From positions 3,136,001 to 3,200,000 of the forward strand of contig OZ242010.1 of assembly GCA_965204745.1 (NCBI GenBank): a stretch of 64,000 nt of DNA. Reading direction: 5' to 3'. Below, in pieces: positions 1-64,000 of the stretch. The notes beneath the pieces are model-generated. The model searched no databases and was not told the origin of the DNA. It worked only from the letters and a program-made list of their open reading frames with translations. A program made the position numbers and the translations under genes. Positions within the stretch are counted from its first letter, which is position 1, and each line of letters opens with the position of its first letter. Source of the stretch: Candidatus Latescibacterota bacterium (GTDB lineage: Bacteria > Latescibacterota > UBA2968).

Positions 1-24
1 TTGATTTGCTCACGCTGTTAATAA

Positions 25-1464
25 GTGTCAACAGAAAGGTATCAGGCGCAGGTGAACAGACCGAATTTGATGCTGATTACAGCAGATGACATGAATTGGG
101 ATGCGGTGGGGGCGTTTGGGTGCCCCACAGCGGGGACGACGCCGAATATCGACCGCTTGGCCGCGGGGGGCTTGCGGTTTAATCACGGGCATGTGACGAT
201 AGCGGTGTGCCAACCGAGCCGATCCGCGCTGATGACCGGGCGGTATCCGCATGTGAGCGGCGGCGAGGGTTTTTATCGCTTGCGCTCTCCGGGCGTGCCC
301 ATTTTGCCGGATATTTTGCGCGGCGAGGGGTACGATGTGGGCATTTTGGGCAAGGTGCCCCATTCCACGCCTTATGAGGCGTTTCAGTGGGATATGGCGC
401 ACGATCAGACTGCGTTGGGGCAAGGGCGTAATCCCGAGGTGTATTACCGGTACGCCAAGCATTTTGTGCGGGATGCAATAGATGGCGGGCGTCCGTTTTT
501 TTTGATGGCAAATTCCCACGATCCGCACCGGCCGTTTTACGGCAATGACAAGGCCGAGTGGTATGGCGAACTCGATCCGCCTGCGGTTCCCCCGTCGCGC
601 GCGTTTGCGCCCGATGAGGTGGTGATCCCCGGGTTTTTACCGGATCTGCCAGAGGTGCGGTTGGAAATTGCCGAGTATTACAATTCGGTTCGCCGATGCG
701 ACGATACGGTGGGCCGATTGCTCGATGTGTTGGATGAGGCGGGCGTGGCGGAAAATACGCTGGTGATGTTTTTGTCGGATAATGGGATGGCCTTTCCGTT
801 TGCAAAGACAAATTGTTATTTGAACAGCACGCGCACGCCTTGGTTGGCGCGATGGCCGGCGGTTATTCGGGCCGGGCGCGTGGATGCCGCGCATTTTATT
901 TCTGGGATAGATTATTTGCCGACCGTGCTCGATGCGATTGGCGCGGCCGTCCCCGAAGGCGTCAATGGCGCGTCTCGGCTACCGGTGTTGCGCGGCGAGA
1001 CGCAGGCGGGATGCGAGCAGGTGTTCACGCAATTTCACCAGACGTCGGGGCGGCGCAATTACCCGATGCGATGCGTGCAAAATGCGCGGTTTGGGTATAT
1101 TTTTAATCCGTGGTCCGATGGCGAGCGGGAATTTCGCAATGAGTCCCAAAACGGGCGGTCGTGGCAGGCGATGCGAGAAGCCGAGGCCCATGATCCGCAG
1201 TTGGCCGCGCGAACCCACTTGTTCGCTTATCGCGTGCTAGAGGAGTTTTACGATTTTGAGAACGATCCCAACGCGCTGAATAATTTGATCGACGATCCCA
1301 ATTACGCCGATGAGATTCAGCGCATGCGAGACGCGCTCGAGGCCTGGATGGTGGCGGTCGATGATCCGGCACTTGGCGCGTTTCGCGGTCGCGCATCGCG
1401 GCGGGCATTGGACGAGTTGATGGACGAGTTGTCGGATACCATAGGGCAACGCACAAATGCGTAA
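25..1464 (+). CDS. Sulfatase (sulfamidase/N-sulfoglucosamine sulfohydrolase-like)
   Basis: RPNLMLITADD N-terminus, formylglycine motif CQPSRSALMTG, SHDPHRP, SDNG. Confidence 0.92.
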   Translation: MSTERYQAQVNRPNLMLITADDMNWDAVGAFGCPTAGTTPNIDRLAAGGLRFNHGHVTIAVCQPSRSALMTGRYPHVSGGEGFYRLRSPGVPILPDILRGEGYDVGILGKVPHSTPYEAFQWDMAHDQTALGQGRNPEVYYRYAKHFVRDAIDGGRPFFLMANSHDPHRPFYGNDKAEWYGELDPPAVPPSRAFAPDEVVIPGFLPDLPEVRLEIAEYYNSVRRCDDTVGRLLDVLDEAGVAENTLVMFLSDNGMAFPFAKTNCYLNSTRTPWLARWPAVIRAGRVDAAHFISGIDYLPTVLDAIGAAVPEGVNGASRLPVLRGETQAGCEQVFTQFHQTSGRRNYPMRCVQNARFGYIFNPWSDGEREFRNESQNGRSWQAMREAEAHDPQLAARTHLFAYRVLEEFYDFENDPNALNNLIDDPNYADEIQRMRDALEAWMVAVDDPALGAFRGRASRRALDELMDELSDTIGQRTNA

Positions 1465-1479
1465 CTCGTGGAGGGCGAG

Positions 1480-2448
1480 ATGGCGATTAAGATGGTGTTG
1501 CAACGGCGATTGGAAGATGAGTACATGCGGCAGATTCACGATTTGGGCGTGGAGACGGTGGTGGTGATGTCCGTGGCGGATGTGCCGCAGGTGATCGGGG
1601 ATGCCGATGCGTATTTTGGTGGGATGACGCCGGAGATTTTGAACGCGGGAAAGAAGTTGCGCTGGGTGCAGGCGACGAGTGCCGGGTTGGACGGGTACTA
1701 TTTTCCCGAGTTGCGCGAAAGCGAGTTGACGGTGACGAATATCCGCGGGATCTACAGCGATGTGATCGCGGATCACGTATTTGCGCTGGTGATGGCGTTT
1801 GCGCGCGGGTTGCATCACTATATCCGCAGGCAGTCGCAGGGGAAATGGGAGAAGGGCGCGCCGGTGATTCACCTCGCGGGCACGACGCTGGGCGTGGTGG
1901 GGTTGGGCGGCATTGGACTGGCGGTTGCCGAGCGCGGGCCCGCGGTTGGGATGCGCGTGATCGGGATGGACCCCGCGCCGAAGGGGAAGCCGGATTTTAT
2001 CGCGCGCATTTATTCCCCGGATGAACTCGCGGAGATGGTCGCGGTGTCGGATTTTGTGGTGATTTGCGTGCCGCACACGGCCGAGACCGAGGGGTTGTTC
2101 GACGCGGCGATGTTTGGGGCGATGAAGGATACGGGGATTTTGATCAATATCGGGCGCGGCAAGGTGGTCAAATTGCAGGCATTGACCGAAGCCTTGCAGC
2201 GAGGGCAGATCGGCGGCGCGGGTCTCGACGTGTACGAGGAAGAGCCCTTGCCGGCAGGTCACGCCCTGTGGTCCATAGAGAACGCGATTTTGACCCCGCA
2301 TGTGGCGGGTATTTCGCCGGAGATCGACAAGCGCAGAAAAGCCCTGATCGTGGAAAATGTGCGGCGGTTCTGCGCGGGTGAGCCGCTGTTGAATGTGGTG
2401 GACAATCAGAAGGGATACGTGGTGGATGCCGCGTCGATTTGGAAGTAG
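1480..2448 (+). CDS. D-2-hydroxyacid dehydrogenase
   Basis: GVVGLGGIG Rossmann motif, INIGRG, LDVYEEEPL, TPHVAG; ATG 1480 after GGAGG. Confidence 0.92.
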   Translation: MAIKMVLQRRLEDEYMRQIHDLGVETVVVMSVADVPQVIGDADAYFGGMTPEILNAGKKLRWVQATSAGLDGYYFPELRESELTVTNIRGIYSDVIADHVFALVMAFARGLHHYIRRQSQGKWEKGAPVIHLAGTTLGVVGLGGIGLAVAERGPAVGMRVIGMDPAPKGKPDFIARIYSPDELAEMVAVSDFVVICVPHTAETEGLFDAAMFGAMKDTGILINIGRGKVVKLQALTEALQRGQIGGAGLDVYEEEPLPAGHALWSIENAILTPHVAGISPEIDKRRKALIVENVRRFCAGEPLLNVVDNQKGYVVDAASIWK

Positions 2449-2464
2449 TCGCAGGAGGTTGGCG

Positions 2465-3169
2465 ATGAAAGTCATCCCATTCGCTTTTCTGTTGAGCTTG
2501 GCCTTTGTGGCCGATGCGGGGATCGATACGATCTCCTATCCCACAGAGGTTTTCTCGACCGACGTCGCCTTTCCCGTGCAGGAAGTCATCGACGGGGATA
2601 CGGCTGTGATTCTGTACGATGGCGCGCCGACGACTGTCAGGCTCATCGGGGTGGATACGCCCGAGACGATGCACCCGACAAAGCCCATCGAGGCGTTCGG
2701 CAAAGAGGCATCGGCGTTCACCCGAAATCTCCTCCTCGGCGAGTCCGTCTATCTGCGATTCGACGATCAAAGGACGGACAAGTACGACCGCTTGTTGGCG
2801 TATTTCTACCGGGCGCCCGATGGGCTGTTCGTGAATCTCGAGATCGTGCGGCAGGGGTACGGCCATGCTTATACGCGGTTTCCGTTTAAGTATATGCAGT
2901 TGTTTCAGCATTACGAACGCCAAGCCCGCGACGCGGGAAAGGGACTGTGGGACGGGACGACTGCCAGCCGGTCGACCCTCGCTTCTAAACAACAACAGCC
3001 GGACCGGAAGGAGGCGGTTAATGATGAGATGGAGGTTTATACCACGATCTCGGGAACGAAATACCATCTCAAAGGCTGTGGGCATTTGCGGAGAAGCCAG
3101 AAGGCCATCTCATTAAAAGATGCGCGGAAACGCTACGCGCCGTGTTCGGTTTGCAAGCCGCCAAAATGA
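2465..3169 (+). CDS. Secreted thermonuclease (SNase) with C-terminal Zn-binding tail
   Basis: Signal peptide, VIDGDT, VRLIGVDTPE, DKYDRLLAY, GKGLW; tail YHLKGC...PCSVCKP; ATG after AGGAGG. Confidence 0.9.
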   Translation: MKVIPFAFLLSLAFVADAGIDTISYPTEVFSTDVAFPVQEVIDGDTAVILYDGAPTTVRLIGVDTPETMHPTKPIEAFGKEASAFTRNLLLGESVYLRFDDQRTDKYDRLLAYFYRAPDGLFVNLEIVRQGYGHAYTRFPFKYMQLFQHYERQARDAGKGLWDGTTASRSTLASKQQQPDRKEAVNDEMEVYTTISGTKYHLKGCGHLRRSQKAISLKDARKRYAPCSVCKPPK

Positions 3170-3178
3170 GGACTAGCT

Positions 3179-4297
3179 ATGAAAATTACCGATGTGAAGA
3201 CGTATTTGGTGAATGCCAACGCCGAGGGGGTGACGAGAACGTCCCGGCCGCGAGGGCGAAACTGGTTGTTCGTGAAGGTGTTCACGGATGAGGGCGTGAC
3301 CGGGGTGGGCGAAGGTGGGGGTTGGCCCTTTCTCGTGGCGCGGGCGATTGAGGAGATGAAGTATTTTGCGATTGGGGAAAATCCGTTTGAGATCGAGCGG
3401 TTGTGGTTGCGGCTCTACGATATTTTGCACGCGCACGGGGTAACGGGGGCCGTGCGCGGCGGGCTGATCAGCGCGATTGATTGCGCGTTGTGGGACATCA
3501 AGGGCAAAGTGTTGGGCGTTCCGGTGTGGGAGTTGCTCGGCGGCAAGATGCGCGATGCAATTCCGGTCTATGGGCATGCGAGTACGCCCGAGGCCGCCGA
3601 GAACTTGGTGGATCGCGGGTACCGGTTTTTCAAGTGCGGACCACGCATTGAGACGCTTAAAACGCTACGCGATGCTGTCGGATACGAGGTCGAGATCGGC
3701 GTGCATTGCCACGCGGAGTTCACCCCTGCGGCGGCGATTCAACTCGGGCGCGGGTGCGAACCCTATCGCCCGATGTTTTTGGAAGACCCGGTGGTGCCAG
3801 AGAACGTCGAGGCATTTGCCAAGGTGGCGGATAAGATCGGCATTCCGCTGGCGACGGGCGAGCGGTTTGCGACCAAGTGGGCGTTTGCGGAGTTGTTGGC
3901 GCGCAATCTGGTGGATATCGTGCAGCCCGAGACCACGCGGTTGGGGGGGATTACGGAACTGAAGAAGCTGGCCGCAATGGCCGAGGCGCAGTCGGTCACC
4001 GTGGCGCCGCACGACGGGTCGGTGGGGCCGATTATCGAAATGGCGAATGTGCACGTGCTGGCGAGCATTCCCAACTGCATTTTTTTGGAGCATCAGGCCA
4101 ATGACGTGCCGTGGCGGTTGGATGTGGCGCCGGGCGCGATGCCCGAAGCGAATGGAAAAATCGAAATTCCGACTGCGCCGGGCCTGGGCGTGGATATCGA
4201 CGAGAAGGTGGCGGCGGCGCATCCGATTGCGGAGGTCGGCGCGTATGACTACAGCCACCGCCCGCCCGAGGAAATTCAGGTGTCGTTTGTGCGGTGA
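3179..4297 (+). CDS. Mandelate racemase/galactonate dehydratase (enolase superfamily)
   Basis: MKITDVK, TDEGVTGVGE, SAIDCALWDIKGK, LATGER, PTAPGLG. Confidence 0.9.
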   Translation: MKITDVKTYLVNANAEGVTRTSRPRGRNWLFVKVFTDEGVTGVGEGGGWPFLVARAIEEMKYFAIGENPFEIERLWLRLYDILHAHGVTGAVRGGLISAIDCALWDIKGKVLGVPVWELLGGKMRDAIPVYGHASTPEAAENLVDRGYRFFKCGPRIETLKTLRDAVGYEVEIGVHCHAEFTPAAAIQLGRGCEPYRPMFLEDPVVPENVEAFAKVADKIGIPLATGERFATKWAFAELLARNLVDIVQPETTRLGGITELKKLAAMAEAQSVTVAPHDGSVGPIIEMANVHVLASIPNCIFLEHQANDVPWRLDVAPGAMPEANGKIEIPTAPGLGVDIDEKVAAAHPIAEVGAYDYSHRPPEEIQVSFVR

Positions 4298-4342
4298 ACG
4301 AGGGACAGGTTGCGTTTAACCCGTATTTGATGAGGAGGGAAG

Positions 4343-5350
4343 ATGGCGCGTTTTAAGGCCGGTGTGATTGGTTGTGGGGGTCGCGGAAAAGCGCATGCGC
4401 GTGGCTGGACCGCGGCTGACGATGTGGCGCTGGTGGCGTGTGCAGATCCGTTTGAGGCGCCGCGGTTGGCGTATATGGAGGAATTTGGCGTTGAAAATGG
4501 GTACGGAGACTACCGCGCCATGCTGGAGAAAGAGGACTTGGATTTTGTGAGCGTGTGTACTTGGACCGGGTTGCATCACGATATGATTGTGGCTGCGGCG
4601 GGCAGTGGGATTTTGGGGATTCACGCCGAGAAACCCATGGCGCCCACATGGGGAGAGGCGAAGTCCCTGTATCAGGCGTGCGTGGATAACGATGTGGCGA
4701 TTGCGTTTTGCCATCAGAGGCGATTTGCCGGGCAGTTTGTAAAGGCCAAGGAGATCGCAAAGTCCGGCGCGATTGGCGAGTTGCGACGCTTTGAGGGCAA
4801 CTGCCCAAATATGTTCGATTGGGGCACGCACTGGTTTGATATGTTTTTCTTTTACAACGACGATGAACCCGCGGAGTGGGTGATCGGGCAAATTGACGCG
4901 GAAGGCGGGCGCGAGGTTTTTGGAACGCCGGTGGAAGGCAGTGGGATTTCGTGGATTCGGTATCGCAATGGGCGCGAGGGGTTGTTGGCAACCGGCGGCA
5001 CGGGCATGCAGGGCGTTCAGAATCGGTTGATCGGGAGCGAGGGGATCATCGAGATCGGCGGGCGCAATCGACCTCCCCTGCGCGTCGTGTCTAGCACGCG
5101 ACAAGTCGATGTGGATCTCAGCGGCACGATGAGTCAGCGCGATGCGACGACCGCGGCGGTGCTGGACTTGGTCGATGCGGTGAAGAACGGCCGCGAACCC
5201 GAATTGGCAGGGCGCAAGGCTTTGCGAGCAACGGAGTTGATTTTTGCAACATACCAGTCGAGCCGGTGTCGCGGCCGGGTTCAGTTGCCCCTGGAGGTGG
5301 ATGATTCGGCACTGTTGAGTATGCTGGCGGACGGGACGGTTAAATTGTGA
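4343..5350 (+). CDS. Gfo/Idh/MocA oxidoreductase
   Basis: GVIGCGGRG, AEKPMA, DWGTHWFD. Confidence 0.9.
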   Translation: MARFKAGVIGCGGRGKAHARGWTAADDVALVACADPFEAPRLAYMEEFGVENGYGDYRAMLEKEDLDFVSVCTWTGLHHDMIVAAAGSGILGIHAEKPMAPTWGEAKSLYQACVDNDVAIAFCHQRRFAGQFVKAKEIAKSGAIGELRRFEGNCPNMFDWGTHWFDMFFFYNDDEPAEWVIGQIDAEGGREVFGTPVEGSGISWIRYRNGREGLLATGGTGMQGVQNRLIGSEGIIEIGGRNRPPLRVVSSTRQVDVDLSGTMSQRDATTAAVLDLVDAVKNGREPELAGRKALRATELIFATYQSSRCRGRVQLPLEVDDSALLSMLADGTVKL

Positions 5351-5406
5351 GACTCGAGAGGAGAGATGGTCACCCTGCCCTTTCCCGTCTGCCCTCTTGC
5401 GTCTTT

Positions 5407-6084
5407 TCACGCCTTTACGTTTTCCGTGACCACATGGCCGTCGAACAGGTGGATGATGCGATGGGCGTAGCTGGCGTCGTGGGCGTTGTGCGTGACCATG
5501 ACGATGGTCGTGCCGTTTTTGTTCAACTCCGTCAACAAGTCCATCACCTCATTGCCATTTGTCGAGTCCAAGTTGCCGGTCGGCTCGTCGGCGAGGATGA
5601 TGTTGGGATTTGAAATGACGGCGCGCGCCACGGCCACGCGCTGTTGCTGACCGCCTGACAACTGCTGCGGAAAGTGCTTTTCGCGGTGCTTGATGCCCAT
5701 GTATTCCAGCGATTCGTCCAAGCGTTTTTTGCGCTCGCTTGATGGCAGTCCCATGTACAACAGGGGCAATTCCACGTTTTCGGCGACGGTCAGTTCGTCG
5801 ATCAGGTTGAAACTCTGAAACACGAAGCCGATGTTTTCCTTGCGGGTGTTGGCGCGCTGCCGTTCGGTGTGTTTAGACACCTCGCTATCGTTCAAATAGT
5901 ACTCCCCACCCGTCGGGTTATCCAACAACCCGAGCACGTTCAAGAGCGTGGATTTGCCGCAACCGGACGGCCCCATAATGGCGACAAATTCACCCTCGTT
6001 GATCTCCAAATTGACGTTGTTCAGCGCGGTCGTTTCCACTTCCTCTGTGGTATAGACTTTTTGGAGACTGACGGTTTTGATCAT
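5407..6084 (-). CDS. ABC transporter ATP-binding protein (MacB/LolD type)
   Basis: GPSGCGKST, LSGGQQQRVA, ILADEPTGNLD. Confidence 0.95.
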   Translation of the reverse strand: MIKTVSLQKVYTTEEVETTALNNVNLEINEGEFVAIMGPSGCGKSTLLNVLGLLDNPTGGEYYLNDSEVSKHTERQRANTRKENIGFVFQSFNLIDELTVAENVELPLLYMGLPSSERKKRLDESLEYMGIKHREKHFPQQLSGGQQQRVAVARAVISNPNIILADEPTGNLDSTNGNEVMDLLTELNKNGTTIVMVTHNAHDASYAHRIIHLFDGHVVTENVKA

Positions 6085-6114
6085 GGCGAAACTCCTTTCA
6101 AAAGGTGAGACGTG

Positions 6115-7476
6115 TTACCTCTTCAACACCAATTTGTCTATCTCTTCGTAATTCTCATACGACGAAGTCACCACGCGGTCACCGGGAGATAGGCCGGAGA
6201 GGACTTCGAAATACTCTGGGCTTTGGCGGCCAATACGCACGTCGCGGCGCACGGCATTGTCGCCTTCAACCACAAATACCCAGTTGCCACCCGTGGTTTG
6301 GTAAAAACCACCGCGTGCCAGCAGAAGGGCTTCTTCGGGCGCGTCGAGTTCCAAGCGGATTTGCTCGGTTTGGCCGCGGCGAATACTCCTGGGGGTCTCG
6401 TTCACAAAATCCATATCGACTTCAAATTGCCCCTCGACGACTTCGGGAAAGACCCGGCGGATTTTGAGCTCGTAAATCTCATCGCCGATCTCAATCGTGC
6501 CTTTGAGGCCCCTGGTGATGCGCGTGATGTAAAATTCATCGATGCCCACGCGCAACTTGTAAGCATCCAAAACATCCACCTGACCGATGCGCCTGCCCTT
6601 GTTCATCAACTGGCCGATCTCGACGTTGAGTTGCGACAGCTGCCCTTTGATGGGCGCGCGCACGACCAGATTTTGTAGTGGGCGGCGCACGTCGTCCAAT
6701 TGCCGCTGCAAACTGCGCGCGCGCGTGTCGAGTGCCGCGAGTTGGTTGATGCGATACAGGGAATCCTGCCGCACGGTTTCCAGCATGAAGGTCTTGCGCT
6801 TTTGGTCGTTTTGGTATCGGTCGCGCGCGCTTTCAAAATTGTCTTGGGAGCCCAGCCCGCGTTCAAATAAAATTTTTTGTTTTTCGTATTGGCGTTCGGT
6901 TTCCCGCAAAGCCAGTTCCACGCGCATCAGTTCTTGGCGGTTGCGAATGGCTTGAGACGCCAAGTTCAACCGCGTGTTTTCCATGTTGTTGATCTGCTCG
7001 AACAAGCGGGCTTCTTGGGTCAAGATAGTCTGCTCCAACGTCGGATTGGACAACTGCAAAATGGGCGTGCCTTTCTCGACAATCGCGCCTTCTTCCAAGA
7101 AAATCTCCCTGACCTGCCCGCCTTCGAGCGCGTCGATATAATGCGTTTGAATGGGCAACACAGTGCCGCGCTGGACGATGAACTCCTGAAACGGCCCGCG
7201 CGTGACGTCTGAAATGGTGATCCGCTCGACCTGCACGTTGAGTTTCGCGCTGTGGTCCCCAAAGACCGCCATATACGCCACGGCGATCACAAATGCGGCA
7301 GCCGCGCCGATGCTCGCAACGCGCTTTGGGGTCCACATCTTTTTTTCGAGTTTGCGATCCATGCCCTCGATGATCGGTTCCGATTCCGGCGATGCAGAAC
7401 CGCCGCCCACAAAACTGGGCACGGTTTTTTTTCGCTGAGGGGCGTCGGGCTTTTGTTCGAGCTTTTGCATGTTCAT
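6115..7476 (-). CDS. Efflux periplasmic adaptor (HlyD/MacA family)
   Basis: N-terminal TM anchor, lipoyl halves (GGQVREIF, VRAPIKGQL), coiled coil, GLSPGDRVV. Confidence 0.9.
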   Translation of the reverse strand: MNMQKLEQKPDAPQRKKTVPSFVGGGSASPESEPIIEGMDRKLEKKMWTPKRVASIGAAAAFVIAVAYMAVFGDHSAKLNVQVERITISDVTRGPFQEFIVQRGTVLPIQTHYIDALEGGQVREIFLEEGAIVEKGTPILQLSNPTLEQTILTQEARLFEQINNMENTRLNLASQAIRNRQELMRVELALRETERQYEKQKILFERGLGSQDNFESARDRYQNDQKRKTFMLETVRQDSLYRINQLAALDTRARSLQRQLDDVRRPLQNLVVRAPIKGQLSQLNVEIGQLMNKGRRIGQVDVLDAYKLRVGIDEFYITRITRGLKGTIEIGDEIYELKIRRVFPEVVEGQFEVDMDFVNETPRSIRRGQTEQIRLELDAPEEALLLARGGFYQTTGGNWVFVVEGDNAVRRDVRIGRQSPEYFEVLSGLSPGDRVVTSSYENYEEIDKLVLKR

Positions 7477-7542
7477 ATCCTCGGTTTGGGTTTGGACTTC
7501 GCGAAAAAGAAAATAGGCATTCTTTGCAAAATATCAAATCGC

Positions 7543-9960
7543 TTATTCATACCGCAACGCATCTACGGGATTGCGGCGGGCGTCTTTCAGGGTTTGGATA
7601 TTCACGGTGAGCAGTGCGACCAACAGGGTCAGGATGCCCGCGATGGCAAAGACGCCCGCGCCCAGTTCGATGCGATACGCGAAATTGGTCAACCATCTGT
7701 CCATCATCCAATAGGCAACGGGCCAAGCAATGACATTGGCGACCAACGGCAATTTGATGAAATTTTTGGACAACGACCACATCACCTGGCTCGCTGACGC
7801 GCCGAGCACCTTCCGAATCCCGATCTCCTTTGTCCTTCGCGCAACCGACAACGATGCCAGCCCAAACAATCCCAAACACGAAAGCGCGACTGCCATGAGG
7901 GCCGAATAGATCAACACGCGAAACCAATAGACCTCATTGGCGTATTGCCGGTTCAGGCGTTCATCGAGAAACGCGAATTCAAAAGGCTCGTTGGGGGCCA
8001 CGCGTTTCCAAGTGCTTTTGAGCAGCTCAACGGTTTCAAATACGTGCCCGGGGCGGATGCGAACCAACACGGATGGGGCGGTTGTGTACTTTTCCAGCAC
8101 CAAGGCCAGGGGCATAATTTGTTTGTGCAGTGAGTCCAGGTGAAAATCGCGCACCACGCCAATAATCGCGGGGTCTTTAATGCCTTGCCGACTGTGGCCC
8201 GCATTCCAAACAAAGCCGGTCAGGGTTTTCCCCACTGGGTTCTCGATGCCCAACTGCTTTGCCATCGTCTCATTGATCGCGATAGCTTGGGTCAAATCTG
8301 CCGGACGGTCTTTTGAAAAATCTCGCCCAGCGAGGAGTGAAATCTCCAAAGTAGATAGATAATCGACATCGATGCCAATTACCCCGAAGGCGATCTTCCG
8401 CCCGTCGGGCAAGGTGTGATGTCTCCGCGAGTAAGAACCCGTGAACGGGCGGTCCGTAACGGCGACCCCCGCGATTCGCGCGTCGTTGGCAATGGCCTGC
8501 TTATAGGGTCTAACTGTCTGCCGAGTTGCCTGAACGATGGCGACATGCGATTTGTTAAAGCCCAAGTTTTTGTTCCGCACGTAATTTTGTTGTTGAATCA
8601 TCACGCCCGCGCCGATGATCAGGGCGATAGATGCGGCGTATTGCAAAATGATCAAGGTGCGCGTGAGCGGGTTGCGCCCGCCAATGCGCGCTTCCCCTTT
8701 CATGGCAGAAATGGGTTGAAACCGCGACAAGACCCAGGCGGGATAACTGCCGGCGATGAGCCCGACAGCGCCGAACAAGACCAGCAAAATCCACCCGTCT
8801 TCAAAATACGCAAAGGTCAACTCTCGATGTACAAATTCGTTGAACACGGGCAAAAGCACTTCGGCAAATGAGGCCCCCAAGAACAGGCTCAAAAAGCTCA
8901 GCAGCAGGGTTTCTAGCCAAAACTGCACGATGAGTTGCTCGCGTTTGGCCCCCATCACCTTCCGCAACCCCACTTCCATAGCCCTGTCGGAAGACTCTGC
9001 GACCGACAAGGAGATGAAGTTGCAGCAAGCGATGAGCAGGATCAGCCACGCCAGCCCGCCCAAAGTATAAACCCCCGTTGGGTTGGCCTGTGGGCCGTAG
9101 TGATTGGGAATGTCCGTGTTCCAGTACACATCCATCATGGGTTGCAGGACAAAGTTGAACGGTTTGTTCTCGTTCACTATCTCTTCTCGCAACTTCTCTT
9201 TTTTGGGCCAATGATCGAGGGCTTCGAGCACGCGAGACGCAGTTGTAGCGGTTGTTTGGACATAGACCCAGGCACGCACGCCGCGATGGCCTCTGGCAAG
9301 CGCGAAGCCTTTTTCGGCTTTTGTCGAAACCAACGCGTCGAATTGAAGGCTCGAGGTCGTCGGGACATCTGCCATGACCCCGGTTACGACAAACCGATTG
9401 GGCTGGCTTTTATTTATCGTTAGCACCTGTCCGATTAGCGCGGCGTAATCCGGCATCTCGCCAAAAAATTTGTGGGCGGTCGTTTGCGCGATCACCATGC
9501 CATCGGGGCGGTTGAGCGCCGTTTGGGGATTTCCGGCCAGCAGTGGAAACGAGAACACATCGAAAAAATTCGCGCTCACAATCCCGATGGTCTGATCGAA
9601 CGTCTTCTCGCCCATCGCGATTTTGCTCCCGTAACCACTGCCTACAGTTCGCATAAATGCACAGGCTTGCACGACACTCGGGATATCATTTTTCACGTCA
9701 TCGACGAGCGAAAGCGGAAACATCGTATCCCAAATGTTCATTGGAATGACCTGCCCATCGGGTTGCACCCGTTGCATCGCCAGCCGGAACAACTGGTCGC
9801 GCTTCTCGTGAAACTGGTCGCGTGACCATTCGTGTTTGACGAACAACGTCATCAAGATACAACACGCAAGCCCCAAGCCGAGGCCAAACACGTTGATAAA
9901 CGCATAGCGTTTCTTTCGCATCATATTGCGAATCGCGGATGTCAGATAGCTCCTCAACAT
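7543..9960 (-). CDS. MacB/FtsX-type ABC permease with duplicated domains
   Basis: INVFGLGLGLAC, EVGLRKVMGA, RTKEIGIRKVLGAS, NPVDALRYE. Confidence 0.93.
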   Translation of the reverse strand: MLRSYLTSAIRNMMRKKRYAFINVFGLGLGLACCILMTLFVKHEWSRDQFHEKRDQLFRLAMQRVQPDGQVIPMNIWDTMFPLSLVDDVKNDIPSVVQACAFMRTVGSGYGSKIAMGEKTFDQTIGIVSANFFDVFSFPLLAGNPQTALNRPDGMVIAQTTAHKFFGEMPDYAALIGQVLTINKSQPNRFVVTGVMADVPTTSSLQFDALVSTKAEKGFALARGHRGVRAWVYVQTTATTASRVLEALDHWPKKEKLREEIVNENKPFNFVLQPMMDVYWNTDIPNHYGPQANPTGVYTLGGLAWLILLIACCNFISLSVAESSDRAMEVGLRKVMGAKREQLIVQFWLETLLLSFLSLFLGASFAEVLLPVFNEFVHRELTFAYFEDGWILLVLFGAVGLIAGSYPAWVLSRFQPISAMKGEARIGGRNPLTRTLIILQYAASIALIIGAGVMIQQQNYVRNKNLGFNKSHVAIVQATRQTVRPYKQAIANDARIAGVAVTDRPFTGSYSRRHHTLPDGRKIAFGVIGIDVDYLSTLEISLLAGRDFSKDRPADLTQAIAINETMAKQLGIENPVGKTLTGFVWNAGHSRQGIKDPAIIGVVRDFHLDSLHKQIMPLALVLEKYTTAPSVLVRIRPGHVFETVELLKSTWKRVAPNEPFEFAFLDERLNRQYANEVYWFRVLIYSALMAVALSCLGLFGLASLSVARRTKEIGIRKVLGASASQVMWSLSKNFIKLPLVANVIAWPVAYWMMDRWLTNFAYRIELGAGVFAIAGILTLLVALLTVNIQTLKDARRNPVDALRYE

Positions 9961-10039
9961 CGTTCTGCTCCTCTCTCGGTTTCCCGTCTTCCCTCTCCCC
10001 TCTTCCCTCTTACCGAAGGGGGTTGGGCGGGGCGGAGAC

Positions 10040-10594
10040 CTAATCCTGATTTTCCAACGCGCGTTTCAACTGGTGCCGCCCGCGATAGAGCCAGATTTTC
10101 ACTGTGCCGATGGGCACTTGCATCTCCTGCACGATTTCCCGATACGACAAATCTTTCATATACCGGAGCCACAGGGCGCGTTGTTGCGCTTTGGGCAAGG
10201 TGTCCAAGCCTTGGGTCAAGCGTTGGCGACGTTCTCGTTTCATGATGCGATCTTCGGGCGTTGCGAATGGAATCGGTTCGGGCATTTGTTGCGCCACGGT
10301 TGCCATGCCATTTTGCTGCGATTGCCGCGAGCGCAGATGCGAGCGTCCGACATTGAACGCGATGCGGGTCAGCCATGTCGTAAAAGCCGATTCGCCGCGA
10401 AACAGGCGCAAGCCCTGAAAGACCTTCATAAACACGATTTGCGTCAAATCTTCGGCTTCGTCTCGGTTCTGCACATATCGCCTGACAATGGCGCGCACGC
10501 GATTTTGGTGCAAACGGTAAAGCCTGTCAAACGCGCTTTTGTCGCCGGCTTTTATCATGTCGATCAACTGCACATCGCTTTCCAAACGGGACAC
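10040..10594 (-). CDS. ECF RNA polymerase sigma-70 factor
   Basis: AEDLTQIVF, FTTWLTRIAFN, SYREI...PIGTVKIWLYRGR; likely GTG start 10594 after GAGG. Confidence 0.9.
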   Translation of the reverse strand: MSRLESDVQLIDMIKAGDKSAFDRLYRLHQNRVRAIVRRYVQNRDEAEDLTQIVFMKVFQGLRLFRGESAFTTWLTRIAFNVGRSHLRSRQSQQNGMATVAQQMPEPIPFATPEDRIMKRERRQRLTQGLDTLPKAQQRALWLRYMKDLSYREIVQEMQVPIGTVKIWLYRGRHQLKRALENQD

Positions 10595-10655
10595 GGGGAC
10601 CTCACTTTGTTTTGGGAAATCACACAACGGACTGCACCCGGTTGCAAATTCTATA

Positions 10656-10672
10656 TGCAATAACCGTGCCAA
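10656..10672 (-). promoter_or_regulatory. Sigma-54 (-24/-12) promoter upstream of the ECF sigma gene
   Basis: Minus strand TTGGCACGGTTATTGCA = consensus TGGCACG-N4-TTGCW. Confidence 0.8.
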
Positions 10673-10745
10673 AAATAGGTAAAAAATCAAATGATGAAAT
10701 AACAAGGAGTTACGAAAAACCACCTGAAACCATCCGCTTGGAAAG

Positions 10746-10782
10746 TGTCCGATTATGAGACAGTGGTGTCCGAAAATGAACA
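10746..10782. promoter_or_regulatory. Tandem imperfect palindromes, putative enhancer-binding-protein UAS
   Basis: TGTCCGATTATGAGACA and TGTCCGAAAATGAACA, 21 bp apart, ~75-110 bp upstream of the sigma54 site. Confidence 0.55.
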
Positions 10783-10913
10783 GTACAAAAAAAAGCAACC
10801 ACCGATGAACACGGATGAACGCAGATGAAAAGTTTGATTTTCTATTATCCGTATCCTGCCTTCCATCAAAGATAAATGAGGAACAGAAGTTCCATACGAA
10901 TCATTCTTTTTTT

Positions 10914-11372
10914 AGCGTTTGATCCTACAGCCTCGTTGGTTGCCTTTGATGCCTTCGGCGACCTACTTTTTTTCAACAGCAAAAAAAAGTAGGCGAGCGG
11001 GGTACAACTGCCCTAGCAGTTCAAAAATGCCGCTCTCAAACGCCGAGGGGCTTGCACAGCGCAAATCGCTTTTGTAACAGAACGACATGTGTTGGCCTGC
11101 AAGGTGGGTTGCAAGATGGATGTGGGTTGCGAGACGGCCTTGCGCGCTGTGCGTGATGGCTTGATTCGGAGGGGTTTTGCGAGAGCATCTGTTGTGATTT
11201 ATCTGAACTGCATAACGTCAGTGAATACGATGAGCGTGGTAGCAAAAGCGATGAAGCTGAAGGAGCGACTGGCCGAGTTTCTCAAACCGAGAGCATATCC
11301 TGCGATATGGCTCAATTTTTTCCATAAACCGCTCAAGCTAGTTGCATGGCTCGTAAATGGCAACACGACCTA
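10914..11372. repeat. Family-B intergenic element (MITE-like; partial copy with right TIR)
   Basis: Homologous to 36240-36610, 28702-28875 (inverted) and 49850-49967; ends AAATGGCAACACGACC-TA. Confidence 0.75.
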
Positions 11373-11694
11373 AGTATTACACCATGTCAGCACCTGTAGT
11401 CAGTAGCAGACCCCGTGGCCGCCTGAGATACGAAGCGTGACCCGGGACAGCGGTTCTGATAGCTGTTGCGGGAATGCGGTTGGGAATATAATTTGTGCTG
11501 CGATTGTTTCGTTGCTCGCCCCCTGATGTGCGCGGGGAAACCAAAAAGTCACTGGACTCCGGCCCCTGCTTTAAGCATATAGGGACATGCTTTCGCTCGC
11601 GTGACGGACGGATGGCTGACCGCTCGGGGATTGGTTTTCTCCCCCAGCACATACATTGCCTTGGGGCGGAAGGGTGGGGACTGATGACTGACTA

Positions 11695-12119
11695 GGTCGT
11701 GTTGACATTTCATTTTTTTTCCGTTACGCACAGAGTAGCAAATGTGTTGCTTGCTCATTTAAGGCGTTTCCTTTGATGGCTTCTCGCTCTGGTTGCTCTG
11801 ATGGCGTTGACCGAGGGGACCTATCCCCCGGCCCCTTTCCTAAGAGGAAAGGGGAGTAAAGCTCCTTTGATGGCTTATCTCAAGGGTTGCTCTGATGGCG
11901 TGGCACGAGGGCATAAAGCGATTAAATATCCCTCATCAATCCCCTCGCAAAACCGCTCACAGTTCCCCCTTCCTCGCAGGAAGGGGGGTTAGGGGGGTAG
12001 GTCCCGATAAGGAGCGACTGTTTCAGTTTCTCAAACCGAGAGCATATTCTGCGATAGGGCTTGATTTTCTCGATAAACCGCTCAAGCCAGTTGCATGGCT
12101 CGTAAATGTCAACACGACC
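11695..12119. mobile_element. Complete non-autonomous MITE with 16-bp TIRs and TA duplication
   Basis: GGTCGTGTTGACATTT...AAATGTCAACACGACC flanked by TA/TA inside a CTGACTA tract; carries a nested family-A element (11817-12004). Confidence 0.8.
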
Positions 12120-12121
12120 TA

Positions 12122-12590
12122 CTGACTACTGACTACTTGGACGGTGGCGGGGGGCTACCTCACCTCTCCCGTCTTGCCTCTCACCGAAGGGGGTTAGGCG
12201 GGATGGGAACTGACGACTGACGACTGACGACTGACGACTGACGACTGACGACTGACGACTGACGACTTGGACGGTGGCGGGGGGTTGCCTCACCTCTCCC
12301 ATCTTACGTCTCACTGAAGGGGGTTGGGCGGTGGCGGGGGGCTGCCTCCCTTCTCCCTTCTTGTCTCTTTGGGCGAGCACAGAGGCATCGCCCCTACAAA
12401 CACTTTTGTGTTTTTGTGCCTTTGAACTAGCTGTCGCCAGTTGTACCCCTTTTGTGCCTTTTGTGGCTAAAATCCCATCTTACGTCTCACTGAAGGGGGT
12501 TGGGCGGTGGCGGGGGGCTGCCTCCCTTCTCCCTTCTCACCTCTCCCGTCTTGCCTCTCACCTCTCCCGTCTCACCTCTCACCTTTTTCC
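12122..12590. repeat. Composite repeat block: (CTGACGA)8, CCTCTCA-type heptamers, GTAG-REP, CACAAAAGG nonamers
   Basis: Direct reading; perfect (CTGACGA)8 at 12210-12265. Confidence 0.85.
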
Positions 12591-12600
12591 GGTTCACACC

Positions 12601-13761
12601 ATGACACACTACCCTCCGGTTCGTGCGATTACTCGAGGGCCCAAATACCACTGGTTTGGGTATTACGACAAGTGGCAAATGGATGCGACCTGCCGGTACG
12701 CGCTGGGTATGGAAGTTGATTTTGAACACAGGGCCCCGTCGGCAAATGATACGGTCGCGCTTGGGCTGATCGACATGGAAGATGGCGATGCGTGGTTGGA
12801 AATCGGGCGCACGCGGGCGTGGTGCTGGCAACAGGGTTGTATGCTCCAATGGATTCCCAACTCGAGCACGGATGTGATTTACAACGACCGCGAAGGGGAT
12901 GCGTTTGTCGCGCGTGTACACAATGTCGAGACGAGTGCAGTCCGTACCCTGCCATGCGCGATTTACGCGCTCGCGCCGGATGGCAAGACCGCGATTGGGG
13001 CGGATTTTCGGCGCATCAACCACATGCGGCCCGGGTATGGGTACGCGGGCATTCCCGATCCCAACCGCGATGTGTGCGCGCCCGACGACGTGGGGATTTA
13101 CGTCGTGAATCTCGAGACTGGAGCCGCAGAGCTCATCGTCACCATCGCGGATATCGCCGCGATCCCCTATCCGCATGGCGATATTTCCGGGGCGCGTCAT
13201 TATTTTAATCACCTGCTGTTTAATCCGGATGGGGCGCGCTTTGTGTTTTTGCACCGCTGGCGATTTGCACGGGGCAACTTTCACACGCGCATGATGACGG
13301 CGAATGTCGATGGGTCAAATGTGCATGTCGTTGACGACTACGGCAAAATGTCGCACTTTATATGGCGCGATCCCCACGCCATTCTCGGCTGGGCGTATCA
13401 CCCGTCGCACGGCAACAAATTCTATCTGTACCGCGATCTCACCGATGCGGAGCCAGAAGTTATCGGCGCGGATGCGATGACGGTCAATGGTCACTGCACG
13501 TATTTGCCGGGCAATAGATGGATCCTCAATGACTCCTATCCTTCGGGAGACCAGCGCGATCAGGTGCCCTATCTCTATCGAGTCGATACGGGCGAGCGCG
13601 TCGACCTCGGGATTTTCCCGTCGCCAGAACCCTATACCGGCGAATGGCGTTGTGACCTGCACCCGCGCTTTAGCCCAGATGGGCAATTTGTCGTGATCGA
13701 TTCGGCGCACATGGGCAATGGGCGGCAGATGTATCGGATTGAGATTGGAGATATCGCGTAG
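12601..13761 (+). CDS. Beta-propeller protein (oligogalacturonate lyase/TolB-like)
   Basis: HWFGYYDK, WCWQQGCMLQW, FNHLLFNPDG, RCDLHPRFSPDG; ATG 12601. Confidence 0.75.
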   Translation: MTHYPPVRAITRGPKYHWFGYYDKWQMDATCRYALGMEVDFEHRAPSANDTVALGLIDMEDGDAWLEIGRTRAWCWQQGCMLQWIPNSSTDVIYNDREGDAFVARVHNVETSAVRTLPCAIYALAPDGKTAIGADFRRINHMRPGYGYAGIPDPNRDVCAPDDVGIYVVNLETGAAELIVTIADIAAIPYPHGDISGARHYFNHLLFNPDGARFVFLHRWRFARGNFHTRMMTANVDGSNVHVVDDYGKMSHFIWRDPHAILGWAYHPSHGNKFYLYRDLTDAEPEVIGADAMTVNGHCTYLPGNRWILNDSYPSGDQRDQVPYLYRVDTGERVDLGIFPSPEPYTGEWRCDLHPRFSPDGQFVVIDSAHMGNGRQMYRIEIGDIA

Positions 13762-13787
13762 GCTTTCACAAGCGGGGAGAGATTGTC

Positions 13788-14525
13788 ATGGCCGTAGCCA
13801 AATCCGCACTCACACAACGAGAAATTGTGCACTTTCGCACCCAAGGGTACCTCGGTCCCTATCCGCTGTGTTCGGCCGAGGAGATGGCGGATTTGCGCCC
13901 GGCCATTGAACGAGTGCTCGAAACCGATCCGCCGGATGCCAAAAACCGCATTCACAACCGGCACTTGGACAGCCGAGTCATTTACGATTTGTCAACGCAT
14001 GCCGAGATTCTCAACCGCATGGTTTGCCTGTACGGCGCGGACCTGTTGTTGTGGCGCACTAATTTTTTCATCAAATACAAGGGCACCCGCGCCATCCCTT
14101 GGCATCAGGATTTCAACTATTGGCCGCTCGAGCCGCCCATTATCATTTCGGCGTGGATCGCGGTGGATGCTTCGACTCGGGAGAACGGAAATTTGCAACT
14201 CATTCCCGGCTCGCACCGCAAGGTGATCCCCCATGTCAAAGCCACGCCCGACGTGCAATTTCAAGAGATGGCAGACGCGGGCTATTACGACCCCGATCAC
14301 CTCATCGACCTCGAAATGCAACCCGGCGAATTTATCCTTTTTAATGAGCGCACCCTGCATCACTCCAAAGCCAACCACTCTAATCTGCGGCGCATTGGCC
14401 TAGCCGTGCGCGTGATCCCTCCCATCGTCCACGTTCTCAAATACGATTCCGCAGACCACGCCCTTCAGGTCATCCGCGGCGGAGATACGATGGGATTTAA
14501 CCGACTCACGTCGCCGCCAAAATGA
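13788..14525 (+). CDS. Phytanoyl-CoA dioxygenase (PhyH) family Fe/2OG enzyme
   Basis: PWHQD, LIPGSH, LHHSKANHS..RR. Confidence 0.9.
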   Translation: MAVAKSALTQREIVHFRTQGYLGPYPLCSAEEMADLRPAIERVLETDPPDAKNRIHNRHLDSRVIYDLSTHAEILNRMVCLYGADLLLWRTNFFIKYKGTRAIPWHQDFNYWPLEPPIIISAWIAVDASTRENGNLQLIPGSHRKVIPHVKATPDVQFQEMADAGYYDPDHLIDLEMQPGEFILFNERTLHHSKANHSNLRRIGLAVRVIPPIVHVLKYDSADHALQVIRGGDTMGFNRLTSPPK

Positions 14526-14538
14526 AAGGATCATACCC

Positions 14539-15477
14539 ATGCCCAAAGACAACGCCGTTGTCGATGATTTCATGCAACTGATCGGCGGGACGCCGCTGAT
14601 TCGCTTAACCAGAATGCCGACCCCCGATATGGCCGAGGTCCTGGTCAAGATGGAATCGCTAAACCCGGCGCGCACGGTCAAAGACCGCATTGCCCTGGCG
14701 ATGATCGATGCCGCAGAACGCGCTGGCCGTCTAAAGCCGGGCATGACCATTGTCGAGCCGACCAGTGGCAACACGGGCATTGGGCTGGCGATGGTCGCAA
14801 CCGCACGGGGGTATCGCCTGATTTTGACCATGCCCGATTCCATGAGCCGGGAGAGACGCGATTTGCTCGAGAGTTATGGCGCGGAGTTAATTTTAATACC
14901 GGGGGATTTGGATATGCCCGGTGCCGTGGCCGAAGCCGAGCGGCTCGTGCAGGCGTCGCCCGAGACGACCTTTATGCCGCAACAATTCAACAATCCAGCC
15001 AACCCGGAAATCCACCGCCAAACCACGGCCCGAGAAATTTTAGACGCGGTCGATAGACAACTCCACGCGTTTGTCGCAGGCGTGGGCACGGGGGGCACCA
15101 TTACGGGCGTGGGCGAGGTCTTAAAAGCCGAATTGGACCAGGTGCGCGTGGTCGCGGTTGAACCCGCCAAATCCCCGGTCTTGTCTGGGGGCGAGGCCGG
15201 ATTGCACGGCATTCAAGGCATTGGCGCGGGCTTTGTCCCGGATGTGCTCAACCGCGATGTGTTTGACGAAATCGCGTGCGTGCGCGATGAAGACGCGATT
15301 GAAACCGCGCGCAGATTGGGGCGCGAGGAAGGCATTTTGGCGGGCATATCCGCCGGGGCAAATGTGTTTGCCGCCCTGCAAATCGCCCGCGACCTGGGGC
15401 CGGGAAAGCGCGTGGCAACCGTGATTTGCGATTCCGGCGAGCGATACTTCAGCGTGCCGGAATTTCTAAAGGGATAG
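14539..15477 (+). CDS. cysK: Cysteine synthase A
   Basis: NPARTVKDRIA (PLP Lys), EPTSGNTGIG, GVGTGGT, HGIQGIG, DSGERY. Confidence 0.93.
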   Translation: MPKDNAVVDDFMQLIGGTPLIRLTRMPTPDMAEVLVKMESLNPARTVKDRIALAMIDAAERAGRLKPGMTIVEPTSGNTGIGLAMVATARGYRLILTMPDSMSRERRDLLESYGAELILIPGDLDMPGAVAEAERLVQASPETTFMPQQFNNPANPEIHRQTTAREILDAVDRQLHAFVAGVGTGGTITGVGEVLKAELDQVRVVAVEPAKSPVLSGGEAGLHGIQGIGAGFVPDVLNRDVFDEIACVRDEDAIETARRLGREEGILAGISAGANVFAALQIARDLGPGKRVATVICDSGERYFSVPEFLKG

Positions 15478-15525
15478 GAAAAACGCCCTCTCGTATCGGC
15501 GGCCGGGCCGAAAAAACAAAGGTCC

Positions 15526-16066
15526 CTAGGTCGTGTTGACATTCACCCGTGCGTGCCCAACCGCGCCACCGTGTCTGAATCGCGGATTAAACGGATTAGG
15601 GGATTGCGCGGATTACCCACCACCGCCCTACCGCAGACCTATCCCCCCGGCCCCCTTTCCTGCGAGGAAAGGGGGAGCGCATGGCTTTCTTAAAGGGTTG
15701 CATCCCTAGTTGCTTTGATGGCTTTGCGCGAATGGATCACGCCATGGAACCCCAAAAACCTATCGCGCAATCCCTCGGAAAACCGCTCACAGTTCCCCCT
15801 TCCTCGCAGGAAGGGGGTTAGGGGGTAGGTCCCCCTCGCTATCCCCCCGGCCCCCTTTCCTACGAGGAAAGGGGGAGCGCATGGCTTTTTGAAGGTTTGT
15901 ATCCCTGGCTGTTCTGATGGCTTTGCGCGAATGGATCACGCCATGAACCCCCAAAAACCGCTCGCCATTCCCCTCGGAAGACCCATCGCCATTCCCCCCT
16001 TCCTCGCAGGCACAGGCGTAGCCTACAACGAAGCGTAGCGAGTAACGGGGTTAGGGGGGTAGGTCC
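15526..16066. repeat. Composite block: family-B TIR, CGGATT nonamer repeat, two tandem family-A hairpin elements
   Basis: ACCTATCCCCCCGGCCCCCTTTCCT.CGAGGAAAGGGGG ... GGGGGTAGGTCC, also at 11817, 20842-21460, 34228, 49630. Confidence 0.85.
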
Positions 16067-16179
16067 AAAATTTTCTTGACAAGAAACGGCGTGGTACTTT
16101 AATTTTTTTACCATCGTTATTTCGTGCCCGCAGGCAAAAGCCATGCCTGTGCAACTCATTATATTTTAGGAGATTTCAG

Positions 16180-19100
16180 ATGATTACCGCCCTTTTCAGA
16201 TCTCGCTTGTTGGCCCTGGTCGCGCTGGGCATGCTGGTGGCATCGGGGCCGGCTTTTGCCCAAACCATCATCGACTACGACACCGACGACGACGGCTACA
16301 TTGAGGTGTCCGGCCACGCACAACTCAACGCCATTCGCAACGACCTCGACGGCGACGGCAATCCCACAGTCGGCGGCTCCAGTGCCTACAACAACGCATT
16401 CCCCAACCGCGACGGCAACGCCGCCACGCGCATGGGTTGCCCCTCAGGAAACTGCGTCGGCTACGAACTCACCGCCAACATCAACCTAACCACCTACACC
16501 AGCTGGGTTCGCATCGGCGACAACACCAACAACTACACAGGCGACTTCAAGGGCAACGGCTACACTATCGACAACCTGACCATCAGCAGTTCCACCACCA
16601 CTTATGTGGGACTATTCGGCGCCATCAGCTCCGCCTCTCGCATCGAGTCCGTCGGCATAACCAACGCCAACGTTACGGGAAGCGAATTCGTCGGCGCTCT
16701 GGTCGGCGGCTCTGGCGGAGAAATCGTCGCCTGCTGGTCCACCGGCAGCGTTACGGCAAGAAGGGTCGTTGGCGGACTGGTCGGATGGACTAACGGCACT
16801 ATCACCTCAAGCTACTCCCACGCATCCGCCACCGGAACCCAAGCATCAACGTCTGATCACGTCGGCGGACTGCTGGGAGCAAGCCAAAGCGGCACCGTAA
16901 GGAACTCCTACTCCACCGGCAGGGTTACCCGCGCCACCGGCGCCACTACTCTAAACGTCGGCGGGTTGATAGGAAGCGGTAGCGCGAACGACGCTCCCGG
17001 TAGTTACTGGGACACCCAAACCAGCGGGTGGGCAACAAGCGCCGGTAGCCAAACCGCGGTGGGCAGAACCACCACCCAGCTCCAGAGCCAGACCACCTAC
17101 GGCGCAACCTCCTCCGATGCCTACTACGGCTGGAACATCGACCTAGACAACGCCGACGGCGACTCCGACACGGCAACCGGCGTGGACGACCCCTGGGACT
17201 TCGCCGGCTCATCGGCTTACCCCACGCTGATATACCACCTCACCGACTACGACACCGACGAAGACGGCTACATCGAGATAGCGAATCTCGCCCAACTCGA
17301 CGCCATCCGCCACAACCTCGGCGGCAACGGACATCCCGCAAGCGACGGTGCTACCGCCTACGGCACGGCATTCCCCAACCGCGTTACCACTGCTTCAAAG
17401 GTCATGGGTTGCCCGTCCGGCGCCTGCACGGGCTACGAACTCGTCGCCGATTTGGACTTCGACAGCGACGGCGACGGCGATGTGGACGCCAACGACCACA
17501 GCGGTGCATACTGGGACAGCGGCGCCGGCTGGACGCCCATCGGCGTTGACAACCCTCCAAGCAGCAGATTCGTAACCACCCTCAAAGGCAACGGCCACAC
17601 TATCAACAACCTGCTCATCAATCGCAACAGCACTAACCAAGGGCTGTTCGCCGCCGTCGGAAGCGGCGCCCGCATCGAAGCCCTCGGCATAACCAACGCC
17701 AGTGTCACCGCAAGTGATTATGTCGGCATTCTAACCGCCAACAATTACGGCGAAATCGTCGCCTGTTACACCACCGGCACGATAAGCGCCACAGATTTTA
17801 TCGGCGGGTTGGCAGGCTTCATGTTCGGCGGCGCTTCAACCTTTATCCACTCTAGCCACTCCACCGCTTCCGTCACTTCCACCACTTCATCTACAAATGT
17901 AGCAGGGCTTGTGGGGCGTATCACCACCGGTTCTGTAACAAACTCATACTCCATAGGCGCGGTTAGCTCCGGCGGAGGAGGGTTAATAGGGAGTAATAAC
18001 TCAGGCACCGCAACCGCTAGCTACTGGGACACCACAACCAGCGGCCGCGCCACCAGCGCGCTCGGAACGGGCTACGCCACCGCCGACCTCCGCGGCCCCA
18101 CCGACTACACCGCCGGTAGCATATACGCCGACTGGAACGCCAACATCGACGGACAGACGGGCAACGACGACCCGTGGTACTTCGGCACCTCCAGACAGTA
18201 CCCGTCGCTGAAGTACGGCGGATTAGACCTCTCAAAGCAGGGCGCCGGCGACTACGACTCGGACAATGACCGCCTAATCGAAGTCTCCAATCTCGCTCAA
18301 CTCAACGCGGTGCGCCACGACAGAGACGGCAACGGCGATCCCGCAAGCGGCGGTGCTGCAACGTACAACGCCGCATTCCCCAACCGCGACAGCCGCTCCG
18401 GCAGCCGAATGGGTTGCCCATCTAGCTGCACGGGCTACGAACTCATCGCCGACCTCGACTTCGACAGCGACGGAGACGGCGACGTGGACATCAACGACCA
18501 CGGCGGCGCCTACTGGAACAGCGGCGCCGGCTGGACGCCCATCGGCGATGACACCTCGGAGTCCGCAAGATACTCAGCCGTTTTCAAAGGCAACGGTCAC
18601 ACCGTCAACAACCTGTTCATCGGCGGTAGCAACGATGACCGAGGGCTGTTCGGCTCTACTCACACCACTTCCCGCATCGAAACACTCGGCGTAACCAACG
18701 CCAATGTCCGCGGAGACGAGTATGTCGCCATTCTGGTAGGCTCCCTTTACGGCACTGTCGTCGCCTGCTACACCACCGGCGCGGTAATCGGCACTGGCAC
18801 CGGCGCACTCCCCAACTACGGGACTGCTGGTGGGTTAGTAGGATGGGCGGGCCTGTCCAATACTGCGACTGTCAGCTCTAGCTACTCCACCGCCTCCGTC
18901 ACCGGGATATCGAGAGTCGGAGGGCTTGTAGGGATGGGGCAAAACGTCACTATAACAAACTCTTACGCCATCGGCCGGGTTACCCGCACCTCCGGTGGTG
19001 GGATAAACGTCAGGGGGCTAGTAGGATGGGTACAGAGTGGCTCTGTAACCACTAGCTACTGCGACACCGAGACAGGCGGATGGTCCAACTGTAGCGGCAA

Positions 19101-20703
19101 CTCCGTAACCGGCGCCATAAGCAAAACCACCAGCGAGCTCCAGAGCCCCACTACCTACGGTGCCACCACCAACGACACCTACTACGGCTGGAACGTCAAC
19201 CTCGACGGACAAGCCGGCAACGACGATCCGTGGGCCTTTGGCGCGATGGATCAGTATCCGGTCTTGAAGTATGCCGGCTTTGACACCACCGCGCAATTTC
19301 AACTCCAACCCGCGAGAGTGACATTGACCCTGACGTCCTCGACGATCTCGGAAAGCGGTGGGATGAGCACCGTGACCGCGACGCTGGCACACCCGTTGAG
19401 CGCGGCGACGACGATCACGGTGCGTCCTGTGACCGGTGCTTACACGGTGGGGATGGATTCGACGATCACCATCGCGGCCGGGCAAACCGCGAACGCGTCG
19501 GATACAGTGATCATCACAGCGGTGGACAATACCCAAGACGCGCCTAATCGCAACGTGGACTTGTCCGTTGTGTTAGACAACCCCCAGGGCAGGGTGGTCA
19601 GCTCGACTGCGATAACGATCACCGATGATGACGCACCGCCGATGCTCTTGATCGATTCGCCGAGTGCGGTTGAGGGCACTGCCCTGACGTTCACCGTTAG
19701 ATTGAATGCGGTGAGCGGCAAGGAGGTGACGGTGGCGTATGCAGACGCGGGCACGGGCACCGCGACTTCGGGGACCGATTACACCGCGCTTACCGCAGGG
19801 ACCCTGACCTTTGCGGCGGGCACGACCATGACCAGCCAGACCTTCGATGTTACTGTGACCGGCGACTCGGATGATGAGCCGAACGAGACCGTGATCGTGA
19901 CTTTGAGCAACGCGGTCAATGCCACCTTTGATGGCGGGGCTACGAGCCTCACCGGCACCGGTACGATTATCGATGACGATGGCACGCCTGCGCTGAGTAT
20001 CGGTTCGCCAAGCGTGATTGAAGGCGCGACCAGCGCGACCCTGACCTTTCGGGTGTACCTACGCCCAGCGCACACGGCACAAGTGACGGTGGCGTATGCA
20101 GACGCGGGCACGGGCACCGCGACTTCGGGGACCGATTACACCGCGCTCACCGCAGGAACCCTGACCTTCACGGTAGGCGATACCATCCAGACCATCCCTG
20201 TTTCTGTGACCGACGACTCGGATGATGAGCCGAACGAGACCGTGATCGTGACGCTGAGCAGTGCGACCAATGCGACCATAAGCACGGCGCAAGGCACAGG
20301 GACGATTATCGATGACGAAACCTCGAGTGCCAACTTGGATGTGGATGGCGATGGCCGGGTGAGATTGTTCTCGGATATAATCCTGGTCATTCGATATGTC
20401 CTCTTCTTCCGGAACGAGGCCCTCCTCAGAGGGAACGTCATCGAGCAAACTGCCACGCGCACGACCGCTCAAGAAATTGAACCCTACCTCGACACGTTGG
20501 TCAATCAGAACATTCTCGATGTGGATGGCGATGGCGATGTGAGGCTGTTCTCGGATATAATCCTGATCATTCGATACGTCCTCTTCTTCCGGAACGAGGC
20601 CCTCGTCAGAGGGAACGTCATCGAGCAAACTGCTACGCGCATGACCGCTCAAGCCATTGAACCCTACATCCGAAGCCTCTATCCCGACTCCCACTTCCAA
20701 TGA
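16180..20703 (+). CDS. Giant secreted surface protein: 3 GLUG/beta-helix repeats, Ig-like unit, 2 Calx-beta, duplicated dockerin-like tail
   Basis: Signal peptide ending AFA-Q; repeated DYDTDxDGYIE, VGGLVG; TATSGTDY...DDEPNET; two LDVDGDG...RYVLFFR units. Confidence 0.88.
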   Translation: MITALFRSRLLALVALGMLVASGPAFAQTIIDYDTDDDGYIEVSGHAQLNAIRNDLDGDGNPTVGGSSAYNNAFPNRDGNAATRMGCPSGNCVGYELTANINLTTYTSWVRIGDNTNNYTGDFKGNGYTIDNLTISSSTTTYVGLFGAISSASRIESVGITNANVTGSEFVGALVGGSGGEIVACWSTGSVTARRVVGGLVGWTNGTITSSYSHASATGTQASTSDHVGGLLGASQSGTVRNSYSTGRVTRATGATTLNVGGLIGSGSANDAPGSYWDTQTSGWATSAGSQTAVGRTTTQLQSQTTYGATSSDAYYGWNIDLDNADGDSDTATGVDDPWDFAGSSAYPTLIYHLTDYDTDEDGYIEIANLAQLDAIRHNLGGNGHPASDGATAYGTAFPNRVTTASKVMGCPSGACTGYELVADLDFDSDGDGDVDANDHSGAYWDSGAGWTPIGVDNPPSSRFVTTLKGNGHTINNLLINRNSTNQGLFAAVGSGARIEALGITNASVTASDYVGILTANNYGEIVACYTTGTISATDFIGGLAGFMFGGASTFIHSSHSTASVTSTTSSTNVAGLVGRITTGSVTNSYSIGAVSSGGGGLIGSNNSGTATASYWDTTTSGRATSALGTGYATADLRGPTDYTAGSIYADWNANIDGQTGNDDPWYFGTSRQYPSLKYGGLDLSKQGAGDYDSDNDRLIEVSNLAQLNAVRHDRDGNGDPASGGAATYNAAFPNRDSRSGSRMGCPSSCTGYELIADLDFDSDGDGDVDINDHGGAYWNSGAGWTPIGDDTSESARYSAVFKGNGHTVNNLFIGGSNDDRGLFGSTHTTSRIETLGVTNANVRGDEYVAILVGSLYGTVVACYTTGAVIGTGTGALPNYGTAGGLVGWAGLSNTATVSSSYSTASVTGISRVGGLVGMGQNVTITNSYAIGRVTRTSGGGINVRGLVGWVQSGSVTTSYCDTETGGWSNCSGNSVTGAISKTTSELQSPTTYGATTNDTYYGWNVNLDGQAGNDDPWAFGAMDQYPVLKYAGFDTTAQFQLQPARVTLTLTSSTISESGGMSTVTATLAHPLSAATTITVRPVTGAYTVGMDSTITIAAGQTANASDTVIITAVDNTQDAPNRNVDLSVVLDNPQGRVVSSTAITITDDDAPPMLLIDSPSAVEGTALTFTVRLNAVSGKEVTVAYADAGTGTATSGTDYTALTAGTLTFAAGTTMTSQTFDVTVTGDSDDEPNETVIVTLSNAVNATFDGGATSLTGTGTIIDDDGTPALSIGSPSVIEGATSATLTFRVYLRPAHTAQVTVAYADAGTGTATSGTDYTALTAGTLTFTVGDTIQTIPVSVTDDSDDEPNETVIVTLSSATNATISTAQGTGTIIDDETSSANLDVDGDGRVRLFSDIILVIRYVLFFRNEALLRGNVIEQTATRTTAQEIEPYLDTLVNQNILDVDGDGDVRLFSDIILIIRYVLFFRNEALVRGNVIEQTATRMTAQAIEPYIRSLYPDSHFQ

Positions 20704-20802
20704 AAGCCTGTTCCCTGACCGCCACAGATGAAGATGGCGATGTGAATTTCGCCGACTTTGGCACCTAAGGCTAAACGACGAAAGATGCGAAATGAAAAAC
20801 AA

Positions 20803-20840
20803 AAGCCCGGGTTCCCAGTGAACTCGGGCGTTACTTTTTG
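20803..20840 (+). terminator. Rho-independent terminator
   Basis: GCCCGGGTTC-CCAGT-GAACTCGGGC hairpin plus T-rich tail; homolog at 58520-58560 (minus). Confidence 0.65.
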
Positions 20841-20841
20841 G

Positions 20842-21600
20842 TACCTATCCCCCTAACCCCCCTTCCTGCAAGGAAGGGGGGAATGGCGAGAGGTTTTCCG
20901 AGGGATTGCGCGATGGGGGTTTGGGTTTCTATGGCGTGATCCATTCGCTCAAAGCCATCAAAACAGGCCTGGATGCAAACCTTTCAGAAAGCCATGCGCT
21001 CCCCCTTTCCTCGCAGGCACAGGCGTAGCCTACAATGAGCGAAGCGAATAACGGGGGCCGGGGGGATAGGGCTTGCGAGGTGGGACCTACCCCCTGGCCC
21101 CCTTCCTACGAGGAAGGGGGAATGGCGAGAGGAATGGCGAGGGATTGCGCGAGGGGGGTTTGGGTTTCTATGGCGTGATCCATTCGCTCAAAGCCATCAA
21201 AACAGCCAGGGATACAAACCTTCAAGAAAGCCATGCGCTCCCCCTTTCCTTGTAGGCACAGGCGTAGCCTACAATGAGCGAAGCGAATAACGGGGGCCGG
21301 GGGGATAGGTCGCATTTTCATGGCGCGATCCATTCGCGCAAAGCCATCAAAACAGCCAGGGATACAAACCTTTCAGAAAGCCATGCGCTCCCCCTTTCCT
21401 TGTAGGCACAGGCGTAGCCTACAATGAGCGAAGCGAATAACGGGGGCCGGGGGGATAGGGCTATGGCGGTAGGGCGGTGGGTGGCTCTCGCCTCTTACCT
21501 CTTGCCTCTTACTTGGGGACAGGGCTTGCGGCGGGGCGGTGGGTGGTAATCCGCGCAATCCCCTAATCCGTTTAATCCGCGATTCAGACACGGCGGGGTG
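20842..21600. repeat. Tandem family-A hairpin elements (inverted relative to 15637) plus CGGATT nonamers
   Basis: Three near-identical units, each carrying the 35-nt cassette. Confidence 0.85.
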
Positions 21601-21703
21601 GGGCAGGGTTGCGAACTGATCGCTGGTTTATTATATACTTAGAACAGGCACGCACGGGCGGATGGGCGGAGCGGTGAACTGACCACTATCTTAGGAGATT
21701 ATC

Positions 21704-22744
21704 ATGAGCGATGTTCCCAATTATTTGAAAGACCACGCCGACCTTTACGCCCGCGATCCGCGTGTTGCGGCGCTGGCGTGGTTTCGCCAAGCGCGTTACG
21801 GCTTGTTCTTGCACTATGGGCTGTACTCCCTGCTGGGACGGCACGAGTGGGTGCAACTGCGCGAACTCATCCCCGTCGCCGAATACGCGAAGTTGATGCG
21901 CGATTTTCGGGCCGAGCGGTTCGACGCGGAACGCATCGCGCAATTTGCCGTTGATTGCGAGATGAAATACATCAACATCACCACGCGGCACCACGATTCG
22001 TTTTGCCTGTTTGAAACGGCGGAAACGGAGTTCAACAGCGTCAATGCCGCGGCCGGGCGCGATCTGATCAAAGAACTGGCCGCAGCGTGTGATCGGCGCG
22101 GCTTGGGATTGTGCTTGTACTATTCCCACGGGCGGGACTGGAAGCACCCGCACGCGCCCAACAATGGCGAATGGGGCGGGCAAGCGCGACCCAAATACGA
22201 CCCGGCCGAGCCGAGCTATGCCACGGGCGCGGCGCACGATTTGCAAATCTATCTCGATTTTATGAAGGCGCAAATCACGGAACTGCTCTCGAATTACGGG
22301 CCTGTGGCGGCCATCTGGCTGGACGGGATCGCCGTGCCCAACAGCGGGGACAAAACGAAATTTCAGTGTCAACAACTCTACGATTACATCCACAGCTCGC
22401 AACCCCAAGTGCTGGTTTCCTACAAGCAGGGCCTGCTGGGCACGGAAGATTTTCAAGCTCCCGAACACCGCGCTTTGGAAGAGATCGCCAAGCCCACGGA
22501 AATTTGCACGACCATGTGCTCCGGGCCTGGGGGCAAAGGCGTGTCCTGGGGCTATCTCGCCGAAGGCGGGCATCACAAAAACGCTGACGAAGTTTGGGAC
22601 ACACTGGCGACAGCGCGGCAGAGCGGTTGCAATTTGCTGTTGAACACCGGCCCCTTGCCGGATGGGTCCCTCGACGAAGCAGATGTTCAGGTGTTGCTGT
22701 CCGTTGGCGAGCGCATCAAAAAAGAGGGATTTCCCGGCGAGTGA
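21704..22744 (+). CDS. Alpha-L-fucosidase (GH29)
   Basis: WFRQARYGLFLHYG, TTRHHDSF, YYSH..DW, IWLDG, NLLLNTGP. Confidence 0.92.
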   Translation: MSDVPNYLKDHADLYARDPRVAALAWFRQARYGLFLHYGLYSLLGRHEWVQLRELIPVAEYAKLMRDFRAERFDAERIAQFAVDCEMKYINITTRHHDSFCLFETAETEFNSVNAAAGRDLIKELAAACDRRGLGLCLYYSHGRDWKHPHAPNNGEWGGQARPKYDPAEPSYATGAAHDLQIYLDFMKAQITELLSNYGPVAAIWLDGIAVPNSGDKTKFQCQQLYDYIHSSQPQVLVSYKQGLLGTEDFQAPEHRALEEIAKPTEICTTMCSGPGGKGVSWGYLAEGGHHKNADEVWDTLATARQSGCNLLLNTGPLPDGSLDEADVQVLLSVGERIKKEGFPGE

Positions 22745-22836
22745 CCTACCCCCTGGCAGGAAGGGGAATCGAGCTCGCCAAAAAAACATCGATTCAGGGA
22801 GGGGCCGAGGGAGGGGTCCCATACTGCGGAGCGCGC

Positions 22837-24795
22837 ATGGCAAGTCATCTCGAAGACATCGATCCAAATCCCGCGCCTCATGCCCGGCGGTCGCCGTGGT
22901 GGGCCATTGTCATCGCCGTGTCGATCACGGTGGGCATGAACGCGGTCATCCCCTATACCCATCATTACATGCACACCATTTCACTGGTTGAAGGCATGAT
23001 TCCGATGGGTATTTTTATGCCGTTTCTCGTGCTGATTTTTGTCGTCAATCCCGTGTTGCGCGCGCTCGGGTACGCGTTGCAACCGTGGGAATTGATTTTC
23101 ATTTTTGCGGTCGGGTACGCGAGCATGTCCATCAACGAATTGCTGGGCCGCGTGCTGGCGACTTATGCGGTGATGCACTACATGGCGACGCCTGAAAACC
23201 TGTGGGAAGAATACGTTTTCGGGCTGGTGCAACCCTATCTCGTGGTCGAAGATGCCGACGAGCAACTGGCGTGGTTTTACGAGGGCCTGCCGCGCAATGC
23301 GACGATTCCCTGGGCGATCTGGCTGCGGCCCACATTTTGGTGGCTGAGTTTTATCGCCGCCCTCGGCATTGGCTCCGTCGCGTTGGCAACGATTTTGCGC
23401 CGGCAATGGGTGGAGCAAGAGCGGTTGCCGTTTCCCTTTGCACAGGTGGCCGAGGAATTGGCCGAAACCGCAGGGCCAAACGGGTTTCCCGAGTATATGA
23501 AACAACCCTTGTTCTGGGCCGGTTTTGCCATTCCGGCCGGGATTGTGCTGTGGTATATCATCGGGTACTTCGACCCCAGTTTTCCGGTGATTACCGTGGG
23601 GATTCAGAATCACAACATCTCGTTGGGACGCTATGTGCCCTCCCTGCACGGGCGGCTCAACTTTTTGATCATCGGCTTTGCGTATTTTACCGACTTGCAG
23701 GTTTTGTTTTCGATCTGGGTGTTCTGGGTGCTCACTTGGCTTCAAATCGGCATCACCAATCGCATGGGCCTAGCCGAGGGCTTGGGCGAGTTCGCCGGGA
23801 CGCGACAGCAGGCATTGGGCGGTTTTATCGTCTTTTGCCTGTGGGGATTGTGGATTGCGCGCTTCCACCTCAAGGCGGTTTTTCAACACGCATTTCGCAA
23901 GGCCAAGTGTATGGACGATCAGAATGAACTGATGTCTTACCGCGTGGCGGTGGTCGCGTTTTTGGCCTGCGCGTCCTTCGTGATGTTCTGGTTGTTCAAG
24001 GGGGGCATGACGCCGCTTTGGGCCGCGGTGGTCACGGTGTTCTGGTTCGTGTTTTACGCGGGATTTGCCAAAATTGTCGCCATGACGGGATTGGTCTTTC
24101 TCGAATCCCCGAGCAGCTTGGGCACGGGCATGATGGGGTTCGCGCCGCCCGATTCCCTGTCGCCCAATACGATTGCCGTGCGACAACAGGTGGGCAGCCT
24201 GTATCAAAATGGCAAGAGTTTTACCATGCCCGCTGCCGCGCACGCCGCCCGCTTGGGCACTGGGCTGGGCAATCGCGTGCGCGTGTTGGGCATCGCCATC
24301 GCGGTCGCCTTTGTGTTTTCGCTCATCGTAGCCGCCGCATCCACCATTTATTTGGGCTATCAGGATGGCGCGTTTAATTTTGGCTCGTACATGTTTCGCG
24401 TGGCGGCCCCGCGTTATTACGATGGCATCGTGTCGTCCATCCGCGACATTGGCAAGGAAACCCATTACGGCCTTCGGATGGGCTTTACCGCCTTTGGCGC
24501 GCTGGCTATGGGCGTTTTGACCCTGTGTCAGTACCGTTTTACGTGGTGGCCCCTGCATCCCATTGGTTTTACAGTGGTGACGTTTTATTCCGCACGCACC
24601 GCGATTCTGTCCGTCTTTGTGACGTGGCTCGTCAAGTTGATCGTACTCCGCTTGGGCGGCATCGCGCTCTACCGCAAGGCAAAACCCTTTTTCATCGGCA
24701 TGATCGTGGGCTACACCCTGTCGCTCATCGCGAGCATGATCGTCGATCTGATCTGGTTCCCCGGGCAAGGGCACAATTTGTTTTGGGGGGATTGA
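22837..24795 (+). CDS. DUF6785/DUF6784-type polytopic membrane protein (OPT-like transporter)
   Basis: LRRQWVEQERLPFP, WWPLHPIG, KPFFIGMIVG; many TM helices. Confidence 0.75.
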   Translation: MASHLEDIDPNPAPHARRSPWWAIVIAVSITVGMNAVIPYTHHYMHTISLVEGMIPMGIFMPFLVLIFVVNPVLRALGYALQPWELIFIFAVGYASMSINELLGRVLATYAVMHYMATPENLWEEYVFGLVQPYLVVEDADEQLAWFYEGLPRNATIPWAIWLRPTFWWLSFIAALGIGSVALATILRRQWVEQERLPFPFAQVAEELAETAGPNGFPEYMKQPLFWAGFAIPAGIVLWYIIGYFDPSFPVITVGIQNHNISLGRYVPSLHGRLNFLIIGFAYFTDLQVLFSIWVFWVLTWLQIGITNRMGLAEGLGEFAGTRQQALGGFIVFCLWGLWIARFHLKAVFQHAFRKAKCMDDQNELMSYRVAVVAFLACASFVMFWLFKGGMTPLWAAVVTVFWFVFYAGFAKIVAMTGLVFLESPSSLGTGMMGFAPPDSLSPNTIAVRQQVGSLYQNGKSFTMPAAAHAARLGTGLGNRVRVLGIAIAVAFVFSLIVAAASTIYLGYQDGAFNFGSYMFRVAAPRYYDGIVSSIRDIGKETHYGLRMGFTAFGALAMGVLTLCQYRFTWWPLHPIGFTVVTFYSARTAILSVFVTWLVKLIVLRLGGIALYRKAKPFFIGMIVGYTLSLIASMIVDLIWFPGQGHNLFWGD

Positions 24796-25016
24796 GGGCA
24801 GTGGTTAGGGGGCAGGCCCCATCCAAAAGTGAGATGGGGGTTAGCCACAAAAGGCACAAAAGGCACAAAAGGGGTACAACTGGCGACAGCTAATTCAGAG
24901 GTGAGCAGTGTGTAGGGGCGATGCCCCCGTGCTCGCCCAAGATACGAGAGGTAAGACACGAGATGAATCCGCGCAATCCGCGTAATCCGTTTAATCCGCG
25001 ATCCCCTTTTTGCACC

Positions 25017-25045
25017 TTGACAAATCCGACATGTAAAAGTATATT
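25017..25045 (+). promoter_or_regulatory. Sigma-70 promoter of ssb
   Basis: TTGACA-17-TATATT. Confidence 0.7.
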
Positions 25046-25111
25046 CGCAATAATTCAACAGGGTCGTGCCATGTCCCTGAAAACCTTTATCCTATTCTAA
25101 GGAGGCCAAGT

Positions 25112-25606
25112 ATGGCACGAGGAATCAACAAGGTGATTTTGATCGGCAATGCAGGTGCCGATCCCGAACTGCGATACACGCCAGGAGGCAGCGCAGTGTC
25201 GAATTTTAGCATCGCCACCAATGAAAGCTGGACCAACAGCAGTGGCGAGAGGCAAGAACGCACCGAATGGCACCGCATTGTGGTGTGGGGGCGTTTGGCT
25301 GAAATTTGCAACCAGTATTTGCGAAAGGGCAGCAAGGTCTATATCGAAGGCAAGTTGCAAACGAGCAGTTGGGAGGGGCAAGACGGGGTGAAACGCTACA
25401 CCACGGAAGTGGTCGCCCGCGAGATGCAACTGCTCGACTCGCGCAGTGATATGGATGGCAACTATGGCGGTGGCGCGCCACAGTCGCAACCGGTAGCCCC
25501 ACAGCCACAGGCAGCCGCAACAACCACCGCGCCTGCACAGGACCAGGGCGGCACGTCCGAACCCGACTCCCCGCCTTATACCGCAGACGACGACCTGCCA
25601 TTTTAA
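25112..25606 (+). CDS. ssb: Single-stranded DNA-binding protein
   Basis: [19 protein letters not shown], acidic DDDLPF tail. Confidence 0.97.
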
Positions 25607-25640
25607 GGCGTTTTGCTGACGCAACTAGGTGCTAGACTTC

Positions 25641-25680
25641 AGCCCGCGGGTTTCTTTTAGACCTGCGGGCTTTGTTATTT
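25641..25680 (+). terminator. Rho-independent terminator after ssb
   Basis: AGCCCGCGGGT...ACCTGCGGGCT followed by T-rich run. Confidence 0.7.
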
Positions 25681-25753
25681 GGGGACTTCGTGGTTGCTTT
25701 CCGAACAATTTTTTTTATTTTGCAAAAATCACACCCCACATTTGGAGGCAGAC

Positions 25754-26740
25754 ATGGGATTGGAGCAAGCGTTGAAACTCACGTACAAAGGCGAACCCTT
25801 GGGCCAGTCGCTAGACGATTTTGGCGGCTTGCGAGTGTCCAATGACGCGCTTGGTGATCGCGGCGAACTCGAGCGGCGAATGGCAGCGGATGGCTATTTG
25901 TTCTTAAAGAATTTTTTGCACAAAGACGAGGTGTTGGGCGCGCGTCAAGAGGTGATGAATCGGCTGATGGGCGCGGGCGTGTTGGACAACCGGTATCCTG
26001 CGATAGACGGCATCGCGGCCCCAGACCACGAGATCGACGGACGCGCCACGGGTTCGTTTATGCCATTGCTCGCGCGCGACAATCCGCCTTTGGACAAAGT
26101 GATTCACGAAGGGCCTATCATGGCGTTTTTTGAATTTTTCTTTGGCGGCCCTGCACGCTATTTTGACTATACGTGGTTTCGCGCCAAACGCCCCGGCTTG
26201 AACACCGCCACGACGCCGCACTGCGATATCGTCTATATGGGGCGCGGGACAAAAGCCCTTTATACCGCGTGGATTCCCTACGGCGATGTGCCCTTTCACA
26301 TGGGCGGTCTGATGCTCCTCGAAGGGTCGCACACCTTGCGCGATATCAAAGCGGGGTACGGATCGACAGATGTGGATTTGTACTGCGAAAACCGAGGCGA
26401 TGCCAAAGCCATTGTTGAACGCGCCCGCGCCGAGGGGCGAAATTTGACGCATGAAGAGCGGGCCGAGGTGAGGTGGAATTCAAGTGGTGCGTATTCCCAT
26501 GATGCGATAGCAACGCGCGGAGAACTCGGCGGTCGCTGGCTGGTATCGGAATATGAACTGGGGGATTTGCTGCTGTTCTCCATGTACACCCTGCACGCGA
26601 GTTCCGACAACCACTCCAATCAGTATCGCATTTCATCCGATACGCGCTATCAACGCGCAGACGAACCCGCAGACGAACGCTGGATCGGCAAAGACCCACC
26701 CGCCCACGGCATTCGCGCAAAACGCGGGATGGTGTGTTGA
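25754..26740 (+). CDS. PhyH-family dioxygenase
   Basis: TPHCDIVYMGRG, LLEGSH, LHAS..N, SSDTRYQ. Confidence 0.85.
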   Translation: MGLEQALKLTYKGEPLGQSLDDFGGLRVSNDALGDRGELERRMAADGYLFLKNFLHKDEVLGARQEVMNRLMGAGVLDNRYPAIDGIAAPDHEIDGRATGSFMPLLARDNPPLDKVIHEGPIMAFFEFFFGGPARYFDYTWFRAKRPGLNTATTPHCDIVYMGRGTKALYTAWIPYGDVPFHMGGLMLLEGSHTLRDIKAGYGSTDVDLYCENRGDAKAIVERARAEGRNLTHEERAEVRWNSSGAYSHDAIATRGELGGRWLVSEYELGDLLLFSMYTLHASSDNHSNQYRISSDTRYQRADEPADERWIGKDPPAHGIRAKRGMVC

Positions 26741-26871
26741 TTGTCGCATCACCTGAAGAGTTGAAAAATATGGAAAACGCGAACTCGCTTCTGAGATCAT
26801 GCGATAGACAGCGAGGCGATCACTTTCATCTGTTACCATTGAACTCGACAACGCAAAATAAGGAGGGGTTG

Positions 26872-27651
26872 ATGTCTTTGTTTTCTCTTGAAGGGCGCGT
26901 CGCCATTGTGACTGGGGCCGGGCGCGGGATTGGACGCGGCATTGCAGAGGGCTTGGCCGCACAGGGCGCGAGCGTGGTGTGTGCGGCGCGCACGCGGTCT
27001 CAACTGGACGAAGTGGTGGCGGCGATTGGCGATGCAGGCGGCGATGCGGTGGCGTGCGGGATGGACGTGAAAGACCTGGATTCCGTGCGCGGCGGCGTGG
27101 ATGCTACGCTCGACCAATACGGGCAAATCGACATTCTGGTCAACAACGCGGGCATGAATATCCGCGAGCCGTTTGAGGACGTGACCGAAGCGCATTACGA
27201 CGAGATCATGGCGGTCAACTTGAAGGGCCTGTACTTTTTGACGCAAGCCGTGGCAAAGCACATGATTTCGCGCGAGCAGGGCAAGATCATCCACATCGGC
27301 TCTTTGACGACGGGCGTGTCTTTGTCGCAAATCTCGGTGTACACAGCCACCAAGGGCGCGGTGGGGCAACTCGCAAAATCCCAAGCCCTGGAATTGGGGC
27401 CGCACAATATTCAGGTGAACGCCATCTGTCCGGGCTTTGTGCTCACGCCATTGACCGAAAGGTTGTGGGCCGATCCCACCATGCGCGCATGGGGCGAGTC
27501 GCGCGTGGCCGCAAAGCGGTTGGCAACGCCCCAAGATATGGTGGGCACTGCCGTGTTTCTCGCGGCGCCCGCGTCTGATTACGTCACCGGGCAGTCCATT
27601 TACGTGGATGGCGGGTTCATGGCGGGCGAGGCCTGGCCCTTGCCCGAGTAA
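26872..27651 (+). CDS. Short-chain dehydrogenase (gluconate 5-dehydrogenase-like)
   Basis: TGAGRGIG, NNAG, YTATK. Confidence 0.92.
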   Translation: MSLFSLEGRVAIVTGAGRGIGRGIAEGLAAQGASVVCAARTRSQLDEVVAAIGDAGGDAVACGMDVKDLDSVRGGVDATLDQYGQIDILVNNAGMNIREPFEDVTEAHYDEIMAVNLKGLYFLTQAVAKHMISREQGKIIHIGSLTTGVSLSQISVYTATKGAVGQLAKSQALELGPHNIQVNAICPGFVLTPLTERLWADPTMRAWGESRVAAKRLATPQDMVGTAVFLAAPASDYVTGQSIYVDGGFMAGEAWPLPE

Positions 27652-27664
27652 TGGAGGGAGAGCG

Positions 27665-28666
27665 ATGGCGCGATACAGGGTGCAACAAGCGGATTTCCGT
27701 GGCGAGATGCTTTACGTGTTGCGGGATTTGGAGGCCGAACGAGAAGCCCGAATTTTGCCCTCTGTGGGCAATAATTGCATCGCGTACACAATGGGCGATG
27801 TCGATCTGATCTATTCACCGCCCGATCCCCAGACCTTGCAAGGCCGCGCGAGTGGATACGGCATTCCGATTTTGTTCCCGTGGCCAAACCGCATTGACGA
27901 GGGCAAGTTTTCGTTTGACGGCAACGCGTACCAACTCGCAACCCCCGCGCCGGGCGAGCACGCGTCGCACGGGTTCGTCCATGAGCGCCCGTGGCAAGTG
28001 ATCGACGTTGGCGCGTCAGAAGGCGCGTGGATGACGAGCCGCTTCCTATCGGCGGATTTCCCGGAAATTGGCGATCATTTTCCCTTTCCCTTTGAAGCAC
28101 GGGTGACGTATCGGCTGAAGGACGGGGTATTGTACCACGAATTTGAAGGCGTGAATGTGGGCGATGCGGACATGCCCGTGGGCCTGGGCATCCACCCGTA
28201 TTTTCCCTTGCCATTGACGAAAGATGGTGACCGGGATGCGTGTACGGTCCGCATGCCCGCCGCGACTTACTGGCCCTTGCGCGGGGATCCGATTCCGACC
28301 GGGGAGGTTTTGCCCGTTGATGGCACGGCGTATGACGTGCGAAAAGCCACGCCTTTGAAGGATCGGTTTTACGACGATGTCTGGTCCGGCGTGCAGTTGA
28401 CCCACGGGTGGAGCCGGTGCGAGTATGTGGATCCGACCGCCGAGGTCCGGATCGCAATGGAAGCCGATGATGCGTTCCGCGAACTCGTCCTGTACGCGCC
28501 CGATTCCCGGCCGATTGTGTGCTTTGAACCCTATACCTGCGCGACCAATGCCTTCAATCTGCAAAATCAGGGCATCGATGCCGGATTGATACGCCTGAAG
28601 CCCGGTGAAAAGCTGACAGGGGTCATGCGGATTAGCGGCGAGATTAAGCAAAAAGCAACCACATAA
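27665..28666 (+). CDS. Aldose 1-epimerase family protein
   Basis: PILFPWPNRI, SHGF, GIHPYF, VCFEP. Confidence 0.88.
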   Translation: MARYRVQQADFRGEMLYVLRDLEAEREARILPSVGNNCIAYTMGDVDLIYSPPDPQTLQGRASGYGIPILFPWPNRIDEGKFSFDGNAYQLATPAPGEHASHGFVHERPWQVIDVGASEGAWMTSRFLSADFPEIGDHFPFPFEARVTYRLKDGVLYHEFEGVNVGDADMPVGLGIHPYFPLPLTKDGDRDACTVRMPAATYWPLRGDPIPTGEVLPVDGTAYDVRKATPLKDRFYDDVWSGVQLTHGWSRCEYVDPTAEVRIAMEADDAFRELVLYAPDSRPIVCFEPYTCATNAFNLQNQGIDAGLIRLKPGEKLTGVMRISGEIKQKATT

Positions 28667-28701
28667 GAACGCGGATGAAAGACGGACACAGGGCCTGTTA
28701 C

Positions 28702-28875
28702 TAGGCCCTGTTGACATTTACGGGCCCTGCAACTGGCTTGAGCGGTCTATCGGGCAAATCAAATCCTATCGCAGAATATTCTTTTGCTTTGAGAAACTCG
28801 GACAATCGCTCCTTCAGTTTTCTCGCCTTTTGCTACCACGCTCATCGTATTCACTGACGTTTCGCAGTTCAAATG
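28702..28875 (-). repeat. Family-B element fragment with TIR
   Basis: TAGGCCCTGTTGACATTT; reverse complement of ~11200-11372. Confidence 0.75.
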
Positions 28876-28891
28876 ACTTCGGAGAAAGCGC

Positions 28892-30001
28892 GTGAATCCT
28901 GTGGTTGCACACAGCGCCAATCCTTTTTTGCCCTTGACCGCGGGTTGGATATACGATCAGGTGCGGGCATTGAAGCGGTATCGGCCCATTGTGATGACGC
29001 AGGCGCGGCAGAATTTGGATCGGTTTCCCATGGCGCCGGTTTTGTCAACCGAGGATTTTTCGTCCGCCCGCAGGCTGGCCCTGCGTCTCGCTCGCAAGGT
29101 GCGCGGCGTGTATATAGGGTATGAGCACTGGTTGCGCGAACACAACGCCGCGCTCATCCACGCGCATTTTGGGCAGGAAGGATATCGGTGTTTGTCCGCA
29201 AAGCAGCGCGTGGGCATTCCTCTGGTAACGACGTTTTACGGGCTGGATGTCTCGGCACTGCCCCGGCAGAGGATATGGCGGAGGCGATATGCACGGCTGT
29301 TTGCCGAGGGCGAGGTGTTCACGGTCGAAGGGCCATTGATGGGCGAGCGACTCATCGCGCTAGGCTGTGCGGCGAATCGGGTGGTCGTGCAACATTTGGG
29401 CGTGGATGTGTCGAAAATCCCGTTTGACGCAACGCCGGCAGACGGCCCGCCGGTGGTGCTGACGTACGCGGTGTTTCGGGAGAAAAAGGGATTGATCTAC
29501 GCGATTCGGGCATTTGCAAAAATCGCGGACAAGTATCCCGATGCCCAGTTGCGGATGATCGGCGACGGGCCTTTGCGCCCGCAGTTGGAGGCCGAGATTC
29601 AAAAGCGACGCATGGGCGAGCGCGTCACCATGTTGGGCCTGTTGTCGCATGCCGCCGCGCTCGAGGAATTGCGCCGCGCAACTGTGCTCCTCTATCCGAG
29701 CGTGACCGCGGCAGATGGCGATACCGAAGGCGGCGCGCCGGTCGCGTTGATCGAAGCGATGGCAATGGGCGTTCCCATTGTCTCGTCTTTGCACGCCGAT
29801 ATTCCCGAGGTCGTGATCGACGAATCGTGCGGACTGCTGTTTCCAGAACGCGATGTAGCGGGCTTGGCCGAGGGCTTGACCGCCACACTCAACGCGCCCA
29901 AACGCAACCGAGCGGCCCGTGCTCACGTTGTAGCGCGACACAATTTGGAGAAACAGGTCAAAAAATTAGAGGTGATTTACGATCAGGTGGTGGGCAAATA
30001 A
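28892..30001 (+). CDS. GT4 glycosyltransferase (WcaL-like)
   Basis: IHAHFG, FREKKG, PSVTAADGDTEGGAPVALIEAMA. Confidence 0.9.
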   Translation: MNPVVAHSANPFLPLTAGWIYDQVRALKRYRPIVMTQARQNLDRFPMAPVLSTEDFSSARRLALRLARKVRGVYIGYEHWLREHNAALIHAHFGQEGYRCLSAKQRVGIPLVTTFYGLDVSALPRQRIWRRRYARLFAEGEVFTVEGPLMGERLIALGCAANRVVVQHLGVDVSKIPFDATPADGPPVVLTYAVFREKKGLIYAIRAFAKIADKYPDAQLRMIGDGPLRPQLEAEIQKRRMGERVTMLGLLSHAAALEELRRATVLLYPSVTAADGDTEGGAPVALIEAMAMGVPIVSSLHADIPEVVIDESCGLLFPERDVAGLAEGLTATLNAPKRNRAARAHVVARHNLEKQVKKLEVIYDQVVGK

Positions 30002-30023
30002 ATCGGCTCTCCTCGTTTTTGAT

Positions 30024-30051
30024 TTGACAATTTTTCGCGGTTTCGTAGTAT
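30024..30051 (+). promoter_or_regulatory. Putative sigma-70 promoter
   Basis: TTGACA-16-TAGTAT. Confidence 0.5.
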
Positions 30052-30134
30052 GTCTAACAATGTCGCCCATCTCAAATTCATCTGCAAAGGAGCGTATTTC
30101 ATGTCGCGTTTAGACCTTTTTGGCAGAGGGTTTT

Positions 30135-31058
30135 ATGTCTATAAAAAACAACAACTTACCCCCCCACCCCCCCGAAAAATGTGATGCCATGCGGCATAGG
30201 ACGAGGAAAAAGATGGCTTCGGTTATCGCACTGACAATCGCGTTGATCGCGCTTGGGACAGTTCCGATGCTGGCTCAAACGCCGACGGTGACGATCAGCC
30301 CTAGGGGCAATTACAGCAGCACTTGCTCCGGTGCGGACGCCATCGCGGGTGATCGCGACTGCGATTGGCCCGGCTTGCAGGTCGATGAGGGCGACCGCGT
30401 GGAGTTCGTCATTCGGTTGAACGATGTGCCCGCCAGGGCTTCGCGGGCGATCAGCGTGTCTTATTCCGCTTCTGGCAGTGCGTATAATGTGGATGACCTG
30501 CGCGGCGGGTTGTTGGGAAGTACGCTCAGTCGGGACGATATTCCCAGTTCGGCTGAACGCACTATCTTGGAACGGTATCCCTACAACGCGCTGTCATTCA
30601 GGATCGCGCGAGATGCCGATGCCAGCGACGAGGCCATCACCATGACATTGATCGGCGTTTCCACGGCGTCTGGGATCAACGCCTACACCATCGGCACGCC
30701 CTCAGCCGCGACGGTCGTCATTCGCGGTTCTGCGTCGAGTGCGAACAGCGCGCCCTCCTTCGGCGACCATGCGGTGACGGACAAGACCTTCACTGGCCTC
30801 AACGTTGCGATCCCGTCATTCCAACTACCCGCGGCAACAGGCGGGAATGGCGCGATTGCGTACACGGCTTTGGACCTGCCCGCGGGCCTGACGCTCGACG
30901 ACACGGGCAACGGGGCTTGCTCGGCCCCGCGCACGATCTGCGGCGCGCCCATTGCCGGCGAAACCGTCCGCGTGACCATCACCGCAACGGACGAGGATGC
31001 GGACAGGAGAAGCAGCGACGAGGCCACCCTGTTCTTCACCATCACCACCGGCGGTTAA
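30135..31058 (+). CDS. Secreted Ig-like surface protein, possibly truncated; poly-C tract in leader
   Basis: Signal peptide (..VPMLA-Q), Calx-like unit, putative Ig unit (APSFG...LPAATGGNG...LPAGL); start uncertain. Confidence 0.7.
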   Translation: MSIKNNNLPPHPPEKCDAMRHRTRKKMASVIALTIALIALGTVPMLAQTPTVTISPRGNYSSTCSGADAIAGDRDCDWPGLQVDEGDRVEFVIRLNDVPARASRAISVSYSASGSAYNVDDLRGGLLGSTLSRDDIPSSAERTILERYPYNALSFRIARDADASDEAITMTLIGVSTASGINAYTIGTPSAATVVIRGSASSANSAPSFGDHAVTDKTFTGLNVAIPSFQLPAATGGNGAIAYTALDLPAGLTLDDTGNGACSAPRTICGAPIAGETVRVTITATDEDADRRSSDEATLFFTITTGG

Positions 31059-31140
31059 AAACATCGCCGAGCACTATCGCACGCGCAAGTTGGGCAATCC
31101 AACGCTGATCGTGGATACCAACCACAACAATTCCAAGGAA
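31051..31140 (+). pseudogene. Remnant of class I DAHP synthase
   Basis: AEHYRTRKLGNPTLIVDTNHNNSK resembles the NPxIIVDTNHxNS motif; no start or remainder. Confidence 0.6.
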
Positions 31141-31179
31141 AGGCTAAGCCAACACAAGGGTCTAAATCGGGAGACACAA

Positions 31180-31422
31180 ATGGCATTTATAGAACGCGGT
31201 ACAGTACAAGGTGGCAGTATTTTGCTCTCCAAGCCTTTGACCTTGTCTGAAGGTACGGAAGTCATCATACATATTGAACCGATCAATTCGGCACGCCAAA
31301 GGCCCACAGGCGATGAGGATAAAAATTTTGCCGATTTGCCTTTTTTTGGTATGTGGGCGGAACGCGAGGATATGCCCGACAGTACATTATGGGTGCGAAG
31401 CGCGAAAGGAGCAACGCGATGA
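31180..31422 (+). CDS. Orphan antitoxin-like protein (DUF104/AF2212-like)
   Basis: GTVQGGSILLSKPLTLSEGTEV, FFGMWAEREDM. Confidence 0.55.
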   Translation: MAFIERGTVQGGSILLSKPLTLSEGTEVIIHIEPINSARQRPTGDEDKNFADLPFFGMWAEREDMPDSTLWVRSAKGATR

Positions 31423-31664
31423 CACGAGTCAATGTTTCGTCAGACGCGACAACTGTGGGCGATTTAACCATTGATGCGTTTCGGGAACTCGTCCGAGAAG
31501 TGGTCGTGCAAACGCTCTCGGACCTGCTGACCGACCCCGATGAAGGGCTGGCGTTGCGCGAGGACTTTGTCGAAGAACTCCAGCATTCCCTCGCGGCTGT
31601 GGAAGCAGGCGGCAAAACCATACCCGTGGATCAAGTCGCCGAAAAATTGGGGCTGACGTGGTGA
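31419..31664 (+). CDS. Antitoxin of a RelE-type TA pair
   Basis: Acidic 81 aa, DPDEGLALREDF; stop overlaps toxin start. Confidence 0.7.
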   Translation: MTRVNVSSDATTVGDLTIDAFRELVREVVVQTLSDLLTDPDEGLALREDFVEELQHSLAAVEAGGKTIPVDQVAEKLGLTW

Positions 31665-31927
31665 TGTATCGCGTGGAATTGACGCCCAGTGCCGAAGCCA
31701 ATTTAGGCCGTCTGAACGCGCCAGCCGCGCAACGAGTACTCAAAAGACTGCGGTGGCTAGCCGAGAACTTTGAGACGATTAGACCTGAAGCGCTTACAGG
31801 ACAATGGCGGGGTATGTTCAAGTTGCGTGCCGGCGATTACCGAGTTCTCTATACCTGTAATCGGATAAACCAAAAAATTGTCGTTCACTTTGTCAAACAC
31901 CGTCGAGAAGTGTACAAAATTAAGTAG
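31664..31927 (+). CDS. RelE/ParE-family toxin
   Basis: MYRVELT, FKLRAGDYRVLY, HRREVY. Confidence 0.9.
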   Translation: MYRVELTPSAEANLGRLNAPAAQRVLKRLRWLAENFETIRPEALTGQWRGMFKLRAGDYRVLYTCNRINQKIVVHFVKHRREVYKIK

Positions 31928-32045
31928 AATCGTAGGGACAGGCCCCCGTGCCTGTCCGAAGCAGGGACGGGTTGAGGTATGCCAGTATATAGATCAAGAA
32001 AAATCAATTTCGTATTATCTCTCGCCATTCACCTGTGGTTGCTTT

Positions 32046-33155
32046 ATGAACGATCCTCCATTTCAAAACGCGACGATTGCCATTGTGGGCGTGGGGTTGA
32101 TCGGTGGGTCCCTGGGGTTGGCGTTTAAGCGATTGGGCATTGGGCGCGAGATCCTGGGCATTAGCCGCGCCGAAACCCTGCGCGAGGCCCGCGCGCTCAA
32201 CGCCATTGACGCGGGTTGTGAATACGCCGCGATAGACAATGGCATCAAACGGGCCGATCTGGTGTTTTTGTGTTCGCCCATTTCGCGCATCTTGGCGCAG
32301 TTGCCCCAAGTTCTGAACGCGGCGTCGCCGGGGTGCATCGTCACGGATGTGGGCAGTACCAAGGCCGAGATTGTCGCGTGTGCAGAACGGGCGTCGCGCA
32401 AAGGCGTGCATTTTGTGGGTGGGCATCCCATGGCCGGGTCCGAAAAGACCGGGGTGGGCGCGGCAGATCCCTTTTTGTTTGAAAACGCGCTGTACGCGTT
32501 CACGCCTGCGTGCGGTGTGCCCGACGAAATTGTGGACGCGCTCGTCTCGCTGGTGCAATGTCTCGGCGCGCGGGCCATGTGCATGACCGCTGAAACGCAC
32601 GACCAGGTCGCGGCTACGGTGAGCCATTTGCCGCAACTGATGGCGACCGCCCTCGTCGGCTTGGCGGGCAGGCGCAACGAAGCGGATGGCCTCCCCCTGC
32701 AAATGGCCGCGGGCGGGTTCCGGGATATGACGCGCATTGCGTCTAGCCCTTATGCCATGTGGCGCGACATCTGCCAGACCAATGCCGGCCCCATTCGGGC
32801 GATGATCGACGCGTACCTCGCCGCGCTCGCAGCCATCCGAGACAAGGTCGATCAAGACGCACTCGCAGCGGATTTTGACTATGCCAACCGGGTTCGCGGG
32901 GGCATTCCCAAAGATTCCAAAGGGTTCTTGCGTCCGCTTTGCGAAATTTTGCTCGTGGCAGAGGACAAGCCCGGGGTGATCGCCGACGTGGCGTCTCGCC
33001 TGTCTGCCGAGGGGATCAACATCGAAGATATCGAAGTGCTGAAAGTCCGCGAAGGCGAAGGTGGCACGATTCGGATGGGCTTTGGGCAACGCGCAGATGC
33101 GGCGCGATGCGTGGCGATTTTGCAAGACGCGGGCTATCATGCGCGGTTGCGTTAG
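32046..33155 (+). CDS. tyrA: Prephenate dehydrogenase with C-terminal ACT domain
   Basis: GVGLIGGS, TDVGSTK, GGHPMAGSE, SHLPQ, GFRDMTRIA; ACT DKPGVIA. Confidence 0.92.
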   Translation: MNDPPFQNATIAIVGVGLIGGSLGLAFKRLGIGREILGISRAETLREARALNAIDAGCEYAAIDNGIKRADLVFLCSPISRILAQLPQVLNAASPGCIVTDVGSTKAEIVACAERASRKGVHFVGGHPMAGSEKTGVGAADPFLFENALYAFTPACGVPDEIVDALVSLVQCLGARAMCMTAETHDQVAATVSHLPQLMATALVGLAGRRNEADGLPLQMAAGGFRDMTRIASSPYAMWRDICQTNAGPIRAMIDAYLAALAAIRDKVDQDALAADFDYANRVRGGIPKDSKGFLRPLCEILLVAEDKPGVIADVASRLSAEGINIEDIEVLKVREGEGGTIRMGFGQRADAARCVAILQDAGYHARLR

Positions 33156-33171
33156 GCGATGGGAGAACGGT

Positions 33172-33822
33172 ATGTACGCGGTTGAAGAAGCGCGTGGGCT
33201 TGTGGGCGAATGCGAGGTGCCGGGGGATCCCGATACCGCGCTGTACTTGCTCGGCGCTGCGGCGATGCTACCGCGGTCAGACTTGACCCTGTACGGCATC
33301 TGCGACGCGTGGAAGACCCGCCGCGCCCTGGACTTGTTGCGCCGAATAAACGCCCAACTGGACATTCGCGTGACGCGCTCAAAATCAAAATCCACGGTTC
33401 GCACGGTCCATGTCAAAGGCTCTGAACTGCGGCGCACGCGCCTAGCCGGTGAGCAAACCGCGCTGTTTCTGCAAGAAATCCCGTTCCTCGCTGCACTGGG
33501 CACACAGGCCGCAGGGGAAACCGTGATCCGCGATGCCGAACAGTTGCGCCACGGCGAGATCGACCGCCTGTCCCTGCTCATTCAAAATTTGCGGCAGATG
33601 GGGGCGCGAGTCGGCGAGATGCCCGACGGCTTGGTCGTACAAGGCCCTGCACGCCTTCAGGGCGCAGAGGTCAACGCGGGCGACGACGCACGGATGGCCC
33701 TTGCCCTTGCCCTCGCCGGTCTCGCTGCCGAGGGCGAAACCCGCGTGCTCAATCCGGGAACGATGTGCCGCGACTTTGCCGAGTTATTTGCCCGTTTGTC
33801 AACCCTTGTCAAAAAGAGGTGA
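33172..33822 (+). CDS. Half-size, degenerate EPSP synthase (AroA)-like protein, 216 aa
   Basis: VPGD then the AroA C-terminal half: EIP, GETVIRDAEQLRHGEIDR, GDDARMA. Confidence 0.75.
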   Translation: MYAVEEARGLVGECEVPGDPDTALYLLGAAAMLPRSDLTLYGICDAWKTRRALDLLRRINAQLDIRVTRSKSKSTVRTVHVKGSELRRTRLAGEQTALFLQEIPFLAALGTQAAGETVIRDAEQLRHGEIDRLSLLIQNLRQMGARVGEMPDGLVVQGPARLQGAEVNAGDDARMALALALAGLAAEGETRVLNPGTMCRDFAELFARLSTLVKKR

Positions 33823-33826
33823 GATC

Positions 33827-33985
33827 ATGAAAATCCTGTTCAAACTCGCGTGCTGTGCCGTTTTGCTCATTCTGAGCGGCGTGGCGTTTATCCGCTATAC
33901 TTATAGCTGCTCGTGGAGAGAGAGCTTTGACATCGCAGATGAATTTGTAGATGAATTGCTCGGCGGAGGGAAGGGTGAGAGGTGA
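33827..33985 (+). CDS. Small (52 aa) membrane-anchored protein
   Basis: GAGG RBS, hydrophobic N-terminus, acidic tail. Confidence 0.5.
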   Translation: MKILFKLACCAVLLILSGVAFIRYTYSCSWRESFDIADEFVDELLGGGKGER

Positions 33986-34585
33986 GAAGGGAGACGGGAG
34001 AGGTGAGAGGCAAGAGGCAAGAGGTGAGAGGCAAGAGGGACGCCCAACGCCCAACCGTTCAAGCAATCAGTTGTCCGTTGTCCAACACCGCGCCGATAGC
34101 CTCTCCGCCCCACCTTGTCTGAATCGCGGATTAAACGGATTAGGGGATTGCGCGGATTACCCCCCACATCCCCTCCGCCGCTTCATCCTTCCCCCTCCGC
34201 AGTGTCCTTCGCACGCCCCACCGCAAAACCTATCCCCCCGGCCCCCTTTCCTACGAGGAAAGGGGGAGCGCATGACCGTTTGAAGGTTTGGCTCCCTGGC
34301 TGTTCTGATGGCTTTGAGCGAATGGATCACGCCATAGAAACCCAAAAACCTCTCGCCATTCCCCTCGCAAGACCTCTCGCCATTCCCCCCTTCCTCACAG
34401 GCACAGGCGTAGCCTACAACGAAGCGTAGCGAGTAACGGGGCTAGGGGGGTAGGTCCCAATAAACTGACCACTGACCACTTGGGCGGTGGCGGGGTTGCC
34501 TCACCTCTCCCGTCTTACGTCTCACTGAAGGGGGTTGGGCGAGGTGGGAACTGACCACTGACCACTGACCACTGACCACTGACCA
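33975..34585. repeat. Composite block: GAGGTGA/GAGGCAA heptamers, CGGATT nonamers, family-A element, (CTGACCA)5
   Basis: Direct reading; homologous to 15570-16066. Confidence 0.85.
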
Positions 34586-34589
34586 CTCC

Positions 34590-35462
34590 ATGAACATTCA
34601 CGCAACAAGCCAAGTGCTCGGCGTTATTGGGGATCCGGTAGGGCATTCGTTTTCCCCCGATATGCACAATGCCGCTATCGCCGCATTGGGGATAGACTAT
34701 TGCTACGTGGCGTTTCATGTGCGGCCCGAGCGCGTGAGAGAGGCGATCCATGGCATGCGCGGGTTGAATATCCGCGGCCTGAATGTGACCATTCCGCACA
34801 AGTTGGCGGTGATGGAACACCTGGATCGCATTTCAGAAGAAGCGTTGGCCGTGGGCGCGGTCAATACCATTTCGCATGAAGATGGGGCGTTGGTGGGATA
34901 CAATACCGATGGGTATGGCATTTTGACCGCGTTGCGCGAAAGCGCAGGGATCGAGACATTGCCCGCGCAATGCGTGGTGCTCGGCGCAGGTGGTGCGGCG
35001 CGTGCCGTGACGTACGCGCTGGGCATGCAGGATGCTGTGCAACAGGTGACGATTTTGAATCGCACGGTAGCGCGGGCCGAGTCCCTGGCAGTGGATATGG
35101 AAAAAATCACCGGGAAGAAGATCGCGGTGGGCGCGTTGGATGCCGAGACGCAACGCAGCTCATTCGCCGACGCAGGCGTGGTGGTGAACGCGACGTCGCT
35201 GGGCATGTACCCCCATGTCGATGCGTCTCCCCTTGCGGATGTGCGCGCAGTGCATTCGGAGTTGGTGCTTTTCGATACCGTGTTCAACCCGTTGGAGACG
35301 CAGTTGATGCGCGCGTTCAAATCAATCGGCGCGCCTGCTTTTGGTGGGTTGGATATGCTGGTCTTTCAAGGGGCGCGGTCCTTTGCGATCTGGACAGGTG
35401 TCGAACCGCCCACGGATGTGATGAAGAACGCGGTTGTCAAACGGGTGCGCCGTGAAGCATAA
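34590..35462 (+). CDS. aroE: Shikimate dehydrogenase
   Basis: HSFSPDMHN, NVTIPHK, GAVNT, NTDG, GAGGAARA, GLDMLVFQG. Confidence 0.95.
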   Translation: MNIHATSQVLGVIGDPVGHSFSPDMHNAAIAALGIDYCYVAFHVRPERVREAIHGMRGLNIRGLNVTIPHKLAVMEHLDRISEEALAVGAVNTISHEDGALVGYNTDGYGILTALRESAGIETLPAQCVVLGAGGAARAVTYALGMQDAVQQVTILNRTVARAESLAVDMEKITGKKIAVGALDAETQRSSFADAGVVVNATSLGMYPHVDASPLADVRAVHSELVLFDTVFNPLETQLMRAFKSIGAPAFGGLDMLVFQGARSFAIWTGVEPPTDVMKNAVVKRVRREA

Positions 35463-36219
35463 GACGCAAAACGAGAGACTCGCGCGCGAGGTGTTGACAG
35501 AGCGGGAAGCCAAGCGCGTTTTTGTGCGGCAGATATTCGACCGCATTGCGCGCAGGTACGATTTGCTCAACCACCTGTTGAGCCTGGGCATCGATGTTCT
35601 GTGGCGAAAAAAAGCCATTGACCACTTGCACCCTGCACCGCGCTGGCGGGTTTTGGATTTGGCCACGGGCACGGGCGATTTGGGCTTTGAAGCGGGCAAC
35701 CGCCACCGGGATGTGCAGGTGATCGGCGCGGATATTTCGCTGCCGATGTTGCGCCGAGGCATGCACAAAAACGCATCGCGGGCACATCCGGTCGCGTTCC
35801 TGTGTGGGGATGGCGAGTGCCTGCCCTTTGCCGATGGCACATTTGACGGGGTGACGATTGGGTTTGGCATTCGCAACATGGCGTCGTTGGATGCCGCGCT
35901 CGAGGAGATGTGCCGCGTGCTCAAGCCGGGTGGGCGCGTGGCGGTGCTCGAGTTTTCAAGGCCGCGTACCCCGGTGTTTCGCGGGCTTTACAATTTTTAT
36001 TTTGAACACATCTTGCCGCGCATTGGGCAGTTCGTTTCCCGCGATCCCAATGCGTATCGCTATTTGTACGAGTCCGTGATGCGCTTTCCCGAAGGCGATG
36101 CGTTCTGCCGATACATGGCCAATGCGGGCCTTGTCGATGTGCAGACGATTCGGTTGACCTTTGGGATCGCGACCATTTATTTGGCGTCAAAATCCCAAGG
36201 CGAAAAGCCGTTGCGGTGA
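35452..36219 (+). CDS. ubiE: Ubiquinone/menaquinone C-methyltransferase
   Basis: YDLLNHLLSLG, LDLATGTGD, FGIRN, YRYLYES; start may be 35491. Confidence 0.92.
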   Translation: MKHKTQNERLAREVLTEREAKRVFVRQIFDRIARRYDLLNHLLSLGIDVLWRKKAIDHLHPAPRWRVLDLATGTGDLGFEAGNRHRDVQVIGADISLPMLRRGMHKNASRAHPVAFLCGDGECLPFADGTFDGVTIGFGIRNMASLDAALEEMCRVLKPGGRVAVLEFSRPRTPVFRGLYNFYFEHILPRIGQFVSRDPNAYRYLYESVMRFPEGDAFCRYMANAGLVDVQTIRLTFGIATIYLASKSQGEKPLR

Positions 36220-36239
36220 AAGACGCGAAAACCGCCTAT

Positions 36240-36610
36240 TAGCAAATGTGTTGCTTGCTGATTTAAGGCGTTTGGTCCTACAGCCTCGTTGGTTGCCTCC
36301 GATGCCTTCGGCGACTTACTTTTTTTCAACAGCAAAAAAAAGTAAGCAAAAAATGCCGCTCTCAAACGCCGAGAGGCTTGCACAGCGCAAATCGCTTTTG
36401 TAGCAGGACGACATGCGTCAGCCTGCAAGGTGGGTTGCATAATGGATGTTGATTGCGAAACGGACTTGCGCGCTGTGCGTGATGGCTTGATCGGAGGGGG
36501 TTTTGCGATGGCATTTGTTGTGATGCCTTCTTTGAACTGCGGAACGGCAGTGAATACGATGCAACAAAAGTGAGAATGCTGAAGCAACGACTGTTTCAGT
36601 TTCTCAAAGT
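36240..36610. repeat. Family-B element internal segment lacking the 28-nt cassette
   Basis: Homologous to 10914-11290 and 11736-11770. Confidence 0.8.
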
Positions 36611-36635
36611 TCTGATAATTCCTTTGAGAGGTCTT

Positions 36636-38342
36636 ATGGTCCATTCCTTTGTCGAAGAAATCGCATTGCAGGTGTCAACCGCGACCGAGATGCCCGCCGA
36701 TGAGGTGATGGCATTGATCGAAACGCCGCCGAAACCGGATCTGGGGGATTACGCACTGCCGTGTTTTGCACTGGCGAAACTTCTCCGCAAAGCGCCGCAT
36801 CTCATCGCCCGAGAACTGGCTGGACAAATTGCCACCGGGGGGCGCATTTCAGACGTGCGTCCCACAGGGCCGTATCTCAACTTTTTTTTGTCCAAGACCC
36901 ATCTCGTCGCCGAAACCCTATCGGAGATTCTCGATCAGGGCGCGGATTACGGGCGCAACGATGCGGGCGTGGGCAAGACCATTGTGATCGATTTTTCGCA
37001 TCCCAACATCGCCAAGCCCTTTGGCATTCACCACTTGCGATCCACCGTGATCGGCAACGCGCTTCGCAATATTTACCGCGCATTGGGGTACGAAGTCGTG
37101 GGCGTGAATCACTTGGGCGATTGGGGATCGCAATTTGCCAAACTCATTCTCGCGTGGAACTACTGGGGCGAGGGCGAGTTGACTGCGGATATTACCATTC
37201 AAAAATTGTTGGCGCTCTACGTCCGCATTCACGAGGAAATCGAGGACAATCCCGAATTGGAACGCGAAGCCCGCGCGTGGTTTCGCCGCCTCGAAGCCGG
37301 GGATGCAGAAGCCGTGCGGATGTGGCAGGTGTGCGTGGATGTGAGTTTTAAGGAGTTTGACCGGGTGTACAAGATGCTGGACATTGGGTTTGAGTCTATC
37401 GCGGGCGAGAGTTTTTATCAGGACAAGATGCCCGCGGTTTTGGCGCAGTTGCGGGAACAGGGCCTGTTGACCCAAAGCGGCGGCGCGAGCATCGTGGATT
37501 TGGAAGCGTGGGACATGCCCCCGTTTATCGCATTGCGAAGCGACGACGCGACCCTGTACGGCACGCGCGATTTGGCCGCGCTGATGTATCGGTGGAAAAC
37601 CTACCGCTTTGAAAAATTGCTCTACGTGGTGGATGTGGCGCAGGCACTCTATTTTCGGCAGTTGTTTCAGGTGCTGGAACTGATGGGGTGCGATTGGCGC
37701 GACAAATGCGCGCATGTGCAATTTGGTCGCCTGCGATTCAAAGGCGGCGGCGGGGCGTCCACGCGCAAGGGCAATGTGATTTTTTTGGAAGACGTGTTGA
37801 CCCGCGCCATTGAATTGGCGCGAGGGATCATGGCCGATAAAAATCCCGATTTGCCAAACCGCGAGCAGATCGCCCAAGATGTGGGCATCGGCGCGATTAT
37901 TTTTGCGGATTTGGATTCCAAGCGCGCGCGCGACGTCGTGTTCGATTGGGACGAGGTGCTCAATTTCAATGGCGAAACCGGGCCTTATGTGCAATATACC
38001 CACGCGCGGTATTGCAGTGTGTTGCGCCGCTATGCAGGCCCCTTGCCCCCGCGGGAGGTGGATTTTGAGTTGCTGTGCGAACCGGAGGCCATCGAGGTGG
38101 TCAAGTGCCTCGCGCGGTTCCCCGGTCAGCTTCAAAAGGCTGCGGACGAGTGCGAACCGTCTGCGATAGCCGGGTTGATGATCGAGTTGTGTACGGTCGC
38201 CAACCGGTTTTACAATGCCCACCAAGTCCTTTCCGCCCGCGCGGAGTTGACCGCGGCTCGGGTCGCGCTGGTCTATGCGATCAAAACCGTGCTGGCCTCT
38301 AACCTGGCCTTGCTCGGGATGAAGGCGCCAGAGCAGATGTGA
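36636..38342 (+). CDS. argS: Arginine--tRNA ligase
   Basis: DFSHPNIAKPFGIHHLRST, NHLGDWG, STRKG, GETGPYVQYTHAR, APEQM. Confidence 0.95.
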   Translation: MVHSFVEEIALQVSTATEMPADEVMALIETPPKPDLGDYALPCFALAKLLRKAPHLIARELAGQIATGGRISDVRPTGPYLNFFLSKTHLVAETLSEILDQGADYGRNDAGVGKTIVIDFSHPNIAKPFGIHHLRSTVIGNALRNIYRALGYEVVGVNHLGDWGSQFAKLILAWNYWGEGELTADITIQKLLALYVRIHEEIEDNPELEREARAWFRRLEAGDAEAVRMWQVCVDVSFKEFDRVYKMLDIGFESIAGESFYQDKMPAVLAQLREQGLLTQSGGASIVDLEAWDMPPFIALRSDDATLYGTRDLAALMYRWKTYRFEKLLYVVDVAQALYFRQLFQVLELMGCDWRDKCAHVQFGRLRFKGGGGASTRKGNVIFLEDVLTRAIELARGIMADKNPDLPNREQIAQDVGIGAIIFADLDSKRARDVVFDWDEVLNFNGETGPYVQYTHARYCSVLRRYAGPLPPREVDFELLCEPEAIEVVKCLARFPGQLQKAADECEPSAIAGLMIELCTVANRFYNAHQVLSARAELTAARVALVYAIKTVLASNLALLGMKAPEQM

Positions 38343-38360
38343 TGTTTGGGGGAGAACGCC

Positions 38361-38933
38361 GTGGTTGATCTGCCTGACAAACCCATTTTTGTAACGGGAT
38401 TTATGGCGACCGGAAAGACCCGAGTCGGGCGCGTTTTGGCCGCGCGGTTGCAACGGGCTTTTGTCGATACCGACGAGTGGGTGGTCGATGCCGCGGGCAA
38501 GACCATTCCGGAAATTTTCGCCCGAGATGGCGAGGCCGCGTTTCGCGCTTTAGAGCACCGAGCGATCCGCGAGGCATCGCAGATGGGCCGCGTGGTCGTT
38601 TCTCTCGGCGGCGGCGCCATCGCGCAAGCATGCAACTGGGACGTGATTCGCGCGTCCGGCGTCTGCCTGTGCCTCCGCGCTTCTGTGCAGACGATTTTTG
38701 AACGGGTCAACCGCAAGCGCGACAAAAGGCCCTTGCTGGCCGGGCTGGACGACGAGGGGCTAAAAAACAAAATTGTCGAGATGCTCGCAGAACGCGAACC
38801 CTTTTACGCCCGCGCCGATGCGTTCGCAACCTCGACGAATGACCGCACCCCCGAAGCCACGGCAACACTGGCACTCAAAGCATTACACACCTCCGCAGAG
38901 GAAATGCGAAAAGCATGGCTGAAGAGAGGATAG
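38361..38933 (+). CDS. aroK: Shikimate kinase
   Basis: GFMATGKT, DTD, GEAAFRALE, SLGGG, RPLL. Confidence 0.93.
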   Translation: MVDLPDKPIFVTGFMATGKTRVGRVLAARLQRAFVDTDEWVVDAAGKTIPEIFARDGEAAFRALEHRAIREASQMGRVVVSLGGGAIAQACNWDVIRASGVCLCLRASVQTIFERVNRKRDKRPLLAGLDDEGLKNKIVEMLAEREPFYARADAFATSTNDRTPEATATLALKALHTSAEEMRKAWLKRG

Positions 38934-39265
38934 CCAAAGCCACCCATGTTGCGGTGACGGATGATACGCTCAGCGTCAGACTCGGCGACGGGCACTGCAT
39001 TCACGCGCCGTTGGATGGATATCCGCGATTGGTTCACGCGACGCCAAAGGAACGAAACAACTGGCGGTTGATCGCCGATGGCGAGGGGATCCATTGGGAG
39101 GACATCGACGAGGATATCAGGGTTGAAAATCTGATGGCTGGTCGGGGATCCGGCGAAAGTGCGCGTTCCTTCAAGCGATGGCTCAAAGCAAAAAATGAGG
39201 AACGTGGCCTCACCCTGTACGAACTTCGCCAAACCGAACAAGGCGAAGGAGGAGAATCGCGATGA
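38915..39265 (+). CDS. DUF2442-family antitoxin (orphan)
   Basis: LSVRLGDG, YPRLVHAT, GIHWEDIDEDI. Confidence 0.8.
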   Translation: MAEERIAKATHVAVTDDTLSVRLGDGHCIHAPLDGYPRLVHATPKERNNWRLIADGEGIHWEDIDEDIRVENLMAGRGSGESARSFKRWLKAKNEERGLTLYELRQTEQGEGGESR

Positions 39266-39305
39266 GCGATGACATGAGCACGACACGAGAAAGGAGCGCG
39301 TCACC

Positions 39306-39566
39306 ATGCCATATACCGATTATACGCCCGGGGAAGTCGCATCGCGGGGCGAGAAAATTTACGGGCAACGCATAAGCGACAAAGTCGAGGCAGAGCATCG
39401 GGGCGAGTTTGTGGTTATCGACATCAAAACCGGGGAATACGAAATTCACTCGGACGATTTGGTCGCCACGAAACGCCTGCTCGTCAAGCATCCAAATGCG
39501 GTCGTTTACGGTCTGCGAATCGGATTCCACTCCGCGTACCGAATCGGCAAAATTTCTCCGTTCTGA
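39306..39566 (+). CDS. Small conserved hypothetical protein (DUF5678-like)
   Basis: RGEKIY...GEFVVIDIKTGEYE...LRIG. Confidence 0.55.
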   Translation: MPYTDYTPGEVASRGEKIYGQRISDKVEAEHRGEFVVIDIKTGEYEIHSDDLVATKRLLVKHPNAVVYGLRIGFHSAYRIGKISPF

Positions 39567-39622
39567 TATGAAGCTGGATGCGGATAAGATAAAATCAAAT
39601 TGATATGAGATTGGAAGTTGCA

Positions 39623-40720
39623 ATGGAAACCGTGACTGTGCAGTTGGATGCGCGGAGTTATGATATTTTGATCGGCCGCGAGTGTTTGGGCGATTTGGGG
39701 CAGGTGTATGTGGAGCGCGGGTTGGGCGGGACAGCGGCCATCGTGACCAACCCCATTGTTGCTACGCATTATCTCGAGCGGGTTCAGCAGAGTCTTGCGC
39801 GGGTGGGCGTGAAGGTGGTGGTCGTCAGGGTGCCGGATGGCGAGCAGTACAAGACCCTCGAAACGGCTGCGCGCATCTATGGGGACCTCATCGAGGCCGG
39901 GCTGGATCGCCAAGCCTGCATCGTCGCGCTCGGCGGCGGGGTGATCGGCGACATGGCCGGGTTTGTCGCAGCGACGTATTTGCGGGGAATCGATTTTGTG
40001 CAAGTGCCCACGACATTGGAAGCGCAGGTCGATGCTAGCGTGGGCGGCAAAACCGCTGTGGACCACGTCTTGGGCAAAAACATGATCGGCGCGTTTCACC
40101 AGCCGAAGTTCGTGCTGATAGACACGGTCACCCTCGACACCCTGCCCAAACGCGAGCTACGCGCCGGGCTGGCCGAGGTGATCAAGCACGGCATCATCCG
40201 AGACCCCGGGTTGGTGGCATTTTTGGAAGACCACATCGAGGGCGCGGCAACCCTTCGCCTGCCCGCGGATCAGATCAACTGGCTGATCGCGCAACAGTGC
40301 CGCATCAAAGCCGAGGTGGTGGCCGCGGATGAAACCGAGAAGGGCCTGCGCGAAATTTTGAATTACGGGCACACAGTAGGGCACGCCTTGGAGGTGGTGA
40401 CGCAGTACGCGCATTACAAACACGGCGAGGCCGTCGGTTTGGGCATGGTCGCGGCCGGCGCGATTGCGGTGCAAAAGGGAATGTGGGCGCAGGAGGAATT
40501 TGATCGGCAAAACGCGCTGATCGCGCGCTTGGGCATGCCCGAATGCGTCCCGGATTTGCAGGTCGATGGGGTCTTGGCGCGAATGGCGAGCGACAAAAAA
40601 GCGCGGGATGGGGTCATCCGCTTTGTGTTGCCCGAGCGGATCGGGAAAGTCGCGTTGCGAGACGATGTGACGCGCGCGGAAATCGCATCCGGGATTCGGT
40701 ACATGCAGGCGTTGGGCTAG
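39623..40720 (+). CDS. aroB: 3-dehydroquinate synthase
   Basis: GEQYK, GGGVIGD, PTTL..QVDASVGGK, LNYGHTVGHALE, HGEAV. Confidence 0.96.
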   Translation: METVTVQLDARSYDILIGRECLGDLGQVYVERGLGGTAAIVTNPIVATHYLERVQQSLARVGVKVVVVRVPDGEQYKTLETAARIYGDLIEAGLDRQACIVALGGGVIGDMAGFVAATYLRGIDFVQVPTTLEAQVDASVGGKTAVDHVLGKNMIGAFHQPKFVLIDTVTLDTLPKRELRAGLAEVIKHGIIRDPGLVAFLEDHIEGAATLRLPADQINWLIAQQCRIKAEVVAADETEKGLREILNYGHTVGHALEVVTQYAHYKHGEAVGLGMVAAGAIAVQKGMWAQEEFDRQNALIARLGMPECVPDLQVDGVLARMASDKKARDGVIRFVLPERIGKVALRDDVTRAEIASGIRYMQALG

Positions 40721-40728
40721 GAGATCTC

Positions 40729-42279
40729 ATGGGCGAGGACATCGGTCACGAATGCGGGGTGGCGGCCCTGTGCTGGCTCGGGCCAAACCGCGAGGCGGAT
40801 GCCGGGGGTTTTGAAAACGTGGCGGCGCTCATGCCCGGCATGTTGCTCGACCTGCAAAACAGGGGGCAACTCGCCGCGGGCTATTGCGCGTACCACCCCG
40901 GCCGCGATCACATCTTGCACACGTTCAAAGACCTGGGCACGGTCAGCGAAGCCTTTCGCATGTCGCATCCCGGCAAACACCAATCCATCCTCGACGAGTA
41001 CGCCGGGACCGCGGCTATCGGGCATACGCGCTATGCCACGAGCGGCGAAGACGACGCGCGCTACGCCCAACCCTTTGAGCGGCAACACGGCCGGATCTGG
41101 AAGTGGTTCAGCCTGGCCTTCAATGGCAACCTCGCCAACTACACGCAGTTGCGCGAACGCCTGTTGTCCAAGCGCGGGTATCACTTCACCCTCAACACGG
41201 ATACCGAAATCATCATGCACACCCTGGCCTATCGGTTGCGCGGGGAGCATCCCCCGGACTTGGCCGCTGTGATGCGCTCGATTTCTCGGGATTTTGATGG
41301 CGCGTACAACATCGCATATCTCGACGCGCTCGGTCGCATGTTCGTCTCGCGCGATCCCTTGGGCATCCATCCCATGTGCTGGGGCGTCAAGGGCAGGCTC
41401 TTTGCCGCGGCCAATGAATCGACCGCGCTCGCCAACTTGGGCTTCGGCGACATCAACTGGCTCGAACCCGGGGAAATGGTGATCGTGGAAAATGGCCGGC
41501 ACCGCGTTGCGCGGTACACAGAGGCGAAGAAGAAATCCCGCTGTTTTTTTGAATGGGTCTATTTTTCTAATGTCGCCAGTGAAATCGACGGCCTCGGCGT
41601 GTATGCCTCGCGCGCTGCGGCCGGGCGCATCTTGGCGGAAAAGGAGACGCAGAAAATCGACGAGCGATGCGTGGTCGTCCCGGTGCCAGACACGGCCAAA
41701 GCCGCCGCCGATGCGTATGCCCACCACTTGAACATGCCCTGCATGGAAGGCGTGATCCGCAACCGGTACGTGGGGCGCACCTTCATCCAGCCCAAAACCA
41801 CGCGCACGCAAAGCGCGAAAAACAAGTACACGCCCTTGGCTTCTGTCTTGTCCGGCAAGCGCGTTTTCCTCGTGGAAGATTCCATCGTGCGCTCCCTCAC
41901 GCTTCGCACCCTAGCGCATCAAGTGCGCGATATCGGCGGCGCGGCTGAAGTGCATGTGCGCGTGGCCTGTCCGCCCATCGTGGCGCCGTGTTTTTACGGA
42001 ATCGACATGACGACCCTGCGCGAACTCTTCGCCCCCGAACACATGCCCGCGCGATACCGCGGCGTACCCAGCGAACAGACCGAAAAAAAAATGGCTATCG
42101 AACTCGATGTCGATAGCCTAAAGTACCTCGCCGTGCCCGACCTGGGCAACAGCATTGGGTGCGAAACAACCACCCTGTGTACGGGATGCGTCACGGGCAA
42201 ATACCCCACCCCTTGGGGCAATCGCCTCATGCGTGCGGCCCGCCAAAACCCCGAAACCGTTGGCCGCCTCTACGGCTGA
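40729..42279 (+). CDS. purF: Amidophosphoribosyltransferase
   Basis: HECGV, QNRGQ, GHTRYAT, CFFEWVYF, NRYVGRTFI, EDSIVRS, PCFYGID. Confidence 0.92.
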   Translation: MGEDIGHECGVAALCWLGPNREADAGGFENVAALMPGMLLDLQNRGQLAAGYCAYHPGRDHILHTFKDLGTVSEAFRMSHPGKHQSILDEYAGTAAIGHTRYATSGEDDARYAQPFERQHGRIWKWFSLAFNGNLANYTQLRERLLSKRGYHFTLNTDTEIIMHTLAYRLRGEHPPDLAAVMRSISRDFDGAYNIAYLDALGRMFVSRDPLGIHPMCWGVKGRLFAAANESTALANLGFGDINWLEPGEMVIVENGRHRVARYTEAKKKSRCFFEWVYFSNVASEIDGLGVYASRAAAGRILAEKETQKIDERCVVVPVPDTAKAAADAYAHHLNMPCMEGVIRNRYVGRTFIQPKTTRTQSAKNKYTPLASVLSGKRVFLVEDSIVRSLTLRTLAHQVRDIGGAAEVHVRVACPPIVAPCFYGIDMTTLRELFAPEHMPARYRGVPSEQTEKKMAIELDVDSLKYLAVPDLGNSIGCETTTLCTGCVTGKYPTPWGNRLMRAARQNPETVGRLYG

Positions 42280-44441
42280 TCCCCGCCGTTGCCAAACCGC
42301 GCCTCAAGGGCGCGCAAGCCTTCCTCATTTCCCAAAATCGTCAACCGATCCCCTGCTTGCAACGCGGTATCCCCAGTCGGCACCACCACGCGCCCTTCGC
42401 GGCGCAGCATCGCCACGAGGCATCCCTTTGGAAAACCCGTCTCGCGCAATGCGCGCCCAATCAGGGTAGCGGTTGCGCGGTTGGGTTGCAAGGTCAACAA
42501 CAAAAAATCCTCATCGCGCAACAGGGTTTCTCTTAATTCCAATTCATTTGTGGCCTTCAAAAAGCGAACAAATGTATCCAGATCGCGGGGCAGTACAATT
42601 TCTTTTAGTTCAAATTCATCGGTGGCAGCCTGCCAGTCGCGCAGAAAATTTTCATCGTCTGCGCGCCGCGCAATTTGCGCCAAAATCCGCAAATGCCGCG
42701 AGGGGTCGCCTTCTGGACTGAACAAAAAGAAGATCGCGGTCAACTGCGCTTCCACTTCGTGCCCAGTCAATGGATCGGAAAACTGGATGTGAATGCCCGG
42801 CAGGGATCGCACCAACACCATTTCGCAGTGGTCGATCCCATCGATTCTCAAGTGGGGCAAGCCCACGCCGTGCGTCACGGGCGTCGAGCCGATATGCGTG
42901 CGCGCCAGCAGTTGCGTTTCGATTTCCTCTGCGGTATGCGGCACGCGCGCCGATAGCCATTCCGAGACCTGCCGCACCACATCCTCAAATTCCGAGGGGC
43001 GGTCCAGGTCGATAACCAGACTGCGCGCGACGATCTCATCAAAAGGATCTTCATCGCGCAAGCCCTTTTCCTTCAAAATGCCCCGCAACTCGACATCTAA
43101 GCCGCGGTCCCGCCTTTGCCCCCAGCGTTCGAACATGTGATAAATCGCGCCATCCCGCTTGACCTTGCCGCGGGCGAATTTGAAGTACCACAGCGAGCCC
43201 AGCGCGATCAGCCCGGCGGAAAACAGGGATGGCAACCAGCCCATTTCCACGATCAGCGCGCAGGAAGCCACCACGCCGAACAACTGCATCCACGGGTACA
43301 GGGGCGAACGATACCCAGAATCGTAGGACGCCAACCCGCTTTCGCGCATGACGATCACGGCCAGACACACCAGCGTGAACATCAACAGTTGAAACGCGCT
43401 CGCCAGCTTGGCAATTTTGGTGGGATCGAGAAAAACCAGGATCAAAACTATCGCGCCCATCGTCGCCAACACGCCGTAAACCGGAGATGCCTTGGCATTC
43501 AAATGCTGAAAAAATCCCGGAATCATGTGGTCGCGGCTCATCGCCAGCGGATAGCGAGACGCCGACAACATCCCTGCATTGGCAACCGACGTAAAGGCCA
43601 GCAGTGCGGCCACGGAGATGATCGCCTCGCCCCAGTTGCCCAACGCGGCTTTGGCGGCCGTCGCCGCGGGCGTCAAATCGCCCTTGAGTTGCTCGAGCGG
43701 CAAAACCCCGACCATCACGCCCGTGCCCAACGCATAGACCAGCACCGCAGTGATCAGGGAAAAAATCACGCCCAACGGCAGATTGCGCTCTGGCTGTTTG
43801 ACTTCTTCGGACAAACTCGCAACCTTCGTCACGCCCACATAACTGATATAGACCAGCCCCGCGGTGGATAAAATGGTCTCGCCATCCACCGCGAACATCG
43901 CGGTCAACCGCGCCATCTCGACATTTGGCAGGCCCGTGCCGATAAAGCCGATCAAAATGACCAACAAGCCCAGCACCAACCCCATCTGAAAGCCGCCGCT
44001 TTTCTCCGCGCCCAACAAATTCAACGCCCCCAGTGCGATTGCAATGACCACCGCCACAGGGATTATGGGCAACTCGGGCACGTAAAGCGCGATGTACGCC
44101 CCCATGCCCACGAGCGCGAACGAGACTTTTAAGATCAGCGCCAACCAAGTGCCAACGCCCCCCAGCGTCCCCATCCAAGGCCCCATGGATCGATCTAAAA
44201 AGTAATACACCCCACCCGCGCGCGGCATGGCCGTTGCCAATTCGATAATGCTAAACATCGCCGGCACGAGCGGAATGGCGGCCACGATGTATGCCAACAC
44301 GATGGCGCCCCCGGCCTGTTGGGCAGCCAACCCCGGCAATAAAAAGAACCCCGCGCTCAAGGTCGCGCCCGTTGCGATGGCATAAACCCCGAGCAAGCCG
44401 ATTTCGCGTTTGAGTTTTGCTTGGGTCATTTTTTCAGCCAC
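42270..44441 (-). CDS. APC amino acid permease fused to PTS EIIA-like and TrkA-C domains
   Basis: LSAGFFLLPG, ELATAMPRAGG, GVGLPH, HLRILAQIA, PTGDTALQAGDRL. Confidence 0.85.
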   Translation of the reverse strand: MAEKMTQAKLKREIGLLGVYAIATGATLSAGFFLLPGLAAQQAGGAIVLAYIVAAIPLVPAMFSIIELATAMPRAGGVYYFLDRSMGPWMGTLGGVGTWLALILKVSFALVGMGAYIALYVPELPIIPVAVVIAIALGALNLLGAEKSGGFQMGLVLGLLVILIGFIGTGLPNVEMARLTAMFAVDGETILSTAGLVYISYVGVTKVASLSEEVKQPERNLPLGVIFSLITAVLVYALGTGVMVGVLPLEQLKGDLTPAATAAKAALGNWGEAIISVAALLAFTSVANAGMLSASRYPLAMSRDHMIPGFFQHLNAKASPVYGVLATMGAIVLILVFLDPTKIAKLASAFQLLMFTLVCLAVIVMRESGLASYDSGYRSPLYPWMQLFGVVASCALIVEMGWLPSLFSAGLIALGSLWYFKFARGKVKRDGAIYHMFERWGQRRDRGLDVELRGILKEKGLRDEDPFDEIVARSLVIDLDRPSEFEDVVRQVSEWLSARVPHTAEEIETQLLARTHIGSTPVTHGVGLPHLRIDGIDHCEMVLVRSLPGIHIQFSDPLTGHEVEAQLTAIFFLFSPEGDPSRHLRILAQIARRADDENFLRDWQAATDEFELKEIVLPRDLDTFVRFLKATNELELRETLLRDEDFLLLTLQPNRATATLIGRALRETGFPKGCLVAMLRREGRVVVPTGDTALQAGDRLTILGNEEGLRALEARFGNGGDQP

Positions 44442-44729
44442 TGGATGCTCCTCCCTTAGAAATTGATCTGATATTGACCTATATACTTGGGCCTCTACTT
44501 CGGACAGACACAGGGGCCTGTCTCTACGATGAACCGCTATCGCAGTTGTCGTCTATTACTCGCTACGCTGCGTTGTAAGGCTACGCCTGTGCTTGCGCGC
44601 GTGTCGGAGTGGCGAATGGCGGTAGGGCGGAGGCGGGGACTGACAACTGACAACTGACCGCTGACAACTGCCTTCCCATCCGCGTTCTTATGTGGTCGCT
44701 TTTCGCTTTTGGGGCCGAACGCGGACTGC

Positions 44730-45689
44730 CTACGCCAATTCAACATCGTTCTTGCCGCGGTTTTTCACGCGATAGAGGGCTTCGTCCGCTTTTCGAAATG
44801 CGTGTTCCGCAGATTCGGGCACGCCGTAGTAAACGCCGATAGATATCGTGCCTTCTGTGCGCTCGGCGATGGCGCGGTTTAACCGGCGGGCAATGGCCAG
44901 GGCGCGTTCTCTCGACGCATTTTCAATCGCGGCGACAAATTCATCGCCCGCCCACCGCGACAACAGGTCTGATCCGCGTAGCATGTCATCGAGCACCTGC
45001 GCCAAAGCCACGATGTACCGGTCGCCCGCGTCGTGCCCTTTGGCGTCGTTAATCGCCTTGAGCGAATCGGAATCCATGTAAAAGAGCGCCAGCGGGCGGC
45101 CATTGCGGATCGACCTTTGCACCATCCGCACAAACACGGCTTCAAACCCGCGCCGATTGTGAAGGCCCGTCAAAAAATCCGTGCGCGATTCCACCGTCAT
45201 CTTTTGCACCAGCGCGGCGTTAATCCGTGCGATCTCTCGAAAAAAGTTCCGCGCAATATCCGCCAGATGCGACTCATCTTCCGACAACCAGACCACGCAC
45301 TCGCCCCCTTTCGCCCGAGCGACCACGCGCTGTGCCGTTGCAAAGATGATCGCGGACATCTGCGGATGCAGGCCGTATTCCTCGCCCGGCGTTTTGACGC
45401 CGCCGCAAGAGACGCAAACCCCGGTTTGGTCCGCAATCACAGCGGGCAGAGATGGGGATATCTCGCACGCGGCATCAAAATCAAAAAGCGCGGCGAATGT
45501 GCCATCCCCAAGGCAAAAGCCCTCGTGGCGAGGGATAAAATCGGCGATCAACTCGAGCGCGTGCTGATCGACGCCAAAAATCAGCAAGGCCCCAAACCGC
45601 CCTCGATACAACATATCCTTGAGCGCGTGCATCAAATTGGAAGCCCGCCCAACAGCGCGGGCGGGCCGGTTGACAAATGTGGCGTCCAT
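44730..45689 (-). CDS. GGDEF-domain protein (AGDEF variant)
   Basis: TDFLTGLHNRR, LKAINDAKGHDAGD, RWAGDEF, ADEALYRVK. Confidence 0.88.
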   Translation of the reverse strand: MDATFVNRPARAVGRASNLMHALKDMLYRGRFGALLIFGVDQHALELIADFIPRHEGFCLGDGTFAALFDFDAACEISPSLPAVIADQTGVCVSCGGVKTPGEEYGLHPQMSAIIFATAQRVVARAKGGECVVWLSEDESHLADIARNFFREIARINAALVQKMTVESRTDFLTGLHNRRGFEAVFVRMVQRSIRNGRPLALFYMDSDSLKAINDAKGHDAGDRYIVALAQVLDDMLRGSDLLSRWAGDEFVAAIENASRERALAIARRLNRAIAERTEGTISIGVYYGVPESAEHAFRKADEALYRVKNRGKNDVELA

Positions 45690-45693
45690 GGGG

Positions 45694-46182
45694 TCAACCC
45701 CGGAAGTTGACGACAATTTGATCGCGATATTGATCCAGCACGCGATAGCGCACCCCCGCGCTGTCAAACATGCGGCAAGTGGCTTTTACGGAATCGGAAG
45801 TCGGATGCTTCTTCGCCAGATAAATCACCTCGCGAATGCCCGACTGAATAATCACTTTGGCGCATTCATTGCACGGAAACAAGGTGACGTAAATGGTGCA
45901 TTCGTGCAAATCCGCGCTGATCTTGTTCAAAACCGCATTCAACTCTGCATGGCAGATGTAGGGATGTTTGGTATCGAGAAAATCGCCTTCTTTGCCCCAG
46001 GGAAATTCATCGTCCGAGCACCCGAGAGGCAAGCCGTTGTAGCCGATGCCCACAATTTTCTTTTGGAGATTGATAATACACGCCCCCACCTGTGTACTGG
46101 GGTCTTTGCTTCGGTGTGCCGACAGGATCGCCACGCCCATAAAATACTCATCCCACGATAAATAATCCGTGCGTTTTTGCAT
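45694..46182 (-). CDS. dCMP deaminase
   Basis: SWDEYFM, RSKDPSTQVGA, GYNG, HAELNA, PCNECAK. Confidence 0.93.
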   Translation of the reverse strand: MQKRTDYLSWDEYFMGVAILSAHRSKDPSTQVGACIINLQKKIVGIGYNGLPLGCSDDEFPWGKEGDFLDTKHPYICHAELNAVLNKISADLHECTIYVTLFPCNECAKVIIQSGIREVIYLAKKHPTSDSVKATCRMFDSAGVRYRVLDQYRDQIVVNFRG

Positions 46183-46194
46183 GGTGTCCTCCTG

Positions 46195-47187
46195 TTATGC
46201 CAAGCGATCCATCATCTCCCGCGTGACGCGATACACCTGATCCTCGCCCGCGAAAAATCGGCGGAACTCCTCGACCTTTTGCGCGCCGATGCGATGGGAG
46301 CGAAGCCCTGCACAATGCGGCGTCAAAATCACGTTGGGCAAGTGCCGAAGCGGGCTGTCCATCGCGGGCGGTTCGGGATCGGTCACGTCCAAAAAGGCGG
46401 CGAACCGCCCTTTTTTCAATTCTGCAATCAGCGCGGCCTCGTCGATATTCGCGCCGCGGGACGTGTTGATAAACACGCAATCGTCTCGCATCAGCTCGAA
46501 ATGCGTCTCATTCCACAAGTGGTACGTGGCATCCAATTTGGGCGCGTGAATGGTCACGACCTCGGCCTCGCGTGCAATGGTCTCCAAATCCGCCTTCTCA
46601 GCGCGATATGCCTGCCGCGCTTGGTCTCGCGTCACGTAGGGGTCGTAGAGCAAAATGCGTGCGTCATAAGGCCGCAACAACCGCATCACGCGCTGCCCGA
46701 CATGGCTGGCGCTGATAACGCCCACAACGCGCCGAAACAGGGTGCGGGCCGCGTCTTTGTTCGGCTTGCGCGCGCCTTCCCGCATGGCGCGTGAGAAAGG
46801 CGAGATGTGCCGCAACCCCATCGTCATGAAGGCCATCGTCATTTCGGCCACATCATCGGCAATTGAGGGCGCGGCACTCGTCACCACAATGTCTTTCTCC
46901 CACGCTTCATCGCAGATCTTTCCCTTCGGAGAACCCGCGCCATACGCCCATATTTTTAAGGTGGGCACGCCCTCCAAAATCGCGGGCGTCAACTCGCCGG
47001 AGTTCCAACTCGTCAGCGCGCCGTCCATCCCCTCGAGAAATGCCGCTGCCTCTGCATCCACGAGATCGCGGTCTTCCCCATTGATCGCCACATCCGCAAA
47101 ACTTTTCAACCGCGCCAGATCCGCATCGCTCAAAATCATTTCCCTGAGCGATTTCCGAATGACGATGCCTACTTTTGGTTTGTCCAT
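46195..47187 (-). CDS. D-2-hydroxyacid dehydrogenase family protein
   Basis: FINTSRG, LDVTDPEP, LTPHCAG. Confidence 0.88.
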   Translation of the reverse strand: MDKPKVGIVIRKSLREMILSDADLARLKSFADVAINGEDRDLVDAEAAAFLEGMDGALTSWNSGELTPAILEGVPTLKIWAYGAGSPKGKICDEAWEKDIVVTSAAPSIADDVAEMTMAFMTMGLRHISPFSRAMREGARKPNKDAARTLFRRVVGVISASHVGQRVMRLLRPYDARILLYDPYVTRDQARQAYRAEKADLETIAREAEVVTIHAPKLDATYHLWNETHFELMRDDCVFINTSRGANIDEAALIAELKKGRFAAFLDVTDPEPPAMDSPLRHLPNVILTPHCAGLRSHRIGAQKVEEFRRFFAGEDQVYRVTREMMDRLA

Positions 47188-47220
47188 TGTGATGCTCCTG
47201 TGTGTTCGTCCCCGCCCAGC

Positions 47221-48186
47221 TCAACCGCTGTATTGCGGATTCACCAAATGCACCGGGGATTCGCCGGTTAGGACGCGGCGCGCTTCCCAGGCGGCTTTTT
47301 TCTGCAATTCGATGAGCGATTCCCGCGAATAAAAAGCCGCGTGCGGGCTGTGGATGACCCCGTCCATTTGAATTAGGGAATCGCCCGGTTTGGGGGGTTC
47401 GTCGCAACGCACATCCAGGGCCGCGCCCGCGAGGGTCTCATTCCGCAATGCTGTGAGCAACGCCTCCTCATCGACAATATCGCCCCGCGCGGTGTTGATC
47501 AAACACGCGGTCGGTTTCATCTTTGCCAGCGCGGCGGCATCGATCATCCCCCTGGTCTCGGGCGTCGAAGGGCAGTGGAGCGAAACGAAATCAGCAGTGC
47601 GAAGCAGGGCGTCCAAATCCACGGATTCAACGCCACAGGCGCGCGCTTGTTCGGGGGTCAAAGACCGCGAATGGGCTATCACTTGTAGCCCAAATGCTCG
47701 CGCACGCGGCACCACCTGACGCGCAATTTGCCCAAAGCCGATCAAGCCGAGCACCTGCCCGGTCAACCGCCGCAGAGGCAGGCCGGCTTGAATATCCCAT
47801 GTGCCCCCGCGAATCAGCCGATCAAATTGTGCGACCTTGTGAGACAACCCCAAGAGCAACGCCATGGTTTGCTCGGCCACATCGACAAAACAATAGTCCG
47901 GCACACGGGCAACGGGAATGCCCTGCTCGGTCGCATACGCCACGTCGATATTGTCCAAGCCCACGCCGTAGCGCACGATCACCTTCAAGTCGGGTAGCGC
48001 GGACGCGATCACCCGCCGCGTTGTTCGCGCCCAGCACGTCAGGATGCCGCAACATCCCGCGCCCAGGCGGACGAGCGTTTCTTCGTCGTCATCCGGCGCG
48101 GGAATGAGTTCCGCGCCAATGTCATTCAAGACGCTCTTTTCCACATCCAAATTGGGCCAAGCGTAATCCGTCACCAAAATTTTCAC
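47221..48186 (-). CDS. CtBP-like D-2-hydroxyacid dehydrogenase
   Basis: RYGVGLDNID, VPDYC, GFGQIA, INTARG, SPHAAFYS. Confidence 0.9.
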   Translation of the reverse strand: MKILVTDYAWPNLDVEKSVLNDIGAELIPAPDDDEETLVRLGAGCCGILTCWARTTRRVIASALPDLKVIVRYGVGLDNIDVAYATEQGIPVARVPDYCFVDVAEQTMALLLGLSHKVAQFDRLIRGGTWDIQAGLPLRRLTGQVLGLIGFGQIARQVVPRARAFGLQVIAHSRSLTPEQARACGVESVDLDALLRTADFVSLHCPSTPETRGMIDAAALAKMKPTACLINTARGDIVDEEALLTALRNETLAGAALDVRCDEPPKPGDSLIQMDGVIHSPHAAFYSRESLIELQKKAAWEARRVLTGESPVHLVNPQYSG

Positions 48187-49535
48187 GCCATCTCTCCTTC
48201 ACACCCGCAAAACCGCGTGACGATATCGTACAAAACGCGCGTGGCAAACGCGAGATTTTCAACGGATACGCGCTCGTCATGCCCATGGATCAAGTTCATC
48301 TCCTCCTCGCCCGGCGCTTGGCGATGGGGCATGAACCCGTACACCTGCACATCGGGCCGGCGCGGGCAAATGTGCTTGGCATCCGTGCCCCCGGTCATCA
48401 GCGCGGGCAACACGACCGCCTCCGGATCGCGTTCTGCCATCACTTGAACAATGGCCCGATACAAGGGCGAATTTGTGCTCGCCTCTAACGGCGGGCTGTA
48501 TTGATCCACAATCAGGTCGATCTCATCGCCGACGTGAGATCGGATTTCCGCTTCAAAACTCTTATCGGTTTGCCCGGGCGCGAGGCGGCCATCGATCCAC
48601 GCGGTCGCCTCGGCGGGTATGACATTGATCGCCCGTCCCGCCGCCAAGACCGTTGGCGAAACCGTGTTGTGCAACAGGGCGCGCAATGACGCGATCAGAT
48701 CCGGCGCGAGGGGCAAGTTTTGCAATGCCTCCGCGCTACCATCGAGCACGTCGCGCAACTGTTGTGCGATCTCGGCATCTTGCGTCTCGGCAATGCCCGC
48801 CAAAAATGCGCGCAGGGTTTTCGACGGGTGCATCGCCCATTTCGCGCTTCCCAGCGCGTCGAGTGCCCGACTGAGTTTGATCACCGCATTGTCATCGTGC
48901 GGCCGCGAGCCGTGCCCCGGTTGCCCCTTTGCGATGAGCCGAAACCGAAAAATGCCCTTTTGCCCGGTTTGACACGTATAAAAGCGGTTGCCATTCACCT
49001 CAAAATCGCCGCCACCGCCCTCGGTCAGCACGTACTTTGCATCCACCTGATCTGGATGGTGATCGATGAGCCAGCCAATGCCGTGGTTGCCGCGCCCTGC
49101 CTCTTCGTCTGCGGTTGCCGCGTAAATCACATCCCGGTTCAGGCGCACGCCCTGCCGTTTCAACAGCAAAAACACCATCAACTCTGCGGCCACCATATTC
49201 TTCATATCCAGCGCACCGCGCCCCCAGACATAGCCCCGGTGCAAATCCCCGCCAAAGGGATCGCGTGACCACTTGTCCGACTCTGCGGCCACGACATCCG
49301 TATGCCCGAGCAACATCAGCGCGGGCGCGCCTCCTCCTTTTAAGCGGGCCGTCACATTCCCGCGCGTGGGTTCGGATTCCGTCACCACCGCGTCAATCCC
49401 CTCGCGCTTCAACACATCGGCAATGTAGTTCGCACACAAAATCTCATTGCCCGGCGGATTGGTCGTATCGCACCGAATCAAATCCCGCAAAAACCCCACA
49501 ACCTCGTGCGTCACGCGATTCCAGTCCATGGTCAT
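48183..49535 (-). CDS. M20 family metallopeptidase
   Basis: GHTDVV, WGRGALDMK, ADEEAG, GHGS, IHGHDER. Confidence 0.9.
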   Translation of the reverse strand: MTMDWNRVTHEVVGFLRDLIRCDTTNPPGNEILCANYIADVLKREGIDAVVTESEPTRGNVTARLKGGGAPALMLLGHTDVVAAESDKWSRDPFGGDLHRGYVWGRGALDMKNMVAAELMVFLLLKRQGVRLNRDVIYAATADEEAGRGNHGIGWLIDHHPDQVDAKYVLTEGGGGDFEVNGNRFYTCQTGQKGIFRFRLIAKGQPGHGSRPHDDNAVIKLSRALDALGSAKWAMHPSKTLRAFLAGIAETQDAEIAQQLRDVLDGSAEALQNLPLAPDLIASLRALLHNTVSPTVLAAGRAINVIPAEATAWIDGRLAPGQTDKSFEAEIRSHVGDEIDLIVDQYSPPLEASTNSPLYRAIVQVMAERDPEAVVLPALMTGGTDAKHICPRRPDVQVYGFMPHRQAPGEEEMNLIHGHDERVSVENLAFATRVLYDIVTRFCGCEGEMA

Positions 49536-49596
49536 ATTCGCTCCAGTATTTCGACAAAAAAAATCACTGGCTTCTGCCCCCTGCTTTCGTCAGATA

Positions 49597-50050
49597 AGGC
49601 GTTTGGTCCTTTGATGGCTTCTCGCTATGGGACCTATCCCCCGGCCCCTTTCCTACGAGGAAAGGGGAGTAAAGCTCCTTTGATGGCTTCTCGCTCTGGT
49701 TGCTCTGATAGCGTTGACCGAGGGCATAAAGCGATTAGAATCCCTCATCAATCCCCTCACAAAACCGCTCACCGTTCCCCCCTTCCTCAAAGGCACAGGC
49801 GTAGCCTACAACGAAGCGAAGCGAGTAACGGGGCTAGGGGGGTAGGTCCCGATAAGGAGCGAGTGTTTCAGTTTCTCAAACCGAGAGCCTATTCTGCGAT
49901 AGAGCTTGATTTTCTCGATAAACCGCTCAAGCCAGTTGCTTTGCTCCTAAATGTCAACAGAACCTACTGATTGCTCAAACGGTTGGGCGTTGGGTTGCCC
50001 TCTCACTTCTTGCCTCTCCCGTCTTGCCTCTCCCGTCTCACCTCTCCCCA
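49597..50050. repeat. Family-B element with nested family-A element and 36-nt cassette, then heptamers
   Basis: Homologous to 11760-12121; TIR AAATGTCAACAGAACC-TA. Confidence 0.8.
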
Positions 50051-51372
50051 TCATAAACCTCTGTCTGAAACAACTTGTCTTGAAAATCCAAGTACTGCGC
50101 TTTTGTCATCTCTGGCTCGTAAGTTGCGAGCACGGCGTTGGCTTCGGCAGCGCGGTTGGCGAGCAGGTCAATCGCCATGGACGCGAGGGATTTGGCCGGT
50201 TCGACATATCCCATCTCGTGATCGGAAATGCGCCACTCGACACTGTGGCCCGGCCCGGTTGCGCCGGACAGGTAGGGATGGAGTGCGGGCATAAGACAAG
50301 ATACGTCGCCCATATCGGTTGATCCGGTTCTGTGCCCGACCGTACAAAATTCATCCTCGCCCAACGACGCCTTGGCATTGTTTTCAAAAAGCGTCTGCAA
50401 ATTCGCATTGTTCTTCAGCGGCATGTACCCCGGCACGGTCTCGATTTCCACGGTCGCGCCGAGTGCCATCGCGCCTGCGCGCAGCGCGCGGTCGACCTTT
50501 GTATTGGCGTCGAGAATCGCCTTTGCGGTGCGCCCGCGCACATAAGTCTCCATCCGCACTTCAGAGGGAATCACATTGACCAAGTCCCCGCCGTGGGTGA
50601 TGATGGGATGCACGCGAATCGCGTCGCCATCTTGGAAGGTCTCGCGTTGCGCGTTGATCGCGGTCAGGGCGATTTGCGCGGCATTGAGCGCGTTGACGCC
50701 TCGGTGCGGCGCGCCGCCTGCGTGTGATGCCTTGCCCACGAACCGAATCATCTTTGCCACAAAGCCATTGGACGACGCGGAAACCGCGGCCTTGGTCAGA
50801 GAGTCGTCGCTGTGCGTGTGAATCATAACCGCCATATCCACATCGTCGAAATGCCCGTGCGCGATCAATTCGGGCTTGCCACCCAAAAAGCGCAATTTTC
50901 CCTCTTTGACCAGATTCAACCGGTATTCGACCTCCACAAATTCCTCTGCGGGCACGGCAAAAAACACGACCCTGCCCGCGAGATCGCCTGCCACGCGGGC
51001 ATCGACCATGCCCATCATCGCGCCCATCAGCCCCGCGATTTGCGCGTTGTGCCCACACGCATGCGCCGCGCCCGTCTGCGAATTGGCCTGGGGATGATCG
51101 GACACCAAGAGCGAATCGAGTTCGCCGATCAGCGCGACCGTCGGGCCTGGCGCGCCGCCCTCCAAAACGCCCTTCACGCCCGTAATCGCCAACTCGGTCT
51201 CGCGCAACACGCCAAATTCATCCATCGTTTGCGACACCAACTCGGCGGTTTCAAATTCCTTAAACCCCAATTCGGGATTTGCCATAATGCGCTCGCCAAT
51301 GCGACAAATCTGATCGCGCCGCCGATCTATCGCCTCGCAAACGCGCTTCTTGAGTTCGGCTTTTGAAGCCAT
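50038..51372 (-). CDS. M20 amidohydrolase (AbgB-like)
   Basis: NPELGFKE, HACGHNAQ, PAEE, GSTDMGDVS. Confidence 0.9.
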   Translation of the reverse strand: MASKAELKKRVCEAIDRRRDQICRIGERIMANPELGFKEFETAELVSQTMDEFGVLRETELAITGVKGVLEGGAPGPTVALIGELDSLLVSDHPQANSQTGAAHACGHNAQIAGLMGAMMGMVDARVAGDLAGRVVFFAVPAEEFVEVEYRLNLVKEGKLRFLGGKPELIAHGHFDDVDMAVMIHTHSDDSLTKAAVSASSNGFVAKMIRFVGKASHAGGAPHRGVNALNAAQIALTAINAQRETFQDGDAIRVHPIITHGGDLVNVIPSEVRMETYVRGRTAKAILDANTKVDRALRAGAMALGATVEIETVPGYMPLKNNANLQTLFENNAKASLGEDEFCTVGHRTGSTDMGDVSCLMPALHPYLSGATGPGHSVEWRISDHEMGYVEPAKSLASMAIDLLANRAAEANAVLATYEPEMTKAQYLDFQDKLFQTEVYDGER

Positions 51373-51442
51373 GAGTTCCTCCAAAGGAGCTATCGGCGTT
51401 CAACGACCAACCCCCGCCGCTGAGTGTTGGGGGTTGGGTGGC

Positions 51443-51491
51443 CTGACAACTGACAACTGACAACTGACAACTGACAACTGACTACTGACTA
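51443..51491. repeat. Heptamer tract (CTGACAA)5(CTGACTA)2 abutting the mraY stop
   Basis: Direct reading. Confidence 0.9.
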
Positions 51492-52550
51492 CTACCTAAT
51501 TTTTAACAACAACACCAACAAAATCGGCGTGACAACCGCCTGTAACAACGTGAACCTGACCAGCACTTGGGTATTTGACCAGCCCCACTTCTGGCGGACG
51601 TGGTCGTGCAGGGGATAGCGCACCTGCTTAAAAATGCCGATCTTGAAAAACCTCAGCAACGCGACTTTCAAAAGCCCTGTCGCGCCATTGACCAGCACCA
51701 CGCCTGCGACCACCACGATTAAAAGCGGATTGCCACACGCCAAGACCAGCATGCCGAGCAACAAGCCCAAGGGGCGCGACCCGGCATCGCCCATCAACAC
51801 CGCACTCGGATTGGCATTGTGCCACAAATAGCCCACCAAACACCCGGTCATGATAAAGGCCAACACGGCCCAATTCGCGGCCTCTGTGTAGTGCGGCACC
51901 AGCAAATACTGCGCGATGTCCCGATGTCCCACAATGCCGTACAGCGCGGTTCCCAAATACATAAATGCCAACGCGCACAAACTGCCGGACAAGCCATCCA
52001 CGCCATCTGTGCAATTCGTCGCGTTGATCGTCATCCACAACAAGAGCGTGGCAACGGGTATGTAAATCCACAGCGGGACGATCACCGGCGTCTTGATCAG
52101 CGGCAACCACACTTGGACAGGCCCCCATTGGCATACGACCAGCGCGCCTAAAATCGAAATGCCCAAATCGATCAGGCCCATGCGGTATTCGCCCCAGCCG
52201 CCGCGGCTGCGGTCGTCGAGAAACCCCACCAGCATCGCCAAAAACAAACAGCCCAATGCCTCGACATAGCGCGCGCTGACCGGGACGAACAAAAACCCGA
52301 CCACGATGGCGATAGAAACAAAAATGACCCCCGCGCCCACGGGCTTGCCCACACTTTGCGCGGCCCCAACCGCGTGAGCGCGCCCTCGGTCGTGCGGCAA
52401 TCTGTGCCACAACTTGGGCAACAGCCACCAGGTGATCGCGCAGGCGAGCGCGGCCCCTGCACTCACCAAAAACAAATAAGACGTGAACAGCCGAAACGGC
52501 CCATAGACATCCAAAAGTTGCTCACCAAGCCAGTAAAACACAGCAGACAC
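51492..52550 (-). CDS. mraY: MraY-like phospho-MurNAc-pentapeptide transferase (stand-alone variant)
   Basis: GFLDD, NATNCTDGVDGL, LMGDAGS, PLHDH, LLLKIR. Confidence 0.8.
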   Translation of the reverse strand: MSAVFYWLGEQLLDVYGPFRLFTSYLFLVSAGAALACAITWWLLPKLWHRLPHDRGRAHAVGAAQSVGKPVGAGVIFVSIAIVVGFLFVPVSARYVEALGCLFLAMLVGFLDDRSRGGWGEYRMGLIDLGISILGALVVCQWGPVQVWLPLIKTPVIVPLWIYIPVATLLLWMTINATNCTDGVDGLSGSLCALAFMYLGTALYGIVGHRDIAQYLLVPHYTEAANWAVLAFIMTGCLVGYLWHNANPSAVLMGDAGSRPLGLLLGMLVLACGNPLLIVVVAGVVLVNGATGLLKVALLRFFKIGIFKQVRYPLHDHVRQKWGWSNTQVLVRFTLLQAVVTPILLVLLLKIR

Positions 52551-52603
52551 TCCCTATAAATTTGATCCGACTGATGATTCGCGCCGCGGCGCCGCGGACG
52601 TGC

Positions 52604-53593
52604 TCACACATTGACCAGTTCCTTGAGCGACACGATGCGCCCGGATTCAGAGGAAATGCCCATGCCTTCGACCATCGCCACGGTCGCCAGATTATTGCGC
52701 CCTGAAAACTCGGGTTCGTCACCGCCGTTTATCCACGCGAGAAATTGATCCACGATGAGGGTCGTCGAAGTGGGGCCTGCATCCAAGGGCAATACTTCGG
52801 GATCGGCTTTGCGGCGCGTCAAGACGAGTTCGCCTCGTTCGATAGACAGGGTGCCTTCATCCACATCTACGCGCGTCTCGCCGCCGGATTTGTGCGGTTC
52901 AAAAGTCGCAAAATAAGTCGCGGTCGCGCCCCCGTCAAATTCGACCCACCCGGAGACCCCGGCCCCGCCTTTGTACGGACTCCAGGGCGGATTGAAACTG
53001 CGCGCCCACATGCGCGTGGGCAATTTGCCAAAAATATAGCGCATGGTATCCAAGTCGTGAATGCCCCGCTCCCACAAATACGAATGATCGTCATGCCCCG
53101 AATGGTGAACGCCCTTGCTGCGCCAGCCCATTTTGGTGAACAGCCCAAAACTCGCCTTGCCGTAGGTCTCTTCCCGCAGGTGGCGGGCGAGCGTCATCGT
53201 GACCGCGTTGTATTTGGCATTTTGACTCACGCCCACTTTGACCCCCGCGCGCTCGGCTTCTGCAACCACCTGCTTTGCGGACGCTAGGGTTTTCGTAAAT
53301 GGCTTTTCAACGAGAACGTGCTTCCCGGCTTTGATCGCCTCCAACATCATCGACGCGTGGGCATCGGGCGGGGTGATGATGATCACGCAATCCGCCGCCA
53401 CATTGTTCAGGGCTTGCTCGAGCGTTCTGAAACACTTGGACTCGGGCAAGCCGGACATTGCCATCGCGGCGTTCATGTTGTCTTCGTGAATATCGACAAA
53501 GGCCGCACTCGCCACGTCGTCCCGCTCCGTGAACATCTGCACGGGCCACTTTCCCCGGCCGCCAACGCCCATGTGAATGCACTGCACTGCCAT
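52604..53593 (-). CDS. Gfo/Idh/MocA oxidoreductase
   Basis: GVGGRG, GKHVLVEKP, GIHDLD. Confidence 0.88.
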   Translation of the reverse strand: MAVQCIHMGVGGRGKWPVQMFTERDDVASAAFVDIHEDNMNAAMAMSGLPESKCFRTLEQALNNVAADCVIIITPPDAHASMMLEAIKAGKHVLVEKPFTKTLASAKQVVAEAERAGVKVGVSQNAKYNAVTMTLARHLREETYGKASFGLFTKMGWRSKGVHHSGHDDHSYLWERGIHDLDTMRYIFGKLPTRMWARSFNPPWSPYKGGAGVSGWVEFDGGATATYFATFEPHKSGGETRVDVDEGTLSIERGELVLTRRKADPEVLPLDAGPTSTTLIVDQFLAWINGGDEPEFSGRNNLATVAMVEGMGISSESGRIVSLKELVNV

Positions 53594-53784
53594 ATCTGCC
53601 TCCTCAGTGTGAATGTCCGATGGTATCGCGCCCAATATAACGCAACTTTTTCTGTCTGCATGTTTTCTTTTTTGCGTTCAAAGTATCGCGCCCGTTCCCA
53701 ACTGGTCAGTCCCCGCTTGGCCGCTCAGTGAGAATCAAAAGGGTAAAGACAAGATATCCGCCCATCGTCATTATAGGACAAAGG

Positions 53785-53830
53785 AAAATCCGCCCTGCTG
53801 AAGGTATCGGCAGGGCGGATTTTGTGTTTG
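53785..53830. terminator. Hairpin terminator downstream of the sulfatase
   Basis: AAAATCCGCCCTGCTGA...TCGGCAGGGCGGATTTT. Confidence 0.65.
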
Positions 53831-53846
53831 TCTGTACCTGTCTCGG

Positions 53847-55130
53847 TCAAGTCCGAAGGGCCGCGGGGTCGTTGATGCGGGCGTTTTGGGGTGCGGGTAC
53901 CCAGCCGGATAGGAGGGGGTCGTCGGTCGTTTCCATCCACGTTGCGAGGCGGCGACGCATGGCGTTTCGGTCGTGTTGATAGGCCGGATCCAGGGCGAGG
54001 TTGTGGGTCTCAAATGGGTCGAAAATCAAATCGTAGAGTTGCTCGCGGGGTTGGGTTTTCTGCCGCCATCCCCGTTCGAGAAAATAGGATTTGCTCGGGC
54101 TGCCATCGCAGTTGATGTCGCCCGGGCGCGCTGTGGGGTACCAGTGGCGGATGTATTTCCACTTCTTGGTGCGGACGGCCCGTTGCGGATCGTAATAGCT
54201 GTGGTAGTTGATTTCTGCAAAAATTTCTTCGTGGATCTCATCCGCTTCGCCGCGAACAAGGGGCAGGAGGGATTTGCCTTGCAACCAATCCGGATGGTCG
54301 ATGCCGATGAGGTCGCACAGCGTGGGGAACAGATCGACTTGGGAAACCATGCCGTCGATCACCTCGCCGCCCAAAAAACCCGGCCCGCGCATGATGAGCA
54401 AGACCCCGATGCCGTGATCCGTGAGGTTGCACTTCATCATCGGAAATGCAATGCCGTGGTCCGTGGTGCTGATGACGAGGGTGTTGTCCGCGAGCCCGGC
54501 CCGGTCGAGGGCGTTGAGCACGCGCCCGACTTCGGTGTCGAGGATTCGGACGCAGGTTTTGTAGGCCGCGGTGTCGTAGCGCGTTTCCGGCGTGTCCGGC
54601 AAGGGTGCAGGGGGCATGCAGTAGCGCGGGTCGTCTTCCGGTCCCGGTTCTGGAAAACTGCGATGCGTGAGCGTGTATCCCACGTCGAGGAAAAAGGGCT
54701 TGTCGTGCGCCCGATTGAGAAATGCAATGGCCGCGTCCGAGGTCGCCCGCTGATCTTTGGCCGTATCGAACATGTGGTCATAACCGATTTCGGCCGGGTC
54801 CGCCGATGGCGGACGCCCCACATGCTGAAACCCGGAAAGCGCGGTCGCGTACCCGGCCCGTTTCAGGGTTTGCACCAAGTGATGGCTGTAATCGTTGAGC
54901 CGAAACCCCCGGTGGGCAAGGCCGAGCATGCCGCAACAGTGGGGCCATTGCCCGGTCAAAAGCGCGGCGCGACTCGGAGAACACGTCGGGTTGGCGCAAA
55001 ACGCTTGCCGAAAGAGCACGCCCTGCTCGGCGAGGGCTTGGAAATTGGGCGTTGGCATGGCGTGTCCGTAAGGCTGGATATAGCGACCCGTGTCGTGCGA
55101 GTGGATGTAGAGGATATTGGGTTGGGACAT
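53847..55130 (-). CDS. Sulfatase
   Basis: QPNILYIHSHD, CSPSRAALLTG, TDHG, LYDLIFDP. Confidence 0.92.
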   Translation of the reverse strand: MSQPNILYIHSHDTGRYIQPYGHAMPTPNFQALAEQGVLFRQAFCANPTCSPSRAALLTGQWPHCCGMLGLAHRGFRLNDYSHHLVQTLKRAGYATALSGFQHVGRPPSADPAEIGYDHMFDTAKDQRATSDAAIAFLNRAHDKPFFLDVGYTLTHRSFPEPGPEDDPRYCMPPAPLPDTPETRYDTAAYKTCVRILDTEVGRVLNALDRAGLADNTLVISTTDHGIAFPMMKCNLTDHGIGVLLIMRGPGFLGGEVIDGMVSQVDLFPTLCDLIGIDHPDWLQGKSLLPLVRGEADEIHEEIFAEINYHSYYDPQRAVRTKKWKYIRHWYPTARPGDINCDGSPSKSYFLERGWRQKTQPREQLYDLIFDPFETHNLALDPAYQHDRNAMRRRLATWMETTDDPLLSGWVPAPQNARINDPAALRT

Positions 55131-55172
55131 GATGGGCTCCTTAAAGGAAGAGGCAAGATACTCTCTTAAAGG

Positions 55173-56180
55173 TCAAGGGGATTGCGGGGCGATTCGATAG
55201 AATTTCTCGCCCTCAAAATCTTGGTCATGCCGCAACATGCCCCAGATTGAATGGAGCAACTTTCGCATCACCGCAACGATAGCCTGCAAAGGTTTCTTGC
55301 CGCGGGCAATGAGTTGGTCATAGAAGGCTTTGACATGGACTTCGTGTCTGATGGCCACCCAGGCAGGCATATAGAGGGCATGGCGGAGGTACTTATTCCC
55401 GGTTTTCGAGATGCGTCTTTGTGGGTTGGCGGTTCCGGATTGTTTGGGTTTGGGATCCAGGCCTGCATGTGCGACCCACTGGGGCGGTTGCATCTCCTCA
55501 GGCAAAAGGGTCAACTCGGCCAAGAGCCGCAAGGCGCTCGTTTGTGCGATGCCAGGCGTCGAGCAGAGGCGTTGGTAGGCGCGCTTGAGGGTCTCATCGT
55601 GCAAAACGAGATCGAGGGCTTGGTCTTCCAAGTATGCAATCCGGCGTTTGAGGTGTCGAATATTCACCTGAATATCGCGTGCGATGCGCCGTGTGCTCAG
55701 GATGTGGTAGCTTTGCGCGTGGTTGCGGCTCTGTTCACTGATGATCACCTGCTTGAGTTGGTCAATGCGTCTGGTGAGGGCTTGCAGTTGAAGCCGTTGC
55801 TCACTCGGCGCTTGCCAAGGCACAAACGGCATGCGCTCGGCATAATCCATGATCAACAACGCATCCTTCGCATCCGTCTTGGCTCGTTGCATGCGGGCTT
55901 GACCGTACTTGCTCATCGCTTTGGGATTGACGACCATGACCTTTGTGTGGCGATGCCGATGCAAGGCCAAGGCCACCCCCAAGCTGTAAAGCCCGGTCGC
56001 TTCGAGGCACACAGAGACCATGTGCCCGCCCTTGGTGAGCCACTTCAGCAACCGCTTATGGGCTTGGGGATCATTGGCAAAGGTCGCTTGCATGACAGCT
56101 TGTCCGGGTCTGGACAGGGCAACAGACAACGTGCGGGCACTGACATCAATGCCGGCGAAAGCGGGTTGAGATTTCGACAT
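55173..56180 (-). CDS. IS110 recombinase/transposase (RuvC-like DEDD plus Tnp domain)
   Basis: GIDVS, CLEATG, KTDAKDA; PKQSG catalytic Ser; ISKTGNKYLRHALY. Confidence 0.95.
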   Translation of the reverse strand: MSKSQPAFAGIDVSARTLSVALSRPGQAVMQATFANDPQAHKRLLKWLTKGGHMVSVCLEATGLYSLGVALALHRHRHTKVMVVNPKAMSKYGQARMQRAKTDAKDALLIMDYAERMPFVPWQAPSEQRLQLQALTRRIDQLKQVIISEQSRNHAQSYHILSTRRIARDIQVNIRHLKRRIAYLEDQALDLVLHDETLKRAYQRLCSTPGIAQTSALRLLAELTLLPEEMQPPQWVAHAGLDPKPKQSGTANPQRRISKTGNKYLRHALYMPAWVAIRHEVHVKAFYDQLIARGKKPLQAIVAVMRKLLHSIWGMLRHDQDFEGEKFYRIAPQSP

Positions 56181-56244
56181 GGGGGCCTCCTGTGATGAGG
56201 GGTTGTAAGGGGTCTGGTGTGCGCTCGAGTTCGATCCCGACCAT

Positions 56245-56428
56245 TGACGCCAAGTCTACCGGTCTTGTATATGCAGCCTCAAGGGACTTAGATACTCTTC
56301 GGCATAGACCCGGCGGTCGGGGGGCCTATCTTACCTACAAGGTCATCGCCTTCAAGAGGGGCCGGCCTTCCCCGAGCCGGGCATCAAGATGGCTTATCTC
56401 GATACGAGGGCGCAACTCCTAATTAACC
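56245..56428 (-). ncRNA. Predicted bridge RNA of the IS110 element (ends approximate)
   Basis: 5' hairpin 56383-56403; target loop guides GGCCCCUCU (56355-63) and AGGUAAG (56330-36); donor loop guides AGAGUAUCU (56290-98) and AUACAAG (56264-70). Confidence 0.8.
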
Positions 56429-56447
56429 CTTACTTCCAAGATACAAG

Positions 56448-56680
56448 AGGGGAGACGGGAGAGGGGAGAGGTAAGAAGTGAGAGGTGAGAAGTGAGAGGT
56501 GAGAAGTGAGATGGGATTTTAGCCACGAGCGGGGTACAACTGGCGACAGCCAGTTCAAAGGCACAAAAGGCACAAAAGGCACAAAAGGCACGAGCAGGTA
56601 AAACTGGCGATAGCCAGTTCAAAGGCACAAAAAGTGAGCGATATGTGTAGGGGCGATGCCTCTGTGCTCGCCCGAAGATA
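56448..56680. repeat. Heptamer (GAGGTGA/GAAGTGA) and nonamer (CACAAAAGG) tracts, two ~30-nt cassettes, GTAG-REP
   Basis: Direct reading; REP GTAGGGGCGATGCCTCTGTGCTCGCCC also at 24912 and 12370 (minus). Confidence 0.85.
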
Positions 56681-56730
56681 CAATAAAGGTGAAAGAACAT
56701 CTCCTCTCTCCGTTGCGGGGCCAGGGATTT

Positions 56731-58143
56731 TTATGACTCGAGATATGCGCGGAGGTGTTTGAGGGCGCGGCCCGTGTCGATTGCGGATCGTGCCTGTCGA
56801 ATTGCATCGCGGGGATCGGGATTGAAACCGAGGAGGTGATCCGTCATCGCCGCGTTGAGTACGATGCGGTCGTACACAGGGCCTTTTTCCCCGGAAAGCG
56901 CGGCCATGCCCAAGGCCGCAAAAGCCTGGGCACTGACCGCTTTGGGGCGCGGGTTTTGCGCGTAGAAAAAGCCGTACGCGGCCGGGTCGATATCGAGGGC
57001 AAATGTTTGATCTGCGCGAAAGCCCTGTGAAAAATTGATGGCATTGCGCCGTTTGTCCGTGGGTTTTCCCAAGCGCAGGGAAAAATGGCTGCTGCCCTCC
57101 TCGCCCTTGATCGCCACCGCAGATGTGAACCCGGTTTCGCGGGCGATCTTCAGCAGGGGGACTTCGTATCCCGAATGGTAGTACCCGATGACCATGTGGT
57201 TGCTGCCGGCGCAGGTGAATAGTTGTTGCGCCTTTTCCGTGGCAGACCACGGGGGGCGTTTGCCGATGTGGGCGCGCAGGTCGCGGGCCGCGTACGCGTT
57301 GGGGGCGTATTCGCGCTGGCTGATGTACGCAAAGCCGATGTCGGGATTTTCGAGGCGTTCTGCGGCTTCTGCGAGTGACAAATTGGTGCGGGCGTTGAGG
57401 GCATTGAGAATCTGCTCGTCGGTCACGCCCCATTTGGGCGGCATGGCATCCACGCCGTGAAGCACAGAGGCTCGCGCGAGGGCCGCGCGCAGGGCCGCGA
57501 CGAACAAGGTGGGTTTGAAATACCGGGTCGAGCCGTTATAGGGCTGACCGAAATGCGTGAGGTTCTCGACCTTTGCCACTCGGACGCATTCGGGCGCGAA
57601 CCCCGAGTGGAGGTACCCGCGCACCTCATCGTAGGATTCGCGGTTCATGCGCTGGCCTATCAATGCGGCTCCTTTGAGGCTACCGCGCACCCGATCCGAG
57701 AGAATCGCTTCGCACATCAGGCGCGTGCGGCGATACGCGAGATGCCCTCCGCGGAGAATGGTCTTCAGCGCGGAAATGACGAGTTGTTCTTCGGGCGATT
57801 CTGCGGGACAGCGATCCGCATAGCCGAAAATGTATTGCAGGTCCGGGGGCAGGTGGGCTTGCAAGCGGTTGCGATAGTGCTGAAACGCATGGTCTTCTGC
57901 CGCGCTCCAACCCGTCTTGGCAGGGTATGCACGCCGCAGGCGCATCGCAGCAAAAAACGCCCCCATCTGCACCGCCGAGACCGGGTGACGCGCCGCGTTT
58001 TGCAGGGTATCGAGGATGGCTTCCAACACGGGTTGCGGTTGCGGGTCATCCGGTTTCACGCCCAAAGGCCGGGATTGCGTGGGGCCTGTACACACACGCG
58101 CTTGGGCTTCGAGGACCAGGGGATTGGGATCGAATTGGGTCAT
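56731..58143 (-). CDS. Anthranilate phosphoribosyltransferase-like protein (glycosyltransferase family 3)
   Basis: QMGAFF, GQPYNGSTR, LHGVDAMPPKWG, LRAHIGKRPP, IKGEEGS. Confidence 0.75.
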   Translation of the reverse strand: MTQFDPNPLVLEAQARVCTGPTQSRPLGVKPDDPQPQPVLEAILDTLQNAARHPVSAVQMGAFFAAMRLRRAYPAKTGWSAAEDHAFQHYRNRLQAHLPPDLQYIFGYADRCPAESPEEQLVISALKTILRGGHLAYRRTRLMCEAILSDRVRGSLKGAALIGQRMNRESYDEVRGYLHSGFAPECVRVAKVENLTHFGQPYNGSTRYFKPTLFVAALRAALARASVLHGVDAMPPKWGVTDEQILNALNARTNLSLAEAAERLENPDIGFAYISQREYAPNAYAARDLRAHIGKRPPWSATEKAQQLFTCAGSNHMVIGYYHSGYEVPLLKIARETGFTSAVAIKGEEGSSHFSLRLGKPTDKRRNAINFSQGFRADQTFALDIDPAAYGFFYAQNPRPKAVSAQAFAALGMAALSGEKGPVYDRIVLNAAMTDHLLGFNPDPRDAIRQARSAIDTGRALKHLRAYLES

Positions 58144-58579
58144 AAAAAAACTTATGACGCAAACGCGGCGTTGTCAAGGGAAAGGGAAGACGTGAGATGG
58201 GAGAGGGGAGAAGCAAGAGGGGAGAGGCAAGAGGGGAGAAGGCCACCGCGCTGTTCCTCAAGTTGTCAGTTGTCAATGCGAATTAAGAGTAGAAAGCGAG
58301 TAAGAAGCAAGCCGCGGTCAATCATCCAAAGACCTGAACGAGTCATCCATTATAGAATCCCCCTTGAACTTGTCTTAAAACGAACGATGGATGCCCCTCC
58401 TCCGGCTCTTTCCCGCAACGGAGAGATGTTATTCCCCCTTGTATCTTCCTCGTAGGCACAGGCGTAGCCTACAACGAAGCGTAGCGAGTAACGGGGCTAG
58501 TGGGTAGGTTCCAATTCCAAAAAGTAAAGCCCGAGTTCCCTGTGAACCCGGGCTTTTGTTTTTTCGCGTCTTTCGTCGT

Positions 58580-58780
58580 TCAGCCTGTCGAGCCAAAGCT
58601 ATCGGCGAAGATGAGGAAATCGGAGAATCCAATCTCGCCATCGCCATTGAGATCGCACCGGGCGTCATATCGCTCCTGTCCGAGCCGCGATCCAAACTTA
58701 TCCGCAAAGGTCAAGAAGTCGGCGAAATTCACATTGCCATCGCCATTGCCATCTGTGGCGGTCAAGGAATAGGCTTTCAT
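58580..58780 (-). CDS. Small dockerin/EF-hand-like module overlapping the adhesin stop (ATGA)
   Basis: DGNGDGNVNFADFLTFADKFG...YDARCDLNGDGEIGFSDFLIFADSFG. Confidence 0.6.
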   Translation of the reverse strand: MKAYSLTATDGNGDGNVNFADFLTFADKFGSRLGQERYDARCDLNGDGEIGFSDFLIFADSFGSTG

Positions 58781-61700
58781 TGGAAGTGGGAGTCGGGATA
58801 GAGGCTTCGGATGTAGGGTTCAATGGCTTGAGCGGTCGTGCGCGTGGCAGTTGGCTCGATGACGTTCCCTCTGACGAGGGCCTCGTTCCGGAAGAAGAGG
58901 ACATATCGAATGATCAGGATTATATCAGAGAACAGTCTCACATCGCCATCGCCATCCACATCGAGAATGTTCTGATTGACCAACGTGTCGAGGTAGGGTT
59001 CAATTTCTTGAGCGGTCTTGCGCGTGGCAGTTGGCTCGATGACGTTCCCTCTGAGGAGGGCCTCGTTCCGGAAGAAGAGGACATATCGAATGACCAGGAT
59101 TATATCCGAGAACAATCTCACCCGGCCATCGCCATCCACATCCAAGTTGGCACTCGGGGTTTCGTCATCGGTCAGGGTCAGGGTTACGGGCGAAGGACCG
59201 GTGATGCCTTGGGCGTTGTTTGCGGTTGCAGACACGCTGACCGTCTTCTCGTCCGCCCGGTCGTCGTTGTCCATGGCGGTGATCGTCACGGTGCCTGTGC
59301 TCGTTGTGGTCGTCGCCGCGATGATCAGCGTGTCTGCACTCGATAGCGTGAAGTCGCTCGCAGTCGCAGGGGACACAGGCGTAGCAGAGACCGTGATCGT
59401 CGTGATCGCGCTCGATGGGTGCGATAGGGTCGCCGTGATCGTGGAAACCTCGCCGTTTTCCGAAATCGACGAGGGTGTGAGCACCAACGTCACGGTCGGT
59501 GCTTCGTCATCGTCGGTCGTCGTCACCGGAACGTCCTCGTCCGAAAGGTCGTTGTAGTTGGTATCGCCGCTTGACAGGGCGAGTCGCACCGCCCAGGTGA
59601 CGTCCCCGTCGTCGATGATGTCGTCTTGCCCGGTCACGGTCACGGTTTGTGCCGTGTTATAGCCTGACGTCGTGAAGGTCAGCATCGCAGGCTCAACCCG
59701 CCCCTCGCTCGGGTCTTGGCTCGTCACCGAAATCGTCACCGCCGCCGTGGGTTGCGTCAGCAGGGCCACCGTGAAGGTCGCCGAGCCACCGGCCTCTGTC
59801 GCCTGCCCGGTCACCGCGCTGATGTCCAAGCCGAAATCGTTATCGCGGTTGACCATGTACACGATGATCGCGGAGAGCGCGTCGTAGTTGGTGTCCTGCG
59901 TATCCGTCTGGTTCACCGAAAGGGTGACCGTATAGTTCTGGTTGCCATCGACGGCGGCGGGAGTATCGTCCTGCCCGGTCACGGTCACGGTTTGCGCCGT
60001 GCTCCATGTTGTCGATGAGAAGGTCAGCACCGAGGGCGATACAGTGCCTTCCGTCGTGTCTGAACTGACCACCGAGAGTGCCACGTTCCCCGTCGGCTCG
60101 GAGGCGAGCGTGACCGTGAAGGTCTCTGCCCTGCCCGACTCTGTCGTGTGGAGCCTGACCGTCGTCGTGGTCATCGCCGACACCTCAATCGCCGCCTCGT
60201 CGTCATCGGTGATCGTCAGCGACGTAGCCTGCACGGTGCCCGCGCCGTGGTCGTTCTCCACAGCGGCGGTCTGCACCATCACCGCGTTGTCTGATGCGTC
60301 TATGTCGTTGTCCACGGCGGTGAGTGCCACCGTGTCCGACGCGTTCGCCGTGCTCCCAGCCGCGATGGTGATCGTCGAATCCGACCCCACTGTGTAGGCA
60401 TTCGCCACCGGGCGCACCGTGATCGTTGTCGCCGCGCTCGATGGGTGTGTCAGCGTCGCCGTCACCGTGCTCACGCCGCCGGCCTCCGAGATGGACGCGG
60501 GCGACAGCATTAGTGTCACGTCCGGCGCGGCGTCATCGTCTGTGATCGTCAAAGCCGTGCCGGTCACACTGCCTGCGCCTTGGTCATTGCTCACCGGAAC
60601 AGACACGGTCACGTCGCGATTAGGCGCGTCTTGGGTGTTGTTCACCGCTGTAATGACCACGGTATCCGTCGCGTTCGCCGTACTCCCTGCCGCGATGGTG
60701 ATCGTCGAATCCGACCCCACCGTGTAAGCACCCGCCACCGGGCGCACCGTGATTGTCGTGATCGCGCTCGACCGATGCGACAGCGTCGCCGTGATCGTCG
60801 AAACACCGCCGGTCTCTGCAATCGACGCGGGCGACAGCGTCAGTGCCACATCCGGCGCGGCCTCATCGTCTGTGATCGTCAGGATCACGGCAGACGATAG
60901 CGACGCCCCATTGCCACCTGCCACCGTTGCAGACACGGTCACGCGCTTGTCCGGCGCATCGGTCGTGTCGTTCACCGAGGTGATCGTCACGGCGCCCGTG
61001 CTCGTCGTCACATTCGCCGCGAAGGTCAGCGTGGTCGCGGTCGATAGCGTAAAATCGCCCGCAACCGCAGGGGCCACCGGGGTCGCTGAAACCGTGACCG
61101 TCGTCGCCACGGTTGCAACGCGATCTAGCGTCGCCGTGATCGTGGAAATCTGGGCATTCTCCGTAATTGACGCAGGAGTCAAAACCAACGTCACCTGCGC
61201 CACTTCGTCATCGATAATCGTCAGCGTCGCATCAGTGACCGATCCCGTGCCTATGCTGTTGCCCGCCGTGCTCGACACGGTCACCGTCTTGTTCCCCGAA
61301 GATATGCTGTTGTCCACCGTCCTGATCGTCACGGTGCCCGTGCTCATCGTTTGCCCCGCCGCGACGGTCAGCGTGGCCGGCGTACTCAGCATGTAGTCGC
61401 CCGGAACCGCAGGCGACACAGCCGACGCTGAAACCGTGATCGTCGTCGTCGCGCTCGACGTGTGAGACAGGGTCGCAGTCACGGTCGAGACGCCGCCGTT
61501 CTCTGAAATCGACGCAGGCGATAAAACCATCGTCACGTCCGGCGCAACGTCGTCGTCCGTCAGCGTCAAAGCCGCACCGGTCACACTGCCCACGCCTTGG
61601 CTGTTGTGCGCCACACCGGACACGGTCACGTCGCGATTAGGCGCGTCTTGGGGATTGTTCACCGCTGTGATGACCACAGTGTCCGACGCGTTAATCGTGT

Positions 61701-64000
61701 CCCCGGCCGCGATGGTGATCGTCGTATCCGCCCCCACCGTGTAAGCACCCGCCACAGGACGCACCGTGATCGTCGTCGCCGTGCTCGATGGACGCGATAG
61801 CGACGCCGTGACCGTCGAAACCGCGCCGTTCTCCGAAATCGACGCCGGTGACGCCGCCAACGTCGCTGTCGGTGCAGGGTCGTCGTCGTCCAGCGTCAAA
61901 GTCGCCTCGGTCACACTGCCCACGCCTTGGGCGTTGTCTGCCACAACGGACATGTCCACGTCGCGATTAGGCGCGTCTTGGGTATTGTCCACCGCTGTGA
62001 TGACCACCGTATCCGTCGCGTTCGCCGTGCTCCCGGCTGCAATGGTGATCGTCGAATCCGCTGCCACCGTGTAAGCCCCCGCCACCGGGCGCACCGTGAT
62101 CGTCGTTGCCGCGCTCAACGGGTGTGCCAGCGTCGCGGTCACGGTGCTCATCCCGCCGCTTTCCGAGATCGACGAGGGCGTCAGTGCCAACGTCACTCTC
62201 GCGGGTTGGAACTGAAATTGCACGGTGGTATCCATGCCGGCATACTTCAAGGCCGGATACTGATCCATCGTGCCAAAGGTCCACGGATCGTCGTTGCCGG
62301 GTTGTCCGTCGAGGTTGGCGTTCCAGCCGTAGTAGGTGTCGTTGGTGGTGGCGCCGTAGGTGGTGGGGCTCTGGAGCTCGCTGGCGGTCTTGCCGACAAC
62401 GCCGCTACCGCCGGCACTGGTGGTCTGACCGCTGGTGGAGGTGTCCCAGTGGCTATCGGTCACTGTGCCAGACGAACTGCCCACCAAACCGCCTTTCGTG
62501 CCGGTACCCGTGACTGCGCCTATCGCGTAGCTGGCGGTCACGCTACCGCCGCTCGCGAGTGAACCCACCAACCCGCCGCCCACCGCGCTGCTGTGTCCAG
62601 CGAACACAGAGCCCAGCGCGTAAGACGCCACCACCTCGGTCTGATCGGTCAGCCAACCCACCAACCCGCCAGCCAGCCCGTCACTCGTCACAGACGCAGG
62701 AACCCGCACAGAGACGAGCGCGTAGCTGCTCACAATGCGGTTGCTGCCCGAAGTGCGATAAGACCGACCGACCAAACCACCCACACCCCACCGCGACCCC
62801 GAAACGCGACCCGTCACATAACACGACGAGATGGTGCCACCACCACCTTGATTACCGGCCAGACCACCCACGCGGTCAGCACCGGTCACATTCACATTCA
62901 ACAACCCCAATCCCGAAACATCGCCATCAACTGCATGGAACAATCCTGTATTATGCCGAGACCCCCGGTCGATGAACAAGTGGGAGATCGTCTTGTTGTT
63001 GCCTTTGAACGTGCCGCCGTAAGGCCCCACAGGGTCCCAGCCGGCACCGCCATTCCAGTAGGTGGTGTCTGCTTGGGTGATCGCGCCGTCGTTGTTCTCG
63101 TCAAAGTCCAAGTTGTTGAGCAGTTCGTAGCCGATGCAACCTGTGGAAGGACACCCCTTGCTCGCTGACAAGTTCCCGTTGGGAAAGGCGGCGTTGTAGG
63201 TCATGGCATCACTATCGGCGACGACCCCATCGCCATTGAGATCCCAGCGCATGGCATGCAGTTGGGCCAAGGTCGAGACCTCGAGGAGGCCATCGCTATC
63301 CGTGTCGTAATGCACGGGTTGGGTAGCGAACTGCGCCGTGGTGTCCAGGCCGGCAAACTTCAAGGCCGGATACTGATTCGTCGTGCCAAAGGTCCAGGGA
63401 TCATCATCGTTGGCCCCCGAAGCATCTATGGTCAGATCGTCCCAGTTGGCATAGATGCCGCTCGCAGACGTGACCGATTGTAAGTCGGAGGTCAACTTGC
63501 CCTCCGGCGCAACAGTATCGCTATCATCGGCAATGTCGCTTGTTTGCGTGTCCCAGTAGCTATCGGTCACTGTACCTGAGTTTTCCGCCAGCCCATGCTT
63601 GTGCAGGCAGGCCCCCGTTACTGAGCCTGTTGAGTAGCTCGACGCTATCGTCGCACCGGCACCATTGGCACCCACCAACCCGCCGCCAGTGGCCCACGGC
63701 CCCGACTGATTGCACACCACAGACGCCATGGCGTAACTCGCCACGATGTACGACCCCCTCTGAGTGGCGCCCGCCAACCCGCCGACATTGGTGTTCGCCG
63801 TGACCGACCCCGTGACGTAACTCGCCGCGATCCGACCCTTGTTCAGACCCACCAGCGCGCCCACCGTGCCCTGACCCGTATTGATCACCGCGTTGACCAA
63901 CCCCAAAGAGCGGATGTGGGCAGTGGTGTCCGTGCTTGCGAAAAATCCCGAAAAGTTGACGTAGCGGTTGATGTACAGGTGGGAGATCCTCTTGCCGTTG
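58777..64000 (-). CDS. Giant surface protein (5' end beyond window): GLUG repeats, long Thr-rich Ig-like stalk, duplicated dockerin-like tail
   Basis: Frame open to the window edge; repeated LSPASISE.GG.STVTATL...LTITDDD units; tail near-identical to 16180-20703. Confidence 0.88.
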   Translation of the reverse strand, partial: NGKRISHLYINRYVNFSGFFASTDTTAHIRSLGLVNAVINTGQGTVGALVGLNKGRIAASYVTGSVTANTNVGGLAGATQRGSYIVASYAMASVVCNQSGPWATGGGLVGANGAGATIASSYSTGSVTGACLHKHGLAENSGTVTDSYWDTQTSDIADDSDTVAPEGKLTSDLQSVTSASGIYANWDDLTIDASGANDDDPWTFGTTNQYPALKFAGLDTTAQFATQPVHYDTDSDGLLEVSTLAQLHAMRWDLNGDGVVADSDAMTYNAAFPNGNLSASKGCPSTGCIGYELLNNLDFDENNDGAITQADTTYWNGGAGWDPVGPYGGTFKGNNKTISHLFIDRGSRHNTGLFHAVDGDVSGLGLLNVNVTGADRVGGLAGNQGGGGTISSCYVTGRVSGSRWGVGGLVGRSYRTSGSNRIVSSYALVSVRVPASVTSDGLAGGLVGWLTDQTEVVASYALGSVFAGHSSAVGGGLVGSLASGGSVTASYAIGAVTGTGTKGGLVGSSSGTVTDSHWDTSTSGQTTSAGGSGVVGKTASELQSPTTYGATTNDTYYGWNANLDGQPGNDDPWTFGTMDQYPALKYAGMDTTVQFQFQPARVTLALTPSSISESGGMSTVTATLAHPLSAATTITVRPVAGAYTVAADSTITIAAGSTANATDTVVITAVDNTQDAPNRDVDMSVVADNAQGVGSVTEATLTLDDDDPAPTATLAASPASISENGAVSTVTASLSRPSSTATTITVRPVAGAYTVGADTTITIAAGDTINASDTVVITAVNNPQDAPNRDVTVSGVAHNSQGVGSVTGAALTLTDDDVAPDVTMVLSPASISENGGVSTVTATLSHTSSATTTITVSASAVSPAVPGDYMLSTPATLTVAAGQTMSTGTVTIRTVDNSISSGNKTVTVSSTAGNSIGTGSVTDATLTIIDDEVAQVTLVLTPASITENAQISTITATLDRVATVATTVTVSATPVAPAVAGDFTLSTATTLTFAANVTTSTGAVTITSVNDTTDAPDKRVTVSATVAGGNGASLSSAVILTITDDEAAPDVALTLSPASIAETGGVSTITATLSHRSSAITTITVRPVAGAYTVGSDSTITIAAGSTANATDTVVITAVNNTQDAPNRDVTVSVPVSNDQGAGSVTGTALTITDDDAAPDVTLMLSPASISEAGGVSTVTATLTHPSSAATTITVRPVANAYTVGSDSTITIAAGSTANASDTVALTAVDNDIDASDNAVMVQTAAVENDHGAGTVQATSLTITDDDEAAIEVSAMTTTTVRLHTTESGRAETFTVTLASEPTGNVALSVVSSDTTEGTVSPSVLTFSSTTWSTAQTVTVTGQDDTPAAVDGNQNYTVTLSVNQTDTQDTNYDALSAIIVYMVNRDNDFGLDISAVTGQATEAGGSATFTVALLTQPTAAVTISVTSQDPSEGRVEPAMLTFTTSGYNTAQTVTVTGQDDIIDDGDVTWAVRLALSSGDTNYNDLSDEDVPVTTTDDDEAPTVTLVLTPSSISENGEVSTITATLSHPSSAITTITVSATPVSPATASDFTLSSADTLIIAATTTTSTGTVTITAMDNDDRADEKTVSVSATANNAQGITGPSPVTLTLTDDETPSANLDVDGDGRVRLFSDIILVIRYVLFFRNEALLRGNVIEPTATRKTAQEIEPYLDTLVNQNILDVDGDGDVRLFSDIILIIRYVLFFRNEALVRGNVIEPTATRTTAQAIEPYIRSLYPDSHFQ

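Follow-up and report, generated by a model that had tools for sequence, protein, structure and literature searches.

Insertion sequences of the IS110 family are the closest described systems for the element reported here. IS621 combines a recombinase with DEDD and Tnp domains, whose catalytic residues are D11, E60, D102, D105, and S241 (with G242), with a non-coding RNA from the left end of the element, the first internal loop of which binds the target and the second the donor (Durrant et al. 2024, Hiraizumi et al. 2024; PMC11208160, PMC11208158). In the texts of these papers, the core is CT, the promoter is split across the circle junction, REP elements are typical IS110 targets, and the concept of handshake guides is introduced. 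According to the same texts, 85.7% of IS110-group elements have a predicted bridge RNA, and longer right target guides occur naturally in some orthologues. ISPpu9 and ISPpu10 of Pseudomonas putida are described in abstracts as multi-copy IS110 elements that insert into repeated intergenic host sequences, namely REP-type palindromes (7 copies for ISPpu9). The IS1111 group belongs to the same family and is likewise described as RNA-guided; in its members a long right end houses the RNA, and the subterminal inverted repeats are long. A search of article texts and abstracts turned up no description of an IS110 element directed at tandem heptamers.

We examined an IS110-group element in a closed metagenome-assembled chromosome of a Candidatus Latescibacterota bacterium. 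The window, meaning the whole stretch of 64,000 nt that was analysed, carries a copy of 1292 bp on the minus strand, including the CT core at each junction, 25 bp upstream of the start codon of a sulfatase gene. The host is a sponge-associated bacterium, and its DNA was also found in sponge and marine metagenomes. The main parts of the locus are the following:

55156..56447, minus strand: whole IS110-group element, with junctions read in the sequence and exact ends common to 52 full-length copies in the genome
56446..56447, minus strand: core dinucleotide CT of the left junction (52 of 52 copies start with CT)
55156..55157, minus strand: core dinucleotide CT of the right junction (52 of 52 copies end with CT)
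56448..56516, minus strand: heptamer array supplying the left target half, 9 in-register units ending in CTCCCCT (sequence reading and array count)
55151..55155, minus strand: right target half TGCCT, read in the sequence
55173..56180, minus strand: recombinase gene, 335 aa, with DEDD RuvC-like and Tnp domains (Pfam, PDB matches, and alignment)
56181..56445, minus strand: non-coding left end encoding the predicted bridge RNA (sequence, fold, and comparative analysis)

On the minus strand, the left junction reads ...GTCTCCCCT-CT-TGTATCTTGG and the right junction ...AAGAGAGTAT-CT-TGCCTCTTCC, which places the cores at 56447-56446 and 55157-55156, where the original prediction had put them. The two ends are asymmetric, with 265 nt of non-coding DNA at the left and 15 nt at the right, and a core dinucleotide at both junctions combined with a long left and a short right end is the architecture of the IS110 group. 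Membership of the IS1111 group was rejected, since the right end is only 15 nt long and the predicted RNA lies in the long left end.

The recombinase matches PF01548 (E 4.6e-23, 82.2 bits) and PF02371 (E 6.6e-20, 71.7 bits), both above the curated cut-offs, and its reading frame is intact in 51 of the 52 genome copies. Its best solved relative is the ISCro4 transposase (PDB 9t56; phmmer E 7.9e-41), with which it aligns over residues 7-332 and shares the motifs GIDVS, EAT, KTDAxDA, and SG, a comparison made by protein alignment only. IS621 is a distant match (phmmer E 1.9e-36), and a blastn search in distant mode of the left-end DNA against E. coli genomes returned no match. All five catalytic residues of IS621 align with residues here (predicted D12, E60, D103, D106, and S248-G249, from alignment to 8wt6, where the chain index equals the native number plus 2), in agreement with the earlier reading of the protein as a bridge recombinase.

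The left end is predicted to encode a bridge RNA that probably starts near 56431, as judged from the position of the putative -10 element, and extends past 56249. Its predicted parts, with the two promoter halves, are given below:

56438..56443, minus strand: TATCTT, -10 half of the putative circle-junction promoter, read from the sequence
55171..55176, minus strand: TTGACC, -35 half of the putative circle-junction promoter, read from the sequence
56381..56405, minus strand: predicted 5' stem-loop of 9-10 bp (fold; found in this genome's copies)
56318..56374, minus strand: predicted target-binding stem-loop in which an internal loop separates the base stem from a distal stem of 4 bp (helices 1 and 2, 98-100% paired, with compensatory changes)
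56355..56361, minus strand: left target guide CCCCUCU, 5 nt followed by the core, in the same sense as the left flank, within GGCCCCTCT (guide-flank comparison)
56330..56336, minus strand: right target guide AGGUAAG, complementary to CT plus TACCT (guide-flank comparison)
56328..56329, minus strand: AU directly 3' of the right target guide, the putative handshake-guide position (the same in all 19 aligned sequences, and complementary to T and A at donor positions 7-6)
56249..56314, minus strand: predicted donor-binding stem-loop in which an internal loop separates a long base stem from a distal stem of 4 bp (helices 3 and 4, compensatory changes in 12 of 17 pairs)
56290..56298, minus strand: left donor guide AGAGUAUCU (DNA AGAGTATCT, the last 9 nt of the element, 55156-55164)
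56264..56270, minus strand: right donor guide AUACAAG (DNA ATACAAG, the reverse complement of CTTGTAT at the left end)

Support for the two internal-loop stem-loops comes from an alignment of 19 sequences from seven lineages, in which 30 pairs in four helices were compared. The predicted helices have pairs in 96.1% of cells, a value that drops to 30-52% if the partners are slid, and compensatory changes occur in 15 of the 30 pairs; the observed values were reached in none of 500 shuffles. This bears out the part of the original prediction that had folded the left end into two internal loops. However, the single-sequence fold of the whole left end was no better than shuffles (z = -0.96), and the 5' stem-loop, also part of that prediction, was not recovered in lineage Y. 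Pairs between the left and right guides proposed by RNAalifold (columns 93-96 with 112-115) and at two donor-guide positions were omitted from the tested structure because they probably reflect guide self-complementarity, and an outer GACC/GGUC extension of the donor stem was dropped because its register shifts in lineages L055 and L057. The left end had only three matches to Rfam 15, all at chance level (E 2.2-7.3) and below gathering scores, and that release may hold no bridge-RNA family.

A putative promoter would be split across the circle junction, as described for IS621. TTGACC overlaps the stop codon of the recombinase gene and ends 15 nt before the end of the element, so that joining of the ends would set it 17 nt from TATCTT, a spacing counted from the sequence. 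By eye, TTGA lies at an equal distance from the element end in all relatives, and a scan of the integrated left end for sigma-70-like promoters found no site. By homology, we infer transcription, the RNA ends, circle formation, and catalysis as follows. The excised element would form a circle, at the junction of which TTGACC and TATCTT would constitute a promoter driving an RNA of about 200 nt. The second internal loop of this RNA (AGAGUAUCU and AUACAAG) would pair with the joined element ends, and the DEDD/Ser recombinase would exchange strands at the CT core. As its target, the element uses a pair of neighbouring units in a degenerate, CT-phased heptamer array, which gives it many landing sites in the genome.

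Every left-end string on which the original prediction relied is present (GGCCCCTCT, AGGTAAG, AGAGTATCT, and ATACAAG), and both donor-loop matches were recovered in full, with 9/9 positions of AGAGUAUCU matching the right end and 7/7 of AUACAAG pairing with CTTGTAT. A match of 7/9 positions had been described for the left target guide. The match is real, but the two 5'-most positions (GG) are unmatched to the flank in 52 of 52 copies, which leaves 5 nt and the core as the effective left guide. This 5+2 nt guide is shorter than the 8-9 nt given for the left guide in the text of the IS621 paper, whereas the right guide, also 5+2 nt and contiguous, is longer than the 4 bp over which the IS621 right guide pairs there. 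Against the TGCCT flank of the window copy, AGGUAAG forms one rU:dG wobble. The element is a new member with a contiguous 7-nt right guide, as originally predicted; however, it is new as an orthologue and not as a kind, since naturally long right guides have been published.

The donor agrees with that of IS621 at dA6, dT7, the core dC8-dT9, dT10, and dT12 as these are given in the running text of the papers, in which the IS621 donor string cited in the original prediction has no occurrence. The donor loop matches the element's own ends in every lineage; in L057, for example, both the right end and the donor guide have C at donor position 5. Directly 3' of the right donor guide stands A in lineages with T at target position 7, and G in those with C there; across five lineages this putative handshake base and target position 7 form four Watson-Crick pairs and one G:T wobble. 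Together with the invariant AU, these positions appear to fit the handshake pattern of the IS110 group.

In support of a target loop that specifies the insertion site, guides and flanks change together. Four guide variants occur among the full copies in the genome, and three of them fit their own flanks: CCCCUCU/AGGUAAG pairs with CCCCT-CT-TACCT, CGCCUCU/AAGUAAG with CGCCT-CT-TACTT, and UCCCUCU/AGGUGAG with TCCCT-CT-CACCT, the last at 10/10 positions. Guide-flank matching was also found in five other lineages, including some with non-heptamer targets, namely lineage X (flank TTTCT with guide AGAAAAG), L055 (AAATAGT, matched 9/9), and L057 and L058 (AACG(G) with guide (C)CGUUAG). The same logic, in which the 5' side of the loop equals the left target plus core, and would pair with the bottom strand, and the 3' side is complementary to the core plus right target, holds across 79 elements in 10 guide classes. 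Among these, cognate guides pair at a mean of 8.95-9.09 of 10 positions, compared with 6.11 for non-cognate guides, and the cognate guide is the best or co-best in 8 of the 10 classes. Covariation is seen both among subfamilies within one genome and between lineages.

The 52 full-length copies, with which about 20 truncated fragments coexist, occupy the type of site named in the original prediction. CTCCCCT forms the left flank of 34 copies; on the right, 25 are bordered by TACCT and 17 by TGCCT. Of the 52, 47 lie inside CT-phased heptamer arrays, which cover 0.43% of the genome. This copy number sets the element apart from IS621, and its targets, two units of a tandem heptamer array, differ from the REP elements named as typical IS110 targets and the REP-type palindromes of ISPpu9 and ISPpu10. 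For 42 of the 52 copies, the target guide and the copy's own flank differ from Watson-Crick pairing at no more than one position in 10; 23 fits are perfect, and 17 have only the rU:dG wobble at TGCCT. The other 10 copies are poorly matched to their own guides. Four of them lie at TACCT-CT-TACCT (2 left mismatches), two at CCCCT-CT-CCCGT (3 right mismatches), and one is a mosaic copy (genome position 602780) whose guides point to a different site (1+2 mismatches); the remaining three have 1 to 2 mismatches. A transposase-less mini-element of 192 bp, at genome positions 2972659-2972850 and with ACGGGAG in its guide set, retains both loops.

Perfect 12-nt sites are mostly occupied (20 occupied, 5 empty; 80%), while most sites with the rU:dG wobble are empty (17 occupied, 65 empty; 21% occupied). 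One empty site with the exact target lies in the window itself:

58225..58238, minus strand: unoccupied exact 14-nt target, CTCCCCTCTTGCCT, within another heptamer array (0 mismatches)

This site had been pointed out originally, together with near-targets that we locate at 34008-34042 and 21487-21507. In all, the window has 15 sites within two mismatches of the target, compared with 0.23 expected from shuffles, and none of 100 shuffles reached 15. The heptamers may act as a safe harbour for the element, as was proposed along with these sites.

We regard it as highly probable that this IS110-group insertion sequence, with a bridge RNA encoded in its left end as in IS621, is active or was so until very recently. 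If the guide-like matches were instead coincidental, the site would be chosen by the protein alone or by the structure of the array DNA. The arrays are low-complexity, pyrimidine-rich DNA, which makes chance short matches to a C/T-rich loop easier, and several are in an inverted arrangement that could form hairpins. However, in three subfamilies of this genome a change in the guide goes with one at the same position of the flank, the match extends to the lineages with non-heptamer targets, and the donor loop follows the element ends throughout, and we consider coincidence extremely improbable. That the family is now inert, consisting of fossil copies or having multiplied by duplication, gene conversion, or assembly artefact, is also very unlikely, even if truncated fragments exist and a metagenome-assembled genome could homogenise repeats. 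Recent activity is suggested by thirty copies that are mutually identical, as are eight others, though in a metagenome-assembled chromosome such identity could partly reflect consensus polishing. The 52 copies have different flanks and are therefore not segmental duplications, and all frames but one are intact. Further, contigs of related strains from two other studies join 55158 to 56685 without the element and read CTTACCT-CT-TGCCT at the right boundary. Depth over the element was far above that of its flanks in all four sequencing runs, where the runs are contigs and depth is not copy number.

RNA-guided insertion by a mobile element could be accompanied by a further process, in which the element itself expands or maintains the CT-phased arrays, for example by strand exchange between units that are out of alignment. 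The CT core opens every unit, and a unit, being the core plus 5 nt, equals the 7-nt left target, so out-of-register exchange on sister chromosomes could grow, shrink, and diversify arrays; according to a preprint abstract (10.64898/2026.08.31.748434), recombination needs no more than a match to half of the bridge RNA. Related strains have a different array next to the site of the window copy. Runs of three CTYRCCT units are abundant only in this genome (625 matches) and its relative G018 (270), the two with elements directed at heptamers. The search found 0-4 in each of 29 other genomes, including G016, where the elements aim at a different site. The unrelated heptamer ACTGACN is almost missing from G018 (1 match). 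However, it has 1204 matches here with no link to the element, so that this genome expands heptamers in general, and the support comes from two genomes that are kin. Retargeting of the element to an already abundant repeat would also explain the co-occurrence, and no recombination product between units was seen. We therefore think it unlikely that the element adds to the arrays. A broader scheme, in which the element helps to make the arrays while guide mutations, loop swaps between co-resident subfamilies, and trans-acting mini-elements let the family cross between unit variants, is likewise unlikely.

Since the mechanism is already known, the value of this locus lies in its natural history and as a resource. 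For engineers, it adds an orthologue that is only distantly related to IS621 and ISCro4, reads an effective target of 12 nt, and has a right guide of 7 contiguous nt. One closed genome displays several target-loop specificities derived from one ancestor, most of them at matching sites, and so preserves a natural record of bridge-RNA guides reprogrammed by single substitutions against a target that is itself a degenerate repeat. The difference in occupancy between perfect and wobble sites, with the ten copies at poorly matched sites, gives a measure of mismatch tolerance in nature. The mosaic copy and the 192-bp element, which keeps both loops, hint at possible trans action of natural bridge RNAs. 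Finally, the abundance of the targeted arrays only where the element aims at them raises the question of recombinase-driven repeat dynamics; if the element does help to make the arrays, RNA-guided recombinase and microsatellite would be joined in a self-reinforcing cycle.

On sequence grounds, the insertion at window 55156-56447 (minus strand) is a real, canonical IS110-group element with a predicted bridge RNA. The original prediction of a new natural bridge recombinase therefore stands as to identity but not as to novelty, since elements of this kind are already known. On the minus strand, the left junction reads ...GTCTCCCCT·CT·TGTATCTTGG and the right junction ...AAGAGAGTAT·CT·TGCCTCTTCC, and the element has three parts.

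Non-coding left end, minus strand: 265 nt, between the two CT dinucleotides
Recombinase open frame, minus strand: 55173-56180, 335 aa
Right end, minus strand: 15 nt, between the frame and the terminal CT

The recombinase has both IS110 domains (PF01548, 4.6e-23; PF02371, 6.6e-20), and its only matches among solved structures are the transposases of ISCro4 (9t56, E 7.9e-41) and IS621 (8wt6, E 1.9e-36). In the 8wt6 alignment, whose chain index runs 2 above the native numbering, the IS621 residues described as essential in the structure paper (D11, E60, D102, D105 and S241 with G242) correspond to D12, E60, D103, D106 and S248-G249. Among annotated plasmid-borne relatives, the nearest is an "IS110 family transposase" from Salinibacter ruber (50.8% identity). 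A co-oriented sulfatase gene (53847-55130; PF00884, 5.9e-35) has its start codon 25 bp (window 55131-55155) downstream of the element's right end, so that read-through from the element could affect it.

The predicted guides were all found in the left end. In the target loop, the core part of the left guide (CCCCTCT, 56355-56361) is preceded by GG, and the right guide AGGTAAG lies at 56330-56336. In the donor loop, AGAGTATCT (56290-56298) equals the element's last nine bases and ATACAAG (56264-56270) is the reverse complement of CTTGTAT at the left end. The nine-base left target guide that had been proposed holds for the seven bases that include the core, but its two 5'-most bases (GG) match no flank, making the effective target 12 nt. 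Right guides of 7 nt are present as predicted but are not new, as a 2024 paper already notes long natural right guides. The exact empty 14-nt target was located at 58225-58238, and the window contains 15 target-like sites with at most two mismatches versus 0.23 expected from shuffles.

The genome is a single contig of 5.48 Mb with 56.5% G+C, in which blastn with the element returned 77 segments, 52 of them full length. Eight copies match the window copy at 100% identity (subfamily A), another 39 at 96-97% (subfamily B and a few variants) and five at 88-89% (subfamily C). There are 15 distinct full-length sequences, one common to 30 copies and another to 8; the 335-aa frame is intact in 51 copies, all 52 start and end with CT, and the flanks differ among all of them. 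The left 7 nt are CTCCCCT (34 copies), CTTACCT (5), TTCCCCT (4), CTCGCCT (3), CTTCCCT (2), CACCCCT (2), ATCCCCT (1) and CTCACCT (1), and the right 5 nt are TACCT (25), TGCCT (17), TACTT (5), CACCT (2), CCCGT (2) and TGCCC (1). At G000:C1:1121591-1124182 in this genome, two full copies (one B, one A) stand head to tail with only TACCT between them, the A copy having used the right flank of the B copy as its left target.

Left-end alignment and guide extraction define four guide classes among the full copies (guides are written left/right, sites as left flank·core·right flank). The class CCCCUCU/AGGUAAG has 45 copies, 20 at the perfect site CCCCT·CT·TACCT and 17, including the window copy, at CCCCT·CT·TGCCT, which requires one rU:dG wobble. 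The four copies of CGCCUCU/AAGUAAG have CGCCT or CACCT on the left, a CT core, and TACTT or TACCT on the right. UGCCUCU/AAGUAAG has two copies, and the single copy of UCCCUCU/AGGUGAG, at TCCCT·CT·CACCT, fits at 10/10 positions. Together with two in remnants, six target-loop specificities are readable in one genome.

Mismatches (left, right) between guides and flanks under strict Watson-Crick pairing, 52 copies
0, 0: 23 copies
0, 1: 19 copies
2, 0: 4 copies
0, 3: 2 copies
1, 0: 2 copies
0, 2: 1 copy
1, 2: 1 copy

Relatives at 29 loci turned up when species-representative genomes were scanned. They occur on two closed Latescibacterota chromosomes, X (OY282377.1; 79-83% protein identity) and Y (OZ251458.1; 76-77%), on a third Latescibacterota contig (L055; 59%), and at a gammaproteobacterial (L057; 51%) and a Gemmatimonadota locus (L058; 48%). 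The guides of X, UCC(U/C)CCU and AGAAAAG, accompany the site ...CC·CT·TTTCT outside any heptamer array, and those of Y, CUCGCCUCU and AGGGAG, accompany CT(C/T)(G/A)CCT·CT·CCCGT within heptamer arrays. The left guide of L055, AAAUAGUCU, matches its left flank at 9/9 positions, and its right guide fits with a single mismatch; in L057 and L058, the right guide (C)CGUUAG lies beside CT·AACG(G). Across 79 elements in 10 guide classes, guides pair on average at 8.95 of the 10 non-core positions in own-class flanks versus 6.11 in other-class flanks, so guides and flanks covary in homologs as anticipated. The cognate guide is best or co-best in 8 of the 10 classes, the exceptions being the main class, which is tied by a wobble-rich alternative, and the class holding a mosaic copy. 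Two copies in genome X (L032 and L036) have the right end AGAGTTTCT, not AGAGTATCT, with the left donor guide still AGAGUAUCU, and may be immobile given this donor-end mismatch. In both L057 and L058, the final bases of the left donor guide are CC against CT at the element end (GAGCAUCC / GAGUAUCC), which would leave the last core position unpaired.

RNAalifold, applied to an alignment of 19 left ends from seven lineages, gave two stem-loops, each with an internal loop. In the tested structure (30 pairs in four helices, guides kept unpaired), 96.1% of cells are paired versus 30-52% with partners slid by 1-3 columns, and 15 of the 30 pairs have changed at both partners. In 500 shuffles, none of the five measures was attained; because the 19 sequences are related, this count is not a probability, and the case for RNA structure rests on the comparison with slid partners and on how many pairs are compensatory. 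A 5' hairpin of 9-10 bp is present in this genome's copies and was not recovered in lineage Y, and an Rfam search of the left end gave no match.

In IS621, the 2024 papers (PMC11208160, PMC11208158) describe a promoter split across the circle junction and a 177-nt RNA whose first loop reads the target and second the donor. In each loop the 5' side binds a bottom strand and the 3' side a top strand; the core takes part in all four pairings, and "handshake" bases beside the right guides pair with position 7 of the partner DNA. Here, TTGACC (55171-55176) stops 15 nt short of the element end and TATCTT begins at left-end base 5, so a circle would carry TTGACC-17 nt-TATCTT, a putative counterpart of the split IS621 promoter. 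By eye, TTGA lies at an equal distance from the end in every relative, and the integrated left end has no sigma-70-like site. AU follows the right target guide in 19/19 sequences, fitting T7 and A6 of the donor. Facing target position 7, the base that follows the right donor guide is A against T in this genome and L055, G against C in X and L057, and G against T in Y.

Arrays, defined as at least three units fitting CT[CT][ACG][CG][CGT]T, number 605 in the genome (3376 units, 23,632 bp, 0.43% of the sequence). At least three in-register units extend across both flanks of 47 of the 52 copies, and at least two in 50, indicating that the target is two adjacent heptamer units; the CT core is the first two bases of the right-hand unit. 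Perfect 12-nt sites (CCCCTCTTACCT) are occupied in 20 cases and empty in 5 (two within one array, seven bases apart, and one 14 nt from an existing copy), and wobble sites (CCCCTCTTGCCT) are occupied in 17 and empty in 65; base composition predicts 0.77 such 12-mers. In DNA-run contigs from two different studies (X4 and X5), the sequence passes from window 55158 to 56685 through 37 other letters. On the minus strand this junction, ...CTTACC-T-CT-TGCCT, is an unoccupied CTTACCT·CT·TGCCT whose right boundary is the predicted element end, and the left-hand array is unlike the window's. The element is thus absent from this locus in related strains, and arrays vary between strains.

Other repeats accompany these arrays. 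A second, unrelated heptamer family (ACTGACN / CTGACAA; for example, window 12209-12267, 34550-34587, 44639-44670 and 51443-51493) often adjoins the first, with GGTGGCC-type motifs and 9-mers. The 9-nt tandem repeat AAAGGCACA (x3.9, 100% matches; window 56557-56591) adjoins a heptamer array, and the CCTTTTGTG repeat found there recurs beside other genomic arrays. In many of the sampled arrays, the opposite strand carries the same heptamers ahead of the array, in the order purine-rich units, GGCCACC or GGTGGTC, pyrimidine-rich units (for example, genome 3442487, 3596891 and 66766); such inverted arrays could fold into long imperfect hairpins. Long tandem repeats at window 20338-20667, 58813-59142 and 60327-62196, with periods of 180 nt (two places, 92-93% matches) and 330 nt (78-79% matches), may be repeated protein domains.

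Misfit copies include four B copies at TACCT·CT·TACCT and two copies at CCCCT·CT·CCCGT. A single-copy, transposase-less mini-element of 192 bp (G000:C1:2972659-2972850) joins left-end bases 1-185 directly to the right end's final 7 nt, is flanked by CTCCCCT·CT and CT·CCCTT, and retains both predicted bridge-RNA loops. Its right guide, ACGGGAG, shared with a fragment at genome 845540, fits CT·CCCGT; if its RNA works in trans, that could account for both insertions at CCCGT. The mosaic copy (L019, G000:C1:602780-604074) is closer to C (6-7 differences) than to A/B (12) over its first 100 nt, and nearest to A and the single variant copy over the remainder (0-6 differences per 100 nt). Its guides predict TGCCT·CT·TACTT; the actual site, TCCCT·CT·CACCT, is of the type that fits the guides of the variant copy at genome 1297034 at 10/10 positions. 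Older fragments (87-89% identity) have the guides UUCCCC-CU and CAGGAAG and lie at ...TTCCCC·CT. A palindromic repeat present in the window's long tandem repeats has as its core the 10-mer CCCCCTTCCT, with 479 genomic occurrences; window 15639-16010 and 20858-21459 hold tandem copies of a 150-239-nt element with the palindrome CCCCCTTCCT...AGGAAGGGGG. This repeat looks REP-like and is the apparent target of the decayed fragments, so that an earlier subfamily seems to have aimed at it; lineage X may also aim at a REP-like repeat.

Recombinases of this clade (E <= 1e-40) occur in three of 30 further genomes from the same genus and order: genome X with 8 matches, genome Y with 18 and G030 with 3 (54% identity); this genome has 57. 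Runs of CTYRCCT x 3 number 625 here, 270 in Y and 0-4 in the other 29, including none in X, whose elements have a different target. High numbers of the targeted family are thus confined to the two genomes with elements directed at it. The control heptamer ACTGACN x 3 (1204 runs here, 1 in Y, 0-62 in the others) shows that the element is not linked to heptamer repeats as a whole. This co-occurrence could mean that the element retargets to whatever repeat is abundant. That the element instead helps to spread the arrays would fit the same counts, but we consider it improbable; both readings draw on only two genomes, which are related, too small a sample to choose by.

The natural data on wobble and half-matched sites are in line with half-match recombination as reported in the abstract of one preprint. 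Fifty-two copies in a single genome are of moderate interest; one preprint counts 10 genomic copies as high. Of similarly moderate interest are the mini-element, predicted to consist of the bridge RNA only, and the co-occurrence of the element with CT-phased heptamer arrays.
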